A stretch of 64,000 nt of DNA. Source: Pseudomonadota bacterium. Its GTDB lineage: Bacteria; Bdellovibrionota_B; Oligoflexia; Silvanigrellales; Silvanigrellaceae. Position 1 is the first letter of the stretch, and each line of letters starts with the position of its first letter. The position numbers and the translations under genes are program-made. The notes under the pieces were generated by a model, which worked only from the letters and a program-made list of their open reading frames with translations, had not been told where the DNA came from and did no database searches. The DNA lies in contig JBDLRP010000041.1 of the NCBI GenBank assembly GCA_039799905.1, forward strand, positions 64,001 through 128,000, in the 5' to 3' direction. Shown one piece after another: positions 1-64,000 of the stretch.

Positions 1-282
1 ATTGGCAGCATTGGATTTCATCAATTGCAGGCAGCGCAGATAATTTTCACGTTCCAACCGCTGCTGCTCACGAATCATGTTCAGCTCGCGATCGTGTTGC
101 TGTTTCTCGAGGCGTTCACGCTCAATTTCGCGCAAATCAGCTTCACGCTGCGAAGCCACTTCATCAGCAACCGCTTTATTCTTTTTTGCCTGATGCTCTT
201 TTTGCTTGGCCTGTGACTCTGCCTGTTTGGCCTGCTTTTTTGAAACAAGTCCTGCTTTCAAAAACTGATCACGAAGACTCAT
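1..282 (-). CDS. DUF2058 (YaiL-like) family protein, 5' part; runs off the window edge
   Basis: Not in the ORF track. Manual translation from ATG at 282 gives MSLRDQFLKAGLVSKKQAKQAESQAKQKEHQ...DRELN, open to base 1; 'SLxDQxLKAGLV' is the typical DUF2058 N-terminus. Confidence 0.8.
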   Translation of the reverse strand, partial: MSLRDQFLKAGLVSKKQAKQAESQAKQKEHQAKKNKAVADEVASQREADLREIERERLEKQQHDRELNMIREQQRLERENYLRCLQLMKSNAAN

Positions 283-495
283 GGGACTGCCCCTCGGTAA
301 ATTTCTGAACTGAGAGTTAAAGCACACTCGCAAAGTTGATGGTAGACTCTGCATATAGTGCCAACAAACGAGCGTAAGCACTATATCTAGAGGTTGTTCC
401 ATTTCGACCGGCAAATAAAATTTATTTTCAAAAAATACAATTTAACACAGTTAATACGGATGTTTATGAAAATTCCTTCTTGCAAGAAAATCGAC

Positions 496-518
496 TTATC
501 CACATATTTGGTGGATAA
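496..518. promoter_or_regulatory. Inverted pair of DnaA boxes
   Basis: TTATCCACA (496-504, perfect) and GGTGGATAA (510-518, reverse complement TTATCCACC, 1 mismatch), 5 bp apart, next to an AT-rich tract at about 411-475. Confidence 0.6.
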
Positions 519-661
519 CCCGCCAAAAGTCGCACGGTTTGTCCTTGATATTTACATCTCTGTGCGTTTTGCCCCCTAAAGTTGCAGCACTAATTGCTTG
601 CAAACGACTGATAAGATGAGAGACTTGTGACACAGGCAAATCATCATTTGCAGGGGCTTCA

Positions 662-1174
662 ATGAACCATCCGAGCGTCTTGAATTACGAGAAATTACAA
701 ATCCGCCTTGAAGGTGATCCAAATGATTGTCTGACCTTGCTCGTAGATGGCGAGATCCACGAAAACTTCAAAGCCAAACTTGTTCCGATTCCAGAGGCCA
801 AATCCTACCTCATCAACTTGGCAGGATTGCGATCAATCAACTCACTGGGAATTCGTGAATGGTCGACGTTTATGAATGCTATTTGCCAACGTGCAACAGT
901 CACTCTTGAAGACTGTTCCGTTGTGTTCATCGACCAGGCGAACATCGTTCCGCAGATCCTTGCCAAAGCAAAGGTCACCTCGTTCTTTGCTCCCTATTTC
1001 TGCCCACAGTGCAATCTCGAACTCAACTGCAAATTGTCGGTAGTCACACACCGCAAACGTCTTTCGGAACGGCGTGCGCCTCAACTGATACACAGCTGTG
1101 GCTCTGAACTGCAGTTTGATGCTCTCGAGGAAAGCTACTTCGCACAGGCCGACAGGCTGCTGGCAGACAAATGA
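662..1174 (+). CDS. STAS-like domain protein with C-terminal zinc ribbon
   Basis: LINLAGLRSINSLGIREW resembles the STAS/anti-anti-sigma loop; YFCPQC...HSCG knuckles; ATGA overlap with the next gene. Confidence 0.7.
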   Translation: MNHPSVLNYEKLQIRLEGDPNDCLTLLVDGEIHENFKAKLVPIPEAKSYLINLAGLRSINSLGIREWSTFMNAICQRATVTLEDCSVVFIDQANIVPQILAKAKVTSFFAPYFCPQCNLELNCKLSVVTHRKRLSERRAPQLIHSCGSELQFDALEESYFAQADRLLADK

Positions 1175-2010
1175 AAACATCGGAACAGAAAATCTATGGG
1201 CGCAACGCTTGCATCGCATTTGCAAAGAAAAACTCCGATGCGGTGATTCGAGCCTACTGCACGGAATCGACTCAACCTGCGCTCGGATTCCTCCTCAAGA
1301 AGTTGGCTCAGAGCAAACGCGCATATCACATTGTTTCAACTGAGGACCTCAGCAAAATCTCGGAAAGCGAACACCACGAGGGTATGATGCTGCTTGTCCA
1401 CAGGCAGGAGGCCGGCTCAGAATCAACGCTGCTACTGAATGCCTCCCGCCGTCGTGGCAAGCCCGAGCTGCTCTTGTGTTTGGATGGTATTTCGAATCCG
1501 CATAACCTTGGCTCCATCGTCAGAACGGCTGCTCATTTCGGAATTCAAGATATCGTATTGATGAATATTGCAGATGAGCAAATCAAAGGTCTTCTCTCAG
1601 GATCCTATCACCGGACGGCAGAAGGCGGAGCTGTCCACTGCAGTATCTCAATAAGCAAAGATCCCTGCCAATTTTTGCAGACTCTGCGAACCGAATGCGG
1701 CTTCAGCGTGGCGGTCACTTCAAGTCATTCAGGAACATCCGCTCTGCACTCAACAAGACTGCCCGAGCGACTCGCTTTGGTGCTGGGTTCCGAAACACAC
1801 GGCGTCAGTCAGGACATCTTGAAAATGGCCCAACTGAAAATTGCCATCAGCGGAACTGGCCACGTAGAGAGTCTCAACGTGGCCAGTGCATGCGCTATTT
1901 TGCTGAATGAATTTGCTCGGCAATCTCAGCGCGGCCGATTTCCTGCCGGCTCACCCAGTAAACCAACACGAACTGCGCGTGCGTTGGGAAGGAAACGCAG
2001 CGGGTCCTGA
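1171..2010 (+). CDS. TrmH/SpoU family RNA methyltransferase (YfiF/RlmB-like)
   Basis: SPOUT motifs LDGISNPHNLGSIVRTA, VLGSETHGV, VESLNVASA; N-terminal IYGRNAC substrate-binding domain. Confidence 0.92.
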   Translation: MKTSEQKIYGRNACIAFAKKNSDAVIRAYCTESTQPALGFLLKKLAQSKRAYHIVSTEDLSKISESEHHEGMMLLVHRQEAGSESTLLLNASRRRGKPELLLCLDGISNPHNLGSIVRTAAHFGIQDIVLMNIADEQIKGLLSGSYHRTAEGGAVHCSISISKDPCQFLQTLRTECGFSVAVTSSHSGTSALHSTRLPERLALVLGSETHGVSQDILKMAQLKIAISGTGHVESLNVASACAILLNEFARQSQRGRFPAGSPSKPTRTARALGRKRSGS

Positions 2011-2681
2011 GGCACACCCCCAGACACGCGTGTTTCAAAATGAAGATGATAACCGGTCGCACGACCTGTGCGTCCGACGTACCCAAGCAGTTCACCCGCA
2101 CGAACAAACTGCCCCTCGCGAACGGCAAGCCTTAGCATGTGTGCATAAAGCGTCTGGGTGTCCTGCTCATGGCCAACGATTGCCACAACACCATAGGCTC
2201 GCTTTCTTTTTGCAAGCAAAACTTGTCCGTCAGCGGCAGCAAGAATCGGGTCGCCCTTGAGGCCTTTAATGTCGACTCCGGCATGCAGACGTCCGCGCCG
2301 CATTCCGAACGGGCTAGTGATGTTGCCGTCAAGCGGCCAGCTGAGGTCGACGGGAAAAATGTTTTTCAACGGGCTGCCAGCCGAAAAACCGTTGGCAGGC
2401 ATTTCGATCGCTACGTCAAAGTCGTCGGCCGCTTCAGAACTTTCATCAGCGGCATCATGACCATTCGCTTTTTCGGCCGAAGCCTGATCATCAAATCCAA
2501 AAAACCTGCTCTCAACCTGACGCTGGCGCGACAAGAACACAGGATCCAGCTGCACGACTTCCGACGACTCCGCAATAGATCCGCGCAGAAACAATTCAGA
2601 AGACTCGCGCTTCGCGATACAGCCGACGGTCGCAAGTAACGCAGCCGACAGCAGGCATCTACTCACACGAAGAGAAAACAT
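1926..2681 (-). CDS. M23 family metallopeptidase, probable lipoprotein
   Basis: HAGVD (HxxxD), YAHM and TGYHLHFE (HxH) motifs; N-terminal TVGC lipobox-like signal. Confidence 0.9.
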   Translation of the reverse strand: MFSLRVSRCLLSAALLATVGCIAKRESSELFLRGSIAESSEVVQLDPVFLSRQRQVESRFFGFDDQASAEKANGHDAADESSEAADDFDVAIEMPANGFSAGSPLKNIFPVDLSWPLDGNITSPFGMRRGRLHAGVDIKGLKGDPILAAADGQVLLAKRKRAYGVVAIVGHEQDTQTLYAHMLRLAVREGQFVRAGELLGYVGRTGRATGYHLHFETRVSGGVPQDPLRFLPNARAVRVGLLGEPAGNRPR

Positions 2682-2761
2682 GAAACACTCCCGAAATCTG
2701 GACAGCTGCGCTCACAGAGGGACTTGTTGTTGCAAGTTCCTCTGCATAAGACTGCGATGTT

Positions 2762-2913
2762 CTCGGATGAGTTTTCCGCAGACTTAACCGGCCGCCGTCA
2801 AACTAGGTACACACACACCAAGGTTCGGACAGGTTCCGCCTTGGTTGCTCGGTCAATACTAAAACCCTAGTCTGTTTCTCCGGCTGATGCAACCCAACGA
2901 ATGGACTGCAATT
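2762..2913 (-). ncRNA. Candidate structured ncRNA or leader (long rod with internal bubble; family unassigned)
   Basis: Five to six nested helices can be drawn between 2762 and 2901; non-Watson-Crick positions are G-U on the minus strand; a sigma70-like promoter lies just upstream. Confidence 0.5.
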
Positions 2914-2920
2914 TTGGTCG

Positions 2921-2950
2921 GTTATAATTTTTTGGCGGCAGAGAACGCAA
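2921..2950 (-). promoter_or_regulatory. Putative sigma70 promoter for the structured RNA/M23 transcript
   Basis: Minus strand TTGCGT (2950-2945)-N18-TATAAC (2926-2921). Confidence 0.45.
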
Positions 2951-2996
2951 ACACACCGTCTGTCAAGTCGGCACTTTTGCTAAATAAAAAGACAAT

Positions 2997-4967
2997 TTAC
3001 GTACTGGGAGTGAACACGAAAGGATACGTAACTGATACCTGTCCGCCGCCGCGCGGTAGAGGGAATTTCCAGCGCTTGATTTCGGATGCGATGCACGTCT
3101 CGGTCGGACCGTCTCCCAAGTCACTTTGGGAGATGGAAGCTGTTGAGACACGCCCGTCGGGACTGATGACAAACTTGGACATGACACGCCCCTGCAGTCC
3201 GCGCTTGGCCTGCAGCCGACGTTCATAACAAGCTTTAATCTTTGCCAGATTAGCGCGAATAACAGCCTCGATTTCTTCTTTGGACAAGTTTCCTTCCAAA
3301 ACGCTGTCACCTGCGGGAGCGGATACAGAACCGACACGGATCTTGCCGCCACCGCCGCTGTCTCTGCGTCCTCCGGCGCCATTGCCGCCACTTCCGAATC
3401 CTCCGGCTCCGAGTCCCTTCAGGGCATCGCCTGGGCCACCGGCAGAAATTGAGTTTCCTTCTCCGATTCCACCCAGTCCCATACTGCCGCGCTTGCCGCT
3501 GCCACTGCCGCCACCGAGTCCGCCGCCGTTGGCCTTCACTCCAATCGCGATTTTGCCGGCACCTTCCGCATTGATCGTTTTACCAATGTCACTGCCCAGC
3601 GCGTCGAGATTCAACCCGCCCAATTCGTCCTTCTTTCCGCCTTCGACGCCCATCATGCTGTTTTTGTCGTTGCCCTGCCGCTGGCCGGCAAATGCACCGG
3701 ACGTGCCGCCCTTGGGACCTCCGCTGTTGCCCGCATTGCCTTTATTTTGTGGCCCCAGAAAAGGGTCTTTCGTCTTGGGCTTTTCTCCTGTGACCGGACC
3801 TTGATTTTTGGCAGGAGCCTCTGGTTTCGGTGTTGCTCTTTGCACATTGGTCGGAGGCACAGGTTTTGGAGTTCCCACGGGCTTTGGCGGCTCGGTGGGC
3901 TTTGGTTTCGGAGGAGGCGTGCTCTTCTTTTCAGGAGCTGGTGTTTTGATTGCGACCGTCGGTTTTGGTGCCGGCGGCTCAGCTTTATCAGTTGGTTTTG
4001 GAGTCGGAGTTCGAACGGTAAATTGGGTTGCCCATGCCTCGTCATCTGCATTCTCTTGCGGTGGATTGTTTGCGTTTGCAATACCAATAAGCAAGGCGAG
4101 AATTAGATAGAGCGCACTGGCATAGGCAAAAATGACAGGTTTGCCATCCAGATCGTCAATCTTGCGCAAAACAGGATTAGGAAGAGAAACACGGGTAAGA
4201 AAGTAACTGATCGTGCCATGCTGAATCAGAGCCATATCATTGGCCGACAACTGAACTTCAGCGGGTCCTTTCATCTGTTCAAAGCGAGCTCCGCGACGGA
4301 TACGAGCGCGCATTTCATCATTCAAATAGACGACTGCCTTGGACCCCTTGACGTCGGCCAGCTTCAGGTTGCGGGTGTTGGCCTTCGGTCCGACACCGAT
4401 GAGTTCGCCATCGTGCTCATTTCCGAGAATCACCTTATTACTGCGCGGCTCATCTCCGGCAATTTGTTCGCCCCCATAATGACGAACATCCAAAATACTT
4501 TGATCCCAGAAAGCAACCACTTCAAGGGTTGAACCGGTGCGGCGATCCTTTTCGGCGGTGAACAAAACCCGACCGTTGGAGACCCGCCCAGGCTGAGCCT
4601 TACCATCCTCGCCGCGCGCGTCTGCGCCGCCATCTTTTGAGTCATTCTTGGCGGCTGTAGAATCGGCAGCCGTTTGAACCTCGATTGTGGCGTCACCAAT
4701 CGAAAGTTTGTCGCCCACCTTTATATTGGCGCTGACGTCGATGCGTCTGCCGTTGAGCAAAACGCCAATCTCGCTGGCCATGTCGATGACAGAGCTCACA
4801 CCCGTCTCGGGGTCGATTTCGATCATGGCATGAATGGGCTCGACAGCACCATCAGATAAAACGAGGTGATTGTTAGTTAATCGGCCGATGATGATCTGAC
4901 CCGACTCCAGAACAACTGAATTCGGGTAACCCGTCATGACCTTGTTGGCGACAAGCAATAGAGCCAT
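2997..4967 (-). CDS. gltG: GltG/PglI-like gliding motility protein (FHA, TM, Pro-rich linker, TonB-C/AgmX-PglI C-terminal domain)
   Basis: N-terminal FHA fold, one TM, Pro/Gly-rich periplasmic linker, C-terminal IKACYE...GRV...CI...RWKFPLPRGGGQVSVTYPFVF; last gene of the Agl-Glt operon. Confidence 0.85.
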   Translation of the reverse strand: MALLLVANKVMTGYPNSVVLESGQIIIGRLTNNHLVLSDGAVEPIHAMIEIDPETGVSSVIDMASEIGVLLNGRRIDVSANIKVGDKLSIGDATIEVQTAADSTAAKNDSKDGGADARGEDGKAQPGRVSNGRVLFTAEKDRRTGSTLEVVAFWDQSILDVRHYGGEQIAGDEPRSNKVILGNEHDGELIGVGPKANTRNLKLADVKGSKAVVYLNDEMRARIRRGARFEQMKGPAEVQLSANDMALIQHGTISYFLTRVSLPNPVLRKIDDLDGKPVIFAYASALYLILALLIGIANANNPPQENADDEAWATQFTVRTPTPKPTDKAEPPAPKPTVAIKTPAPEKKSTPPPKPKPTEPPKPVGTPKPVPPTNVQRATPKPEAPAKNQGPVTGEKPKTKDPFLGPQNKGNAGNSGGPKGGTSGAFAGQRQGNDKNSMMGVEGGKKDELGGLNLDALGSDIGKTINAEGAGKIAIGVKANGGGLGGGSGSGKRGSMGLGGIGEGNSISAGGPGDALKGLGAGGFGSGGNGAGGRRDSGGGGKIRVGSVSAPAGDSVLEGNLSKEEIEAVIRANLAKIKACYERRLQAKRGLQGRVMSKFVISPDGRVSTASISQSDLGDGPTETCIASEIKRWKFPLPRGGGQVSVTYPFVFTPST

Positions 4968-4983
4968 AAATCAGATCCCCTCG

Positions 4984-6096
4984 TCATTCAGCCGTTGCAG
5001 GTTCAGATTTTTCACCTTCAGCCGGAGCTTGTGCGGCTCCTGCAGCGGGCGCCGGTTTGGCCTTGGCAGCTTCAGCACGCGCTGCCTCTTCCAAGTTTTG
5101 CAACTTGCCGAGTAGGCCGCGCGCACGCGCGTCCAAATCGACATTTGCGCCCGGCGATTCGTTGTATTTCTCCAAAAGTGCGATTGCGTCCTTGCGCTTG
5201 GACGGAATCTGGCTGGTCGCAAGCGCAAGATTCCAGAGAGCACGCCTGTCATTGGGACGGGCACGCTGCACGGCCTTGAGATACTCAACAGCTTCGTCAG
5301 GCTTGCCCGCAAGCCGGTGTGCAATTCCCAATGCCGCCTTGACGTTGAGATTGTTGTTTGCAGAGTCTTTGAGTTTGTTCAGCTGGCTCAGCGCGCCTTC
5401 GTGGTCGCCCGCACGCAAAGAGAAAAAAGTGAGTGTCAGAATTGCGGGTTCATAATTCAGTTTTGCTGCCTCACGGAAAGCTGCCATCGCAAGAACTGTC
5501 TTCTTCTGCGTGTAGAACATCAAACCGCGGGCATGCAAAACGCCGGCGGCAACTTTGTCTTTCCCGCGCCCAACAGCATCTGCGTTATCAAGCAGATATT
5601 GCACCATTCCGTAATCCCGCCGCAAAAGCGCGGTGTATGCGCATTCAATAAGAATCCAAGGGTCGCGCGATGAGGCTGTTGATCCACGCTTTTCCAAAAC
5701 GCTCAAAAAGTCGCGGCTGCTTCCGGAAAGTCGGCGGAAAACCAAATAAGAAATCAAAATTCCGCCATCGTCATTCCGCTCGCGGATGCCCTGCTCCAAC
5801 TCGCGCAGAACATCTTCGAGACGCGGCTGCTGCAGTTGTCCGGCAAAGGTTTCTTCATTTGCAAATGTCGTGGTGACAAAGCCAACTCCGGACTGTGGGG
5901 ATGACGAACTTTTCGCCGCAGGAGCAGCAGCGGAGTTTTTGTCATTCGAAGGTTGCTTGGAACGGGCCGACTTGCCGTTGTCGCTTGCTGCTGCCTGCTG
6001 TTTATCTTGGCTACTGCCACCAGTCGAAGCACAGCCCGCTGACAAAACGGCGAGCGCCAATATCGGTAAAGTCATGATCCTGCTGACGAGGTACAT
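4984..6096 (-). CDS. gltE: TPR lipoprotein, GltE/AglT-like
   Basis: Lipobox SAGC, TPR-like helical repeats, position between gltD- and gltG-like genes. Confidence 0.7.
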   Translation of the reverse strand: MYLVSRIMTLPILALAVLSAGCASTGGSSQDKQQAAASDNGKSARSKQPSNDKNSAAAPAAKSSSSPQSGVGFVTTTFANEETFAGQLQQPRLEDVLRELEQGIRERNDDGGILISYLVFRRLSGSSRDFLSVLEKRGSTASSRDPWILIECAYTALLRRDYGMVQYLLDNADAVGRGKDKVAAGVLHARGLMFYTQKKTVLAMAAFREAAKLNYEPAILTLTFFSLRAGDHEGALSQLNKLKDSANNNLNVKAALGIAHRLAGKPDEAVEYLKAVQRARPNDRRALWNLALATSQIPSKRKDAIALLEKYNESPGANVDLDARARGLLGKLQNLEEAARAEAAKAKPAPAAGAAQAPAEGEKSEPATAE

Positions 6097-9000
6097 TACG
6101 ATCCTCCCTTGGCTTCAAGGGCAGAACGGACGCGCGAAGAATCGATCACCTCGGTACCGACGAACAATGCCTCAGGAACCCAATCTTCTGGCTTGAAATA
6201 TTTCGCCGGCTCCAAGCGCGCCATCGCGTTGAGAACCTTCTGACCATACTCGGTGTAAATTCCATGTTTAGAAACCAAAATTGCGGCATTTGAGTAAAAG
6301 TCTTTTGCCTTCTTTTGAAAGTCGGCTCCAAACTCTGCAAACTTCGCTTTGGCCTTCTGCCATCCCTCGCCAGAAATTCCCGGTGGCTGGGGAGGATTGA
6401 GGAGTTCGGCGGCAAACAGCTCATGAGCGTAACCAATGACGTACAGACTTGCCACCGACCATTCAGCATCACCGACGTTCTGTGCGACAGCACTGAAGCG
6501 GTCTTTAACTTTTGTCAATTCTGCATTTCGCTTTGCAATGTTCTGACCAAGTTCGGCTCCGGATTTTCCTGCCGAAAGCGGCTCGCGTCTGAATTTCTCC
6601 AGGGCACCATATTCCTGCGCGAAGCGAATCGCTCCGACAAATGAAAGAGCCGGCCCTGAGACAGCCTTTTTATTCTTCTCGTAGGTGCTGACAATCTGCT
6701 GTTGAGCGCTGTTGGCCTTGGCCGAATTTCCAGCGCGTTTCGCAGCCTCTTCGATGCGGTGAAGAATTTCAATTTTCTCGGTCGCACCCGAATTAAGTGG
6801 GAGCATGGTGCGCTCTGCGAACTCCCAAAATTCTTGATAGCGCCCCGAGCGCTCAAGAACGCTGCCCAAGGATTCTGCAGCAACGACAGCGGCAGGACCT
6901 TTAGCAGCGATGACGGCAGGACACACTTCACGAGCGCGCTCTGCCTGCGACAAGGCTTCATAATAGGCACAAGCACCTGCAAGAAGCTTTCCGGATTTAG
7001 GTGAGTTCGGAAACCTGCTTAGGTACATCCGCGCATAGTTGACAGCCATCTGCAATTGCAAACGGCCCGCAGACACGTCGATAATTTCCAGCATGGCATC
7101 GCCGACCAGCGTGCTCTTGGGAAAATCCGAGATTAGCCGCTGATAAGACTGCACCGACTTATCCAACTTGTTTGCCTTGCGGTAGTTGACACCCGCATTG
7201 AACCACGCTGCGTCTGCCTTTGAGTATGTTCTGTCGCTTGCAAGTCTTTCGAACTCTTGCGCAGCTTGTTCGAATTTTCCGCCAGTCTCGAGCTCTTTCA
7301 GCTCGTCGAAGCGGTTGGCACGCTTGATTTCAGCCAAACGCTTGCCGAGTTCTCCACCCGCAATTGCCGGAATTGCCAGCAATTCGTTTGTGACCGTCGC
7401 AAGTTTCTTCTTGTCATTCTTGGCGAGCAACAAAAGAAACTCAGCTGCAAGAACTCCTTCCTTGCGGTTTGAACGCTCCTTGGCCAATACGTTCAGTCTT
7501 TTTTCTGCCTGCGGCAGGTTGTTGGTTTTCAGGAAAATCTCGGCTGTGTCGATCTGACAGTCGAGAGTTCCGGGTTTGCGCGGGAAGTTAACAATAAAAT
7601 TGTCACATACGGTGACGTAATCCTGCAGTTCCTTTGACACTGGCCTTGCGGGGGCCTCGGGCTTGAACTGACTGCCGCGGAACGCTGCCATGTCTTTTTG
7701 TACAATAAAGTACGCAGAAGTGCGCTGATACTCAAAAGCCTTCTCGAATCTTTGCGGATCTGCTGTCTTCAGGTTTTTGTTTGAGGTGAACCCCGCGAAT
7801 GTCTTTTCAGCATCGCGGAACTGGTCGCGCGTGTATTGAAGCTCACCGAGCAAAAAGCGGATTTCAAGCGCTTCTTTGCGCGCGGGGTAAGTTGAAAGAT
7901 AAATCTTGTAACCTTTGATCGCCTGTTCAATGTAGTACGCGCTTTTATCCTTTTGTCCCTGAAAATGCATTTTCTTGGCGTATGTATAGCCAACGTTATG
8001 CATTTTCTCCTGAAGCTCTTTCAACTCGGGAGAATTTGCATTCGTCTTTGTCCAGCCGGAGTCGGGCCCGAACGACTTGTTGAGCTCTAGAACTTCCTTC
8101 CACAAAAGTGTCTTGTCGTTTTTAAGGTTGGCGGTGTCGACAATTTGAATCTGCAACTCAGCAGCACGCAGATCGTTGGGATTCCGCGCAATGTAGGTTT
8201 TGAGAACGCGCACACTTTCGTCGTACTCGCCTTTGTCCTGCAGCAGAGTCGACAACTTGTTGTACAGGTCACCTGTGTTTTTAGGATTTGCATTTTTGGA
8301 AACATAATCCATCGCAACATCAATCTGCTTGAGTTCGACGAATGCGAGCATCATATCGCGGACCGCTTCATCCTTGAGACGGATCCTGGTTCCGCGTGTC
8401 GTTGCGTCTGCAGAATTTGCGAGGTTCACAACAAGCTTCCATTTGTCGAGAGCCTTGCCGTACTGCTGAAGGTTAAAGTAACACCACGCTGCCTTGAATT
8501 CGGCATACGGACGGATTGCAGCACGGGTGAAACGTACAACCTCGGAAAATGAAGTCAATGCCTTGGAGAAATCCAATTTTGAAAAATAGAATTCTCCCAG
8601 CGCAAAGTGCGCATCTGCAATTCGGCGGCTGTTCGGGAATTTTTGCACCAGCCGGCTGTAATAAGATGCAGCTTCTTTGTTTTGTCCCAGCTGATCAAAG
8701 GCGTACGCAAGCTGGAAAGTCACTTCATCGATGCCGCGTCCTTCCGGATATTCCGTGATGAACTGCTGACAGCGCTGAATCACCTTGCTCGTCCACATCT
8801 TGCTGAGGTTCATCGAAAACTTTGGCTCCACGCCACGTCTTCCGCCCTCATCCCAGCGCTTCCATGCAGCGTCATAACTGCGGGTTTCGTTGAAAAACGT
8901 CAGAGTTGCCTTCTGGTGTAAGCTTTCAATCAGACGACGCATAATCTCGGGTCGCTGCTCGGATTTTCGCGGCAGTTTGCCGACAATCGGCTCCATCGCC

Positions 9001-9287
9001 CTGATTTCGTTGTCCAGCGCCGCACCAAGATTCTTTTCAATGGCAGCGGTCTCGAAGTCGCTGCGCGTGATTGAACCGCCGCGTTCTTCAAGTTTCTCAC
9101 GTTCCGATTTGCCTTTTTTTCGCTTATTTTCGACTTGGTTGTCAGTACGCTCTTTCACCTGAACCTGTTGGGGAGCGGAAGTCACTTTGCTCTGACCCGC
9201 GCCTCCGAGTGAACCTGGCGAGGCTTGCGCAATCTGCGCTCCGACAACCACAAGCAGCGTTGAATAGACAGCAGCAAGATTTTTCAT
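6096..9287 (-). CDS. gltD: Large periplasmic TPR protein, GltD/AgmU-like
   Basis: About 1060 aa, signal peptide from MKNLAAV (ATG 9287 overlaps the upstream TGA), many TPRs (e.g. ADAHFALGEFYF), operon position. Confidence 0.8.
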   Translation of the reverse strand: MKNLAAVYSTLLVVVGAQIAQASPGSLGGAGQSKVTSAPQQVQVKERTDNQVENKRKKGKSEREKLEERGGSITRSDFETAAIEKNLGAALDNEIRAMEPIVGKLPRKSEQRPEIMRRLIESLHQKATLTFFNETRSYDAAWKRWDEGGRRGVEPKFSMNLSKMWTSKVIQRCQQFITEYPEGRGIDEVTFQLAYAFDQLGQNKEAASYYSRLVQKFPNSRRIADAHFALGEFYFSKLDFSKALTSFSEVVRFTRAAIRPYAEFKAAWCYFNLQQYGKALDKWKLVVNLANSADATTRGTRIRLKDEAVRDMMLAFVELKQIDVAMDYVSKNANPKNTGDLYNKLSTLLQDKGEYDESVRVLKTYIARNPNDLRAAELQIQIVDTANLKNDKTLLWKEVLELNKSFGPDSGWTKTNANSPELKELQEKMHNVGYTYAKKMHFQGQKDKSAYYIEQAIKGYKIYLSTYPARKEALEIRFLLGELQYTRDQFRDAEKTFAGFTSNKNLKTADPQRFEKAFEYQRTSAYFIVQKDMAAFRGSQFKPEAPARPVSKELQDYVTVCDNFIVNFPRKPGTLDCQIDTAEIFLKTNNLPQAEKRLNVLAKERSNRKEGVLAAEFLLLLAKNDKKKLATVTNELLAIPAIAGGELGKRLAEIKRANRFDELKELETGGKFEQAAQEFERLASDRTYSKADAAWFNAGVNYRKANKLDKSVQSYQRLISDFPKSTLVGDAMLEIIDVSAGRLQLQMAVNYARMYLSRFPNSPKSGKLLAGACAYYEALSQAERAREVCPAVIAAKGPAAVVAAESLGSVLERSGRYQEFWEFAERTMLPLNSGATEKIEILHRIEEAAKRAGNSAKANSAQQQIVSTYEKNKKAVSGPALSFVGAIRFAQEYGALEKFRREPLSAGKSGAELGQNIAKRNAELTKVKDRFSAVAQNVGDAEWSVASLYVIGYAHELFAAELLNPPQPPGISGEGWQKAKAKFAEFGADFQKKAKDFYSNAAILVSKHGIYTEYGQKVLNAMARLEPAKYFKPEDWVPEALFVGTEVIDSSRVRSALEAKGGS

Positions 9288-10873
9288 TTCGCTTTGCCCT
9301 TCTTGGATCCACCACCACATTTCGAATCGATGTTGTAAACGTATGCGCCCAACTCATCCTCCCAGTACTCGCCCTCGAAAGGCCAATACTCGAGTTGCTG
9401 CTTGAGATTCAGCTCACGCATTCCCTCGCCCCACTCCTCTTTGGAGCCTGACGAATTGTCGCCCTGATACTCGTCACGAATTGTGTCAGTAATGACTGCC
9501 TGACGCTCAAGGTTGATGAGCCGCGTCTGGTTGCTGAGGTCCTGCAGATAACGGAACAACTGAAGCGCATGGTCGAAGGCCTGCTGTCCCGTGCGCTCAG
9601 CTGTGGCAGAACGGATGTCGCCATAGAAGCGCTTGAGAACCTCGGCAACGGCATCGAGCCGTGCACCACGGGTCCTCAGCAGTGAACTCTCCTTTTCCAC
9701 GTTCAAAACGACTCGCTGTCCTTCCTTGAAACCCTCGGTGCGGCTGACGGCATCGACGATGTCGACGGCGGATGAGAATTCCTTCATCCGCTTGGAGTTT
9801 CGGTACTGAGCAACAACATCGTAGAAGGCCTTGGGCTGCCCTTTGTACGTCTTGAGAAGACGGTTCAAGTCGGAGAATTTGGGTTTGTATTTTTCCTGAA
9901 ACTCCCTCAAAGCCTTGTCAACCTCGGTGACACGGCAAAGACGGAGGTAAGTAATAGCCTTGAGAATGTACGTTTCCGGATAAAACCGCCGCTCAAAAAA
10001 CGGCGAGGTAATTGTATGCAGATTTCCAAGAGTATTGTTGTGTTTCTGGATCATGAAAAATCCGTACGCACCTTCGAACAGACTTTGCAACCACAGATCT
10101 GAATCGCGCGGAATGCTCGACAGATACTTAAACGATTGCCTGTATTCTCTGCGTTCGTAGTGAACGCGTGCAAGGTTGATTGTCGCGAGCAGGCGAACAT
10201 TTTCATTATTTGTGCGCAACGCACGCTTGAATGAATCGAGGGCTGTATCGGACGTCTTTTGAAACGAAGAGATTACACCCATGTAGAATTGTGCAAGAGT
10301 GAAATAGGAACTGCCGTTGGGAACACGGGAAAACTCGGCCGACGCATTTCTCAGATTCGTTGCACTCTGCGGACCGGCATCGAATGCCTCAAGCCCCTTA
10401 TAATAGTGGTAGAAGCCCTTGGCTTCGGCTGGAATCTCGATTTCGTCGGCACGTACCTGAAAAAGACCTGCGATACTTGCGCGCCCCAGTGGAATTCTGG
10501 AATTAAGCTCGCTGAGCGCAATGAGAGCTCCGCGGAAGTGTTTTCCGCGCGGCCCTAGACTGACAAGCCGACTGAAGAAAAACGCAGATGCGTAGGGAAA
10601 TCCACCGCGACCGAGTGATTGCGCAAGACCCATTTCGGCGTCTTGCTTCACTTCACCGGTCGAAGATGTCACAACCTGATAGAAAATCTTGGCGGCAGAG
10701 AGGTAGTCGCCCGCGCGTTGCGCACGAATTGCGGCGTCAATTGGTCCGGCAGAGGAGGCTTGCATCGAAAAACAAAGCGACGCAGCAGCGAGAAGACTGC
10801 AACCGAGAACCCTCAGGCGGCGTCGCGGAGATTTCGTATGTCGCCTCAGCTGACTCATTTCACTTCCAATCAC
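9284..10873 (-). CDS. gltC: TPR protein, GltC-like
   Basis: TPRs, TLGNLHTITSPFF...YPE and C-terminal YWPFEGEYWEDELGAYVY typical of GltC; alternative ATG at 10858. Confidence 0.85.
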   Translation of the reverse strand: MIGSEMSQLRRHTKSPRRRLRVLGCSLLAAASLCFSMQASSAGPIDAAIRAQRAGDYLSAAKIFYQVVTSSTGEVKQDAEMGLAQSLGRGGFPYASAFFFSRLVSLGPRGKHFRGALIALSELNSRIPLGRASIAGLFQVRADEIEIPAEAKGFYHYYKGLEAFDAGPQSATNLRNASAEFSRVPNGSSYFTLAQFYMGVISSFQKTSDTALDSFKRALRTNNENVRLLATINLARVHYERREYRQSFKYLSSIPRDSDLWLQSLFEGAYGFFMIQKHNNTLGNLHTITSPFFERRFYPETYILKAITYLRLCRVTEVDKALREFQEKYKPKFSDLNRLLKTYKGQPKAFYDVVAQYRNSKRMKEFSSAVDIVDAVSRTEGFKEGQRVVLNVEKESSLLRTRGARLDAVAEVLKRFYGDIRSATAERTGQQAFDHALQLFRYLQDLSNQTRLINLERQAVITDTIRDEYQGDNSSGSKEEWGEGMRELNLKQQLEYWPFEGEYWEDELGAYVYNIDSKCGGGSKKGKAK

Positions 10874-11559
10874 AAATAATAACTCGCACCAAATGACAAC
10901 ATGACGCTCTGTCCGAGTGCGCCCGCCTTGTTGCCTACGACATAGTCGCGCAAGTACCAGTTGAGAGCTGCACTCTTGTTCAGAAAGAATCGCTGTCCCA
11001 TGCCAAAGTTGAATTGAACCGGACTGTAGGGAATCGGCAGCTTGACAGGTTCGTCGGGCGCTCTTGGCTTGCAGCCCTGTTCGCGCTGTTTCATATTCGC
11101 CAGACCACCTCCGGCAATCAGAAACCAGTCAAAATAAACAACGTCGCCGCTGGCTATCTGGTATTTGCCATAAATGGGTGTCAGAGCGACCCCACCGCCG
11201 ATCATGTTGTCGAACTCATCCACAATCGGCTCGATTGAGAACTTGCCGCCCAATTCGGTGCAGTCAGATTTGTTGATTGTTATTCCAACCGCACCTTCGC
11301 CAAAAATCTCGAGCCACTCGGTCATGTGCAAACCAAGCTTTGCCGAGGGAAGGTAGGTGTACGTATAGGCTTTGTTCATGACCGCAGCGAGATTGGCGCC
11401 AAGCTCAACGCGCACCGACTTCTGAAAGAATTTTTGCCGGATGACGCGAATTTCAACATTGGTGAACTGCTGATCCTGATTTTGCGCAAAGCACATCGAA
11501 GATGGCGCAAGCGCCGCAGCTGCCGCAAGCAATTTCACTATGCTCCAGCCTTTTTGCAT
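10870..11559 (-). CDS. Outer membrane beta-barrel protein, GltA/GltB-like
   Basis: Signal peptide; IRVIRQKFFQK, TPIYGK and FNFGMGQRFF motifs; aromatic C-terminus (ASYYL); upstream of gltC. Confidence 0.8.
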   Translation of the reverse strand: MQKGWSIVKLLAAAAALAPSSMCFAQNQDQQFTNVEIRVIRQKFFQKSVRVELGANLAAVMNKAYTYTYLPSAKLGLHMTEWLEIFGEGAVGITINKSDCTELGGKFSIEPIVDEFDNMIGGGVALTPIYGKYQIASGDVVYFDWFLIAGGGLANMKQREQGCKPRAPDEPVKLPIPYSPVQFNFGMGQRFFLNKSAALNWYLRDYVVGNKAGALGQSVMLSFGASYYL

Positions 11560-11560
11560 T

Positions 11561-12076
11561 TTAGTTCACATCCTTCTTTTGCACCGCAAACTTCCAAGAA
11601 ATAAACTCAGCCTGCTGAGCCGATGCCAGTACACGTTTTATGATTCTGTATGGGATGGCTTTGTCCGACTGCATGACAAGAGTCGAAATATCCTGATTGC
11701 TCAGACCAAGGTTCTTTGATCTATTCTTGAGTGTCTCGTTTTGCGCCTTGAGTTTCTTAAATTCGTCGTATGCCTTGCGGATCGCACCCTGTCCGTCCTT
11801 TTTGTACGCTTCAACCACGTCCTGAGCATTTGCAGTCAAAGGAATGCTCAGACCGCCCTGCAACAGAATTTCGGTCTTGGTGATTGAAACGGATGCCGCA
11901 GCATCCAGACTCAATTTCACTTCCGAAACCGGCAGTTCCAAATTTGCGCTAACTTCGGCACTTTCACCGCTGACGGAAAAATTCATGAGCAAAAATACGA
12001 TGAGGATGCTGAACACGTCCAGCATGGGATATAGGTTCAGGGAAAACCCACCTTCGCCAACATCTACGCCTGCCAT
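11561..12076 (-). CDS. ExbD/TolR family protein (AglS-like)
   Basis: LNLYPMLDVFSILIVFLL TM with conserved Asp; QSDKAIPYRIIKRVL motif. Confidence 0.88.
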   Translation of the reverse strand: MAGVDVGEGGFSLNLYPMLDVFSILIVFLLMNFSVSGESAEVSANLELPVSEVKLSLDAAASVSITKTEILLQGGLSIPLTANAQDVVEAYKKDGQGAIRKAYDEFKKLKAQNETLKNRSKNLGLSNQDISTLVMQSDKAIPYRIIKRVLASAQQAEFISWKFAVQKKDVN

Positions 12077-12083
12077 TCAAACC

Positions 12084-12644
12084 TCAATCTGCAAAAATTA
12101 CGTTTCCAAGCACAATCTTCGTCACCAAATTCGTCGGGTCTGTGCCCGCCGGCAATTTATAATCCGCCGGCCAAGGAATCGGAGTTCGGTTCGGGCGAAG
12201 TTCGCGCACAGTATCAAGCACCATCACGAGTTTTTCGTAATTGACTTCCTGTTGGGTGAAGATTGTCACCTTGTCGAAAGCCGGATTCTCCTTGCGGATG
12301 TCGTAGATTTTCGCCTGTATTTTATCGAGACCCTCTTCCGTCAGCGGCACCTCAATTTCGTCTTGAATCGTCGACTTTGCGGTTGTCGCCTGCTGGTACT
12401 TCACCTTGTCAGTATCGATCGTGATGTTGACGGTTTTTTCCGGCTTTTTGTCCAGTTCTTCCTGCTTGGGAGGCGGCTGACTGGATAGAAAGGGAATTTC
12501 AATCCGGACTTCACCGGTCGCAGAAAACACCGAGGTTGCAAGAAGGAAAATGATGAGCACCGAAAAGAGGTCAAGCATCGGCGTGACGTTGATTTCGAAC
12601 GCGCTTGCCACTTTTTTTCGTCTTTTAAGTCTAAAACCGCTCAT
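12084..12644 (-). CDS. ExbD/TolR family protein (AglQ-like)
   Basis: INVTPMLDLFSVLIIFLL TM with conserved Asp; VNYEKLVMVLD motif. Confidence 0.88.
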   Translation of the reverse strand: MSGFRLKRRKKVASAFEINVTPMLDLFSVLIIFLLATSVFSATGEVRIEIPFLSSQPPPKQEELDKKPEKTVNITIDTDKVKYQQATTAKSTIQDEIEVPLTEEGLDKIQAKIYDIRKENPAFDKVTIFTQQEVNYEKLVMVLDTVRELRPNRTPIPWPADYKLPAGTDPTNLVTKIVLGNVIFAD

Positions 12645-12660
12645 CTAATAGCCCCTGCAA

Positions 12661-13320
12661 TCATTCGGCTGATGACTTGGCAGCCAGATTTGTTCTTCTC
12701 ATTTGAAGCAACTCGATCAGTTTGGCTGCAAATTCATCGGTCGTTTCTGTGGCCTGGTTCGCCTTGAAGGTAAGAACTCCATGGAGCACCATTGCAACAA
12801 GAGCAGTTCCCAAGCCGAAGCCGGTTGCATAAAGAGCATGTGAGATACCTTCAGCGAGTCGCGTCTGCTTTGCAGCACCCGTCAGTGTCGCCACCGCGCC
12901 GAACGATGTAATCAGACCCGCAATCGTCCCAAGCAGACCGAGCAGCGTCGTGATGTTGGCGAGAGTACCGAAGTAGTTGAGGTAGCGGTTGACGAGCGGA
13001 AGCCGCTCGAGAGTCGCAGATTCAATCGCATTCTGAGTTTCGTCCGCAGTGCGGCTTGCGCTTTGCAAACCCTTTTTCCAGACGCGCGGAAGAATCTGTT
13101 TTGAAGGCTGGCGCTCGCACAGGCGAATCGCTCCTTCGATCTGGTTGTTGGCAACCTGCTTGTAGATTTCGGCCCACATACCGCGGGCGTTGGGCGTGTC
13201 GAAAACAAAATAGAGCAACCACGCTCTCCATGCCCCCAACGCCACCACACAGATGAAGAAGAAGAGAATGACGTACATAATGAAGCCGCCGGCCATAAAC
13301 GCGCGCTGAATAAAATCCAT
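12661..13320 (-). CDS. MotA/TolQ/ExbB proton channel protein (AglR-like)
   Basis: Three TMs; TLLGLLGTIAGLI and GISHALYATGFGL signatures. Confidence 0.92.
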   Translation of the reverse strand: MDFIQRAFMAGGFIMYVILFFFICVVALGAWRAWLLYFVFDTPNARGMWAEIYKQVANNQIEGAIRLCERQPSKQILPRVWKKGLQSASRTADETQNAIESATLERLPLVNRYLNYFGTLANITTLLGLLGTIAGLITSFGAVATLTGAAKQTRLAEGISHALYATGFGLGTALVAMVLHGVLTFKANQATETTDEFAAKLIELLQMRRTNLAAKSSAE

Positions 13321-13358
13321 TGTGAGCCTCCCGATACACAGAAGCGATTTCGTTTAAA

Positions 13359-13388
13359 AGTTTAGGGAGGTTGCCTTGCGTGAGTCAA
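13359..13388 (-). promoter_or_regulatory. Putative sigma70 promoter of the Agl-Glt operon
   Basis: Minus strand TTGACT (13388-13383)-N18-TAAACT (13364-13359); GGAGG SD precedes ATG 13320. Confidence 0.55.
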
Positions 13389-13405
13389 TGTTACTTAATT
13401 GGCCG

Positions 13406-14065
13406 TCAAAATTCAGTCCATTGTCTCAACTTCTGATAAACAGAAAGTAAATTCTGCTCAGTTGGGACCTCATGCTTGATGATGATTTGTCCTTCTCGCG
13501 TGAGCAGCCAGCAGGTCGGAACTTTGGGGTTGTTTAGCTTATCAACAAATTCCGTTTGAGCTAATCCAAAAACATAGCGAGGTTTATTTTGCTCGGCCCA
13601 CGCTGCAATATTTTCAGGCGTATCGTGTGAGAACGCCGCGACCGTTGCGATTTTGTATTTCTCGAAAAATTGAATGTGCTTTTGAAAATACTGATGAACC
13701 ACCTGCGTACTTTTGTTCCATGTTCCAACAACGCACAGGTGTGAGAATCGCCAGCCGCGAGGATCAAAGAGGATTGGCAGTTGTTGGCCTGCAGGCAACA
13801 ACTTGAGCGCAGGAAGCGTGATACGGCGCAAAAATGGTTCGGGATTGGGTGTGGCTTTGGCGCCGACCGGCACGGGTGGATTTGCCGCCGCAGGTGATGC
13901 AGCCGCCGCAGGTGATGCAGCCGCCGCGGGTGATGCAGCCGCCGCAGGTGATGCAGCCGCCGCAGGTGATGCAGCCGCCGCGGGTGATTCAGCTGTCGCG
14001 CGCTGCTGATAGACAGCAACCCACGTAAGTAACAGAGACAAGCCTATCAGGCGGCCATAGATCAT
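13406..14065 (-). CDS. Exported thioredoxin-fold (TlpA/redoxin-like) protein lacking CxxC
   Basis: Signal peptide from MIYGRL (GGAG SD), SPAAAA repeats, then VVGTWNKST and cis-Pro motif [13 protein letters not shown]. Confidence 0.65.
13884..13991. repeat. 18-bp tandem repeat x6 encoding SPAAAA
   Basis: Unit gccgccgc(a/g)ggtgatgca; the variable base runs a,a,g,a,a,g. Confidence 0.95.
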
Positions 14066-14191
14066 AAAAATGAACTCCGAAGCAAATTTGATGACCCGCG
14101 TTGTACGGAAGGTGCCCCGATTAGATGACTCCTGCGTCAGACGCGGTATCATCATTATCCACGGTTCCATCATGCAAATCATGGAGGAAGA

Positions 14192-15475
14192 TTGGAATAC
14201 GTTGACGCTTCAGTAAAACCAGAGTCTTCTGCTGATATTTTAAGCAACAAGCGCGTGGCTGAAAATCGCTGGGCAATGCCTTGGCAGGAATTGGCGGTTG
14301 TCCTGGGACAACAGAATATTCTCAACCACCGCAGTCTCAACATTGCACACCGTGAGCGAGCTTCGGAATTTTTGCGTCACTGCGGCTTCGACCTAAGTCG
14401 ATTCGAGCACCGCAAACAAGTCGAACAGTTTTTTGGAGAAGCGATTTTTTTTATCCGGCACATCCTCCTTTCCGCCGATGAACGAGACAAATACCCAGTA
14501 CCAAGCGACCTCTTGCATCTTGATGATCCGCGAAGACTGATGGTTTTTGCAAGCCAGAGAATGCCAAGACGCCGCTATTTGCGCTTGTGGTCATGTTCGA
14601 TATTGAAGGTGATGAACGCAATCTCGCACCTTGAGTACAACGGCAAATTGCGCGAACTTGACGCTGCCCGCGAACAGATCTTCGGCAGAATCCGTTCCGT
14701 TGTCACTCACAATCCATCAGCAGGCTGGTCGGCTCGCTCACACAGTGTGGAGCTCTCACTCGAAACACTCGAGTGGAAAGAGGCCAAAACAAGACACAGT
14801 GTATTGCTCAAACTGCTGCACAAGCCCGAAGCCATGGCCGAGGAAGTTTTCGATTACCTTGGCGTGAGGTTTGTCGTCAGCGATGCACAAGACATTGCAC
14901 GTTTGCTAAGAATTCTAATTGAAACAGACATCATTGTGCCGCATCAGGTGCTTAATTTACGCACAAGGAATTCGCTTCTTAACCTGCAGAGTGCCCAGCG
15001 GCAGCTCGATTTGGCATTCGATCTTCTGCAAAATGGGACGACTTCGCCCGAGGAGTTCACAGCAATGTGTGAACGGGTCAATTGGTCTTACCCGCTTGAA
15101 CAGCTCATTTCCGGCACAAAACAAAACATGCATTCAAGCAGCCGCTACAAATCCATCCAATTGACTGTCCGACATTTGGTACGCACTCCCAATCCGGCTT
15201 TTTTGGTGCTGAGTTCTTTAGCCGGACAACTCAGGCACGCCCGTGGCCTTGAGCCGGAAGACGACCCCCTGCTGATGGGGCTTATTCCCGAAGAAAATGC
15301 ACGCTTTTTTCCCTTGGAAATTCAGATCTTTGACCGCAACAGCTTTCAAATTGCGCAATTCGGACCAGCATCGCACGAACACTACAAGTCAAACCAGCTG
15401 CAAACCGTCCGCAAACGTGTCCTTGGAAGTCTTCTGCACTTCACTGAGACACGCTTGCAGACACAGGACTATTGA
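14192..15475 (+). CDS. TIGR04552-like protein, RelA/SpoT-type nucleotidyltransferase fold
   Basis: TTG start after GGAGG; motifs KTRHSVLLKLLHKPE, FDYLGVRFV, YKSIQLT, PLEIQI, ASHEHYK. Confidence 0.8.
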   Translation: MEYVDASVKPESSADILSNKRVAENRWAMPWQELAVVLGQQNILNHRSLNIAHRERASEFLRHCGFDLSRFEHRKQVEQFFGEAIFFIRHILLSADERDKYPVPSDLLHLDDPRRLMVFASQRMPRRRYLRLWSCSILKVMNAISHLEYNGKLRELDAAREQIFGRIRSVVTHNPSAGWSARSHSVELSLETLEWKEAKTRHSVLLKLLHKPEAMAEEVFDYLGVRFVVSDAQDIARLLRILIETDIIVPHQVLNLRTRNSLLNLQSAQRQLDLAFDLLQNGTTSPEEFTAMCERVNWSYPLEQLISGTKQNMHSSSRYKSIQLTVRHLVRTPNPAFLVLSSLAGQLRHARGLEPEDDPLLMGLIPEENARFFPLEIQIFDRNSFQIAQFGPASHEHYKSNQLQTVRKRVLGSLLHFTETRLQTQDY

Positions 15476-15520
15476 GTGCATCGTGTTGTCATTCTTCGCG
15501 CCACAGAAACGGGGACTTGA

Positions 15521-18500
15521 ATGGACGGACTTGATCAATGGCTGGACGTTGCGGGCCTGATGCCGCCGCTGCCCGCAGATGTTTCACAGAGACTTTTCGC
15601 CAAGACCGGAGGAGACACCTCGGGGTCGCACACCTTCATTCCCAACCTGCTCACTGAAACCGACTTCTACACGCATGTTCTCCCGCAGTTGCAGCGGAAT
15701 GTTGCGCCCGACATCATCAAATTTATCGTCACTCGAATTTCAAAGACCTTCATGCTTCGCAAAAAACTTGCAGAGCTCAAACCGCGCATTGAAGAGATTG
15801 TTGGGACAGGAAACTTTTCAGCGCTTTGGCTTGATCGCGAAGCATTTTCGGCCGACAGCATGGAACACCGAGCTCTTGTCACGGAAGCGGTGATTCATGT
15901 CTATTCTGCACCCGCGCTGCAAAAGCTGGTCAAACTTTTTTACACCCATAAGGTGCCGATGATCCCCTACGGAGAAGGTGGCGGATACAATATGGGAGTA
16001 ACCCCCATGGCTCCCGCGGTGACCGTCAGTTTGCGCGGGATTGATCACATTTCGGAAATACGGCCGAGCAGACGCTGCAACGGTCAATTTGAAGTCACCG
16101 TCGGTGCAGGAGTTCCATTCAAGGATCTTGTTGCTTACTTGGGTAAACGCGGATTTGTTTTACGCTGCGATCCAAACACTCCACGTGCCGCAACCGGAGG
16201 TATTGCCGCTACCGGCAGCAACGGTGGTCGCAAAGCTTATGAAGTCATTATTCACGGCCGTGCGGTTACCGCCCGCGGGACCGCCGTGTGTTTTGCACCC
16301 GACGAACGTGAAGCACGTGACATAGACAGCGAACCGTTCCTGATGGCGCGAAAATTTTTCAGCATTCGTGATACAGTCAGTTTCGAAAAAGAGTTCAAGT
16401 CGGTCAGTAAGCGCGAGCTCAAGGCGGTTTGCGAACCGTCGTCGGAAAATGTCAGCGTGCCTCTCACGGGAATGAAGGCTGCTGCCAACATGTTGGCTCA
16501 GCGCGCCCAGCGTGAGGCGCAAAACGACAACTATCTTTCCACAGACAGCATGGCAGATGCTCCCAAACTGCCTCTCTCTGCCTTCGTCGGCGCAGAGGGC
16601 AGCACGGGATTCATTTATGAAGTCACCTTTGAAATTGAAAAGCCAAAAAATTATCTGATGGGTTCGCGCTGGCACTTCACTTCTGTGGAAGCGGCCACGA
16701 GGGTAACGCGCGCCATTAAATCATTGCCGCAAAAGGAACACCCTGAATATTTTGAGATCATCACGGGACACAGCATAAGACGCTTTCTTTTGCAGGATTT
16801 TCCGAACGTGTTCAATCCCGCCGATGAGGCGGTCATCATTATGTCCGTGGAAGAAAATGATCCGGCCGGATGTCGCGCGCGCATGCAACGATGCGAGGCA
16901 ACTGCCTTCATCGCCCTTGCAGAATCTGGACTGACTCCGACGGATCATCTCCGCAGCCTTGAAAAAACCGAAATCCTCGACTCGACAGTTGGATTTCATG
17001 AATTCGAAGTGATGCGGCGACCGCGTGAGGAGCTGCCGAAAAAGCTCCGCACAAAGTGCAAAACCGACATGGAAATTCGCAGTGAATATCTTCCCGAAGT
17101 TCTTAAAATCGTCGAACAGACAAAACCGGCGCAACTGGCCGATCAAAAGCAAGACGTCCTGTTTGGGCATCTGACTCCACGACACACCGCCATCATCCAC
17201 TGGAACATCGGTGGATTTGACCTTTACGACGAGGAGCAAGCTTCGATTGCTTGGGACTATCTTGAACGGGTGATTTCTCAGGCGCAGTCTTTGGCTCCGG
17301 CCGGAGATCCAAATGGCAGCGCCCGCTTCACCGGTGAACATGGTGTCGCAGGAAAAGCAGCATTTCTATGGATAAATCACATCCCGAAAGTAGATTTCGA
17401 CAGGATGTGCAAAATAAAAGATATTCTCGACCCCGATGATCTTTTCAATCCTGAAACTCTCTTTCTGAGAACGAGTTTGTCGCGCTCGCTGCGCGCCAGA
17501 CTACTCAACATCAGCAGCAGACAAATTCAGGAATCACTCAAATCTTCCTCGCCGCTCACCAATGAACAGGCTCTTAGTGCAGAGCGTCTTGCCATCAGCG
17601 AAGGACAAAAATGCACCCGCTGCAACAGCTGCAAGGTGTGTCCCGTGATTGATGCGGAGCATCAGCTGGAGGGCAAAGGCATCCGCGCCAGCAAGCGCCC
17701 CACCCTGCCGAGCAAGCGAAACATTCTGATGTTCATGGAACGCGTTGCGGTACTGAGGGCATCTGCGCGCTACAGTAAAAATGCCGGACAAGTTGAAAAA
17801 GTCGTTCAGGCGACAAACAAGATGCTCGCCGAAAGTGCCAACCTCCTGAAGAAATGTTTTTACTGCCGGCGCTGCGACAAGGCCTGCCCCGTCGAGATTG
17901 AAATCCATCCGCTCATGCGTGCTTACCACACGATGGGACAGTTGCCCTCCATGGGTTCCAAACTCTGGGGATTTCTTTACGACCGTCTGATGGGCGAAGA
18001 TTTTTTCAAGGCATACACATATAAATTGATTTCGCTCTGTATTGCAGTCTCGCTGCCAGTGTTGAACCTGCTGAGACGCTCGAAGCGGATTCCTGACTGG
18101 CTGAAAACCTACACGGTACCGCCGACACTCTCCGTCACTCACTACGAGCCTCTGCAGAACGGAAACAAAATCAAATCGTCCGACAACTTTGTGCTCATCA
18201 AGAATGACGCCGGAAATGCGGTCACGGCGAATGATTCCTCGGCAGGACAAACGATTTACATCCGATACCGGGGCTGCATGGACACTTTCGGCCTGCCTCA
18301 GGCAACGAGCGATGTCGACCTTTACTTCAAGAACATTTTAGGTGCGCGCTTCGTCGATTTGGAGAAGAAAATGTGCTGCGGTTTCCCTTACGAGGCCGAG
18401 GGACTCCACGAGCGTGCAAAATTGGCCCACTTTAACTCGATGGTTGAAATCGCCAAATGCATTTTCAGACTTGTGGAGGAGTGGCGTGAGCACGGTTCTC

Positions 18501-19120
18501 ATGGCGAGCCACGGTTTGTGATGTTCTCGAATTGTCCTACTTGTTGTGAGGCGATCCGTGAGTTCAAAAATTTGCTGAAAAATCCGGAGAAAGTTGAACT
18601 GCTCAGGGCCCGCGCGTCGCTGCCTGCGGCTTTCGACCTCAGGTACCTGAATTACGAGACTCTGGATACAGCCGAGATTGCAATGGATCTTCTGAAGAAG
18701 TCAGCGGACGAAAAAAAGATCAAGCTGCAGACGCTCGTCCCAGCCGAGAGAATCCAAAAAACGGTCGGTCTAAAAGTCCCGTGTCACAATACAAAACAGG
18801 CGACCGCCGCTCAGCTTGCTTTGCTGAAATTATATTACTCGGGAGTTGAGTCCTACGACAACTGTTGCGGACTGTCGGGAACCTCAAGACTCAAACATCC
18901 ACGCATTGGTACACAAATCGCAGACAACCTTTTCGATCAAATTCGCTCTGCACCTGCTGACGCGGTTGTCAGCGGCTGCCCCAGCTGCCGTGACGGAGTC
19001 AAAATTCAGCAAGGTATTCTTAAGGGACGCAAGGACGCAATCGCAGATTTCGAATTGTCGGGAATCTTCTCTCAAATCATGGCTGATTTGAAAACCGCTG
19101 GGGATGCGGAGAAAGCCTGA
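15521..19120 (+). CDS. FAD-binding and Fe-S-binding oxidoreductase (GlcD/GlcF-type fusion)
   Basis: PYGEGGG FAD loop, GAEGSTG, TGEHGV, DPDDLFNP; two CxxCxxC ferredoxin motifs; two CCG motifs and C-terminal GCPSC. Confidence 0.85.
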   Translation: MDGLDQWLDVAGLMPPLPADVSQRLFAKTGGDTSGSHTFIPNLLTETDFYTHVLPQLQRNVAPDIIKFIVTRISKTFMLRKKLAELKPRIEEIVGTGNFSALWLDREAFSADSMEHRALVTEAVIHVYSAPALQKLVKLFYTHKVPMIPYGEGGGYNMGVTPMAPAVTVSLRGIDHISEIRPSRRCNGQFEVTVGAGVPFKDLVAYLGKRGFVLRCDPNTPRAATGGIAATGSNGGRKAYEVIIHGRAVTARGTAVCFAPDEREARDIDSEPFLMARKFFSIRDTVSFEKEFKSVSKRELKAVCEPSSENVSVPLTGMKAAANMLAQRAQREAQNDNYLSTDSMADAPKLPLSAFVGAEGSTGFIYEVTFEIEKPKNYLMGSRWHFTSVEAATRVTRAIKSLPQKEHPEYFEIITGHSIRRFLLQDFPNVFNPADEAVIIMSVEENDPAGCRARMQRCEATAFIALAESGLTPTDHLRSLEKTEILDSTVGFHEFEVMRRPREELPKKLRTKCKTDMEIRSEYLPEVLKIVEQTKPAQLADQKQDVLFGHLTPRHTAIIHWNIGGFDLYDEEQASIAWDYLERVISQAQSLAPAGDPNGSARFTGEHGVAGKAAFLWINHIPKVDFDRMCKIKDILDPDDLFNPETLFLRTSLSRSLRARLLNISSRQIQESLKSSSPLTNEQALSAERLAISEGQKCTRCNSCKVCPVIDAEHQLEGKGIRASKRPTLPSKRNILMFMERVAVLRASARYSKNAGQVEKVVQATNKMLAESANLLKKCFYCRRCDKACPVEIEIHPLMRAYHTMGQLPSMGSKLWGFLYDRLMGEDFFKAYTYKLISLCIAVSLPVLNLLRRSKRIPDWLKTYTVPPTLSVTHYEPLQNGNKIKSSDNFVLIKNDAGNAVTANDSSAGQTIYIRYRGCMDTFGLPQATSDVDLYFKNILGARFVDLEKKMCCGFPYEAEGLHERAKLAHFNSMVEIAKCIFRLVEEWREHGSHGEPRFVMFSNCPTCCEAIREFKNLLKNPEKVELLRARASLPAAFDLRYLNYETLDTAEIAMDLLKKSADEKKIKLQTLVPAERIQKTVGLKVPCHNTKQATAAQLALLKLYYSGVESYDNCCGLSGTSRLKHPRIGTQIADNLFDQIRSAPADAVVSGCPSCRDGVKIQQGILKGRKDAIADFELSGIFSQIMADLKTAGDAEKA

Positions 19121-20051
19121 GCAGGACGGACAAGGAGATCGCAGTTTGAATAGCCAGCAAAACATGACACTCCTTTCAGGCAGTTGCCATTTGCGCGTGT
19201 CTCAATCGACCGGAAAAATTACCAGCCTCAAACGCGGCAACGAGGAACTGCTCGTGCAGGCACATGAGCACGAACTTGCTGCAGCTCTGACCGACGACGG
19301 CCGGACGGCTTTTGAAAGCCTTGATGCATGGGGAGCTGACGAGTGCTTCCCGACCATCGGGCGTTCTGCGCTTTGGAATTTGCGAGACCACGGCGAATTG
19401 TGGGCAAGCACACCCTCGGTTTTTTATGCCACGGCGGACCAGTGTTTTACCGGTTGGGAAAAGGACGGCTGTCAATTCAAACGAACAATCTCGTCGTGTG
19501 CAATTCCACAGGAGAGGCGCGCACTGGGAGCGTTTTTGACCCAGTTGAATTTTCCGTCGGCATTCGGCATCCGACTACAAGACGGCACACAACGACACGA
19601 CCTGCGCGTTGCTTCGACCTACGCCTCACACGCGCTTTTTGCAGCAGAACCGGGCGACCGTGTCGAATGGTCGATGCTGCCTAAAGTGGACAATCTTCAA
19701 TCGGCCTTGCTCCACCAAGCTCCATATCACGTGCTGGGCTCGCGAATTTTCGCTGATGATGAAGAAAATATAGCGAGCAAGTTCTATTTGCGAACACCGG
19801 CAACACTGGTGTTTGTGACGTCGTTGATTCGAAGACGACTGCGTCTGCGGATTGATGTCATACAAGATTCGAGCTTGCCGTGGGTCGGAATTTGGTGGTG
19901 TCACAATGGCTGGGGTGACGGCCGCCCGCACTCGACGGTGGGAATCGAACCCACGAATACCCCCAGCGACGGCCCTGTGCTGGAATTCGCAGAGTTGGCA
20001 CCTCCATCACTCTGCAACCCTCAATTTTTATGGGTTATTTCGGAATATTAA
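19104..20051 (+). CDS. Galactose mutarotase/aldose 1-epimerase-like protein
   Basis: GADECFPT, DHGELW, SHALF, PWVGIW, VGIEPT motifs; real start may be TTG 19146 or ATG 19164. Confidence 0.7.
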   Translation: MRRKPEQDGQGDRSLNSQQNMTLLSGSCHLRVSQSTGKITSLKRGNEELLVQAHEHELAAALTDDGRTAFESLDAWGADECFPTIGRSALWNLRDHGELWASTPSVFYATADQCFTGWEKDGCQFKRTISSCAIPQERRALGAFLTQLNFPSAFGIRLQDGTQRHDLRVASTYASHALFAAEPGDRVEWSMLPKVDNLQSALLHQAPYHVLGSRIFADDEENIASKFYLRTPATLVFVTSLIRRRLRLRIDVIQDSSLPWVGIWWCHNGWGDGRPHSTVGIEPTNTPSDGPVLEFAELAPPSLCNPQFLWVISEY

Positions 20052-20142
20052 ATTAAATATCCCGATTTCAAATGAGCTTCCTCTTGACGATTGACTGCGA
20101 CGGCTTAGGTTATCGGCAGTTTTAATCGTCCGGAGGTACTAA

Positions 20143-22011
20143 ATGTCACAAGAAGTTCATTCATTTCAGGCAGAAACTCAACAACTCCTCAACCTGATGA
20201 TCCACTCTCTATACTCGAACAAAGAGATCTTCCTGCGCGAACTTATCTCCAATGCTTCCGACGCCCTCGACAAGGCCCGCTTCGAAGAGATCACCAAACC
20301 GAATCTTCTTCCTGCAAAAGGTGAAACTGGAATTCGACTGAGCGTTTCCGCAGACAGCAGAAAGCTCATCATCGAGGACAGCGGAATCGGCATGACGCGT
20401 GACGAGCTCATCGCAAATCTGGGAACGATTGCAAACTCAGGGACAAAAAAATTCCTCGAAAAATTGAATGAGAACGACAAAAAAGATGCACAGTTGATTG
20501 GCCAGTTCGGAGTCGGCTTCTACTCTGCATTCATGGTCGCTGAAAAAATCGCCGTTGAAACCCGCTCTGCATCCGGTGACGCGGCATGGCTGTGGGAAAG
20601 CGAGGGAAACGGTACATACACGCTGACAGGCGGCAAACGCGAAGAACGCGGGACTAGAATTGAATTGACCATCAAGGAAGATGAAAAAGAATTTCTTGAA
20701 GAATGGCGGCTGAAGGGAATCGTTCGCAAATATTCTGACTATGTGACCTATCCGATTTTGTGGAAGGACAAAGACGAAAAGGAAGAAAGGCTCAACAAAT
20801 CAACTCCGGTCTGGGCCCGCTCAAAGAAAGACAACACCCCCGAAGATTACAAAGAGCTCTACAAGCAACTGAGCAATGACTGGCAGGAGCCGCTGTTGTG
20901 GGAACACGTCAATGCGGAAGGCTTGATGCCATTTCAGGCGGTCGCCTTCATTCCGTCGGCGGTCCCATTTGACCTGTACCAGCGCGATTCACACGGCCTG
21001 CACCTCTACGTGAGAAGGGTCAGCATCACCGACAAGTGCAAGGAGTTGATCCCTGAATATTTGCGTTTTGTCAGCGGAGTCGTCGAAACCGATGAGCTGC
21101 CGCTCAACGTCTCGCGCGAGATTCTCCAACAGAACAGCAAATTACCTGCAATCCGCAAGCAACTCGTTAAAAAACTACTCTCCTCCCTGCAAAATCTCGC
21201 GAAAAATGAACCCGAAAAATACGCAGGCTTTTATTCACAGTTCGGCGCAGTACTCAAGGAAGGATTCCATTTCGACCACGAAAATCATGAAAATCTCGCT
21301 GAGCTTGTGCGCTTCCGCTCGAGCAAGACAGGCCGCGACGGTTGGGTATCGCTGAAAGAGTACTGGGAGCGGAAAGCTTCCGAACAAAAGGATATCTACT
21401 ATCTCAGCGGCCCGTCTTTTGATGCTGTGTCCGCGAGCCCGCATTTGGAATCGCTCACCTCGCGTGGAATTGAAGTGCTGTTCCTAACCGACCCTATCGA
21501 TGAATGGTTCGTGATGGACTATCCGAAGTTCGGTGAAGCCGCCCTGAAGTCCATTGCCAAAGGTCAGTTGGATTTGACCGGCGTCGGCACAGAACCGGAA
21601 AAAAAGGAAAACAACGATCAGGCGACTCCCGAGCAGATTGCACCTCTTCTTGAGGTCTTCCGCAGAAAATGTGCTGACACTCTCAAGGACGTGAAAATTT
21701 CAACACGACTTGTCGACAGCCCATGCTGTCTTGTTGCAGATGAACACGGCCTGAGCGCCCACATGGAGCGACTCATGAAGGCCACCAACAAAGAGTTCTC
21801 CGGCAGCAAGCGAATTTTGGAAGTGAATCCGTCGCATCCAATCATTCTCTCTCTGGTTCGCAAAGCGCAGACGAATTCAACAGACGCAGCACTGGAAGAA
21901 TGGGTTGATGTGCTTTACGACACGGCTCTGCTTGCGGAGGGTTCACCCGTACGAAACCCTGGTGTGTTTGCAAAGAAACTCACCAAGATGCTTGAAATGC
22001 AAAATGCCTGA
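20143..22011 (+). CDS. htpG: Molecular chaperone HtpG (Hsp90)
   Basis: YSNKEIFLRELISNASDA, IGQFGVGFYSAF, LPLNVSREILQ. Confidence 0.98.
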   Translation: MSQEVHSFQAETQQLLNLMIHSLYSNKEIFLRELISNASDALDKARFEEITKPNLLPAKGETGIRLSVSADSRKLIIEDSGIGMTRDELIANLGTIANSGTKKFLEKLNENDKKDAQLIGQFGVGFYSAFMVAEKIAVETRSASGDAAWLWESEGNGTYTLTGGKREERGTRIELTIKEDEKEFLEEWRLKGIVRKYSDYVTYPILWKDKDEKEERLNKSTPVWARSKKDNTPEDYKELYKQLSNDWQEPLLWEHVNAEGLMPFQAVAFIPSAVPFDLYQRDSHGLHLYVRRVSITDKCKELIPEYLRFVSGVVETDELPLNVSREILQQNSKLPAIRKQLVKKLLSSLQNLAKNEPEKYAGFYSQFGAVLKEGFHFDHENHENLAELVRFRSSKTGRDGWVSLKEYWERKASEQKDIYYLSGPSFDAVSASPHLESLTSRGIEVLFLTDPIDEWFVMDYPKFGEAALKSIAKGQLDLTGVGTEPEKKENNDQATPEQIAPLLEVFRRKCADTLKDVKISTRLVDSPCCLVADEHGLSAHMERLMKATNKEFSGSKRILEVNPSHPIILSLVRKAQTNSTDAALEEWVDVLYDTALLAEGSPVRNPGVFAKKLTKMLEMQNA

Positions 22012-22033
22012 GGAACTCCTCAGGCATTTTTTT
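22001..22033. terminator. Intrinsic terminator, probably bidirectional, between htpG and the convergent lipoprotein gene
   Basis: aaaatgcctgagga-ac-tcctcaggcatttt perfect inverted repeat followed by a T run; contains the htpG stop. Confidence 0.88.
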
Positions 22034-22049
22034 CGACTCAACGTTTGAG

Positions 22050-23069
22050 TTACTGCTGAGTCGTTCCGTTTGCTGGGCGCGGCTGCAAAACGGGGCCCTG
22101 TTGAGTCGGATTTTGCGAACTCGGGTTTGGTAAAGTCGAGGGCTGTTGTACCGCAGGGTTTTGAGCGCCCGGCTGTTGAACGACACCTCCGCCACCCGGA
22201 TTTTGAGTCGTCGGGTTTTGGGTTGTTGGATTCGGTAACGTCGGATTCTGCACAGTCGGATTCTGTGTTGTCGGATTTGGCAAAGTTCCCGGCAGACCAA
22301 CCGGTGGTTTGCCACCCTTAGATGATCCGGCAGGACTTCCCACACCACACAGACCAGGCATCACATAAACTTTTGGATAAAAACCGCTCTCAAGGTCAAC
22401 TTGGTCGGACGCACTGCGATCCAGCCCTTCGTTCACCACACGCTGGATGTCGACAATAACTCCTACTGTCACATCATGCGACCGGACCTCATAATACGGT
22501 GTGCCGTTAAAAGCCGACCCTTGCTGCGAAAACACTCTGAAAATGGCTCTTCCGCTGGGAAGTGAGTTGTAGCAGCGTTTTCGAAAGCGGGGGCTGTTCG
22601 GTGGAATCTGAAACACATCTACGACTGCAGACTGGCCTTCAGCACGCGGGGTTCCAGGCGATGACGTTCCCGGTGTAGACCAGAAACCACGACGGACAAC
22701 GCCGCGCATTTCGTAGTTGGCTGGATCGATGTACGAATTCTGGCAGGTGTCTGGATGCGGAAATGGTTCAGGGTTGTTCGCATAGCTTGGGTCCCGAGAA
22801 CCATCCAAAGGCCTCCGTCCAACCTCGTCCGACGGCATTCCGGCGGCGCATCCGCGGTTGAAAACGTAGAAACCTGTATCGGTCAGCTTGCTGATGAGAT
22901 CGGGCGACATCGTGTTGCGATGGTAGGTGAGCAGCTCTTCTACGAAGCTGTTACCTCCCGAGCCGACCGACTGAGCTGTTGTTTCATTGAACTTGCGCGG
23001 CTGACATCCAACCAATACGAGCGCGGAGATTCCAAACAACCCAGTGGTCCGTGCACAAATCGATCGCAT
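22050..23069 (-). CDS. Hypothetical lipoprotein with C-terminal NPTxQ repeats
   Basis: MRSICARTT...LVLVGC lipobox; Cys-containing globular part; Pro/Gln/Thr pentapeptide tail. ORF is open back to 23135. Confidence 0.7.
   Translation of the reverse strand: MRSICARTTGLFGISALVLVGCQPRKFNETTAQSVGSGGNSFVEELLTYHRNTMSPDLISKLTDTGFYVFNRGCAAGMPSDEVGRRPLDGSRDPSYANNPEPFPHPDTCQNSYIDPANYEMRGVVRRGFWSTPGTSSPGTPRAEGQSAVVDVFQIPPNSPRFRKRCYNSLPSGRAIFRVFSQQGSAFNGTPYYEVRSHDVTVGVIVDIQRVVNEGLDRSASDQVDLESGFYPKVYVMPGLCGVGSPAGSSKGGKPPVGLPGTLPNPTTQNPTVQNPTLPNPTTQNPTTQNPGGGGVVQQPGAQNPAVQQPSTLPNPSSQNPTQQGPVLQPRPANGTTQQ
22198..22285. repeat. Degenerate 15-bp repeats encoding NPT(T/V/L)(Q/P)
   Basis: Translation PNPTTQNPTVQNPTLPNPTTQNPTTQNP. 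Confidence 0.75.
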
Positions 23070-23227
23070 ACGCGTATCCTCCGTCAGCTCGGTCAAGTCT
23101 CTCGCTCCGAGCTCGTTCGTCGGGTCTTCGGACATCCGTGACTCAAACTTGAGAAGAATTTCCGACCCATAATGACGTTGTGATGCTCAACCCTAAAGTC
23201 ATTCCACCCTTGTCAAGTCGCCAAAAA

Positions 23228-24910
23228 CTAAAATACTTTCTCAATAAAAACAGAGGAATGAAAGCCATTCAAGGTAACCTCCGTTTGCAGGGCCTTGGCA
23301 GAGTCGGAATTGACAAAAAGTCGTCCGAGAGAACCAAATTGCACACCAGTGCCAACTTTCAAACTCGCTGGCCGGCGTCCGACGAACTGCGTTTGCATCC
23401 GCGAGACAATCCATACCAACTCCGCAGAGCCGAAAATCGTGCTTGATTTTGCTGTAAGACCCAGTTCACCCTGAGCTGCTGCTGAGAACAAAAAATGTTG
23501 ACCAAGCGGGACTGTCGTCCCCAAACTTCCACCCAAAACAAATTCTCGCGCTCTAATTTGCAAGTCGCCCTGAGGAAGCCCAACTGCGGATTTGAAATCT
23601 CCATCACTCGCAAGAACACCGAGCCTCGCACCCAAGTGATAAACGAACTCGGGGTTGAGGTTCGCTGAAAAACTCCGCCGCAGCTCCGGTTCAATCCAGA
23701 AACCCATCTCGCGCATTCCAATCTTCGATTCAATTATACTGCTGCCGCTGTTCTTTTCCTCAACCTCGGTCTCAAGCACATATTGAGACTGAACATACAC
23801 GGCATGCGATAAGACTCCGAATCCGGCGCCGGTGCGGAGCCCCAACGTTCCGCTGCCTCCGTATGACGAGCGCAGCGACAAAACCGGAATTCCAGCCACC
23901 GCCCCGCCTCGGAAAAACAAAAAAACAGAGGACTTCTCTTTCAATTTCTCGACGTCTTCCTTGATCCTCTCACGTTCAAATCTCATTACATCGAACTGAA
24001 ACTGAGCTGTCAGAATGACAAATGCCTCACGCAGTCTCGTGTTGAATTCCTCTGTTCTTTTTCCACGCCCGTTCTTATTGACAATCCAACAGATAGATTT
24101 GGATTTATTGGCACACATCATGGCTTCACGCTGAGAAATCTCGCGAAGTCGGAAGCGGCTTTCGCTCTGCTCAAATCTCGCCTCAACAAAAGAAAGTTGT
24201 GAGGGCGGCGGAGGAAAACTCACCTCCGGTGTGCCTACTTCGGCATATCCACGCAGTCCAAATTGATCGAATTGAATAAGATTGCGTGTCACCGACGACA
24301 AAAATGGCAATTGGTCGTAAAGCGAGGCTGCGAGCAGTCGGACAAACGATCTGAAGCGTAACAGCCGCACTCGATATTCTGTCCATGGAATCAGTTTTTG
24401 TGCCTCACACTTTTCTTCAAGCAGAGGTTCGCCGGAGGGCCCTTTGTCGGACAGTTGTCGTGCGCGGCAAATTTCAGCGCGAATGACGTCTGAATTATCG
24501 AGTTTGTCCCTGCGAAGGGTGAGAATCCACTCATCGAATTTCCTCAGCTGTCGAAAATCCTCAACTTCACCTGCAACTTTCATCCTGCAGTTAACCTCGG
24601 ATGCGATTCCAAAACCCCACGGTCCCTGACCGTGCAAAAAAGCCTCTTTCCAAACTTTGCAGGCCGTTTGAAACTGCTCTTGACGCACCGAATCAATAGA
24701 CGAGTCGAATAGTTCTGGATCGAAGTCGATCCCCAAACGGACAGACTCGAATGGCAGGGGTTGCTCTCCGGACTGCTGTGCTTCGGCGTTGGTCAGAAAC
24801 GAAAACTGAGAAATGACAAACAGGGTGACAAAAACGATACCGCCAACACTTTTTTCTCCAAATGTTGGTGTGATAAACTGCAGGAGATCTTTGAGCTTTG
24901 GGTGTACCAT
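23228..24910 (-). CDS. Hypothetical exported protein with C-terminal outer-membrane beta-barrel-like domain
   Basis: Signal ending AEA; last ~230 aa show alternating hydrophobic/Gly strands; ends FIEKVF (terminal Phe). Start uncertain. Confidence 0.65.
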
Positions 24911-24947
24911 TGAAATAAGATTAAACAAGCGAATCGGTGTAAACAAG

Positions 24948-25784
24948 ATGGCTGGGCTACATATTTTGTCACTACTCACTAGCATTACAGTTCATACTGG
25001 GGTTCTTTTTGCTCTTCTGATGCCGGCAACTGCGCTGTCGTCACGTTGTCCGAAACAGGCTGATTTCATCTTCAGGGAAGGTGATACTCTGTCGGAAGTC
25101 TTGTGGTTTCTCGGTTCAGAACCCGTCTATGGAAAACTAGGCTGGATTGAGCGGACTTGGAAACTGAATCCCCAGCTTGCGCATCTGCGCGGAAAAGAAA
25201 TTCCACCCGGGACACGCGTGAAGATTCCGTTGAAAAGTTGCCCCTTGAAAGGCGGCTGGACACTTCAAAACGGCGAGCTCATTTCCCCCTATCACCATCG
25301 AAAGGCAACGCCGGACACAGTGAGTGAACCGACTCCATCACCCACAGCATTGCCGACACCTTCACCAATGCCAACTGCATCGCCAACTGCGGCGCCTTCG
25401 CCTTCGCCTTCGCCTTCGCCTTCGCCTTCGCCAACGCCAACGCCAACGCCGACGCCTTCGCCAACGCCGACGCCTTCGCCAACGCCGACGCCTTCGCCAA
25501 CGCCGACACCTTCGCCAACGCCGACACCTTTGCCAACGCCGACTGCTTCACCAAAGCCGACTGCATCCCCCGCTGCTGCACCCGCATCGAGGCCCACGCC
25601 GAAAGTGTCCCCCAAGCCAACTGCGGCGCCTACGTTTAGCCCCAAAAAGAAGTTGAAACCGACCGAAAAGCTGAGACAAAACATCAGAGAGTCAAAAGAA
25701 GTATTCGAGAAAAGTCAGAGCAAAGAACAACTGTTTCTTGAGAAACTCAAAAGTGATGACGATTTTCGAATTCAAAACCCATAA
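24948..25784 (+). CDS. LysM-domain exported protein with Pro/Thr/Ser linker
   Basis: [11 protein letters not shown]...LNPQL...[11 protein letters not shown]ysM pattern, PT/PS repeats, charged C-terminal helix. Confidence 0.75.
25393..25542. repeat. Compound 6-bp/18-bp tandem repeat encoding a PS/PT linker
   Basis: (cgcctt)x6, (cgccaa)x3, then about 5 copies of cgccgacgccttcgccaa. Confidence 0.92.
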
Positions 25785-25949
25785 TTTTCGATAGTTAATC
25801 ACACCAAGTTCAAAGCGCCGTCCCTAACTACCTTTCTCCCTAAGCTAAACATATCCCCAGATAATCCGATGCAGAGATACAGGGGAGAAGGAATGGCCGA
25901 GGCCGAAAGTATCAGAAACGGCAAAGTTGTGTTGTTTGATCGTTCCGCC

Positions 25950-28900
25950 ATGAGTAGGCGGCTGTCATTTCTCGTTCTTATTTGTCTCGGCATATTTTTT
26001 GCCGCCTGTAGCTCAAAAGCAAAGGTTAAGTACGAAAGCCTGGATCGTAAAGAAACGCAGGACAAAATAAACGCTGTCGGCAATAGCGCTGAGGCAGCTG
26101 AATTGTTTAAAAAACTGTCTGACCAATTGAGCGAAGAAGAAAGAAAACCACTCAACGAAATGATTTCGGTCATTATCGACAGAACACCAAGTAAAGCCGA
26201 AAAAAACTTCACCGTCGTAGCCGTTCTTAAGGCAGCCGAATCGATTCGCAGTACCGCAACGCTTCGCGCAAATTTTAAAAATCTTGTCGAACAGATGCTC
26301 GAGTTGAGCAAATTTTTTGATGAATCGTTGAAAGCAATTGCAGATGGTCTAGCTGTCGCGGCCGGTGAAAATAAAACTGTTTTCCTCTCGCAAGCTGAGT
26401 TTTTGCGAAAACGTGCCATTGCACAGACTGACCTACTTTTGACGATTGAATCGCTTTTATCAAAGGTCAACTCTGAAGGCGTTTTGGCTTCATCAGGCGC
26501 CTGGGGGAGTCTCCCGGCTGACGTGACAGCTGCAAAAGATTACTTGGAGATCCTTTTCAAGATTGCAGCGTCTGCATCTGCACAGGACGTTGCAAAGTGG
26601 ATTGACCGCACAAAAGATGAGAATATCAGCGCGCTGTTACTGCAAGGAATCAGGCCGATTTCGGCGAACGATTCGCAGCTGCCATTCATGGTAAAAGTGC
26701 AAAACGTCATTCCACAAGACACACTACTCATCTTCAACAGTCTCATGGCAGTCTATACGTCAGATGCCACAGCACAAAATACCAAAGTATCACTCGCCGA
26801 AGCTTTGAAGAAATCACTCGTGCTCAAGTCAGCTCTTCAGCCGTCTTTTTTTGCCTTGACCGCGGAATCTTTGAAGCGGACCAACTCTCAGATCTTTTTA
26901 AACGCTCTCGCGGACTCGATTGATCGAACAGGCGGGGAAGGCTTCTTTCTCCAGCCGCAGTACACAACCAGAAACCTGAGTGCGTTTGTGATTCCGGGCT
27001 GCGTCCTTCCCGGATCTTCAGGAGAATCGGTGACCTTTTCGTTCAGTTGGAAGAAGTCTGGCAACGTGATTCTTGAATTCACTCCACCGTCGACGGTCAG
27101 ACAAAACTCCGCCGGCGTTCTATTCGAGGTCGACGCTCAGGCACAATGCAGCGTCAGAGTGTTCGTCAGCGGGAATCAGGTTGCTGAATTGAACAGTGAA
27201 TTGGTGACAGTTCGCTCGGCGGCGCCGAGTTTTGCGTCCGGTGATCCACCAATCGTGCAGTCGTTCGCGATCAAAAAATCTGGCAGCTTTCTGTACAAAG
27301 TGAACGAGCAGGATGCGATAGCGGATATCAATACGTTCTATCGGGTCACGACTCAGCCGCAACACGGGAGTGTAAGCCAGAGCGAAGTCGGGTTTTTCGA
27401 CTATCGTCCGATTGCTAATTATGTGGGAGCCGATTCCTTCGGTTTTGTCGCATGCAATCCGGATGATGTCTGTAGTTCGGAAAAACTCATCACATTCAAC
27501 ATCAGCGAAGGGAATCTGAGCCCTCAGTTAGAAAGATTCATCATACCTCCGCAAAATAAATTGGGAGCCGGAATTGCCATGAGTCAATCATCTGTATTGA
27601 CTGATGTGCAGGTGGTGGTCATCGATGACGACATTTTAACTTCTTCGTGTGCAGTGCCAAATGTGATTGTCACGTCAGGAAATCTGGCGGTCATACCTCA
27701 GGCCAATATTGAAATCAGCGGAACCTATCCCTTCTGCAAGCTCAAGTTGACTCCCGCGGCAGGACCTGGAGGACTAGGCAGTGCAACCCTGACACTGAAA
27801 CTCGATGACCAAATCAATCCACCGGTTACATCTGACTTCAACGTTACGGTATTCAGCTCTACCCCCCAATTTGTTTTACCGGAAGCGCCCACCACCTTTA
27901 CCGTCAACAAGAATTCAGGCGCGAACACACTTCAACTCAGTGCATTGGTCGATCCTGATGCTGCACTGTTTACGACCCCGCAAACAACAACTTATTCAGT
28001 CACAAGCTCGCCTGCATTGGGGAGCGTATCGGCTGCATCGACTGTTCCGGCAGCCGGATTCGGTAGCATCACGTACACCACACCCAGTTCGCAGCCAAAC
28101 ACTCAGGCGAATCAAACTACATCCTTTTCATACTTAGCCTGTGACAACTCCTCGACACCGAATTGTTCGCCAACGCGCACTGTCAGCGTGAACATCATCA
28201 ACAATCCGCCAACGATATCTGCGATAGGCGATCTCAGTTTCAACGAAGATACACTTTCGACTGTGCAAAGTTTTACAATCAGCGATCCCGATGACACACG
28301 AAGCTGTGCTGATTTCAACTCAGCAGGAAATAAGATTTCCAGTGACACCACCATAATTCCAACGAGCGGAATCATTGTAGGAGGCACGGGAACAAACTGC
28401 ACAGTTCAAATTGATTCTGAAGCGAATGGCAGCGGCGGTCCCGTCACCGTCACACTGAGTTTACCTCACACAGTGCCGGTCCAACGGAGTTTTTCCGTCA
28501 CAGTTCTGCCTGTCAACGACGCTCCGACTGCCGTTCAGCTGTCGAATGCGACGATCGTTGAAAACAATCTGGCAAATGCTTTTATTGGCACCCTGAGCAC
28601 CACGGATCCTGATTCGGACGATTCATTTACCTACACTCTTGGAGGAGCCGACGCAGCTGCATTCACCATCAGCGGCAGCAACTTGCTAATCAATGCACCG
28701 GCAGATTTCGATACAAAATCCTCTTTCGCGATTACAATCACAAGCACGGACGCCGACGGACTCTCGATTGCAGGAGTTCCTTTTACCATCACAGTCATCA
28801 ACATCAACGAATCGCCCGCGTTCACAAGCACGGGCGAAACGCTTGTGCAGGTGAGTGAACAGGAAGTCAACCGCACTATCACTCTGGCAACTGCGACAGA

Positions 28901-31556
28901 TGCAGACAACCCAACACTCACTGCAGAGCTTGTTGGCAGCGGACCAAGCTCAGGAACACTGACAGGATTTCCAGTCACTCTGACCTCCGGAGGCACGGCA
29001 CAAACCGTGACTTATGCGCCCACAGCGGGTCAGCTGGGTGTCTTCACTTTCCAATACAGAGTCTGCGATGCTGCCCCGCTTTGCACGGAAGTCAAAACTG
29101 TTTCAATTGAAGTGCTTGGCAAAACTCCCGTGCTCAATGGTGCCGCGCTGAACAGCAGCTTCAACGTTGAGACTTCGGAAAGCGTCTCGATTGCTCTTGA
29201 CGGTGTGATTGATCCGGATGCCGTGCGGCTCGCCCAAAGCCTCAGCTACACAGTCACACTGACAAACAGCCTCGGCACTGCGCCGACAGGATTTGCGGCT
29301 GCGACCACCGGCACGGGTTCTGTCACCTTCACTGCCGGCGCAAGCAGCGGAGTTGAAGTCCTAAAGTACAAAGCATGCGATTCAAATGCGACTCCCAACT
29401 GCAGCTCTGAAAAATCAGTGACAATTAACATCGGAACGGCAAACAGTCCGTTCGAGGTGACGGCCGGAAGCAGAAGCGTTGCCATCGGAAATGCAAACAC
29501 AGGAACCGTTACACTCGGACAATTTGCGGATCCAATTACACCTGCAGCAACACTTGTTTACGTTGTCACGCAAAACGCTGCACGCCTTTCGAGTGTCAGC
29601 GGACTCAACCCCGCAACAGGAACGCAGACGGTCACCTACAGCCGACCTGATCAATCTGCAGGAACTGAGGTTGTCGCTTACAAAGCCTGTACAACGGGTG
29701 TCACTCCACAGCGATGTTCACCTGAGATTGTTGTTGAGGTCAGCCGGACGACCGACATTGCCGCCCCCACTCTGGCGGGTGGTGATTCACTTGTGGTCAT
29801 CAGCGAAACTGCCGGCACCGGCGGAGGCTCAGTCAATATTTCATTGGCGGGAGCCACATCCGCTGGACATCCGGAGTTCACCTTGACGTACAGTCTTGTG
29901 CAGGGCCCACAAAACAGAACCGGAGTCGCGTTGGTCGACGGCCCCGTCGCAACGCTCGCGACACTACCCGCCAATGCAAACGCCACGACCACTACGGTGA
30001 GCTACACACTACGCAACGATCTCTTTGCAGGAACATCCGACCAAATCATCTATCAGGTCTGCCAGAATTCAACACCTATCCTCTGCTCAAGTAGAACAGT
30101 TTCAATTGCAGTGATTGCAGCCAACGACCCAACAACGGGAACGATCTCAACCCTCGATTCCAATACTCCGCCGCTCAAACTGACAGGCGCAGAAAGTGGC
30201 AGCAAAACTTTCAACATGAATCTCACGCTTGCAGACAGCGACAGCATTGTTGCCTGCAACAGCGTGACGGTTATCTCGTCGGCGCCAAGCCTGATCGCCG
30301 CCTCGACTGTCAGTGAAGCAGGTCCATGCACGTTCACACTCACCTCGACTGCAGGACTCTCCGGTGATGCGGATATCACTTTGCAGCTCGGTGGTTCGAC
30401 GATGAAAATCAACGCGGACCAAACTTCATTCCGCACAAGTGTTCTTGCACTCGATAACTCTTCTCCCAAACGTGCCATCCATGTTTGCAACGGCTCGAGC
30501 GTGATAGTCGGACAAGGGCCTGACTCTTCCAACCAATCCATCGACGGTATTGCAGCCTGCAAAGATTTTGTTGACTCGGGCTGGGACGCGACTGTCGCGC
30601 TCAATGAGAATCAATATTTCCGTTCTATCGACCGCAGTAAACTGCCTGATCCGCGCAATTATTGCATTGGCTTCAAACTGTTCGGGTTTCAGGGCATGGC
30701 GCTGTGCGGCAATGGAAGCGAGCCGCTCAACCTGCACCGCAACGTCGGCACTCTGCTGGTGAATGCATCCACAGAGCCCGCAACGGGTTATCGATTGTTT
30801 CCCGATCCAGTGAAAGATCATGACGGACAAACCGTCGGAACGTCAGGCATCAAAAAATTGCTGACACGTCCGGCCAATCCGTGCGGAACCTCCGGTGCGA
30901 CAGTTGCATCACGCATTGTTGATTGTTCCGTGCAAAATCCAACGACTTCTTTTTGGGACGGCAGCGTTAAAGGAAACACCGGCCAAGGGCTCTGGCGTCT
31001 TGTGACGGTCAAAGCCATAGCCGACGGCGATTGTGCGTCGGGCTGCACCGAAGTGTGGCGGGACGAACGCACAGGATTGCTGTGGAGCGACGTGATTGTC
31101 GACAACAGCGCAGATGCTGTCGACACCTACAACTGGTGCAAGGCATCGGGCAACAGCAACGCAGCAGATGCCCCCAGTCAGGAAATTGATGCAACAGTAT
31201 GTGCAAGCGCGGCAAATCAAAACCAGACAACCCCTACCAGCGTATGTGCAGAGGATGACGTCGCCCCTAGTGTTTTCGCCCTTCTCGATGCAAGGCAACT
31301 GCTCTCGCTCGGCGACCTGAGATTGAACACGACGCCTAAAGTCCGCTGGTGGTTGCCGAGCCGCGCCGATTATTTGCGTGCAGAACGGCACGGTCTGCGC
31401 TTTGTCTTGCCCAACTTCAACAATGAATTCTGGACGGCAACGGTCAGCAGTGCGGCCTCAGGCAACGCTTGGACATTTGATGGCGGAGCCGGAGGAAAAT
31501 TATCGACGGCCGCGCGCACTGCCAGCAAAAAAGTGCGCTGCGTGGGGTCACCATGA
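25950..31556 (+). CDS. Giant surface lipoprotein/adhesin: helical N-region, Ig-like (Big_9/cadherin) repeats, C-terminal DUF1566/Lcl-like domain
   Basis: FAAC lipobox; repeated Y/FxxC...C Ig modules, PVNDAP linkers, cadherin-like TDPDSDDSFTY...DFDTK; C-terminal WRDERTGLLWS...WWLPSR...FWTAT...AW...VRCV. ORF is open from 25869. Confidence 0.85.
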   Translation: MSRRLSFLVLICLGIFFAACSSKAKVKYESLDRKETQDKINAVGNSAEAAELFKKLSDQLSEEERKPLNEMISVIIDRTPSKAEKNFTVVAVLKAAESIRSTATLRANFKNLVEQMLELSKFFDESLKAIADGLAVAAGENKTVFLSQAEFLRKRAIAQTDLLLTIESLLSKVNSEGVLASSGAWGSLPADVTAAKDYLEILFKIAASASAQDVAKWIDRTKDENISALLLQGIRPISANDSQLPFMVKVQNVIPQDTLLIFNSLMAVYTSDATAQNTKVSLAEALKKSLVLKSALQPSFFALTAESLKRTNSQIFLNALADSIDRTGGEGFFLQPQYTTRNLSAFVIPGCVLPGSSGESVTFSFSWKKSGNVILEFTPPSTVRQNSAGVLFEVDAQAQCSVRVFVSGNQVAELNSELVTVRSAAPSFASGDPPIVQSFAIKKSGSFLYKVNEQDAIADINTFYRVTTQPQHGSVSQSEVGFFDYRPIANYVGADSFGFVACNPDDVCSSEKLITFNISEGNLSPQLERFIIPPQNKLGAGIAMSQSSVLTDVQVVVIDDDILTSSCAVPNVIVTSGNLAVIPQANIEISGTYPFCKLKLTPAAGPGGLGSATLTLKLDDQINPPVTSDFNVTVFSSTPQFVLPEAPTTFTVNKNSGANTLQLSALVDPDAALFTTPQTTTYSVTSSPALGSVSAASTVPAAGFGSITYTTPSSQPNTQANQTTSFSYLACDNSSTPNCSPTRTVSVNIINNPPTISAIGDLSFNEDTLSTVQSFTISDPDDTRSCADFNSAGNKISSDTTIIPTSGIIVGGTGTNCTVQIDSEANGSGGPVTVTLSLPHTVPVQRSFSVTVLPVNDAPTAVQLSNATIVENNLANAFIGTLSTTDPDSDDSFTYTLGGADAAAFTISGSNLLINAPADFDTKSSFAITITSTDADGLSIAGVPFTITVININESPAFTSTGETLVQVSEQEVNRTITLATATDADNPTLTAELVGSGPSSGTLTGFPVTLTSGGTAQTVTYAPTAGQLGVFTFQYRVCDAAPLCTEVKTVSIEVLGKTPVLNGAALNSSFNVETSESVSIALDGVIDPDAVRLAQSLSYTVTLTNSLGTAPTGFAAATTGTGSVTFTAGASSGVEVLKYKACDSNATPNCSSEKSVTINIGTANSPFEVTAGSRSVAIGNANTGTVTLGQFADPITPAATLVYVVTQNAARLSSVSGLNPATGTQTVTYSRPDQSAGTEVVAYKACTTGVTPQRCSPEIVVEVSRTTDIAAPTLAGGDSLVVISETAGTGGGSVNISLAGATSAGHPEFTLTYSLVQGPQNRTGVALVDGPVATLATLPANANATTTTVSYTLRNDLFAGTSDQIIYQVCQNSTPILCSSRTVSIAVIAANDPTTGTISTLDSNTPPLKLTGAESGSKTFNMNLTLADSDSIVACNSVTVISSAPSLIAASTVSEAGPCTFTLTSTAGLSGDADITLQLGGSTMKINADQTSFRTSVLALDNSSPKRAIHVCNGSSVIVGQGPDSSNQSIDGIAACKDFVDSGWDATVALNENQYFRSIDRSKLPDPRNYCIGFKLFGFQGMALCGNGSEPLNLHRNVGTLLVNASTEPATGYRLFPDPVKDHDGQTVGTSGIKKLLTRPANPCGTSGATVASRIVDCSVQNPTTSFWDGSVKGNTGQGLWRLVTVKAIADGDCASGCTEVWRDERTGLLWSDVIVDNSADAVDTYNWCKASGNSNAADAPSQEIDATVCASAANQNQTTPTSVCAEDDVAPSVFALLDARQLLSLGDLRLNTTPKVRWWLPSRADYLRAERHGLRFVLPNFNNEFWTATVSSAASGNAWTFDGGAGGKLSTAARTASKKVRCVGSP

Positions 31557-32743
31557 AAACAATCAACATTCAAAAAAATAAATTTCTCAGAACGGGTGGA
31601 CTGACACTCATGCTAATGTCCGCTGTCGGATTGCTGATGCTCACGCAGGCCAAAGCCGTCACAGCCGCAGACATTTGCAAACAACAAACAATCTTCGGAA
31701 TTGTCGGTACAAAATCATGTGTGGGGCAGGACGACGGCAATGGTGTTGTGCCTGCAGTGAGCACACTCACCAGTGTTGAAAACTTACCCAATGTGCCAGC
31801 GGTTTTTTCTGCAACCGATCCAACAGGTGCCAGCGAACTTGCAAAGGTCTGCAATTCGCAAAATCTGTTGGGTGATGCAGGAACGGCAGTCTGCAGCAAA
31901 CGCGCTGCCATGAACCACCGCAACAAAGCCGGAACGCAGTCTGTGCTGAGCGAAGATTTTACGACAACAGCTCCCAACGGCAGGCTCGTTGCGCAGGTGA
32001 AAGATGACGACGGCGGGAATGGCACGAACGTCAATAAATTCAATCGCACAGGGCTTAAAGTCTGCGGAACAAACGCCCCACATGACACGCTTGCGGAGAA
32101 AATTGCTGATTGCCTTTCTCAAAATGGCGAAGCAAAATCCAGCTGGGCCGGCATCGACGGCAATGCGGGCGAAGGCAACTGGACACTCGTGCAAGTGCTC
32201 GATACCGACGGTACAGCAGACGATGATGGAACTCTTTGCGATCCCGCAGGCACTCCCGCTGCAACCTGCACCGAAATTTGGCGCGACGATCGCACCGGGT
32301 TGCTGTGGTCGGACCGTGTCAGCGACGAAGCGACCGACGTCAATTGGTGCAAAGCAAGCGGAGCCAACAGCGGTACAACGTGTGCAGACGTAGCCAACCA
32401 GCCGGACCCTCCCGAGAGCCTTTGTGCGGAGGGGGGCACTCCTGCGCGAACGATCGGTGCTTCATTCAACGGTGCCAAAGGAGGCTTTAGGCTTTCAACG
32501 GGAACAATCAACGTGCGCTGGTGGCTGCCCACCCGTGCCGACTGGATGCAGGCCGAAGAAAATGGAATCCGCTTTGTGCTGCCCAACATCGCCGGCGATT
32601 ATTGGACCTCGACCACAGATTCATCCGACCCCAACAACAAAGCATGGATTTTCAAAAACAGCAGCAACGCAGGCGGCGGATTTGAAACTTTCAATAAGAC
32701 GGGAGTGGATATCTCGACACGCTGCATTGGACAAGCTCTGTAA
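31553..32743 (+). CDS. Secreted DUF1566/Lcl-like protein, paralogous to the adhesin C-terminus
   Basis: Sec signal ending AKA; WRDDRTGLLWS...WWLPTR...YWTST...AW...TRCI; ATGA overlap with the adhesin. Confidence 0.85.
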   Translation: MKTINIQKNKFLRTGGLTLMLMSAVGLLMLTQAKAVTAADICKQQTIFGIVGTKSCVGQDDGNGVVPAVSTLTSVENLPNVPAVFSATDPTGASELAKVCNSQNLLGDAGTAVCSKRAAMNHRNKAGTQSVLSEDFTTTAPNGRLVAQVKDDDGGNGTNVNKFNRTGLKVCGTNAPHDTLAEKIADCLSQNGEAKSSWAGIDGNAGEGNWTLVQVLDTDGTADDDGTLCDPAGTPAATCTEIWRDDRTGLLWSDRVSDEATDVNWCKASGANSGTTCADVANQPDPPESLCAEGGTPARTIGASFNGAKGGFRLSTGTINVRWWLPTRADWMQAEENGIRFVLPNIAGDYWTSTTDSSDPNNKAWIFKNSSNAGGGFETFNKTGVDISTRCIGQAL

Positions 32744-32794
32744 AAATTTCATCGACAAAAAGTAAAAGCAAATGCACCATGCACAGATTTTCTT

Positions 32795-34210
32795 TCAAGG
32801 TGCAAATTCAACACCAAAGTGTTGCAGATGAGCCATGAATGCCGGTGCTGTTTTTTGCATGCATTGCGGCTCTTCAACGCGCACACCGCGTGCCCATGCT
32901 GCAAACACAAGTCCGCTCAAGGCAAAGCGATGATCATGATGTGTCGGCCACGAGCCGACAACCTGCTCGGCCTTGAGTTGCGCGCGGACGGCAAAACCAT
33001 CTTTGCGTTCTTCAACAGGAATGCCGAGCGCGCTGCAGTTTTGACAAAACGCTGCAATGCGATCGGATTCATGATGGCGGATATGCGCGATTCCTGAAAC
33101 TTCGACCGGAACACCGGTCACAAGCGACATGACTCCCACTGTCAGCGCCTGATCGCTGCAACGCGACAAATCGAGTTGCAACAAAGGGGCAGTCGCACTG
33201 CGACCGCGCGTACCGTAAACAGAAAATTGAGATGTCTGCACTTCAACAGAATAGCCAAATTTCTCGAGTAAACGGATGAACTCAAAATCGGGCTGAAGAG
33301 TGTTGCTGCCAAGATTGCCGACATGCAAATCAACTTTAAGCACACATGCCAATGCCGCATAATAGCAGGCCGTCGAGGCATCGGCCTCGACAGTGTAGTC
33401 GGCAGGCGGTGTCCATTCACCGGCATGCACGGTGAACTTTTCGAGCGAAACATCCGCGTCTATCTGGGCACCAAACTCGCGCAGCATTTGCAGAGTCATG
33501 CGCACATAGTCGGGCTGTACCAAATGATTGAGACGAATGATCCGCACTTCGTTGCGCGAGCCGGCAGCTGCCAAGAGCAGACCGCTGAGGAATTGTCCGG
33601 ACTGCGATCCATCAATACGGCAATATCCGGACAAGCGGGAAACACCCAAAGACAAGGGAAAAACCTTCGCATCCTGCTCCTCTATCCGAGCCCCCAACTC
33701 TCTGAGGGCATCGAGAATGGGTGTGAGCGGACGCCGCGCCAGCTGTTCATGTGCCGAAAGTTGAAAGCGGTTGATCGATGAATCCGGATACACTCTGTTC
33801 CAATTGAGCAGCACTGCAGGCAAAAATCGTGCAAGAGTACCCGCCTGTCCGACGTGAATCTGAACACCGTTGGCCACTGATGCGCTGTTGTGACTTGCTT
33901 TTGATTCCGCAGGAGGCCGCACCAGACAGGCCTCTGGCAGTCGGCTCACATCCAATCGGAAACCGAGCTGCTGCAAGGCAAGAAACCCCCACCAAGTGTC
34001 GTCGGCCAAAAGGGGAGCATGTATCCGGATGGCACGGCCGGCCAGAGCGGCGAGCACTATCGCACGGTTGGTGAAACTTTTTGAACCCGTGACAGAGACG
34101 CGCCACTCACGTTGCGCGCATCCCAACACCCGCACCGACTTGCGCAGCGGTACAGGAATTTGCGCCTCAAACAAAACACGCTTGTCATGCAAACCGTCTG
34201 CAGCGCTCAA
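32795..34210 (-). CDS. aroA: 3-phosphoshikimate 1-carboxyvinyltransferase (EPSP synthase)
   Basis: GSKSFTNRA, GQAGTLARF, SGQFLSGLLL, VEADAS, RHHESDRI, HHDHR. Confidence 0.93.
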   Translation of the reverse strand: MSAADGLHDKRVLFEAQIPVPLRKSVRVLGCAQREWRVSVTGSKSFTNRAIVLAALAGRAIRIHAPLLADDTWWGFLALQQLGFRLDVSRLPEACLVRPPAESKASHNSASVANGVQIHVGQAGTLARFLPAVLLNWNRVYPDSSINRFQLSAHEQLARRPLTPILDALRELGARIEEQDAKVFPLSLGVSRLSGYCRIDGSQSGQFLSGLLLAAAGSRNEVRIIRLNHLVQPDYVRMTLQMLREFGAQIDADVSLEKFTVHAGEWTPPADYTVEADASTACYYAALACVLKVDLHVGNLGSNTLQPDFEFIRLLEKFGYSVEVQTSQFSVYGTRGRSATAPLLQLDLSRCSDQALTVGVMSLVTGVPVEVSGIAHIRHHESDRIAAFCQNCSALGIPVEERKDGFAVRAQLKAEQVVGSWPTHHDHRFALSGLVFAAWARGVRVEEPQCMQKTAPAFMAHLQHFGVEFAP

Positions 34211-34258
34211 ACGCAGAGTACCTCACACAAAGAGCCGCGCCGACCCGCACGCGGCGGA

Positions 34259-34927
34259 TTAAAGATTGAGAACCTTGATGCCTTCGGGAGACTTCAGCAG
34301 CCGAGCTTCTGTGCAGGCCTGCAGATCGTCAAAGTTCATTCCCGAGATGATTTCGGTGACCACCAGACCCTCGGGCGTCACAACCATTACAGCGCGATCG
34401 GAGATCACCTTTTTCACGCATCGCTTGCCCGTGAGCGGCAGCTTGCACTGCTTAAGCACTTTGGCACTGCCATCTGGAGCGCAATGCTGCATGACCACAA
34501 CCACGTTCGGAGAGCCAGCCACCAGGTCCATGGCTCCACCCATACCCTTGACCATTTTTCCAGGGATCATCCAATTGGCGATGTCACCCTGTTCAGACAC
34601 TTCCATCGCACCGAGAATGGTAAGGTCAATGTGCCCACCGCGGATCATCGCAAATGAATCGGCAGAGGAAAAAATAGATGCGCCCTGCGTCAATGTGACG
34701 GTTTGTTTGCCGGCGTTGATGAGGTCAGCCCGTTCAAACCCGGCTGCCGGAAACGCACCCATGCCGAGGATGCCATTTTCAGACTGCAGAGTGATGTTCA
34801 TGTCCGGCTTGATTTCGTTGGCGACCAGCGTGGGAATGCCAATTCCAAGATTCACATACATTCCGGCTCGGAGTTCAGCCGCAGCGCGACGGGCGAGTTG
34901 CTCACGCGACAAAAGTTTCAAAGTCAT
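34259..34927 (-). CDS. scoB: 3-oxoacid CoA-transferase subunit B
   Basis: VNLGIGIPT, QSENG (catalytic Glu), KGMGGAMDLV; start MTLKLL after AAGGA. Confidence 0.93.
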   Translation of the reverse strand: MTLKLLSREQLARRAAAELRAGMYVNLGIGIPTLVANEIKPDMNITLQSENGILGMGAFPAAGFERADLINAGKQTVTLTQGASIFSSADSFAMIRGGHIDLTILGAMEVSEQGDIANWMIPGKMVKGMGGAMDLVAGSPNVVVVMQHCAPDGSAKVLKQCKLPLTGKRCVKKVISDRAVMVVTPEGLVVTEIISGMNFDDLQACTEARLLKSPEGIKVLNL

Positions 34928-34946
34928 GGTTGTGTCCTTTCCCTGC

Positions 34947-35660
34947 TCATACCCGCGGCTGTACCGTGCGCTGTTCGATGCGTTTTTCATAGCCGCGGCC
35001 AAGCAGCAGACGCTTCACATAAACGGCCGGAGTGTGGATCGCGAGCGGATTCATTTCACCTTCGCCAACAAGCTCCTCGACTTCAGCAATCGTGACTTTG
35101 GCTGCCGTCGCCATCATCGGATTAAAGTTCATGGCCGTCATGTTGTACTGGATGTTGCCGAACGAGTCGGCACGCCAGCCTTTAATGAGTGCGAAATCTG
35201 CCTTCAACGCGCGTTCCAGAACATATTCGCGGCCGTCGAAAACTTTGGTTTCTTTGCCCTCGGCGACAAGCGTCCCAACACCCGTGGGAGTGTAGAAGGC
35301 CGGAATGCCCGCACCGCCCGCACGGATTCGTTCGGCCAGCGTGCCTTGCGGGATGAGGTCAACCTGCAACTGACCCGACAAGAACTGCTTTTCGAAAATC
35401 TTGTTTTCACCAACATAACTCGAGATCATTTTACGGATCTGGCCGGTCTGCAGAAGTTTGCCGAGTCCGAAATCATCGACACCAGCGTTGTTGGAAATGC
35501 ACGTGAGGTCTTTTACTCCCTTCACGCGCAGGGCTTCGATCAGGTGTTCCGGAATTCCACACAGACCAAAACCACCCACCATCAGTGTGGCGCCGTCTTG
35601 AATGTCATGGATGGCTTCGAGGGCCGACTCAAAAAGTTTAGACTTCCACTGACTGCTCAT
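34947..35660 (-). CDS. scoA: 3-oxoacid CoA-transferase subunit A
   Basis: VGGFGLCGIPE, SYVGEN, PQGTLAERIRAGGAGIPAFYT. Confidence 0.95.
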   Translation of the reverse strand: MSSQWKSKLFESALEAIHDIQDGATLMVGGFGLCGIPEHLIEALRVKGVKDLTCISNNAGVDDFGLGKLLQTGQIRKMISSYVGENKIFEKQFLSGQLQVDLIPQGTLAERIRAGGAGIPAFYTPTGVGTLVAEGKETKVFDGREYVLERALKADFALIKGWRADSFGNIQYNMTAMNFNPMMATAAKVTIAEVEELVGEGEMNPLAIHTPAVYVKRLLLGRGYEKRIEQRTVQPRV

Positions 35661-36997
35661 TGCGCCACTACCTCACGCAAACGATGTCCGTTCTTCTTCA
35701 CAAAAATTCTTAGCCCGCCAAATGCGAATCCGGCGAATGCTCCCAAAAACGCACCCAGTACGAGCGCGATTTTTCGTTTGCTGACAGGCTGCTCGATGGT
35801 CATTGCCGCACCGTTGAGGCTTGCCGAAATGAGAGTCGGCATCAGTGGAATTCCTGCCCGCATGGCATCTTTGCCCTGCTGCTTTCGCAATCCGCCGGCA
35901 GCTGCCAATTTCTCGGCCTCGCGCCGCGCGAGCGGAATCAATACGAAAATCTCTTCGCGTATTTGCTGGGCACGTTGGACTGTGTCGTTCGCCTCATCCG
36001 GCTTCATGCGCCCTTCAGCAAGCAACAGGGCAACCATGCGATGCATCCGCTCGTATTGCGCCTGCACCGCAAATTGCTCCTGCGCCTCGGCCATAGCAGC
36101 ACCACCGGCGGTCAGATTGACGTTGAGTGCACGTAGATCGGCATCCGCAGCCGCCATAAAACTCGCGAACTCCGGAAGAGTGCGCGAAAGCTTGTTGAGC
36201 AACACTTCAATCTTCAAATAATCCTGCTTGGCCCTGAGGAGCTGTTCACGAAATTCGTCCTGCAATTCAATCGGCGTACCACCTGCTGCACCGGCAGCTC
36301 CCGCGGCGCCTGCGGCTCCCGCAGCAGCAGCTGCTGCGGGTTTTGCTGAGCCGTCCAGTTTTTCGGAATCGGCCGCTGATGCGACTCCCGAAAATGCATG
36401 CTGGATGGCTGCTGCGAAAACATCGCCCGAGCGCGTCGTCAATCCGGTCACAGGCAGACTCACGTCAAGAACGAAATCGCGCGGACTGGCTGACTCACGC
36501 AGCCTGAGCGGCGCTTTGTCGGGAGCAGCGCTCAGCGCCTGACTCGCTGCCAGCGATTCGTCAGTGAGACCAGCATCTTTAAAGACTCGCCCGAGTTCGG
36601 GCGACTGGTTGAACACAGACCGCCAAATCAGCCTCGCGGTGTCGGTCGAGTTAAGCGTGGCGTTGAACGTTTCCACAAACTTCTTGGCATCGGCCAGCTG
36701 GGGTTCACTTTTGTCCAGCGAAAGCGGGATTTGTGTCTTGTAGACGACGGGCAGAACGCGATAAGCGACAGCCGCACCGCCAATCAAGCCGATAATCAGT
36801 CCGGCAACAATCTCAAATTTTATCTTCCAAAAAAAACCGAGCAATTCGACCAAATCGATTTCGTCCGAGGGCGGCGGGTAGCCGTGCACCGGTTGACCGA
36901 GCGAAGAATTGTAGTGTCCTGAAGAAAACTGCGTCGGCTGGCCTGCAAGCGTGCCCGAGCCGTCAACTTGCCCGCTGGGCGGAGTAAATCCCGTCAT
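35657..36997 (-). CDS. Wzz/polysaccharide co-polymerase-like membrane protein
   Basis: DEIDLVELLGFFWK plus TM1, coiled-coil periplasmic part, C-terminal Gly-rich TM2 (LGAFLGAFAGFAFGG). Confidence 0.7.
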   Translation of the reverse strand: MTGFTPPSGQVDGSGTLAGQPTQFSSGHYNSSLGQPVHGYPPPSDEIDLVELLGFFWKIKFEIVAGLIIGLIGGAAVAYRVLPVVYKTQIPLSLDKSEPQLADAKKFVETFNATLNSTDTARLIWRSVFNQSPELGRVFKDAGLTDESLAASQALSAAPDKAPLRLRESASPRDFVLDVSLPVTGLTTRSGDVFAAAIQHAFSGVASAADSEKLDGSAKPAAAAAAGAAGAAGAAGAAGGTPIELQDEFREQLLRAKQDYLKIEVLLNKLSRTLPEFASFMAAADADLRALNVNLTAGGAAMAEAQEQFAVQAQYERMHRMVALLLAEGRMKPDEANDTVQRAQQIREEIFVLIPLARREAEKLAAAGGLRKQQGKDAMRAGIPLMPTLISASLNGAAMTIEQPVSKRKIALVLGAFLGAFAGFAFGGLRIFVKKNGHRLREVVAQ

Positions 36998-37015
36998 TGA
37001 AACCTCGTCGGAACA

Positions 37016-37498
37016 TCAATCCTGAAATGGATTCATCAAGCCAACCTCATAGCAGAAATCTTTCACAACGGGCAATTTCCATGCGACGAAGTCGCCGACG
37101 AGGGTCTGAAGGTCAACGAGTTCGGTCTTGATGAACTCACCCTCTGATTTCGACAGGTCAACACTCTCATGTGATGGAATTTCGACCAAAAACCACAGTT
37201 GTTCCTGCCCAAGATTGCGGCGTTCCGGATGTGAATGACGAACTTCTTCGGGAAAGACGTACCTGCGCCAAAAACGCGATTGCGACACGATCGTCACCAA
37301 CGTTGCGTCAATCCCGAGCTCCTCACGCATTTCGCGCAACAGTGCATCATGGACCGAGGCGTCCGAGGACTCAATTCCTCCCTGAACCGTTTGCCAGACG
37401 CCCGTCGGCTTGCTGCGCAGACAGCGTAAATATTTGTCACCGATGCGGATGAGAGCTGCGACATTGGGGCGAAAGGAATGGGGCTCATGGACTGTCAT
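37016..37498 (-). CDS. rppH: Nudix hydrolase, RppH-like
   Basis: FRPNV, WQTVQGGI...ALLREMREELG Nudix box, GQEQLWFL; start MTVHEP overlaps the end of lpxK. Confidence 0.75.
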   Translation of the reverse strand: MTVHEPHSFRPNVAALIRIGDKYLRCLRSKPTGVWQTVQGGIESSDASVHDALLREMREELGIDATLVTIVSQSRFWRRYVFPEEVRHSHPERRNLGQEQLWFLVEIPSHESVDLSKSEGEFIKTELVDLQTLVGDFVAWKLPVVKDFCYEVGLMNPFQD

Positions 37499-38771
37499 CG
37501 TTCGTTTCTCCATTCTTGGCTTCGCGATAATACAACCCGGAAAAATCACCTCGACACGGCTGCCCTGCGGCATCGACGAAGGCGATTTCCAACAACAAGA
37601 CAAAAAGCCGTCCATCGTTCAGGCAATCAGCAACAGCCGGATCGGCGCGCCAGCGGCAAAGGTCTTTCAACGATGTCACAATCACTTCAGAGCCAGCGAA
37701 AAACTCGGCAGCAGCGGGAGTTAGCTCACCATGGTCTGGCAGTTGGAGGGTACCAAAAATCTCAGGCTGCACAGCCGACACCTGTCGCGCCTGCGTGGTC
37801 AGCGTATCGATGAATCTATGTGGCCGTGCGAGGCCGGTCACGACCCTGCACCGCTGCGGCCATTCGTTTGAAGAAACTCGCGTCAGCGCAATCCCCAAAC
37901 CGGCAGGGACTGCACAGGCCCTGACCAGACACGCCTTTTCGACCGCAAAAAGTTCACCTGTATTTTTGCGAGCCAGAACTTCTCGCGCCTCAGCGACTGT
38001 GCGGCTGAACTCGGGCCAGTTATCAGCACTCAGCAGACGCGACCAAACCACAACATCCGCGCGCGGAATGGAATCTGACCACAGGAATGAGGGCAAACCG
38101 CAGCGATAGGGACCAAAGGGCAGACACCATCTCGGCGCGCGCAGCAGCGATTGCGGATCCCACACAACCACATCGTGATGCACCGGGAGAGTCACCTGCG
38201 AAAGTCCGTCATCGAGCAGGACAACTAAAGGACGCACTCGTTGCCCGAGCGACATCTGTTCGCGGTCTTTCAAAATCGCGCCCAACAGCGAGCCGCGATT
38301 AGAGCACTGGCCAATCCAGAGCCACTGTTGATCAGTCAATTCTTCGCGCAATAAAAGCGCATGCTCCAGGCTTTCGTCGGAGAATTTTCCACTTTCGAGC
38401 GGTGTGCCTGATTTAATATCACCGGCATTCAAAGCTGCAAAAACAAGCCCCGCATCCTCACGTCCATACCCGCGCGAAAGAATGGCGACATCGAATCCGG
38501 ACGTAAAAGCCATGCGCGCCAGCGACCGGACAATCGGACTTTTTCCTGTTCCGCCGACGGCGACGTTCCCGACTGAAATGATCCACGGCTCCTCGGCTGT
38601 TGGACGAATCTGCAAACGCACCCGTTGGCCCGCACGCATGGCAGAAAGCGCAGACCAGATCAGACTCAAAGGAGCGGCGACAAAAAAGCTGAACAAAGCG
38701 AAGAAAAAATCGCGTTGCATGAGAGGCAATTCAAGTTGGGTACGCCATCGCTCGGTCAGCGCAGTTTTCAT
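37485..38771 (-). CDS. lpxK: Tetraacyldisaccharide 4'-kinase
   Basis: ISVGNVAVGGTGKSP, ILSRGYG, LLDDG, LPFGPYR, TSLKD. Confidence 0.88.
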   Translation of the reverse strand: MKTALTERWRTQLELPLMQRDFFFALFSFFVAAPLSLIWSALSAMRAGQRVRLQIRPTAEEPWIISVGNVAVGGTGKSPIVRSLARMAFTSGFDVAILSRGYGREDAGLVFAALNAGDIKSGTPLESGKFSDESLEHALLLREELTDQQWLWIGQCSNRGSLLGAILKDREQMSLGQRVRPLVVLLDDGLSQVTLPVHHDVVVWDPQSLLRAPRWCLPFGPYRCGLPSFLWSDSIPRADVVVWSRLLSADNWPEFSRTVAEAREVLARKNTGELFAVEKACLVRACAVPAGLGIALTRVSSNEWPQRCRVVTGLARPHRFIDTLTTQARQVSAVQPEIFGTLQLPDHGELTPAAAEFFAGSEVIVTSLKDLCRWRADPAVADCLNDGRLFVLLLEIAFVDAAGQPCRGDFSGLYYREAKNGETNDDSP

Positions 38772-40630
38772 GTCGAGGAGAGCTCCGCCGTTGATTCACT
38801 CCGACTGCTCTCTTCCACTTGTTGCGAATATTGAGCGAGAATTTCTGCACCGCTGCCTCGGGCGATTATTTTTCCTTGTGAAAAGAGGTGACACTCGTCG
38901 AATTCAGCGAGATCCTTCCAGTGGTGGGTCACTGCAACAACAGTGCGTGACTCGCCCGCCTGCCTCTGCCACTTCCAGACTGCAGACCAAAATGCCGCTG
39001 CGGACTCTTTGTCCAAATTTGCAGTCGGTTCATCAAGCAGTAAAACCGGCCTATCTGCATACAGCAATCGCGCCAACGCAACACGAGCCCGCTCACCACC
39101 CGAAAGCCCCTCACCCATGAAGCCAACTTTTTTGTTCAGAAAAAGCTCTGCTCCGGCCTGCGTGTGTGCCAGCATCAGGTTGATGATGAGAACCTTGGCT
39201 CGTTCACGCGCGAGCTGAATTTCGCTGTTTTGAGTCAATTGCGCAGGATAGACGATGTTGTCGAAGACTGTTCCCTGAAAGACATACGGCGTTTGGGTTG
39301 CCAACAGTGCATTTTGGGCACCTGAAACAATACCCTGAGAAGGCGGAAGCAAGCCAGCCATCAGTCTCAGTAAAGTCGACTTGCCGGCCCCACTTTCGCC
39401 AACAAAAGCAACTCTTGATTTGCACCTGACCTCGAGACTGCAGGGGAAAAGAATTCTCTTTCCGTCGTGCGAGTCGTAGGCAACGTCCTGCACAGCCAAA
39501 GCGACGGAAGGGCGAAGATTTTCGACCACAATCGACGTCGCGACCTCCGCACTTGCGCGGGTTTTCATCCATTCATCTGCAAGACGCAGCCAGACTGCTT
39601 TGAGCTCGGCAAATTGTGAAACAAAAGAAGAGACGTTTTTTAGCGGCCGGAACGACAATGCAGCAAGTACAAACAACGTCGAATATGCAGCCACATCTGT
39701 GTCAGGTCCCATATTCAAACGCCACAGAAGTGCGCCAGCCAGAACACCGACCGCGACAATTTCCATCGCGGGACGAAAGACAGTGCGCAAGAAAAAAGAT
39801 TTTCTTATAAACGAATAATAATCGTCACTCATGTGCGAGATGTCGTCGTACTCGCGCTGTTGGGCTCCCATCGCAAAAATCGGCAGCAACCCATTGCGCA
39901 TTTGCAACGCACGCGTGGACAGGCTCACCTGTCTGCGCGCGCTTTCGCGGGTGTAAAATTCAAGTCTGCGCGATACTCCGCGCAGCAGCAGAAAAAATGG
40001 AACAAAGATGAGAATGAGAACGATAAAAAATTGCGATGCGACAACCAACATCGAAGCGGCGGCGGCGACGACAACAAGCCCGTCCCGCAGTGCGCCTATG
40101 GTGCCCTTGCTGACCATCGACTGCATCAGTGTCGTGTCGAGAAGAATTCTGTTTGTCAGCTCATCGGGATTGCGCCGATCCAGAATTCTACCCGAAGTAT
40201 GAAGGTATGAATTGAGAAAGCCCGCACGCAATGCGTGCGCAACCCGATGTCCGGCGCGTTCGAGCAAATAATTGCTGCCAAAGCTTGTCAGCAGGCGAAC
40301 AAAACCAATAACCACAAGAGAAGCGGGCACCAGAGTTGTGAGTTCGCGCGGTCCGACGGATGCCAGTGAAGGAAAAAAATCAGCAACCTGCCGCGGGAGA
40401 ATACTCAGCAGATTTGCTTCTTCGGAACTTACAAAAATAAGCTGAAGCAAAGCTCCGGTTGCAAAACCCAGCGCAACTTCGGTGAGCGCATGCAACGGAC
40501 TCAGCAACAGTCCAAAAACAACGTCCATGCGTGCCGCCGACCAGATCAGAGAAAACAGCGGATGCCGCCAGAAATCTCCAGACACATTTGCCGTTTGCGG
40601 CGGACTCCCGTTCACTGATTCAGCCCCCAC
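38768..40630 (-). CDS. msbA: ABC exporter, MsbA-like (TMD + NBD)
   Basis: N-terminal TMD, GESGAGKST, LSGGE, LLLDEPT; lies between lpxB and lpxK. Confidence 0.75.
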   Translation of the reverse strand: MGAESVNGSPPQTANVSGDFWRHPLFSLIWSAARMDVVFGLLLSPLHALTEVALGFATGALLQLIFVSSEEANLLSILPRQVADFFPSLASVGPRELTTLVPASLVVIGFVRLLTSFGSNYLLERAGHRVAHALRAGFLNSYLHTSGRILDRRNPDELTNRILLDTTLMQSMVSKGTIGALRDGLVVVAAAASMLVVASQFFIVLILIFVPFFLLLRGVSRRLEFYTRESARRQVSLSTRALQMRNGLLPIFAMGAQQREYDDISHMSDDYYSFIRKSFFLRTVFRPAMEIVAVGVLAGALLWRLNMGPDTDVAAYSTLFVLAALSFRPLKNVSSFVSQFAELKAVWLRLADEWMKTRASAEVATSIVVENLRPSVALAVQDVAYDSHDGKRILFPCSLEVRCKSRVAFVGESGAGKSTLLRLMAGLLPPSQGIVSGAQNALLATQTPYVFQGTVFDNIVYPAQLTQNSEIQLARERAKVLIINLMLAHTQAGAELFLNKKVGFMGEGLSGGERARVALARLLYADRPVLLLDEPTANLDKESAAAFWSAVWKWQRQAGESRTVVAVTHHWKDLAEFDECHLFSQGKIIARGSGAEILAQYSQQVEESSRSESTAELSST

Positions 40631-41904
40631 TCTTTATCCTCAAGGCGCAGATCGCGCGCCGACTTCCAATGAAAGCGTCGCGCCAAACCGTCGGGGAGAT
40701 CAGTAAAACAATCAAAAATTGCACGAGCCGCGTTTTGTGCGCTGTCGTGAGGAAAAAGGCTACTCAAGGCGAGCAGGCTCTCACGCATTGCATTTTCCTT
40801 TTGTGCAGAATTCAGAATGCTCAGGGCATGACTACTGAGTGTCGCAGCAGTCGCGCTGTCCTGTATAAACTCAGGTACCAGCTCAGTTCCGCCGCACAGA
40901 TTTTCCAGACTGATATAGGGAAGCCTGACAATACGTTTGGCAATCGCATAGGAAAGCCAGTGCATTTTATACACCACCGAATGCGGAACACCCAAAAGCG
41001 CAGTCTCGAGCGCTGCCGTCCCGGAGCACACCCATGCATAGCGGCAGTCCGAAAGAATGTGAATCAAAGGTTTGTTGCAAATGAATTCGATATCCTGACG
41101 CGCAGATTCTGCAGAGGCTGCATGCAACGCCTCACCGAGCAGAATTTCCAATCGCGATTGCGAGACCGTCGGTGCGACAGGGACAACCGCCTTGAGATGA
41201 CCGCCCAAAGCAGAGCGAGTCTTCAAAAATGCTCCGATCATTTCCGGAAAAACGCGTTCAATTTCACCAGTTCTACTGCCGGGTACAATCCCCACACAAA
41301 CGGGCGCATTTTGCTTCGCAGCACTATTGAGAGCTGGCTTCGCCGACAAATAAGCGCGTACTTCATCACTGAGCGGATTGCCGACAAAACGCGCGTTGAC
41401 TCCTGCGTGACGCAACAACTTTTCCTCGAAGGGCAAAATACAGGTCACCAGATACGTACAGTCGCGCAAACGCGCGGCGCGTCCCGCACCGTGCGCCCAG
41501 ACTTTTGGAGGAATGTGGTAGACAACACACGATCCCAGATGAAAAGCATCTTCCATCAGCCTCATGTTGAGACCCGGGTAGTCAATAAGAATTGTAATGT
41601 CCGGACGACGGAGACGTAATTCGCTCTGCAGCCTGTGGGCAGCCGCGGACAGGCGCGGATACACCGCCATCACCTCGGCGAATCCCATGGCACTGAGCTC
41701 TTCGATGCGCACAACGGGTTCGACGCCCGCTTCTTTCATCAGCCGTCCGGCACTTCCCCAAAGTGATAATTTGAAACCTGCGGCATCGCCGACGCCGCGC
41801 AGAGCGCGAGCAAGCAAAGCCCCCTGAGCATCTCCGCTTGCTTCACCTGCCAGAAGACAGACCGACAAATTTTGCAATTCAGATTGTTGCCGAAATGTCG
41901 TCAT
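40612..41904 (-). CDS. lpxB: Lipid-A-disaccharide synthase
   Basis: AGEASGD, IDYPGLN, PPKVWA, ILPFE, FVGNPL, PGSR, SGTAALE. Confidence 0.93.
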   Translation of the reverse strand: MTTFRQQSELQNLSVCLLAGEASGDAQGALLARALRGVGDAAGFKLSLWGSAGRLMKEAGVEPVVRIEELSAMGFAEVMAVYPRLSAAAHRLQSELRLRRPDITILIDYPGLNMRLMEDAFHLGSCVVYHIPPKVWAHGAGRAARLRDCTYLVTCILPFEEKLLRHAGVNARFVGNPLSDEVRAYLSAKPALNSAAKQNAPVCVGIVPGSRTGEIERVFPEMIGAFLKTRSALGGHLKAVVPVAPTVSQSRLEILLGEALHAASAESARQDIEFICNKPLIHILSDCRYAWVCSGTAALETALLGVPHSVVYKMHWLSYAIAKRIVRLPYISLENLCGGTELVPEFIQDSATAATLSSHALSILNSAQKENAMRESLLALSSLFPHDSAQNAARAIFDCFTDLPDGLARRFHWKSARDLRLEDKEWGLNQ

Positions 41905-42712
41905 GGTTGCCTCCCACCTCAGGACGGACAACTCCGCGGCGGGCGGACTGAATGAACTCGGCCAGCCGCAGCGCATGCAGATTGTCCAGCAATCCTTGCT
42001 GGCGGCAAGCTTCCATGGTTTCCGCCACTGTAGGCAAGGGATTGAGGAAGAATTGTTTGTAAACGGATTTCAGCACGGCCAAATCAGAAGCAGTCAGTCC
42101 GCGGCGCTTCATGCCGATGACGTTCATGCCCCGCAAGGTCGCCCGATCGCCCTGAGCCACGCAAAACGTCGGAACATCCTGTACCACAATAGATCCGGCG
42201 CCAATCATCGCCATGTCACCGATTCGGCAGAATTGATGTATTCCCGAAATGCCGCCGACAACAACCCCGTTGTGAATTTCTACGTGTCCCGAGAGCTGAA
42301 CTGAATTGGCAAAAATATTGTCATTGCCAATAATGCAGTCGTGCGCGACGTGGGTGTAGGCCATGAACAGGTTGTTGCTTCCGACAACAGTCTTTCCGCC
42401 ACCCTGAACCGTACCGGGTTGGAGGGTTGCACACTCGCGGATTTTGTTGCGGTCACCAATCAGAAGAAGTGTCGGCTCGCCTTTGTATTTGAGGTCCTGT
42501 GGCGTATGACCGACGCTCGCAAACGGAAAGATTTCATTGTGCTCGCCAATCGTCGTGTGACCTTCGAGAACCACATGCGAGTGCAGTTTTGTTCCGCGCC
42601 CGATCTTCACATGAGCCCCGACGGTGCAATAGGGACCGACGAAGACGTCTGGGTCGAGTTGAGCTTCGGGGTGCACAATGGCGGTGGGATGAATGATGAC
42701 AGACTGAGTCAT
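41879..42712 (-). CDS. lpxA: UDP-N-acetylglucosamine O-acyltransferase
   Basis: IHPTAIV hexapeptide repeats, PQDLKY, MAYTHVAHDC, HQFCRIG. Confidence 0.96.
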   Translation of the reverse strand: MTQSVIIHPTAIVHPEAQLDPDVFVGPYCTVGAHVKIGRGTKLHSHVVLEGHTTIGEHNEIFPFASVGHTPQDLKYKGEPTLLLIGDRNKIRECATLQPGTVQGGGKTVVGSNNLFMAYTHVAHDCIIGNDNIFANSVQLSGHVEIHNGVVVGGISGIHQFCRIGDMAMIGAGSIVVQDVPTFCVAQGDRATLRGMNVIGMKRRGLTASDLAVLKSVYKQFFLNPLPTVAETMEACRQQGLLDNLHALRLAEFIQSARRGVVRPEVGGNHDDISATI

Positions 42713-42758
42713 GGTTGATTTCCTTCGCTAAACCGTTCGCTGGCGGACATACTGTGAC

Positions 42759-43229
42759 TCAGAGCTTGGGTGCCTGAGCCAGAATCGCCGAAAATTTCGC
42801 TTCGACGGCAATCTCCCCATCGATTTTTGCAATTCCCGTAAACCAGACAAAAGGCCCGCGATGGCGTTCATATTTCGCATAATAATGGATGACATCGCCC
42901 GGAACGACAGGACGGCGAAACTTCACCTCATCGAGTCCGGTCAACATGCACTTCTTTTCAACCTTTGTTCCCTGCCGCTCAAAATTGGCAAAACACATGG
43001 CAGCTGCAGTCTGGGCAAGTCCCTCAACCAAATAAACACCGGGAACAATCGGCTGACCCGGAAAGTGACCAGCAAGGTAAGACTCTCCGCCCGTCACACA
43101 TTTCACAGCGTGAATTTCAAGGGTGTCGAAATCGATGGATTGCACCTTGTCGACAAGCAACAGCGGAGGCCGGTGCGGCAAAAGCTCACAGACTTTCAAA
43201 TAATCCATCAAAGGCTTTTGTGTTTCCAT
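42759..43229 (-). CDS. fabZ: 3-hydroxyacyl-ACP dehydratase
   Basis: LPHRPPLLLVD, GHFPGQPIVPGV..E, FRRPVVPGD. Confidence 0.95.
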   Translation of the reverse strand: METQKPLMDYLKVCELLPHRPPLLLVDKVQSIDFDTLEIHAVKCVTGGESYLAGHFPGQPIVPGVYLVEGLAQTAAAMCFANFERQGTKVEKKCMLTGLDEVKFRRPVVPGDVIHYYAKYERHRGPFVWFTGIAKIDGEIAVEAKFSAILAQAPKL

Positions 43230-43264
43230 CTCCCGTTCGCTCCCTCATTCAAGACTGAAAAAAA

Positions 43265-44305
43265 TTATTCTTCGGTTGAAGCCAACCGCTTTTTGCGTTT
43301 TTCTTCGCGTTCTTTAACGACTTGCGAAAAAACTGCTTCACGCTTCAAAAAATCGCGATTTGGTCGAGCCGGAAATCCAACATAGACTCCGGTCTCGTTG
43401 AGACTCCGGGTCACACCAGACTGAGCCAGCACAGTGACCTTGTCGACAATCTTCAAATGACCAGCCACACCCACCTGCCCTGCCAAAGTCACTCGGTCGC
43501 CTATTTCCGAGGATCCCGCAATTCCGCATTGGGCAGCGACAAAACAGGCACGGCCGATTTTGACATTGTGTCCGACCTGCACAAGCGAATCGATTTTCGT
43601 CTGCGCTCCAATCTGCGTGTTGAGCATGGCGCCTCGGTCCACGGAAGCGTTGCTGCCCAACTCGACATCAGCGGCAAGTTCAACACCACCCACCTGCGGA
43701 ATCTTGATGTTCTCCAACCCGGAAGGTGCAAAACCGAAACCATCTCCGCCGACAACCGCACCCGGGTTGAGAATACACCGGTCGCCGAGGTGGCATCCTT
43801 CCCGCACAACACTGTTTGGATAAAGAATGCAGTCGGCACCGATACTCGATCCACCACCGACAAACGATCCCGCGTAGAGAACCGAGCCCTTTCCGACAAC
43901 TGCTCCCGGACCAACATAGACGAATGGAAACACAGTGACTGTGGGATCCAGTTGCGCACTCGAGTCGATGTAGGCTTGTCCCGAGACCCCATGAAAACCA
44001 TGCGCAGGCTTGAAAAAAAACTGCGACACACGGGCAAAAGTTGCATAAGGATCGCGGCACACAAGCAAGACGGAATGCGGGTGATCACGCAATACCTCGG
44101 CATGCGCCTCACTGCACAAAATCGCGCCCGCACGGCTGGAGCGCGCGTCGTCGAGATATTTTTCATTGCTGAGGAAGGCGAGCTGATCTGGTTGGGCCGC
44201 AGACAAAACTGATAAACCTGTAAAAGGACCGGCATGAGCCGGCCCCTTCGAAGTGAAAACAGTGCAGGAGAATTTCTCGCAGATTTCCGCGAGCGTCAGA
44301 GCCAT
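43265..44305 (-). CDS. lpxD: UDP-3-O-(3-hydroxyacyl)glucosamine N-acyltransferase
   Basis: GGDGFGFA, KIPQVG, TKIDSLVQVGHNV, hexapeptide repeats. Confidence 0.96.
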   Translation of the reverse strand: MALTLAEICEKFSCTVFTSKGPAHAGPFTGLSVLSAAQPDQLAFLSNEKYLDDARSSRAGAILCSEAHAEVLRDHPHSVLLVCRDPYATFARVSQFFFKPAHGFHGVSGQAYIDSSAQLDPTVTVFPFVYVGPGAVVGKGSVLYAGSFVGGGSSIGADCILYPNSVVREGCHLGDRCILNPGAVVGGDGFGFAPSGLENIKIPQVGGVELAADVELGSNASVDRGAMLNTQIGAQTKIDSLVQVGHNVKIGRACFVAAQCGIAGSSEIGDRVTLAGQVGVAGHLKIVDKVTVLAQSGVTRSLNETGVYVGFPARPNRDFLKREAVFSQVVKEREEKRKKRLASTEE

Positions 44306-44889
44306 TACTTTTTAACCTTGTGACGTTGATTGTAGAGCGTCACGATATCGGCCGTGATGTCTGAGTTCTGAGCGATGTAAAGCACAGCACCGGCGCCCTT
44401 CTCGAACACCAAATCGAAGCTGTTCTTCTTCGCATATTCTTCGACAATTACGGACAACTTCTGGAAAATCTTTTGCGTCTCCTGCATTTCTTTTTGGCGC
44501 ACTTCCTGATCAAGTGTCACCTGAGCGCGCTGGAATGCCATAAATTTTGCCTGCAGGTCGCGTGCCTTTGAGCCTTTTTCATCTTCCGACAAAACAGCGC
44601 GCTTGGCCTCGAAATCATCTTCGAGTTTTTTCAGCTCTTGCTGCTGATTGAGCAGATCCTTCTTTCGCGAGTCAACTTCTTTTTCAATCTTAGCCTTCGC
44701 AGCCTTGCCTTCTTCGGTTTGCAGAATGGCAACCTGGAAATCAATCAGAGCAACACGGTTGGCACTCACTCCGGATTTTGCCGCAGGAGCAGCGAGCGCG
44801 ACACCCGAAGCCGAAAGAGCAACAGCAGATACTGCAAGGACAAGAGCCTGACTCATCGAAAATACTTGCTTTGCGAAAATACGGTTCAC
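44305..44889 (-). CDS. skp: OmpH/Skp periplasmic chaperone
   Basis: Signal peptide, VALIDFQ, long coiled coil, FDLVF...DIT; between bamA and lpxD. Confidence 0.9.
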   Translation of the reverse strand: MNRIFAKQVFSMSQALVLAVSAVALSASGVALAAPAAKSGVSANRVALIDFQVAILQTEEGKAAKAKIEKEVDSRKKDLLNQQQELKKLEDDFEAKRAVLSEDEKGSKARDLQAKFMAFQRAQVTLDQEVRQKEMQETQKIFQKLSVIVEEYAKKNSFDLVFEKGAGAVLYIAQNSDITADIVTLYNQRHKVKK

Positions 44890-44929
44890 AGCGGAATCCT
44901 CCAGTAACGATATGGCTGTTGTGCCTGAA

Positions 44930-47335
44930 TCAGCGTGTCAGGCTCGAAACATTATCATTTCCAACGGAAAAGATGAACTCCATGGTACCCAGCTTGCCGC
45001 CGCGCTGCAAAGGCCACGCCCACTCAAAGCGGAAGGGTGCAATCGGGGTCTGCCAACGCAAGCCGAAGCCCACGTCATGTTTGAAGTTATCCAATTTCAG
45101 GACATCCCTGTCGTCAAGCACGGTTCCCGATTCAAGAAAGCTGACGAGCCGCAAGTTGGCTTCCGGAATCAGCGGGACAAAGTACTCCGCCGCTCCGTAA
45201 ATGCGCCGGTTTCCACCTGCCATAATGCGGTTGACATCAGTCGCAAACGGGCCGTTGAGAACCTCGATGCGCGGACCGATGGTGTTTTCTTCCTGATAGT
45301 AGGCCTTCATGTTGTAAAGCGAACCCAGACTCAATCTCTCCCAATAGGGAATCGTTTTTCCGTTGACCGGATAAACCATGGCTGGCTCCAAGGCGAAGCG
45401 GAAGTTGGTCTTGAAATCCTCTCCGATAACCAGTGGCAGGTAGTAGCTCATCGACAGTTCCGCCAAGCCGAACTGATGTGTGCCGCCGAGCAGCTTCAAG
45501 GCCAGTGAGTTGGTCGCTGACAACGAAAAGCCTGAGGTCGGCATCAGGAAACTGTCGGTTTTGTCGAAAGTCAGAGATTGTGTGAGTTTTTCGGTGACAC
45601 CCTGTTTGGTAAACAAACGACCGATCGGCGTGACGTCGTTGCGGATGACACGCTCCACGGAATAACCACCGCTGACGCGAAGGTCTTCGACAACCTCACG
45701 TCCGACACTCGTACCAACGCGAAGCACCTTCGAAAAACGCTCCGGCTCAAACGGAATCGGTTGCGACAGCTCGTAATCGTAAGCGGCAAAACCGGTCAGG
45801 CTCCATGGACCATCGTTGATGCTGGGCTCGGTCAGATTGACATTCAGGCTGTAGCTACCGGTTGGCTGGAAGTTAAGCGACAAACCAGCGTTCCAGCCCT
45901 TTCCGAGAAGGTTTGCCTCAGAATAAGAACCTTGAGCGAAGAAATTGATTTTGCGATTTTTATCCGACGGCGATGCGCCCAGCGACGCAGAAAGAGTTCC
46001 GGTCGACTTTTCCTTCACCTTGATTCTCAGATCCATGCGGTTGTTACGCACGTCGGGCTCACGCAGGATTTGCACTTCCTGAAAATAACCGAGCCGCTCG
46101 ATCGAGGCTTTGCTTTTTTCGAGCCTAGTCGCGTGAAAGAGTTCTCCTTCGGCAACTTTCATATTTCTGCGTATGACGTTGTCGCGGGTCTTGGCATTGC
46201 CCTCGACGACGATATTGCGGAAGTAAACCTTCTCGCCCTTGGTGATGGCGAATTCGATGCTGATCTGCTTTGTCTCGCGGTTGGCCTCGGTCTTTGGAAG
46301 GATGTCGGCAAAGGCATAGCCGTGATCGCCATAGAGATCGGTGAGCATACGCAAGTCATTTTGGAATTGAGAAATGCGGAACCACTTTCCGGATTTCATC
46401 TGGAACTTCTCAATGAGTTCTTGCTCGGAATAAAGAGCCTCGCCGCTTGGGTTCTGCAGCAGCTCACCGCTGATCTTGACAGTCCCGACCTGAAAGCGCT
46501 CACCCTCTTCGACGTTGAAACTCACATCGACAGTCTGCCGGCCAATGTCCAGACGCGACTGTGGTGTTGAAACGTTCACCTCCGCGAATCCGCTGTCACG
46601 GTATATATACGAGAGGAATTCTTTATCGCGGTTGATGAACTCGTCTTTGAAAGCGCCTGCGCTTGTCAGCCACGAAGACCAGCGTTTCTCGCGTGTCGCC
46701 ATATTGTTCTTCAATTCCGTGTCAGAAAAGTGCGCATTTCCGAGCAAATTCACATGCGCAACCCAGACAGGATTGTTCTCAACGACTTGATAAACCAGCA
46801 CAACCTCGCCGGTATCCTGCGGCTCGATGGTGTACGAAGCACGCGCAAGGTAATAACCCTTTTCGACGTAGCTTTGCTCGATCATGCGCAGGTCTGCGGT
46901 CATCTTACGTTCATCAAGAATGGTGAATTTTTTAACCTGCAGCTTATCAGAGAGGCTTGTTGAAGAGATGGCATCGAAGCCGACGAATTTAATTTCTCGT
47001 ACGCTCGGCTTTTCATCAACCACAACGGTAAGAACTACGCCGTTGGGCCGTGTTTGTGCATCGATTCTCACGTTCTCAAAATAGCCGCTGTTGAAAATGC
47101 TGCGAACGTCTTCGCTAATCTCACTTTGATTGAGCGAACCGCCAATCTTGGAATCCATGAGACCAAGAATCGCATCAGGCTGCACCGCATTGCTGCCCTT
47201 GATCTGAATGTCGATTATTTTTTGCTGGGCATCGGAACCCAGCGCAGCCGAATGCCTGTCCGCCGCAAACACACCGAGCAGGACGGTGAAATTCAAAATC
47301 ATGGCGGGCCATAAGCGCCTGAACCTTAAGGTCAT
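44930..47335 (-). CDS. bamA: Outer membrane protein assembly factor BamA
   Basis: POTRA repeats (GNAKTRDNVIRR, LGYFQEV), barrel ending GFGLRWQTPIAPFRFEWA; ORF is open from 47362. Confidence 0.95.
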   Translation of the reverse strand: MTLRFRRLWPAMILNFTVLLGVFAADRHSAALGSDAQQKIIDIQIKGSNAVQPDAILGLMDSKIGGSLNQSEISEDVRSIFNSGYFENVRIDAQTRPNGVVLTVVVDEKPSVREIKFVGFDAISSTSLSDKLQVKKFTILDERKMTADLRMIEQSYVEKGYYLARASYTIEPQDTGEVVLVYQVVENNPVWVAHVNLLGNAHFSDTELKNNMATREKRWSSWLTSAGAFKDEFINRDKEFLSYIYRDSGFAEVNVSTPQSRLDIGRQTVDVSFNVEEGERFQVGTVKISGELLQNPSGEALYSEQELIEKFQMKSGKWFRISQFQNDLRMLTDLYGDHGYAFADILPKTEANRETKQISIEFAITKGEKVYFRNIVVEGNAKTRDNVIRRNMKVAEGELFHATRLEKSKASIERLGYFQEVQILREPDVRNNRMDLRIKVKEKSTGTLSASLGASPSDKNRKINFFAQGSYSEANLLGKGWNAGLSLNFQPTGSYSLNVNLTEPSINDGPWSLTGFAAYDYELSQPIPFEPERFSKVLRVGTSVGREVVEDLRVSGGYSVERVIRNDVTPIGRLFTKQGVTEKLTQSLTFDKTDSFLMPTSGFSLSATNSLALKLLGGTHQFGLAELSMSYYLPLVIGEDFKTNFRFALEPAMVYPVNGKTIPYWERLSLGSLYNMKAYYQEENTIGPRIEVLNGPFATDVNRIMAGGNRRIYGAAEYFVPLIPEANLRLVSFLESGTVLDDRDVLKLDNFKHDVGFGLRWQTPIAPFRFEWAWPLQRGGKLGTMEFIFSVGNDNVSSLTR

Positions 47336-47461
47336 AGAACGAACACCCTTCTGTATTGGCAAGCGCGCCGACTATTTATCATTGGCGGCAAATTTGCAAA
47401 TTCTCACAGGGTTGCCGCAACAAAACTCAAAACGCGCGAACCGCGAAATCACCATCGCTCA

Positions 47462-48151
47462 TCAACGCGTTGAGTCGCCAATAATGCGTCCGTCGCGCAT
47501 TTCGATGCGACGCGGTAAAGAGTGTGCGAATTCCTGATTGTGGGTCACAACCATCAAGGTTGTTTTCAAATCGCGGTTTAATTCAGCAAAAAGCTGGTGA
47601 ATGTTTGCCGCATTTCGACTGTCGAGGTTTCCAGAAGGTTCGTCTGCCAGCACAAGGACCGGCTGATTGATCAGTGCTCGTGCAATTGCCACGCGTTGCT
47701 GCTCTCCTCCGCTCAATTGACCCGGAAAATGCCCGCTGCGTTTTCCAAGACCAACCCGATCAAGAAGAGACTCAGCCCTTTTGTAGGTTATTGTCGCATC
47801 ACCTCCTGCAATGAGGCCGGGCATGACAACATTTTCCAGCGCACTAAATTCAGGCAAAAGGTTGTTGTGCTGAAAAACAAATCCAATATGCCGGTTGCGG
47901 AAGTAGCTGACCTCACGGTCGCTGCCTTGAAACGGATCCATCCCCCCGACTCGGACACTGCCTGAACTCGGGGAATCCAATGCGCCGACGATATGCAGCA
48001 GGGTGCTCTTGCCAGAGCCGCTCTCTCCCACGATGGCAACACACTCACCGGCAGACACCGAAAACGAAACTCCTCCGAGCGCCTCAAGCTGAAGTTCACC
48101 CATGCGGTATATTTTCTGCAGGTCGCGCACTTCAACGGCCAATTCGGTCAT
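47462..48151 (-). CDS. lolD: Lipoprotein-releasing ABC transporter ATP-binding protein
   Basis: GESGSGKST, IGFVFQHNNLLPEFSALENV, LSGGEQQR, ADEPSGNLD; alternative GTG at 48166. Confidence 0.92.
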   Translation of the reverse strand: MTELAVEVRDLQKIYRMGELQLEALGGVSFSVSAGECVAIVGESGSGKSTLLHIVGALDSPSSGSVRVGGMDPFQGSDREVSYFRNRHIGFVFQHNNLLPEFSALENVVMPGLIAGGDATITYKRAESLLDRVGLGKRSGHFPGQLSGGEQQRVAIARALINQPVLVLADEPSGNLDSRNAANIHQLFAELNRDLKTTLMVVTHNQEFAHSLPRRIEMRDGRIIGDSTR

Positions 48152-48176
48152 CTTTTCATCCTTCACTCAGACAATC

Positions 48177-49496
48177 TCAAACCGCACGATCAGAAAGTGT
48201 TTCCACCGGATCAATACGCATCACTTCAACAGCAGGCCATACCGAAGCGATGACAGAAAGAATCACGCTGCCAACACTGACCATCAACAAATCAGGCCAC
48301 GAGATCAAAACCGGCAGCCCACGCCCGGAATAGGCATCCTGCAGAACAGGCAACGGCATTTTCGAAACAAATTGGAGAACGATCAGACCAACAGACAAAC
48401 CCAGTGCAACTCCCAAAATCCCGATACTGCCACCCTTGAAAAGGTACAACAGACCGAGGTCAGTCCGACGCAGCCCTATGGAGCGAAGAATCGCCATTTC
48501 TCGCGATTTGCGCCGCACCGCAAGCACAAGTGTGATCGTGATGCTGAAACAGCCAACGAGAATGACCATGTACAACACAAAAGACATTCCCCAGCGCTCC
48601 AAGCGCAGGGCTTTGAGGAGCGCCTTGTTGGACTCCGTCCACGGTTTCGCGCGGAGTTTCTCCGCACCGAGAGCCGCATCTATTTTCTTGGCAATTCGCT
48701 CAGCATCAAGCGGCTCTTTGAGTGCGACTTGAATCCCGGACCATTCATTTTCAGCGTCGATGAACTTTTGCACGACCTGCATGCGGGTGAACACGACTTT
48801 TGAATCATGCGTCACCGAACCGGTTTTGAACGACGTCAGAACAACAACCGGCTGCTGTGTGGGAGCAAATCCGCCGATCCCCTCATCAGGTTGCGTAGAC
48901 ACCATCGTCAGTCGCTGACCGACGTCAGAATCGATTGCCTCAAGCAGAGTTTCACCGGCAATCATGGCCGGAAAACGGCCGCCAGAATGATACGTATCAT
49001 CATCAGGTTCAACATCATCTTTGAGATCGGCGAGAGTTTTCTCTGACGAAGATAAGTAGCCTGCGAACCCCATCGCGTCGTCGGCTGTGCCGACATCAAC
49101 TCCCCACAGCAAAGCTGTGATTGGCTTTCTGCCGGACTGCAGAATGACGTCTGTTTTCACAAATGGCGAAACGGCAACAATGTCGTCCGACAAAGCGCGA
49201 ATGCGGCTGAGCAGTTGCGGATCGCTAGGAATACGCCCGAACCCTTCGCGCACAACGATTTCCAAATGAGGTTCGACGACCAGCAGGCGCTTTTTAAGAC
49301 CATGAACAAAGCCGCCCATGACACTCAGGATCACCGTAAATGCGCACACGCCGACGGCGATTCCGGCCATCGGCAGAGCAACGCCAAGGGTCGCCTGCGT
49401 CTTGCGCCTGCGTCCCCACCAAGAAGACAACAGATATCGCTTCAGGAGAAAAAGCACGGCACCCCGACCAGACACTGCCGGCAGATCAGTTCGCAC
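48177..49496 (-). CDS. lolE: Lipoprotein-releasing ABC transporter permease (LolC/E family)
   Basis: GIAVGV...ILSVMGGF TM1, EMAILRSIG, C-terminal WPA...IDPVETL; start placed at GTG 49496 after GGAG. Confidence 0.88.
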   Translation of the reverse strand: MRTDLPAVSGRGAVLFLLKRYLLSSWWGRRRKTQATLGVALPMAGIAVGVCAFTVILSVMGGFVHGLKKRLLVVEPHLEIVVREGFGRIPSDPQLLSRIRALSDDIVAVSPFVKTDVILQSGRKPITALLWGVDVGTADDAMGFAGYLSSSEKTLADLKDDVEPDDDTYHSGGRFPAMIAGETLLEAIDSDVGQRLTMVSTQPDEGIGGFAPTQQPVVVLTSFKTGSVTHDSKVVFTRMQVVQKFIDAENEWSGIQVALKEPLDAERIAKKIDAALGAEKLRAKPWTESNKALLKALRLERWGMSFVLYMVILVGCFSITITLVLAVRRKSREMAILRSIGLRRTDLGLLYLFKGGSIGILGVALGLSVGLIVLQFVSKMPLPVLQDAYSGRGLPVLISWPDLLMVSVGSVILSVIASVWPAVEVMRIDPVETLSDRAV

Positions 49497-50220
49497 TTGG
49501 GGCACTCTCCAAAAGTTTCTGCAATCCAGAGACAAGGGCAGTGGCGGATGCGTAAATATCTGCAGGAGTGGCGTCATCGAACATATAAGCGGGTGCACTG
49601 ACCAATCGGTGCAAGTGGTCGACACATGCTTCGCCAGCACGGGTGGCAGAATGCGCAGCCCCCCAACTTTCAATCGCACGCACTGCATTTTGTGCGGAAC
49701 CATCGCCGAGCGTCAGCTTGGCGCCCTTCAGCTGTCGCTCACGGCACAGAAGGGCCAAGACAACAGGAGCAATACAGAGCGCCGCAAGTGGTTTTTTTGC
49801 ATCCAAAAAAGGCAGTAATGCCACCTTAACATCGCTCTCGAGCTTTGCATCCGCACCAGCAAATGCAAAATTACACAAATTCTTAGCAGCACCAAAACCA
49901 CCTGCGAGCAAAACCGCTGCGTAATTTTCACTCTTGAGCTGTTCGATACTGCGCACATGACCCCGCGCAATGCGCGCAGCTTCATGCAACTGATTGCGAC
50001 TTTCATGAGCAATCTCTTGCCCCGTCAGATGATCAATGACGTGGTGAAGCTTGCGATCGGGGGCAAAACAATCAAAAGCGATCCCCTTTTGACTGAGCGC
50101 AATGAACAAACTGACAGCTTCCGTGATTTCACTGCCGTCTTTCGCGCCACAACCGCACAGAACGACGGCAACCCGAGCGGAATTGCGATGGTCCGGATGA
50201 AGAGCGTTCATAATATTCAC
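49486..50220 (-). CDS. elbB: ElbB/GATD3 family glyoxalase (DJ-1 superfamily)
   Basis: VVLCGCGAKDGSEITEA, EAARIARG, GGFGAAKNL, LCIAP, PAYM. Confidence 0.92.
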   Translation of the reverse strand: MNIMNALHPDHRNSARVAVVLCGCGAKDGSEITEAVSLFIALSQKGIAFDCFAPDRKLHHVIDHLTGQEIAHESRNQLHEAARIARGHVRSIEQLKSENYAAVLLAGGFGAAKNLCNFAFAGADAKLESDVKVALLPFLDAKKPLAALCIAPVVLALLCRERQLKGAKLTLGDGSAQNAVRAIESWGAAHSATRAGEACVDHLHRLVSAPAYMFDDATPADIYASATALVSGLQKLLESAPSAN

Positions 50221-50309
50221 CCCTTAGTGTTGCACGGATGGAGGAGGCCTGAATGTTCACCAACAGACTGTCCGACCCTTCCGTAAGCGGAACCCACAGG
50301 TTATAGACC

Positions 50310-50330
50310 CTTGACGACAGTGTCATCAAG
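50310..50330. promoter_or_regulatory. Near-perfect palindrome (operator candidate) between divergent elbB and kamA
   Basis: cttgacgaca-g-tgtcatcaag, 9 of 10 positions symmetric. Confidence 0.45.
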
Positions 50331-50341
50331 AGGATGAGTCC

Positions 50342-51538
50342 ATGCCTTTTCGTTCGCCTAATGAGCTTCATCTGCGCTCGGCAACCCGCCGTGAGGACAT
50401 CACCGCGCGCGGAGCCCGCCTTTTTGGTGTCAGTTGTGAGCAATTCACCAACTGGCGATGGCAAATGAAAAATCAGCTGAGCTCGGCCGACGACGCCCTC
50501 AAAGTGATGCAGCTGTCAGCGTCGGAACGTGAGGCTTTCGAAGCGCTGCGTGAATCCTTTCAGGCAGGTATTACTCCCTATTATCTGGCGCTCATGAATC
50601 TAGAAAATGAGTTTGATCCGGTCCGCCTGCAAGCAATGCCACGGCTTGAGGAACTCGGCGACCGCATCGGAGTAGCAGATCCTTTGCAGGAAGTGGGCAA
50701 CTCACCGGTCAAGGAAGTTGTGCACGTTTATCCGGATCGGGTGGCATTCTGCGTTGCACAGCTGTGTCCGGTCTATTGCCGTTATTGTTTCAGAAAGAGG
50801 CGCGATGAAGAGGTCGGCCTGCACTTTAATCCCAAGATCGTTGATCAGGGACTTGAATACATCGCCAGCCAGCCGCGGATCCGTGATGTCTTAATTACTG
50901 GCGGAGATCCGCTGGTTGCTCAGGATGGCACACTGGAAAACCTTTTGCGCCGCCTGCGCGAGATTCCGCATGTTGAAATAGTCCGAATCGGCACACGCGT
51001 ACCGGTGACACTGCCCTACCGCATCACCGAAGAGCTGGCCGACATGCTGGCACAATTTCATCCGCTCTGGATCAACACACATTTCAATTGTCCGGAGGAA
51101 CTGACCCCTGAGGCCGCTGCCGCAATCGACACTCTGCTGAGTCGCGGCATTCCGGTGGGCAATCAGAGCGTTTTGCTGGCCGGCGTCAACGACACGGGCG
51201 AGCGTCTTAAATCGATGCTCGAGGGTTTGGTCAAAATGCGCGTGCGGCCTTATTATCTTTATCAGGCACAGACTGTTGAAGGAACCGCCCACCTGCGCGT
51301 GCCCATCGAAAAAGGCTTGGATCTGATGCGCAGTCTGCGCGGCAACACCACCGGTTTTGCGATCCCGCAATATGTGCTCGACACTCCGAGTGGAAAAATC
51401 CCAATCTCTCCGAATCACGTTCTGGGCCGTGCCGACGACGATGTTGTCTTGCTGGATCTTAAAAACAAAGCTTGGCGTGAGGCCAATCCATTGGCCGGAT
51501 ACGTCAGTCCTGTTCCTCTGCATTCACCGGAACTCTAG
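50342..51538 (+). CDS. KamA family radical SAM protein (lysine 2,3-aminomutase-like)
   Basis: HVYPDRV, CPVYCRYCFRK, ITGGDPL, NQSVLLAGVND, VRPYYL, YVLDTPSGK. Confidence 0.92.
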   Translation: MPFRSPNELHLRSATRREDITARGARLFGVSCEQFTNWRWQMKNQLSSADDALKVMQLSASEREAFEALRESFQAGITPYYLALMNLENEFDPVRLQAMPRLEELGDRIGVADPLQEVGNSPVKEVVHVYPDRVAFCVAQLCPVYCRYCFRKRRDEEVGLHFNPKIVDQGLEYIASQPRIRDVLITGGDPLVAQDGTLENLLRRLREIPHVEIVRIGTRVPVTLPYRITEELADMLAQFHPLWINTHFNCPEELTPEAAAAIDTLLSRGIPVGNQSVLLAGVNDTGERLKSMLEGLVKMRVRPYYLYQAQTVEGTAHLRVPIEKGLDLMRSLRGNTTGFAIPQYVLDTPSGKIPISPNHVLGRADDDVVLLDLKNKAWREANPLAGYVSPVPLHSPEL

Positions 51539-52337
51539 GACTACGCTCGGGGCGCAGCAGGCCTTCCGGTTTCTCAGGACGATCCGACAACTTCCTCTTA
51601 AAATATTTCACGTTCGCGTATTTGTAGAATCTGCGTAAAACGTCACGATATTCTGAGCGGCGGGTGAGCGCGTCCAATTCGCCGGAAAGAAATAACATGA
51701 CAGAAATCCGAGCGAGGAAATCTTCCTGACGGTCAATCAGAAACGCCGACTTTCCGTTTTGATTGAGCAGCAGAAGAGACGTCTGATGGAGTCCCCAGAC
51801 GAACAACCAATGCGCGCGCGGAAAATCCTGACTGATGCGCAGGCGCATCGCTTCAAGCTCAAGTTCTCCGGCCGAAGCCTGAGAAGCAAAAGCCCGAGCG
51901 TATGAATTCCATTCACGCTGCATTGGTTGGTAAGGACTGATCACTTCTGCATGGGCGTTAATAAATTGCAGCAGATCGGAGTGTGCAACGCCACGCGGCA
52001 GCGGAAGCCGGGCGACACTCTGACGTGCCGGCATCTTTGGTTTTTGCCGCGGAAGATTCTCCGCTTCGGCAGCCGCCTTTACCTCGGGAGTCACTGTCAC
52101 GTCGGGTGTCGCCGCAGCTCCAGGAGTGCCTATCAATGCGGGGGGCGCTGCTATTTCAGGAGTCGCCTTAGCACCATCGGACGGAGCATCCTCGCCCACA
52201 ATTCGTTCAATCACCTCGTCCTTTTCTTGAGGGCTGACCGACTTGCAAGCCGACAAAACAATCGCGACTGTCAGCATCGAGACGCAAGACAGCCCAAGGC
52301 GGCGAAAATCATTAACGCGCAGCAAAGGGTAGAGCAT
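51504..52337 (-). CDS. Hypothetical lipoprotein
   Basis: LSAC lipobox, Pro/Ala linker, helical C-terminal domain; start uncertain. Confidence 0.6.
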   Translation of the reverse strand: MLYPLLRVNDFRRLGLSCVSMLTVAIVLSACKSVSPQEKDEVIERIVGEDAPSDGAKATPEIAAPPALIGTPGAAATPDVTVTPEVKAAAEAENLPRQKPKMPARQSVARLPLPRGVAHSDLLQFINAHAEVISPYQPMQREWNSYARAFASQASAGELELEAMRLRISQDFPRAHWLFVWGLHQTSLLLLNQNGKSAFLIDRQEDFLARISVMLFLSGELDALTRRSEYRDVLRRFYKYANVKYFKRKLSDRPEKPEGLLRPERSPRVPVNAEEQD

Positions 52338-53118
52338 CAACAGAAGTTCCCATGGAAATTTGCAGTCCCGTGCGCAACCGCAACTGCACAGGCCAAGCTG
52401 CATGCACCCCTGCGAATGCTTCAAATCTAAAAAGTGAACTGCAATCAGCGCCAAAACCAAGCTGCAGACCAACCCCCGGAAGGTTGAGTGCCGTCTTGGA
52501 AGCTGTGTCGGAGCGGGGAATCACCGCAGCGCCGGCCGTTCTCTCGGCAGTGATGATCCGTACGGGCGTGTAAGCCACTGCAGCTGACCACTGCCACGCA
52601 AACAGACCCTCTGAAAAATCGGGTATCTTCATGAATGACGCTGACAAACCCAATTCACTCGCGCTGAAATCAGCGTATCCGTCACCTACAAAAAACGGAT
52701 CATTCAATTTGGCAAATTGCCCGCCGTTGTAGAAAAAGGCTTTGGGCCCGAGCGAGTATCTCATACCGCCCGTGCTCCAGTCTGGATGGGTCAGCTCGAA
52801 GCCAACCGACCATGATCCATCAGCCAGCGTCGAAGTGTCACGCGGTGAACGCAGGGCACGCCAGCGCGCGGCATCCGCGCTCCACCACAACAGATAAGCC
52901 TTTTTGACCTTTTGCTGATTTTGAATCAGCTGCTCTTTCAGACGCTCAACTGGCAACACCACTGTTTCTGAAGGTGGCGATGATTTTGGGGAAAAGGTGC
53001 CAGCTGCTGGTTTTGAATCAATCACACCAGCACGTTCAAGCCTCTGTTTTCGTTCTGCATCGCTCTCACGCCGCCATTCGACGGCGGGTGGTGGCAATGA
53101 ATCTGGTGATTGCGGCAA
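52312..53118 (-). CDS. Hypothetical protein with beta-barrel-like C-terminal half
   Basis: Alternating amphipathic strands (WSVGFELT, GVGLQLGFG, RFEAFAG); no clear signal peptide, start uncertain. Confidence 0.55.
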   Translation of the reverse strand: MPQSPDSLPPPAVEWRRESDAERKQRLERAGVIDSKPAAGTFSPKSSPPSETVVLPVERLKEQLIQNQQKVKKAYLLWWSADAARWRALRSPRDTSTLADGSWSVGFELTHPDWSTGGMRYSLGPKAFFYNGGQFAKLNDPFFVGDGYADFSASELGLSASFMKIPDFSEGLFAWQWSAAVAYTPVRIITAERTAGAAVIPRSDTASKTALNLPGVGLQLGFGADCSSLFRFEAFAGVHAAWPVQLRLRTGLQISMGTSVDALPFAAR

Positions 53119-53212
53119 AACGACACCCCCAAGCCTTTAAGCTAACCCAGCCAGCGAGAAACTGCAGCTCGACAAAATTCAGACAGCATTTCACCAAATC
53201 GACATTGGGCAT

Positions 53213-54025
53213 TTGCAATCCCTGACGCACAATAAAAGTGCATCAAAGGGAGCGCGGGTGAGCCTTCTAATCTCTGACATAGCCATCACACAGGAATTAG
53301 GTCTGATTGCGGCTGTCGCGTCCGCAGTCGGGCTGTATCTTGCAATTGCGCTGCAAACCTCAAAACGAAGAAGAAATTCAAATCATGCTGCCGCGCATGC
53401 CTTGCGTGATTCTCAACAGAGCGAACTCGCCTGGGATGACCGTCAAGCCCTCTTCTGGCGCCATTCACTAGGCACTCTGAGCTCGACTTCCGACCTGTTT
53501 TTTATTTCGGCATTCTCGGCAGAGCTCCTGCAAAAACGCACTCAGAATGCTTTGGTGACCCAGAGGGAAAGTAAAATATGTGTGTCCCGCTCCGCACAGG
53601 ACAGTGAAAAACTTATTCATCCTCTGATAAAGAAAATCGAATCACGGCTACGGAGGGCAGAGCTGCGGCCGAGACCCCGTCTGAGGATCTTCAGACAAAC
53701 CATGCCGTTTCCGCTTTTCTCCTCAACACGCCCCGATATTGAATTGAGTACCTATGTACTCAACTTTCTCGATGCGTGCATCGACTTGTCGATGTCATGC
53801 GACACTCAGGTCAACTTTAATTTCAAGACCGATAACGATGGAATCTGCATCGCGGCAGAGTGGAAAAAGAATCAGCTGATCGCCGATGCCACAGCGCAAA
53901 TCGAATTGCTGGACAACATGCGGCTGACCATGAGCGGCGACATGGTGAAGTGGGAATATCAGATTTTCGACAGCGGCTCTGCGCTGAACACCGAGGCTCC
54001 GCTGGACGAAGCCATCTCAGCATAA
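53213..54025 (+). CDS. Hypothetical membrane-anchored protein
   Basis: 270-aa ORF with one N-terminal TM followed by a basic stretch; no family recognised. Confidence 0.55.
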   Translation: MQSLTHNKSASKGARVSLLISDIAITQELGLIAAVASAVGLYLAIALQTSKRRRNSNHAAAHALRDSQQSELAWDDRQALFWRHSLGTLSSTSDLFFISAFSAELLQKRTQNALVTQRESKICVSRSAQDSEKLIHPLIKKIESRLRRAELRPRPRLRIFRQTMPFPLFSSTRPDIELSTYVLNFLDACIDLSMSCDTQVNFNFKTDNDGICIAAEWKKNQLIADATAQIELLDNMRLTMSGDMVKWEYQIFDSGSALNTEAPLDEAISA

Positions 54026-54039
54026 GACTGCGTCAGACC

Positions 54040-54327
54040 TTACTTCTTCGACTTTTTGGAAGTTCTTTGGATCTTCTTACGCAGGTTCTCGCTCGTCACA
54101 GCGTTCTCACGGAACGGTGCCGTGTGGGCAGATGAGCCGTAGATACCTTTGTCGTATTGTGGAGCCAGCCACGGATACACCTCGTCCTCGCGGTCGAGAA
54201 CACCGTAGGTTTTGGCGCTGATGAGCTCGCTGCTGTTTTCGGGCTCAGCAGATTGTTGACTCGACACGCACGCCGGAATGAGCTGAGCGGTCAGTGCAAA
54301 AAAGATAAGAAATTTTCTTTTGGTCAT
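54040..54327 (-). CDS. Small hypothetical lipoprotein
   Basis: MTKRKFLIFFALTAQLIPAC signal II-like sequence; GGAG SD. Confidence 0.65.
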   Translation of the reverse strand: MTKRKFLIFFALTAQLIPACVSSQQSAEPENSSELISAKTYGVLDREDEVYPWLAPQYDKGIYGSSAHTAPFRENAVTSENLRKKIQRTSKKSKK

Positions 54328-54448
54328 AACACACGCTCTCCGAATCGGGCCGTGCCTCCAAACGAGAAGGCCCCCGCGAAGAGGAGCAAGTCCCGAGCCA
54401 GCAATACGATCGCTGGAATCACTGGGAGTTTTTGGGACTTTGAATCCA

Positions 54449-54505
54449 TATTTGTATAAAAACTAAACAATCCATGCCGATTTTTTAAACAGAGCAAATA
54501 GACAT
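54449..54505. promoter_or_regulatory. Candidate CarH-type operator (11-bp direct repeats)
   Basis: tAttTgtATAa (54449), aAacTaaACAa (54460), ttttTaaACAg (54482) in 11-bp phase, plus cAaaTagACAt (54495); these match nAnnTnnACAn. Confidence 0.5.
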
Positions 54506-54640
54506 AATATCGTCGGATGCAGTTCTTGAGTCACTTGCTGGCAAAGATTAAATTCGGGGAATATACCGACAATATCTTCGGCTTAATTGAAATGAATGTA
54601 ACGTCGAAAAGATACGCAGACCTTGGTGTTACAGAGGCTC

Positions 54641-55645
54641 ATGAAGGACGAAAAGAAACATCTCACCATTCAGGAGCTGGCAGGAATTGTCGGCGTTTCG
54701 ACCTCGGCGTTGAGGGCTTGGGAACGTCGTTATGCCATATTTTCACCCGAAAGAACCCGCGGCGGACACAGACTCTACACCCAAGAAGACCTCAAACTGT
54801 TTTGGTTTGTCACACATCTGCGCGGACAGGGTCACGACCTGCGAAAAATTTCCACGCAGGGACGTGACGACCTTCTCAAACAGGCGCAGTCGTTTTTCGA
54901 ATTGAAGGCCCCTCCCAAAGCCGAAAACACAGACAAACCGGATGGAGTGCTGCCCGCCCCTTTTGAAGCCATTCTGACTGCCCTGCGAAAAGACAACATG
55001 GAAGCTGCGATCCGTGCCCTCGAACAGGTCTATGCACTTTCCGAAAGTGCACTGGCATTCGCCGACAGTGCGCTCGATTTGATGGTTCAGGTTGGCGATT
55101 ACTGGCATCGAGGCGAAATTACTGTCGCGGCAGAACACGCTCTGACCTCGCGCTTGAAACACATGCTCTTAGGGCTTTTTTATCTGAACGATTCAATGAG
55201 CGCCGACGATGAAATGCCATTGGCGGTATGTGCCACTCTTCCGCACGAATTGCATGAGCTCGGCCTTCTGCGGGTTGCACTGTACCTCAAGACTTGGGGT
55301 TTCCGCGTCACGTATCTGGGTGCCAACACACCGGTCGCAGACCTTGAGGAGTACTGTGCGCGCAGGCAACCAACACTTGTCGTTGTCAGTTGTGCATCTT
55401 CACTGAACGTAACGAGCATGCTTTTGTCGTTTCAAAAGTTGAGCCTTCTTGTTGCCCCGCATGCACCGGTTGTGGTCGGCGGATCAGGCGTCGGAGTGAT
55501 TGCCCAAAATCATCCGGACGTCAGGAATCTCATACTGCTGCGCAAACTCGACGACCTCGAAAAAGTAGTCAGGTTGTCGCACAAAAATCGCAGCATGCCG
55601 GCGATGGAACGATTCAAGCTCATTAAAGATGAATTGGTGAGCTGA
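54641..55645 (+). CDS. MerR-family cobalamin-binding regulator (CarH/LitR/CarA-like)
   Basis: MerR HTH (LRAWERRY...RTRGGHRLY), W-x9-EH motif (WHRGEITVAAEH), ELHELG B12 motif, YLGANTP. Confidence 0.9.
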   Translation: MKDEKKHLTIQELAGIVGVSTSALRAWERRYAIFSPERTRGGHRLYTQEDLKLFWFVTHLRGQGHDLRKISTQGRDDLLKQAQSFFELKAPPKAENTDKPDGVLPAPFEAILTALRKDNMEAAIRALEQVYALSESALAFADSALDLMVQVGDYWHRGEITVAAEHALTSRLKHMLLGLFYLNDSMSADDEMPLAVCATLPHELHELGLLRVALYLKTWGFRVTYLGANTPVADLEEYCARRQPTLVVVSCASSLNVTSMLLSFQKLSLLVAPHAPVVVGGSGVGVIAQNHPDVRNLILLRKLDDLEKVVRLSHKNRSMPAMERFKLIKDELVS

Positions 55646-56372
55646 ATTCCGCAATCGAAAGCGAAACGCGGATATTTGTCCGCCCCAAGCGCAAAACATC
55701 GCCCTGATTTAATTTTTTCTGCCCTGCGAGTTTCTCCTCATTGACGAATGTTCCATTGGCGGACCCGAGGTCCTCGACCTGAACATCGCCATCGGCAGTC
55801 ACCTTCAGTTTTGCGTGTTTTCTGGATGCCTCTTCATCTTCAGCGAGAAGTGGAACAGGACCAGCACGTCCGAGCACCAGCTCAACCACAGGAACAACAT
55901 GTGTGGCGAGGCGCCCGTCGCGGGATTCGATTGTCAGTTTGATTTGCACGTCGCTTGAACACAACTCGGCTTCTTTTTGAATCAATTCGGAGATCTGCTG
56001 TGAAAACTGGCTGCGCTCCTCCTCGGAAATTCTCTTGCACCACGTTTTCACCAAGGTCATGGGATCGGCTGCTTCGGCTCCGGAAGGCCATTCGATGACA
56101 CGAAAGTTGACCGCACCGATACGCAATGAGTCGCCTGAACGGAGGCGATTGCGATCGACCCGCTGGCCATTGAGAAAAGTTCCGTTGCGACTGGCATGGT
56201 CGACAACAATGAGCTCGCCCGCATTCAATTGAACAGAACAATGCTTGCCCGAAACCTCCGTGTCTTCGATTAGCAAATCGCCCACCGAACGACCAATGAT
56301 GAGAGAACTCGAAGACATTGGCAGGATCTCTCCGGCCCGTTGTCCTTCCATGATTTGAAGAGCAAATGGCAT
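55623..56372 (-). CDS. Tandem FHA-domain protein
   Basis: Two canonical FHA domains (IGR..VSGKH..SRNGT; LGR..ASRKH..SANGT). Confidence 0.88.
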   Translation of the reverse strand: MPFALQIMEGQRAGEILPMSSSSLIIGRSVGDLLIEDTEVSGKHCSVQLNAGELIVVDHASRNGTFLNGQRVDRNRLRSGDSLRIGAVNFRVIEWPSGAEAADPMTLVKTWCKRISEEERSQFSQQISELIQKEAELCSSDVQIKLTIESRDGRLATHVVPVVELVLGRAGPVPLLAEDEEASRKHAKLKVTADGDVQVEDLGSANGTFVNEEKLAGQKKLNQGDVLRLGRTNIRVSLSIAEFSSPIHL

Positions 56373-56542
56373 TAACGGTTCCTTCATCCGCAAACTTTGG
56401 TTCAAAGCATCCCTTGAAACGACGCCCTGCTCGGCTATTATATCGCAGCGCAAACTCAACTGCGGCAGCAGCGGCGTCATAGATTCTTCCCCAGCTTTGG
56501 GAACGACGCTTTGCCCGCCATTTATGATTCGGAGTGCATGGT

Positions 56543-56800
56543 ATGGAACAAGTCACATCACTCTTCGGGCTTCTCACACTCTCGTTGGGCAACGCGGCTC
56601 TCGTGGGACTCGGGCTCATGCCTGAGCCAGAATCCGGAACCACCGCCAAGAACCTTGACCTTGCCGCTCACAACATCGAACTGCTGACCATGCTTCAGGA
56701 GAAAACAAGGGGCAACCTGTCATCCGAAGAAAAACATTTGCTTGAAGGGCTGCTCTACGACCTCAGACTCAAGTACATTGAAGGTCAGAAAAAGGCGTGA
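56543..56800 (+). CDS. DUF1844 domain protein
   Basis: ALVGLGLMPEP...LAAHNIELLTMLQEKTRGNL..EE..LL...LYDLRLKY. Confidence 0.88.
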   Translation: MEQVTSLFGLLTLSLGNAALVGLGLMPEPESGTTAKNLDLAAHNIELLTMLQEKTRGNLSSEEKHLLEGLLYDLRLKYIEGQKKA

Positions 56801-56826
56801 TAGGTTGAGGCAGAGAGAAAAACTGC

Positions 56827-56864
56827 AGAGTCGGCCGCTTTTTTAAGCAGGTCGATTCTTTTTT
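56827..56864 (+). terminator. Intrinsic terminator/attenuator upstream of greA
   Basis: agagtcggcc-gctt / aagc-a-ggtcgattct stem (two G-U pairs, one bulge) followed by a T6 run. Confidence 0.65.
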
Positions 56865-56890
56865 AGTGAATTGAGATGAAGGGCATTCCA

Positions 56891-57391
56891 ATGACAACCC
56901 CTATTCCTATTACTCCCGCTGGTCTTGAAAAGATTAAAGAGGAGCTCAAGCGTCTCAAGACTGTCGACCGCCCATCGATCATTTCAGAAATTGCCGATGC
57001 GAGAGCCCTCGGCGATTTGTCTGAAAATGCCGAGTACCACTCGGCACGCGAACGGCAGAGCTTCATTGAAGGGCGCATTATGGAACTTGAAGACAAGTTG
57101 ACGCGTCTGCAGGTCATCCAAATTGATCCCGGCACACTCGACAAAGTAGTTTTCGGGGCGTCAGTGCGTCTGCGTGACGTCAGCGAAAACGCAAAGCCAG
57201 AAGAAAAAACATACAAAATCGTCGGAGACCTTGAGGCCGACCTTAAGATGAACGCGATTTCGATTTCCAGCCCGCTGGCTGTATCGCTCATCAACAAAAA
57301 AGTCGGAGAAATCGTTACCGTCAATCTGCCGCGCGGCGAAAAAGAATACGAAATCATCAAGATTTACGTTGAGGCATCTGCACCAAATTAA
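56891..57391 (+). CDS. greA: Transcription elongation factor GreA
   Basis: ARALGDLSENAEYH, VVFGASV, ISISSPLA; ORF is open from 56876. Confidence 0.96.
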   Translation: MTTPIPITPAGLEKIKEELKRLKTVDRPSIISEIADARALGDLSENAEYHSARERQSFIEGRIMELEDKLTRLQVIQIDPGTLDKVVFGASVRLRDVSENAKPEEKTYKIVGDLEADLKMNAISISSPLAVSLINKKVGEIVTVNLPRGEKEYEIIKIYVEASAPN

Positions 57392-57413
57392 AACGGATGG
57401 CACAGTATCCGTT

Positions 57414-58106
57414 TTAATTTTCTCCCTGCACACCCGTCAGTGCTTCCGTGACTTGACGGGTTATTCCAACCGCAAGAAACCACCCCTCGTGCCTCAGCAG
57501 CGGATACGCGACTGACTCTGTTCCGACAGCCGACTGTTCTCCCACCAACTGGTCTGCGGCCAGCCGCCATCCGGCAATCACCGCGAGGGCGTTTTTCCTC
57601 TGAAGGCCGACCTCCAGTTGTGCGCTCAACGACAGTTGATCGGGAACTGCGCCCTCGAACTCCGCTTGAGTCTGTGAAACCTTCCACTTGAAATACGGAT
57701 ACCAGACAGCCCCGAATTCACCGATGAGCAACAAACGCGCGTCAGTGCCGATGTTCTGGACTATCCCAGCCGAAAGCGGCGGCAAAATGACGGCAAACTT
57801 GGGCTCGAAGCCATCCCGCGATGTTCGGTCGAGAATGCCGTGGAAAGACGTGCCAAGCGTCAGCCCTGTCCACTGAAACAACTGAAAATGGTAACCGTAG
57901 CTCACACTCGAGAGAAAATTGAAACGCTCCGTCGTCAAAGGCTTTTCCAACGGCTCCAAATTCAGCGTCCAGCGAGATTGCTGGATGCCTGCGGCGACAG
58001 TTATATTGTGACCGGGTCGAAACGAACCCCTGTACCCGCCGCCGCTTGTCTGGGCGAACGCAGGGAAACAAATGAAGGCTGCTGATAACATGAATATTCG
58101 CCGCAT
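57414..58106 (-). CDS. Hypothetical outer-membrane beta-barrel-like protein
   Basis: Signal peptide ending AFA, amphipathic strands, GWFLAVGI near the C-terminus. Confidence 0.65.
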   Translation of the reverse strand: MRRIFMLSAAFICFPAFAQTSGGGYRGSFRPGHNITVAAGIQQSRWTLNLEPLEKPLTTERFNFLSSVSYGYHFQLFQWTGLTLGTSFHGILDRTSRDGFEPKFAVILPPLSAGIVQNIGTDARLLLIGEFGAVWYPYFKWKVSQTQAEFEGAVPDQLSLSAQLEVGLQRKNALAVIAGWRLAADQLVGEQSAVGTESVAYPLLRHEGWFLAVGITRQVTEALTGVQGEN

Positions 58107-58635
58107 GAATTTTTTCCTTTGGTATCTTGTTATCGCAGCACCATTTCATCTGCTCGGCCTTCAGTTTTATTTCTCTTCAAAAGGAACGCTTTTGTCGAGT
58201 GCCATTGCCGCCGCCTTTGGCGCTCTGTTGATACCAGCGGGCTACAAGCACACAGGCCTGCAGCCTACATTGACATTGATCTCGCCCTTTTTACTGATTG
58301 CCTGCTTCTACCTTTCGTTCCCGACCCACCAGACAATGCTTTTTGGTCTGGCGGTTATCAGCCTGTCGGCCGGACTGCAGATTGTCACCCAGACAAAACA
58401 CACCGTCATGGGCGGAGGACGCGGCGAGTTGTCGCTGATCCTGAAGTCAGCTGCAGACCCGCTGTTACTTAAAAACTATCAGCTCGCATGCAAGGCGTGG
58501 GCTGCGGCTGGCATTGTCACAGTTCTTGTCTCATCTGCCATCGCCTCACAGTGGACCGCATTTCTCTTGCCCGCGGCAATTGCGGTCATCCTTTCTTCAG
58601 TGATAAATTCTCCGCATGCCAAGGAGAACCGATGA
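58105..58635 (+). CDS. Hypothetical integral membrane protein (about 6 TM)
   Basis: Hydrophobic ORF (open from 58072); its stop overlaps the next start (ATGA). Confidence 0.6.
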   Translation: MNFFLWYLVIAAPFHLLGLQFYFSSKGTLLSSAIAAAFGALLIPAGYKHTGLQPTLTLISPFLLIACFYLSFPTHQTMLFGLAVISLSAGLQIVTQTKHTVMGGGRGELSLILKSAADPLLLKNYQLACKAWAAAGIVTVLVSSAIASQWTAFLLPAAIAVILSSVINSPHAKENR

Positions 58636-58931
58636 AAAGCATTCCAGATGAGCTGAAAAAGCTTCAAGAGTCGCTGTCAGATGTTGCCCGCATCGGACAG
58701 CAGGAAGTGATACGCGGAGTAGAAGTTGCCAAACGCCAGCTTTCCAAAATGCAGCAACTCAACCGGCGCAAGGAACTCTTCGCTGAACTGGGCCGATCGT
58801 TTTATGACTGGCACGAGGATGGACTGCCCGAACCCCTTCGCAAAATCATCAGCGAGACCGAACTCTCGGAGATCATCACCGAGATCCGCGAAATCGATGA
58901 ACAACTCAGTCAACTTGACAGCACTCCATGA
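58632..58931 (+). CDS. Small coiled-coil hypothetical protein
   Basis: MKSIPDELKK after AAGGAG; ELFAELGRSFY; ATGA overlaps at both ends. Confidence 0.75.
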   Translation: MKSIPDELKKLQESLSDVARIGQQEVIRGVEVAKRQLSKMQQLNRRKELFAELGRSFYDWHEDGLPEPLRKIISETELSEIITEIREIDEQLSQLDSTP

Positions 58932-60046
58932 TTGCAGATTCCGGCAAACGGCACATATACTTTACGATATTTCTGATTCTCGCAGTCATTTTCAGTCTGC
59001 TTTTTCTGCGTATCGTGATTGGTCCTTTTCTGCTTGCACTCGTTCTCTCGTGGCTTTTCAATCCAACAATCGAGCGACTCGAAAAACGCGGTGCACGCCG
59101 CACCTTTGTCGTGCTTTTTGTGTTGTCAATTATCATTACTCTCTTGTCGATTGCCGTGTGGTACATACTTCCGCTGGTCATGCACCAGCTCGAGCAGGTG
59201 ATCAAAACACTACCGCGCGCCAAACTTCACCTCGAACAAACCCTGTTGCCCAAATTGAAGCAAACGCTCACTCAATATGTCGGTCAATCGCGCCAGCTCG
59301 ACAATCTGCAGACCGTGATGAAAAACTATGAGCTGTCGCCCGATCTTATTCTTGAGACACTGTCGTTTTCACGCATCATCGACAACACCAGAATTGTTGC
59401 CGGCTGGGCTCTGGCGCTGATCCTCTCACCCATCTTTGCTTTCTTCCTGATGCGGGATTTTCGCAGACTGGTGCAAAAAGGTGTGCGGCTGATTCCGTTG
59501 GATCTCAGGCAGAGCGCTCGCACCTTCACTCTTCAGGTCGACCGCACGCTGCGCGCAGTGGTGCGCGGACAGCTGCTTGTGATTTCGCTTCTATCGACGC
59601 TCTACGCAGCCGCCTTTGCGATCGCCGGACTGCCCGGTGGAGTCGCGGTCGGAGTTCTGACGGGCATCGCACGGATCATTCCTTATCTGGACATCGTCGT
59701 CGGTGGCACACTGTCATTCCTCATCATCATCGCGAACAATTCGCCCACCTCGGTGATCGTCGGAGTGCTTATCTGCTTTGCCCTCATTCAGCTGCTCGAT
59801 GCGCTTTTGCTGACTCCAAAAATCATGGGCCAGTTTTCCGGATTGCATCCATTCATCATCATCATCTCAGTGTTGTGCTTTGGCGACTGGTTCGGCGTCT
59901 ATGGAGTCATCCTTGCCATACCGCTTGCAGCATTCGGACGGGTGGCTTTGCTGCATCTTTTGGATGCATACCGCTCGTCGCAATTCTATCGCGGCACCAG
60001 AAATGAAGTTCCGTCTGCAGAAATGCTCCCGAGGTATGAGGATTGA
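58928..60046 (+). CDS. AI-2E (PerM/UPF0118) family transporter
   Basis: PFLLALVLSWLFNP, VRGQL, IPYL, LTPKIMG...LHP, FGVYGVILAIP. Confidence 0.92.
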   Translation: MIADSGKRHIYFTIFLILAVIFSLLFLRIVIGPFLLALVLSWLFNPTIERLEKRGARRTFVVLFVLSIIITLLSIAVWYILPLVMHQLEQVIKTLPRAKLHLEQTLLPKLKQTLTQYVGQSRQLDNLQTVMKNYELSPDLILETLSFSRIIDNTRIVAGWALALILSPIFAFFLMRDFRRLVQKGVRLIPLDLRQSARTFTLQVDRTLRAVVRGQLLVISLLSTLYAAAFAIAGLPGGVAVGVLTGIARIIPYLDIVVGGTLSFLIIIANNSPTSVIVGVLICFALIQLLDALLLTPKIMGQFSGLHPFIIIISVLCFGDWFGVYGVILAIPLAAFGRVALLHLLDAYRSSQFYRGTRNEVPSAEMLPRYED

Positions 60047-60687
60047 ACAACAGCCTTCCGACAACCTGGAATCATCTTTTTGTGCAATACTCAGAGCATG
60101 CCTGGGACTCGCTGTTTCGTTTCTCGGTGAGCCTTTGTAAAGACGAGAATGAAGCCGAGGACCTCGTTCAACAGACGTTGCTCAAAGGCTTGCAGGCACT
60201 CCCAACCTTTTTCAAAAACAATTATGCAGCAGAGACGGTTGAAGATGCGGTGTCGTCTGCAGGCAGGCAGGGAGATTCCGAACTGCGCGCCCATCTGCTC
60301 AATTGGCTGCTCAAGATATGTCGAAATGTTTTTCTCGATTCTCGCGGTCGGGCTCATCGAAAATACAGTCACTTTTCGCTCGACGATTGGCAGGAAGAAG
60401 ACAACCAAGACGCAACGGGACAAACTGTTTCATCTGCCGCAGCAAGCCAGCACCCGACTGAACTCAACCTGAGCGATGCAGAAAATGCATTTTTTAAGGA
60501 CGCGCTTGATGATGACTGGAAAGAGCGATTCGAGCACTTGAATGCGCGACAACGAAGCATTATCTATCTCGCAGCTGAAGATTATAGTTATAAGGAAATC
60601 GCTCAGTTACTGGAAATCCCCATCGGCACCGTCATGAGTACGCTCAGCCGTGCAATAGCCAAGCTCAAAAAACCGGCAGCAACCTAA
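60043..60687 (+). CDS. ECF RNA polymerase sigma factor
   Basis: EAEDLVQQT, WLLKICRN, YSYKEIAQLLEIPIGTVMSTLSRA; TTG start overlaps the upstream stop. Confidence 0.92.
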   Translation: MNNSLPTTWNHLFVQYSEHAWDSLFRFSVSLCKDENEAEDLVQQTLLKGLQALPTFFKNNYAAETVEDAVSSAGRQGDSELRAHLLNWLLKICRNVFLDSRGRAHRKYSHFSLDDWQEEDNQDATGQTVSSAAASQHPTELNLSDAENAFFKDALDDDWKERFEHLNARQRSIIYLAAEDYSYKEIAQLLEIPIGTVMSTLSRAIAKLKKPAAT

Positions 60688-60694
60688 TTCTGGC

Positions 60695-60720
60695 GGAATA
60701 AATCGACCCGTTCAGTCGTA
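60695..60720 (+). promoter_or_regulatory. ECF-type promoter upstream of the anti-sigma gene
   Basis: GGAATA (60695-60700)-N16-CGTA (60717-60720). Confidence 0.55.
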
Positions 60721-60751
60721 GTCTCTTTAGTAGTTACCGAGGCTGTCCGTC

Positions 60752-61477
60752 ATGACCACAGACAACAAACAAAACCAACAAAGCCGTGCTTGGAAGAGCC
60801 AAGTGTCTGCTTTTTATGGTGAAAAGTCTGTGCGTCCGGCATTTCGCGACTCACTTCGGGAGACTCTGCTCAACACACCCGTCTTCGCGGCAGAGCCTGA
60901 ACCGAAAGCCAGCTTATCGGCCGCGCCAGCGCGAAACTGGTGGCCGGCAATTTTACTCAGTTCGTTGGTGAGCGCGGCAGTAGCCGCGTCGGTCACGTTT
61001 CTGTTGGTGGCAACTCCATTCGATGACCCTGCTGATCCCATTGCGGAATTGACTCAGCTGCCGGGTCCGAGGGTTTATCCGCCGGATTTCGACCTCGAGG
61101 GTGACTCACTGGCGATGCAAGACATCGTGTTCGACCTTTTTGCAGACAAAGACTTCTTTGTTTCAAAACTGCCGGCACAGGTTTTGGCTGAGTACAAACC
61201 CAGCGAAGGACGTTTTTTCTCGTGGGATGGTGAGCCGGCCGTGAGCATCCAGATGAACAAGAGCAATCCGCAAGAGCTGGCGAAGCTCAATCCGGATCCG
61301 GCAACATTGTTCATCGTCAAACTGTCGGAAAAATCGCAACGCAAGTTTCCCAAAGAAAAAACGACACGAAAATTGGCCGGTAAAGCTGGCAAAATGCACA
61401 AAGTTAAAATCTGGCGTGAGGGCAAGTATGGCTACGCCATGGTTCAGTCTGTCGCTGTCACCGAAAGCACACCCTGA
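60752..61477 (+). CDS. Putative membrane anti-sigma factor
   Basis: Short cytoplasmic N-terminus, single TM, periplasmic domain ending VKIWREGKYGYAMV; directly after the ECF sigma. Confidence 0.7.
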   Translation: MTTDNKQNQQSRAWKSQVSAFYGEKSVRPAFRDSLRETLLNTPVFAAEPEPKASLSAAPARNWWPAILLSSLVSAAVAASVTFLLVATPFDDPADPIAELTQLPGPRVYPPDFDLEGDSLAMQDIVFDLFADKDFFVSKLPAQVLAEYKPSEGRFFSWDGEPAVSIQMNKSNPQELAKLNPDPATLFIVKLSEKSQRKFPKEKTTRKLAGKAGKMHKVKIWREGKYGYAMVQSVAVTESTP

Positions 61478-61529
61478 CCTCTTGAGCTGATACTGGCACA
61501 CATTCAGCTCTGAACGCTCACAACAATAA

Positions 61530-63002
61530 TCAAACTCTTTTATACTTGCTGAAATCGGCGAGCATATGAATCTGCCCCAACAGCGTTCTGCGGAAATCCT
61601 GCAAATCCAGACTTTCGTTCTCGGAATGCGCGTTGGTGTATGGATCTTCGACGCCGACCAAAATTGCCGGAATTCCGCCGAGCTCCTCCGACAACGGCTG
61701 CACGAACGGGATGCTTGCGCCACAACCGATGAACTGTGTGCTGCGTCCGTAACCTTTTTCCAACGAACGCGCGGCAATCTGATAGGCTGGTTCGTTGAGA
61801 TCGTTCACACACCACCAGTTGCTTGCAGACTGAGGATGCAGCTTCAACTTAAATCCTGCCGGAACGTGTTGCCGCAAATGCGATTCGAGCGCGGCGAGAA
61901 CCTTTTCGGGCTTCATGTCGGGTACAATGCGAATCGACACCCTTGCCCACGCTCCATCCTGAATGACGTTGCTGACGAGCTTACGACTTCCGCTTTGAAT
62001 CGCGTTGACGCTCAACGCAGGCGCACGCCACAACGCTTCCGCAAATCCTGATTCGGGAACGACAAAAGGCAGGTCCTCAATCAAGCCGGTTGCACGGCGG
62101 GCGAGTTCGGCCATGCGCAACGATTCGAAACTTTTCTTTTCTGCAGAGCTTAAAGGGCGAACATCATCATAAATGCCGCTGATAGCCATGCGTCCCGAGG
62201 CGTCGGTCAAAGTACCCAGCAATTTACTCAAAGCAAGAACGGGATCTGGAAGAATCCCTCCCCAGAGGCCGGAGTGAACAGGATGCGAAAGTGCCTCAAG
62301 CTCAACATCCAAAGCCACCAGACCGCGCAGGGCGGTGGTTACACTCGGTATGCCGGAATCGATGTTCGCGCAGTCGGTCAGAATCATCGCGTCGGCATCG
62401 AGAATATGACGGTAGCGCCTGACAAACTCCGCGAGATGGTGGCTGCCGGTTTCTTCTTCTCCCTCAATCAAAACTTTCACATTGACCGGAAGCTCACCTG
62501 ATGTTTTCAAAAACGATGCGATGGCGGCCACATGAGCAAGTATTCCCGCTTTATCGTCGGCTGCACCACGTCCATACAGACGTCCCTGCGCAACGGTCGG
62601 AGTAAAGGGCTGTGACTTCCATTTTTCATCTCGCCCTGGCGGTTGCACGTCGTGATGCGCATAGAGAAGAAGCGTTGGTGCGTCTTTCTTGTGGACCCAT
62701 TCACCGTAGACGTAGGGATGAACGTCGCCGAACGACAACAGCTCGACCTTGTCGAGACCGGCGTGGCGCAGCGACTCGGCGGTGGCCTCGGCACTCAATT
62801 TAAGTTGGCGGGGGTCAAAACCATCCAAGCTAACACTCGGAATTTTGACCAGAGTTTCGAGTTCCGACAGCCATCCGGACATATGTTTTTCACAATAATC
62901 CAGCGCTTTTTCCGTCGCTTCGGATGGAGCCGTCACGTACAGGGGCTCACCTTTTTCATTGCGGCAGCCACACGTCGGACCATGTTTATGCTGACTGTTC
63001 AT
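61530..63002 (-). CDS. M20 family dipeptidase (M20/M25/M40 metallohydrolase)
   Basis: YAHHDVQP, GRGAADDK, EGEEE, HSG, GASIP, AHSENE. Confidence 0.93.
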   Translation of the reverse strand: MNSQHKHGPTCGCRNEKGEPLYVTAPSEATEKALDYCEKHMSGWLSELETLVKIPSVSLDGFDPRQLKLSAEATAESLRHAGLDKVELLSFGDVHPYVYGEWVHKKDAPTLLLYAHHDVQPPGRDEKWKSQPFTPTVAQGRLYGRGAADDKAGILAHVAAIASFLKTSGELPVNVKVLIEGEEETGSHHLAEFVRRYRHILDADAMILTDCANIDSGIPSVTTALRGLVALDVELEALSHPVHSGLWGGILPDPVLALSKLLGTLTDASGRMAISGIYDDVRPLSSAEKKSFESLRMAELARRATGLIEDLPFVVPESGFAEALWRAPALSVNAIQSGSRKLVSNVIQDGAWARVSIRIVPDMKPEKVLAALESHLRQHVPAGFKLKLHPQSASNWWCVNDLNEPAYQIAARSLEKGYGRSTQFIGCGASIPFVQPLSEELGGIPAILVGVEDPYTNAHSENESLDLQDFRRTLLGQIHMLADFSKYKRV

Positions 63003-63012
63003 TGCAGGTTCC

Positions 63013-63645
63013 TCACTGTCGGATGACTTCCCATGCCGCGTTCACTTGTTGAATCGCATCGGCGCCGAGTTGTGCGTTGTGATCCGGATGACAAAACTTG
63101 ACCATTTGGATGTAGCATTGCCTTCTTTCGGTATCGGTCATTCCCAATTCTACGCCCAATAGCTGCCGTGCCCATTCAGGGCTTCCCACTGGCCAGAATG
63201 AAGCTTTGTGCAGGCGAGCCTGAAAGGTCTCCGGACTCAGAGAAAAATCATTCTGCTGATCGGTATGCGCACCAACATCATCCAATTCGTCTTTGAATTT
63301 ATTAACCCGTGAGCGGAGATCTTTGAGTATCGCCTCTCTTTTTTCGAGGCGGGCCTTTCTTTCAAGTTTTTCGGAATTGCTGCGGACACGGGCTCGGCGG
63401 AATTGCGGGGATGGCTCATCCTGCTCCGCCACATCGTCGGACGCTTTTGTCGGAATTTCATTGTCGACAAGCGCGTTTTGCGCCAGCAAAGACTGCACGC
63501 TCGAGCTCACAGCCGAAAGTGCCAGACGAATCTGCGGGTCACGCAGCTCGGTGGGCGTGAGAGCCATAATCATTCTCAGACATTGTTCAACAGCGGCGCG
63601 GGCAGACGAATGCTCATTGCTTCTGCCAAAAACGTCGTCGGACAT
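63013..63645 (-). CDS. J-domain protein (C-terminal J domain)
   Basis: LLGV...YIQMVKFCHPDH...IQQVNAAWEVI with intact HPD; N-terminal helical/coiled-coil region. Confidence 0.8.
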   Translation of the reverse strand: MSDDVFGRSNEHSSARAAVEQCLRMIMALTPTELRDPQIRLALSAVSSSVQSLLAQNALVDNEIPTKASDDVAEQDEPSPQFRRARVRSNSEKLERKARLEKREAILKDLRSRVNKFKDELDDVGAHTDQQNDFSLSPETFQARLHKASFWPVGSPEWARQLLGVELGMTDTERRQCYIQMVKFCHPDHNAQLGADAIQQVNAAWEVIRQ

Positions 63646-63646
63646 A

Positions 63647-63693
63647 GCAAAAACCTCCACCCCACGGTGGTACCGCGGGAGCGGAGGCCTTGC
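63647..63693 (-). promoter_or_regulatory. Hairpin sequestering the SD of the J-domain gene (also terminator-like)
   Basis: Minus strand ggCCTCCgctcccgcggt-acc-accgtggggtGGAGGtt then ttt-gct-ATG. Confidence 0.65.
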
Positions 63694-63717
63694 AAGCCGA
63701 GCGGCCCGAAGTCAGGT

Positions 63718-63999
63718 TTAATCCACTAAACCAGCCTGACGTCCGGCACTCTTGAAATTGCTGAAAAGTTTCAGCTGATTTTCAGGGCGCTTGTAGGTGC
63801 GGGCATTTTGTCCGACAACATCGAATCCGTCATAAGGTAACAGACTCACGGGCTGCATACTCACACCAGCGCTGCTCACCGTATATCCTTGTGCCTTGCT
63901 GCTGCCCTGCAGAGCATTGACGTCGGTGGCAACGAAGATTCCACCCGGCGCGACCATCTGGCCGTTGCTCATCTTGGGACCATAGAAACTCACGACACC
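63718..63999 (-). CDS. Hypothetical protein, 3' end only
   Basis: Frame open from the window edge to TAA at 63718; no family recognised. Confidence 0.55.
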   Translation of the reverse strand, partial: GVVSFYGPKMSNGQMVAPGGIFVATDVNALQGSSKAQGYTVSSAGVSMQPVSLLPYDGFDVVGQNARTYKRPENQLKLFSNFKSAGRQAGLVD

Positions 64000-64000
64000 G

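Follow-up and report, generated by a model that had tools for sequence, protein, structure and literature searches.

The window, the whole 64,000-nucleotide stretch of DNA analysed here, covers positions 64,001-128,000 of JBDLRP010000041.1 (GCA_039799905.1) and comes from a genus of the Silvanigrellaceae. Its list of open reading frames holds the four genes of the system where the original prediction had placed them: a gene for an outer-membrane barrel, a LysM-like gene, a gene for a giant lipoprotein and a gene for a short secreted partner. The features discussed below are as follows.

23228..24910, minus strand: outer-membrane protein with a signal peptide, a Cys-containing alpha/beta N-domain, a long helix and a predicted 10-stranded barrel
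24948..25784, plus strand: LysM-like secreted protein of 278 aa, with a LysM-like domain, a Pro/Thr/Ser linker and a conserved charged C-terminal segment
25950..27230, plus strand: signal peptide of the giant, lipobox Cys at 26007 and a conserved, probably helical base (end approximate)
27231..30470, plus strand: Ig/cadherin-like stalk of the giant, from Pfam Big_9 matches and Cys positions (approximate limits)
30471..31556, plus strand: the giant's tip, with a pair of Cys-bridged repeats and an Lcl/DUF1566-like (C-type-lectin-like) head, replaced by RCC1 or missing in relatives
31553..31556, plus strand: ATGA overlap of giant stop and partner start, from which translational coupling would follow
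31553..32743, plus strand: partner of 396 aa, with a cleavable-type signal peptide that has no lipobox, two Cys-bridged repeats and an Lcl-like head
32795..34210, minus strand: aroA (EPSP synthase, Pfam E 1e-68), outside the system and the conserved right boundary of a variable slot

The reading frame of the giant runs from 25869 to 31556 on the plus strand and encodes 1,868 aa counted from the ATG at 25950, in agreement with the prediction of a lipoprotein of about 1,870 aa built of Ig/cadherin modules. The lipobox Cys is kept in all ten giant homologues checked. It is followed by the base, which is probably helical to judge by its sequence and found no match in Atlas, and then by a stalk that matches Pfam Big_9 in five stretches (E 5e-14), with weaker cadherin matches and a tandem-95 repeat match below cut-off. 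The stalk also holds nine close Cys pairs, which may form disulfides. The lipobox, the Ig-like stalk and the lectin-like end together support the view of the giant as adhesin-like. The other giants of the same genome have no tip in common with the genes downstream of them.

The secreted protein is a putative LysM protein. It has no direct LysM match and hits Phage_tail_X alone (E 2e-4, 21.5 bits against a cut-off of 22), whereas LysM (PF01476) is matched by five of 18 aligned rows (best E 1.5e-6), three of the 18 rows having proved unrelated. The divergent barrel gene is open from 24985, its true start being uncertain; the predicted barrel portion covers about 23231-23926, and the C-terminal residue is Phe. 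In an AF2 model built on 16 aligned sequences (pLDDT 84), an alpha/beta N-domain is followed by a helix of 42 residues and then by ten strands at residues 289-519. In a fold search that barely probed the N-domain, this model matched Dot/Icm porin I (9nh1, Z 19.3), OpcA (2vdf, Z 19.2, rmsd 4.1 over 202 residues) and OmpT (Z 15.3), which places the predicted protein in the OpcA/OmpT class of 10-stranded outer-membrane barrels. Whether the 23228-24910 product folds as a barrel had been set beforehand as a test that might refute the prediction, and the modelled strands speak for the barrel. Neither TPR nor POTRA found a match.

A variable slot beside aroA

We surveyed the locus in 12 same-genus genomes (70-98% complete), which together with the genome of the window make 13. 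Among the 12 relatives, every one has the barrel orthologue, 11 have the LysM-like gene (one of these matches, in G009, is weak and divergent), eight have the giant base and four have the tip and partner, adjacent each time; the partner was not found in the other eight. Across all 13 genomes, the slot holds an Lcl/DUF1566-like tip with partner in five, an RCC1 tip in three, a tipless end in three and no giant in two. Counting the window's own genome, the partner adjoins the tip in 5/5 genomes with an Lcl-like tip, which supports the predicted genetic link between them.

What occupies the slot differs widely from genome to genome. G001 has a complete giant of 2,453 aa that ends in RCC1 repeats and is encoded without a partner. 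Its last 1,040 residues are 32% identical to a separate RCC1 lipoprotein of the window's own genome, a likeness that suggests tip exchange by recombination; RCC1 ends are also found in G006 and G009. The giants of G008, G010 and G012 end after the same stalk module, with aroA adjacent or one gene off, and G008 carries a tip and partner as well, on another contig. The order in G004 is tip, partner, small lipoprotein and aroA, and that in G012 is tipless giant, the same small lipoprotein and aroA. These two genomes differ by exactly the tip and the partner, which behave as one unit. Most giants, including those of seven relatives, break at contig ends, so we in part infer the links from base to tip.

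The four genes had been predicted to form a unit, and this part of the prediction fell. G002 and G007 keep the barrel gene, the LysM-like gene and aroA with no giant between them, and no giant of the window's type was found in G002, a 98% complete genome whose barrel gene is intact. In G007 and G011 the barrel gene and the giant lie apart. In G011 the barrel gene abuts aroA, and LysM-like gene, giant and partner sit, over several contigs, between ruvC and hisS, which are neighbours in the window's own genome; there the LysM-like gene comes after ruvC and the partner runs up to hisS. G006 has a giant and no LysM match. Because the barrel gene is kept when the giant is lost or moved, a fixed four-gene unit is refuted.

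The tip, its anchorless partner and their family

The partner matches residues 1584-1893 of the giant at 37% identity over 333 columns (E 5e-43), which confirms it as a diverged second copy of the giant's C-terminal end; the window's own genome has no third copy of either. The mature chain of the partner begins where the giant's first tip repeat begins and lines up in register with the final ~360 aa of the giant, the spacing of the short Cys-bridged repeats being 58 against 59 residues in the partner/giant comparison. The prediction of a chain with neither anchor nor stalk was right about the anchor, the lipobox being absent from all partner orthologues, and has to be qualified for the stalk, as the partner carries a pair of short Cys-bridged repeats with two counterparts in the giant. 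The coupling of the two genes by an ATGA overlap was likewise found as predicted, and stop and start overlap or abut in 6/6 giant/partner-type junctions examined. Giant tips on the one hand and partners on the other are each conserved as a group of their own (core identity 0.67 and 0.65 within the groups, 0.44 between them). The shared register, the matching repeats and the lipobox-less partner fit, rather than show, co-assembly with the giant tip. A reciprocal-loss test of tip against partner found losses of family-conserved residues that do not rise above the single-gene background (median ~2).

The assignment of the tip to DUF1566/Lcl holds at the level of the family. Lcl_C (PF07603) gives 13.5 bits with the partner (E 0.089) and 10.2 bits with the giant (E 0.93), both below the Pfam gathering cut-off of 34.9 bits, as is the best score in a relative (33.4 bits); nine of 19 tip-family members match it, the best at E 9e-6. 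The sole PDB match of a 116-sequence family profile is the Lcl-CTD entry 8Q4E (E 0.048), which points to remote homology of the head with the C-type-lectin-like fold of Lcl-CTD. The short repeats matched no solved structure and no phage entry, and relatives gave unnamed PHROG matches. We also considered the tip as a DGR target and rejected this reading: no second copy of the giant or partner 3' end that could be a template repeat was found beyond the paralogue, and no reverse transcriptase (RVT_1) was matched in the window's own genome, which is 94% complete.

The tip family is widespread in Bdellovibrionota, with 37 genome loci and 1,162 representatives at E <= 0.001, and its typical member is a lipoprotein with up to seven copies of the short repeat ahead of the head. 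The 37 loci comprise 18 tandem pairs, 11 of them supplied by one clade, as well as eight single genes and 11 loci too short to classify. Because single-gene members are common (8/26 classifiable loci), the pair is not required family-wide. Nine metagenome loci were flagged as pairs; one of these is a 43-aa match and two are non-adjacent, which leaves 6/46, several of them repeating genome loci. A tree of 59 rows, from which two near-duplicate pairs and one short fragment were excluded, spreads the tandem pairs over four lineages. In two of these the first gene is sister to the second with strong support, and in the host genus it is so with 92/78; the hypothesis that the second genes all arose once is rejected (p-AU 1.4e-6). 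Overlapping twin genes of the tip family arose repeatedly in Bdellovibrionota. Across the family, stop and start overlap or abut at most pair junctions, and in two of 162 proteins a single chain bears two heads.

Predatory Bdellovibrionaceae have such twin genes too, a named epibiotic strain among them.

Barrel/giant modules and a proposed route to the surface

The host genus carries three paralogous head-to-head barrel/giant modules, of which the window holds module 1, and this repetition suggests a cognate pairing of barrel and giant. In module 2, on contig C3 of the window's own genome, a barrel-like gene lies head-to-head with the gene for a 2,223-aa lipoprotein that ends in a DUF5122 propeller, and the two are adjacent in 11/12 relatives; module 3 is present in seven relatives. 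The window barrel has an N-domain homologous to two other barrel families, and in the comparison of modules 1 and 2 the N-domains match with a probability of 93.9 (E 1.6e-7), against 0.1 for cross controls. The bases of modules 2 and 3 match with a probability of 100. The match of the module-1 base to these two is weak but in register (probability 41, P 2.8e-4), with a global score of 18 against a maximum of 12.5 over 30 block shuffles. The neighbourhood survey that had been called for gave a split answer, in that the barrel/giant pairing recurs in three modules but the four genes are not fixed together.

Other genera offer looser parallels. In genus g3, the barrel homologues of G014 and G020 belong to a phosphatase/FecR-like operon, and the stretch fetched has no giant. 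An order of FecR, barrel and LysM in other genera was considered and rejected, since LysM and the fourth gene do not align. In genus g5, FN3 giants and a thioredoxin-like gene are flanked by genes that combine the same LysM variant with barrel-like ends; this was seen in 8/8 genomes examined, out of ten with LysM matches and in regions picked around long LysM genes. These barrels were judged mostly by their ends, with one Pfam match (E 0.002), and homology between those ends and the window barrel is undetectable, so that the parallel is one of analogy alone.

The claim that the locus fits no standard secretion class fails: the window's own genome has a T2SS operon (secretin above cut-off; gspC,C,D,E,F,G,H,I,J read by eye), and InvL and Lcl are published T2SS substrates. 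GspN (PF01203) had no match in this genome, which is 94% complete. As a candidate sorting signal for this route, the residue at +2 after the lipidated Cys is Asp in 5/10 module-1 giants, which speaks for T2SS, and Ser in the window giant, which speaks against it. The operon and the two precedents lead us to favour a scheme in which the chains fold and assemble together in the periplasm, T2SS exports them and the barrel serves for docking or as a chaperone. Specifically, we propose that the lipoprotein with its Ig/cadherin stalk is an adhesin, that its Lcl-like tip and the partner form a mixed head, that export is by T2SS and that the barrel holds or handles the base. We offer this reading tentatively, as one that has nearly as much to be said for it as against it.

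In this scheme, both chains enter with the Sec-type signals seen in their sequences, the lipobox being on the giant alone. The overlap would give matched amounts, and both chains would fold and form their disulfides in the periplasm, where the partner would pair in register with the giant along those last ~360 residues. The most likely stoichiometry may be a trimer of one giant and two partners, which we favour because Lcl-CTD is trimeric and because the short repeats occur up to seven times in fibre-like members. Short repeats of this kind would be expected to trimerise. Such an arrangement would place an oligomeric head on one anchored Ig stalk, sparing three giant chains. The folded lipoprotein would then leave by T2SS with the partner riding along, in the manner of InvL and PulA. 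Ten strands, as modelled, are probably too narrow for the passage of folded domains. The barrel might act as a cognate docking or chaperone partner of the base, able to work in trans, and the LysM-like protein might link the assembly to the cell wall. Tip and partner are exchanged or lost jointly, as the genome comparison shows, so ligand specificity would differ among species.

The ligand is more likely to be a glycan, whether of a surface, a biofilm or a host, than prey. Prey recognition, which had been part of the prediction, finds no support: cultured Silvanigrellaceae are listed as non-predatory (PMC11656739), and they grow chemoorganotrophically (PMC7386786). We call it unsupported rather than excluded because the host genus is known here from metagenome assemblies alone.

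The readings that compete with this scheme address different steps and are not fully exclusive of one another. The partner may be an ordinary tandem duplicate of the tip with its own signal peptide, acting as a lone lectin that is released or separately attached. Position alone makes tandem duplicates co-occur and move jointly, single-gene members are common, the reciprocal losses stay within background and Lcl itself, a secreted homotrimer that is not lipidated, attaches to the surface by its own N-terminus (PMC11162425). Such a lone lectin deserves to be taken seriously, but we think it rather unlikely given that the stop/start overlap is conserved, that the length and repeat register of the partner match the tip, that no partner was found without a tip, and that pairs originated repeatedly and fused double heads exist. 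A different challenge concerns the barrel, which could be a dedicated exporter of the giant and define a new two-partner route like Slam or TPS, in which the LysM-like protein would be the tether. Three co-duplicated barrel/giant modules, the g5 LysM genes whose barrel-like ends flank giant FN3 lipoproteins in all eight genomes examined and the failure to find GspN would all suit an exporter. A model of ten strands like OpcA and OmpT, a Cys-rich cargo that is probably folded before export, the presence of T2SS and the retention of the barrel without a giant in G002 make it improbable.

The reverse proposal is that the barrel and LysM-like genes belong to the core envelope set and have nothing to do with the adhesin, the giant filling an insertion-prone slot beside them. 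It accords with the presence of the barrel in 12/12 relatives versus 8/12 for the giant base, with the empty sites of G002 and G007, the relocation in G011 and the different gene context in genus g3. Yet two more paralogous barrels face giants with related bases, and the LysM-like gene moved together with the giant in G011, so we doubt strongly that the association is fortuitous. Least credible, to the point of being very improbable, is a giant that serves as a periplasm-facing envelope scaffold anchored at the inner membrane, with no external adhesin. In its favour, the +2 Asp of 5/10 module-1 giants is an inner-membrane retention signal in E. coli, and three relatives have tipless ends. Against this stand the swappable lectin-like, RCC1 and DUF5122 propeller ends, which are typical of external ligand binding, and an extended stalk of at least ten Ig modules, which would exceed the usual periplasm.

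Relation to known systems

A barrel gene beside the gene for its cognate surface cargo is familiar from Slam/type XI and two-partner secretion. The barrels of autotransporters have 12 strands, those of TpsB 16 and those of Slam 14, whereas the window barrel is modelled with ten and its best matches are 10-stranded. Slam and TPS genes are moreover operonic, whereas those of the window are divergent, and the cargo here is a giant Cys-rich lipoprotein.

The giant itself recalls InvL of Acinetobacter baumannii, a lipoprotein whose Ig domains carry a lectin-like cap and which needs T2SS (PMC9245377) and also GspN (PMC12802150); the T2SS step for surface lipoproteins has been called elusive (PMC9245377). 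The two share a lipid anchor, an Ig-like stalk, a lectin-like domain at the C-terminus, the lack of a same-chain barrel and a host with T2SS. The window giant differs in being about four times longer and in having an extra base, a swappable tip, an anchorless copy of that tip and a facing barrel gene. GspN was not found in the window genome, and the likeness is one of architecture rather than of compared sequence. The report on Lcl of Legionella describes a T2SS-secreted, surface-bound trimeric protein whose Lcl-CTD has no disulfides (PMC11162425). The window head, distantly related to Lcl-CTD through the 8Q4E match given above, is larger and Cys-rich, has no collagen stalk and scores below the Pfam cut-off, and the window has two paralogous chains in contrast to the one homotrimer of Lcl.

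The mosaic adhesive trimer (MAT) fibres of Bdellovibrio bacteriovorus have interchangeable tips, including the trimeric C-type-lectin tip Bd2740 (PMC10769870). They come from the same phylum and are likewise adhesins with tip exchange, but the window stalk is Ig-like, its anchor is lipid and the S74 domain is absent. The window proteins gave neither an S74 match nor a PDB sequence match to MAT structures, and the searched text of PMC10769870 and two of its supplementary files do not mention lipoprotein, hetero-, LysM, barrel or DUF1566. Each of the building blocks is already known, and MAT fibres have already shown tip exchange in this phylum. For the anchorless twin, the repeated pairing and the cognate barrels, no description was found in the literature searched, an incomplete library. 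It is conceivable, if doubtful, that the Silvanigrellaceae have an undescribed display system in which each adhesin has its own base-recognising barrel, the pair has been duplicated three times, LysM proteins act as tethers and a hetero-oligomeric lectin head is formed from recruited anchorless paralogues, with several independent origins in Bdellovibrionota.

The surface placement of very large lipoproteins in Gram-negative bacteria is only partly understood, and three cognate barrel/giant pairs in one genus would provide, ready-made in nature, a swap experiment on an accessory factor. If true, one anchored stalk bearing a mixed lectin head would offer a new route to avidity or dual specificity. 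The twin genes of predatory Bdellovibrionaceae are relevant as well, since adhesins beyond MAT fibres are being sought there.

Promoter and terminator scans of the locus gave results at or below chance, and the RNA evidence, four short contigs from one run, is too thin for claims of expression. Window DNA is nevertheless present in freshwater, lagoon and other aquatic metagenomes (five studies besides possible sources), runs with a small share of it having been left out of this habitat reading, and the giant/partner junction is spanned by one contig of an independent study (run X7).

Barrel and giant lipoprotein loci

The pairing of a barrel-like gene with a giant lipoprotein gene in the window recurs elsewhere in the same genome. 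The following loci, in which L numbers denote fetched DNA stretches with their own coordinates, encode such pairs or other large lipoproteins:

L170:1395-9981 (own genome, contig C3): second barrel/giant module, barrel-like gene and lipoprotein gene head-to-head
L116:1587-6194 (own genome): Ig/RCC1 lipoprotein of 1,259 aa, with a barrel-like gene of 217 aa facing it
L279:412-13090 and L171 (own genome, contig C19): 6,167-aa lipoprotein
L281:3508-16353 and L282:1235-5920: further lipoprotein family, members of 1,500-2,100 aa

The second module, kept throughout the genus, joins a 682-aa barrel-like gene to a lipoprotein of 2,223 aa whose tip is a DUF5122 propeller. The Ig/RCC1 lipoprotein, encoded ~13 kb ahead of the window, is likely related to the source from which the giant in the same-genus genome G001 took its RCC1 tip. 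On contig C19, a 196-aa barrel-like gene precedes the gene for the 6,167-aa lipoprotein; downstream lie a 521-aa gene, overlapping it, and a DsbA-like gene. The first 4,000 aa of this lipoprotein gave no Pfam match. The further family, with two members in tandem, has a C-terminal domain common to its members, and the two members scanned had no Pfam match.

Variation at the window locus

A neighbouring gene is conserved genus-wide, lying downstream of the barrel in every case:

Window 22050-23135, minus strand: lipoprotein with a Gln/Pro/Asn-rich tail

A family search with this lipoprotein gave no convincing match. In a strain related to that of the window, sampled in a sequencing run of an independent study (X7), differences are concentrated between the two tip repeats of the giant (window 30570-30660). 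The giant of another same-genus relative, G011, carries a frameshift ~1,320 residues in (L069:367-4717); the gene is either misassembled or broken.

LysM, twin and secretion genes in other contexts

The LysM-like domain is present twice within one gene in the same-genus relative G008 (L066:2688-4118). Loci were also collected from another genus (g5) and from Bdellovibrionaceae:

L112, L115, L152-L162 and L166 (g5): multi-LysM/FN3-giant loci
L104:8861-19410 and L103:8888-18532 (Bdellovibrionaceae): operons headed by twin genes, tandem pairs of the tip family

In g5, a thioredoxin-like gene and FN3 giants, the latter 2,100 to >3,500 aa long, are flanked by multi-LysM genes with barrel-like ends. 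Behind the twin genes, the Bdellovibrionaceae operons encode a 1,175-1,277-aa protein, with an NHL match in one of the two, and more unknown genes; motAB-like genes precede the operon in L104. Finally, two GspC-like genes stand in tandem within the T2SS operon of the window's own genome (L172:8538-10755).
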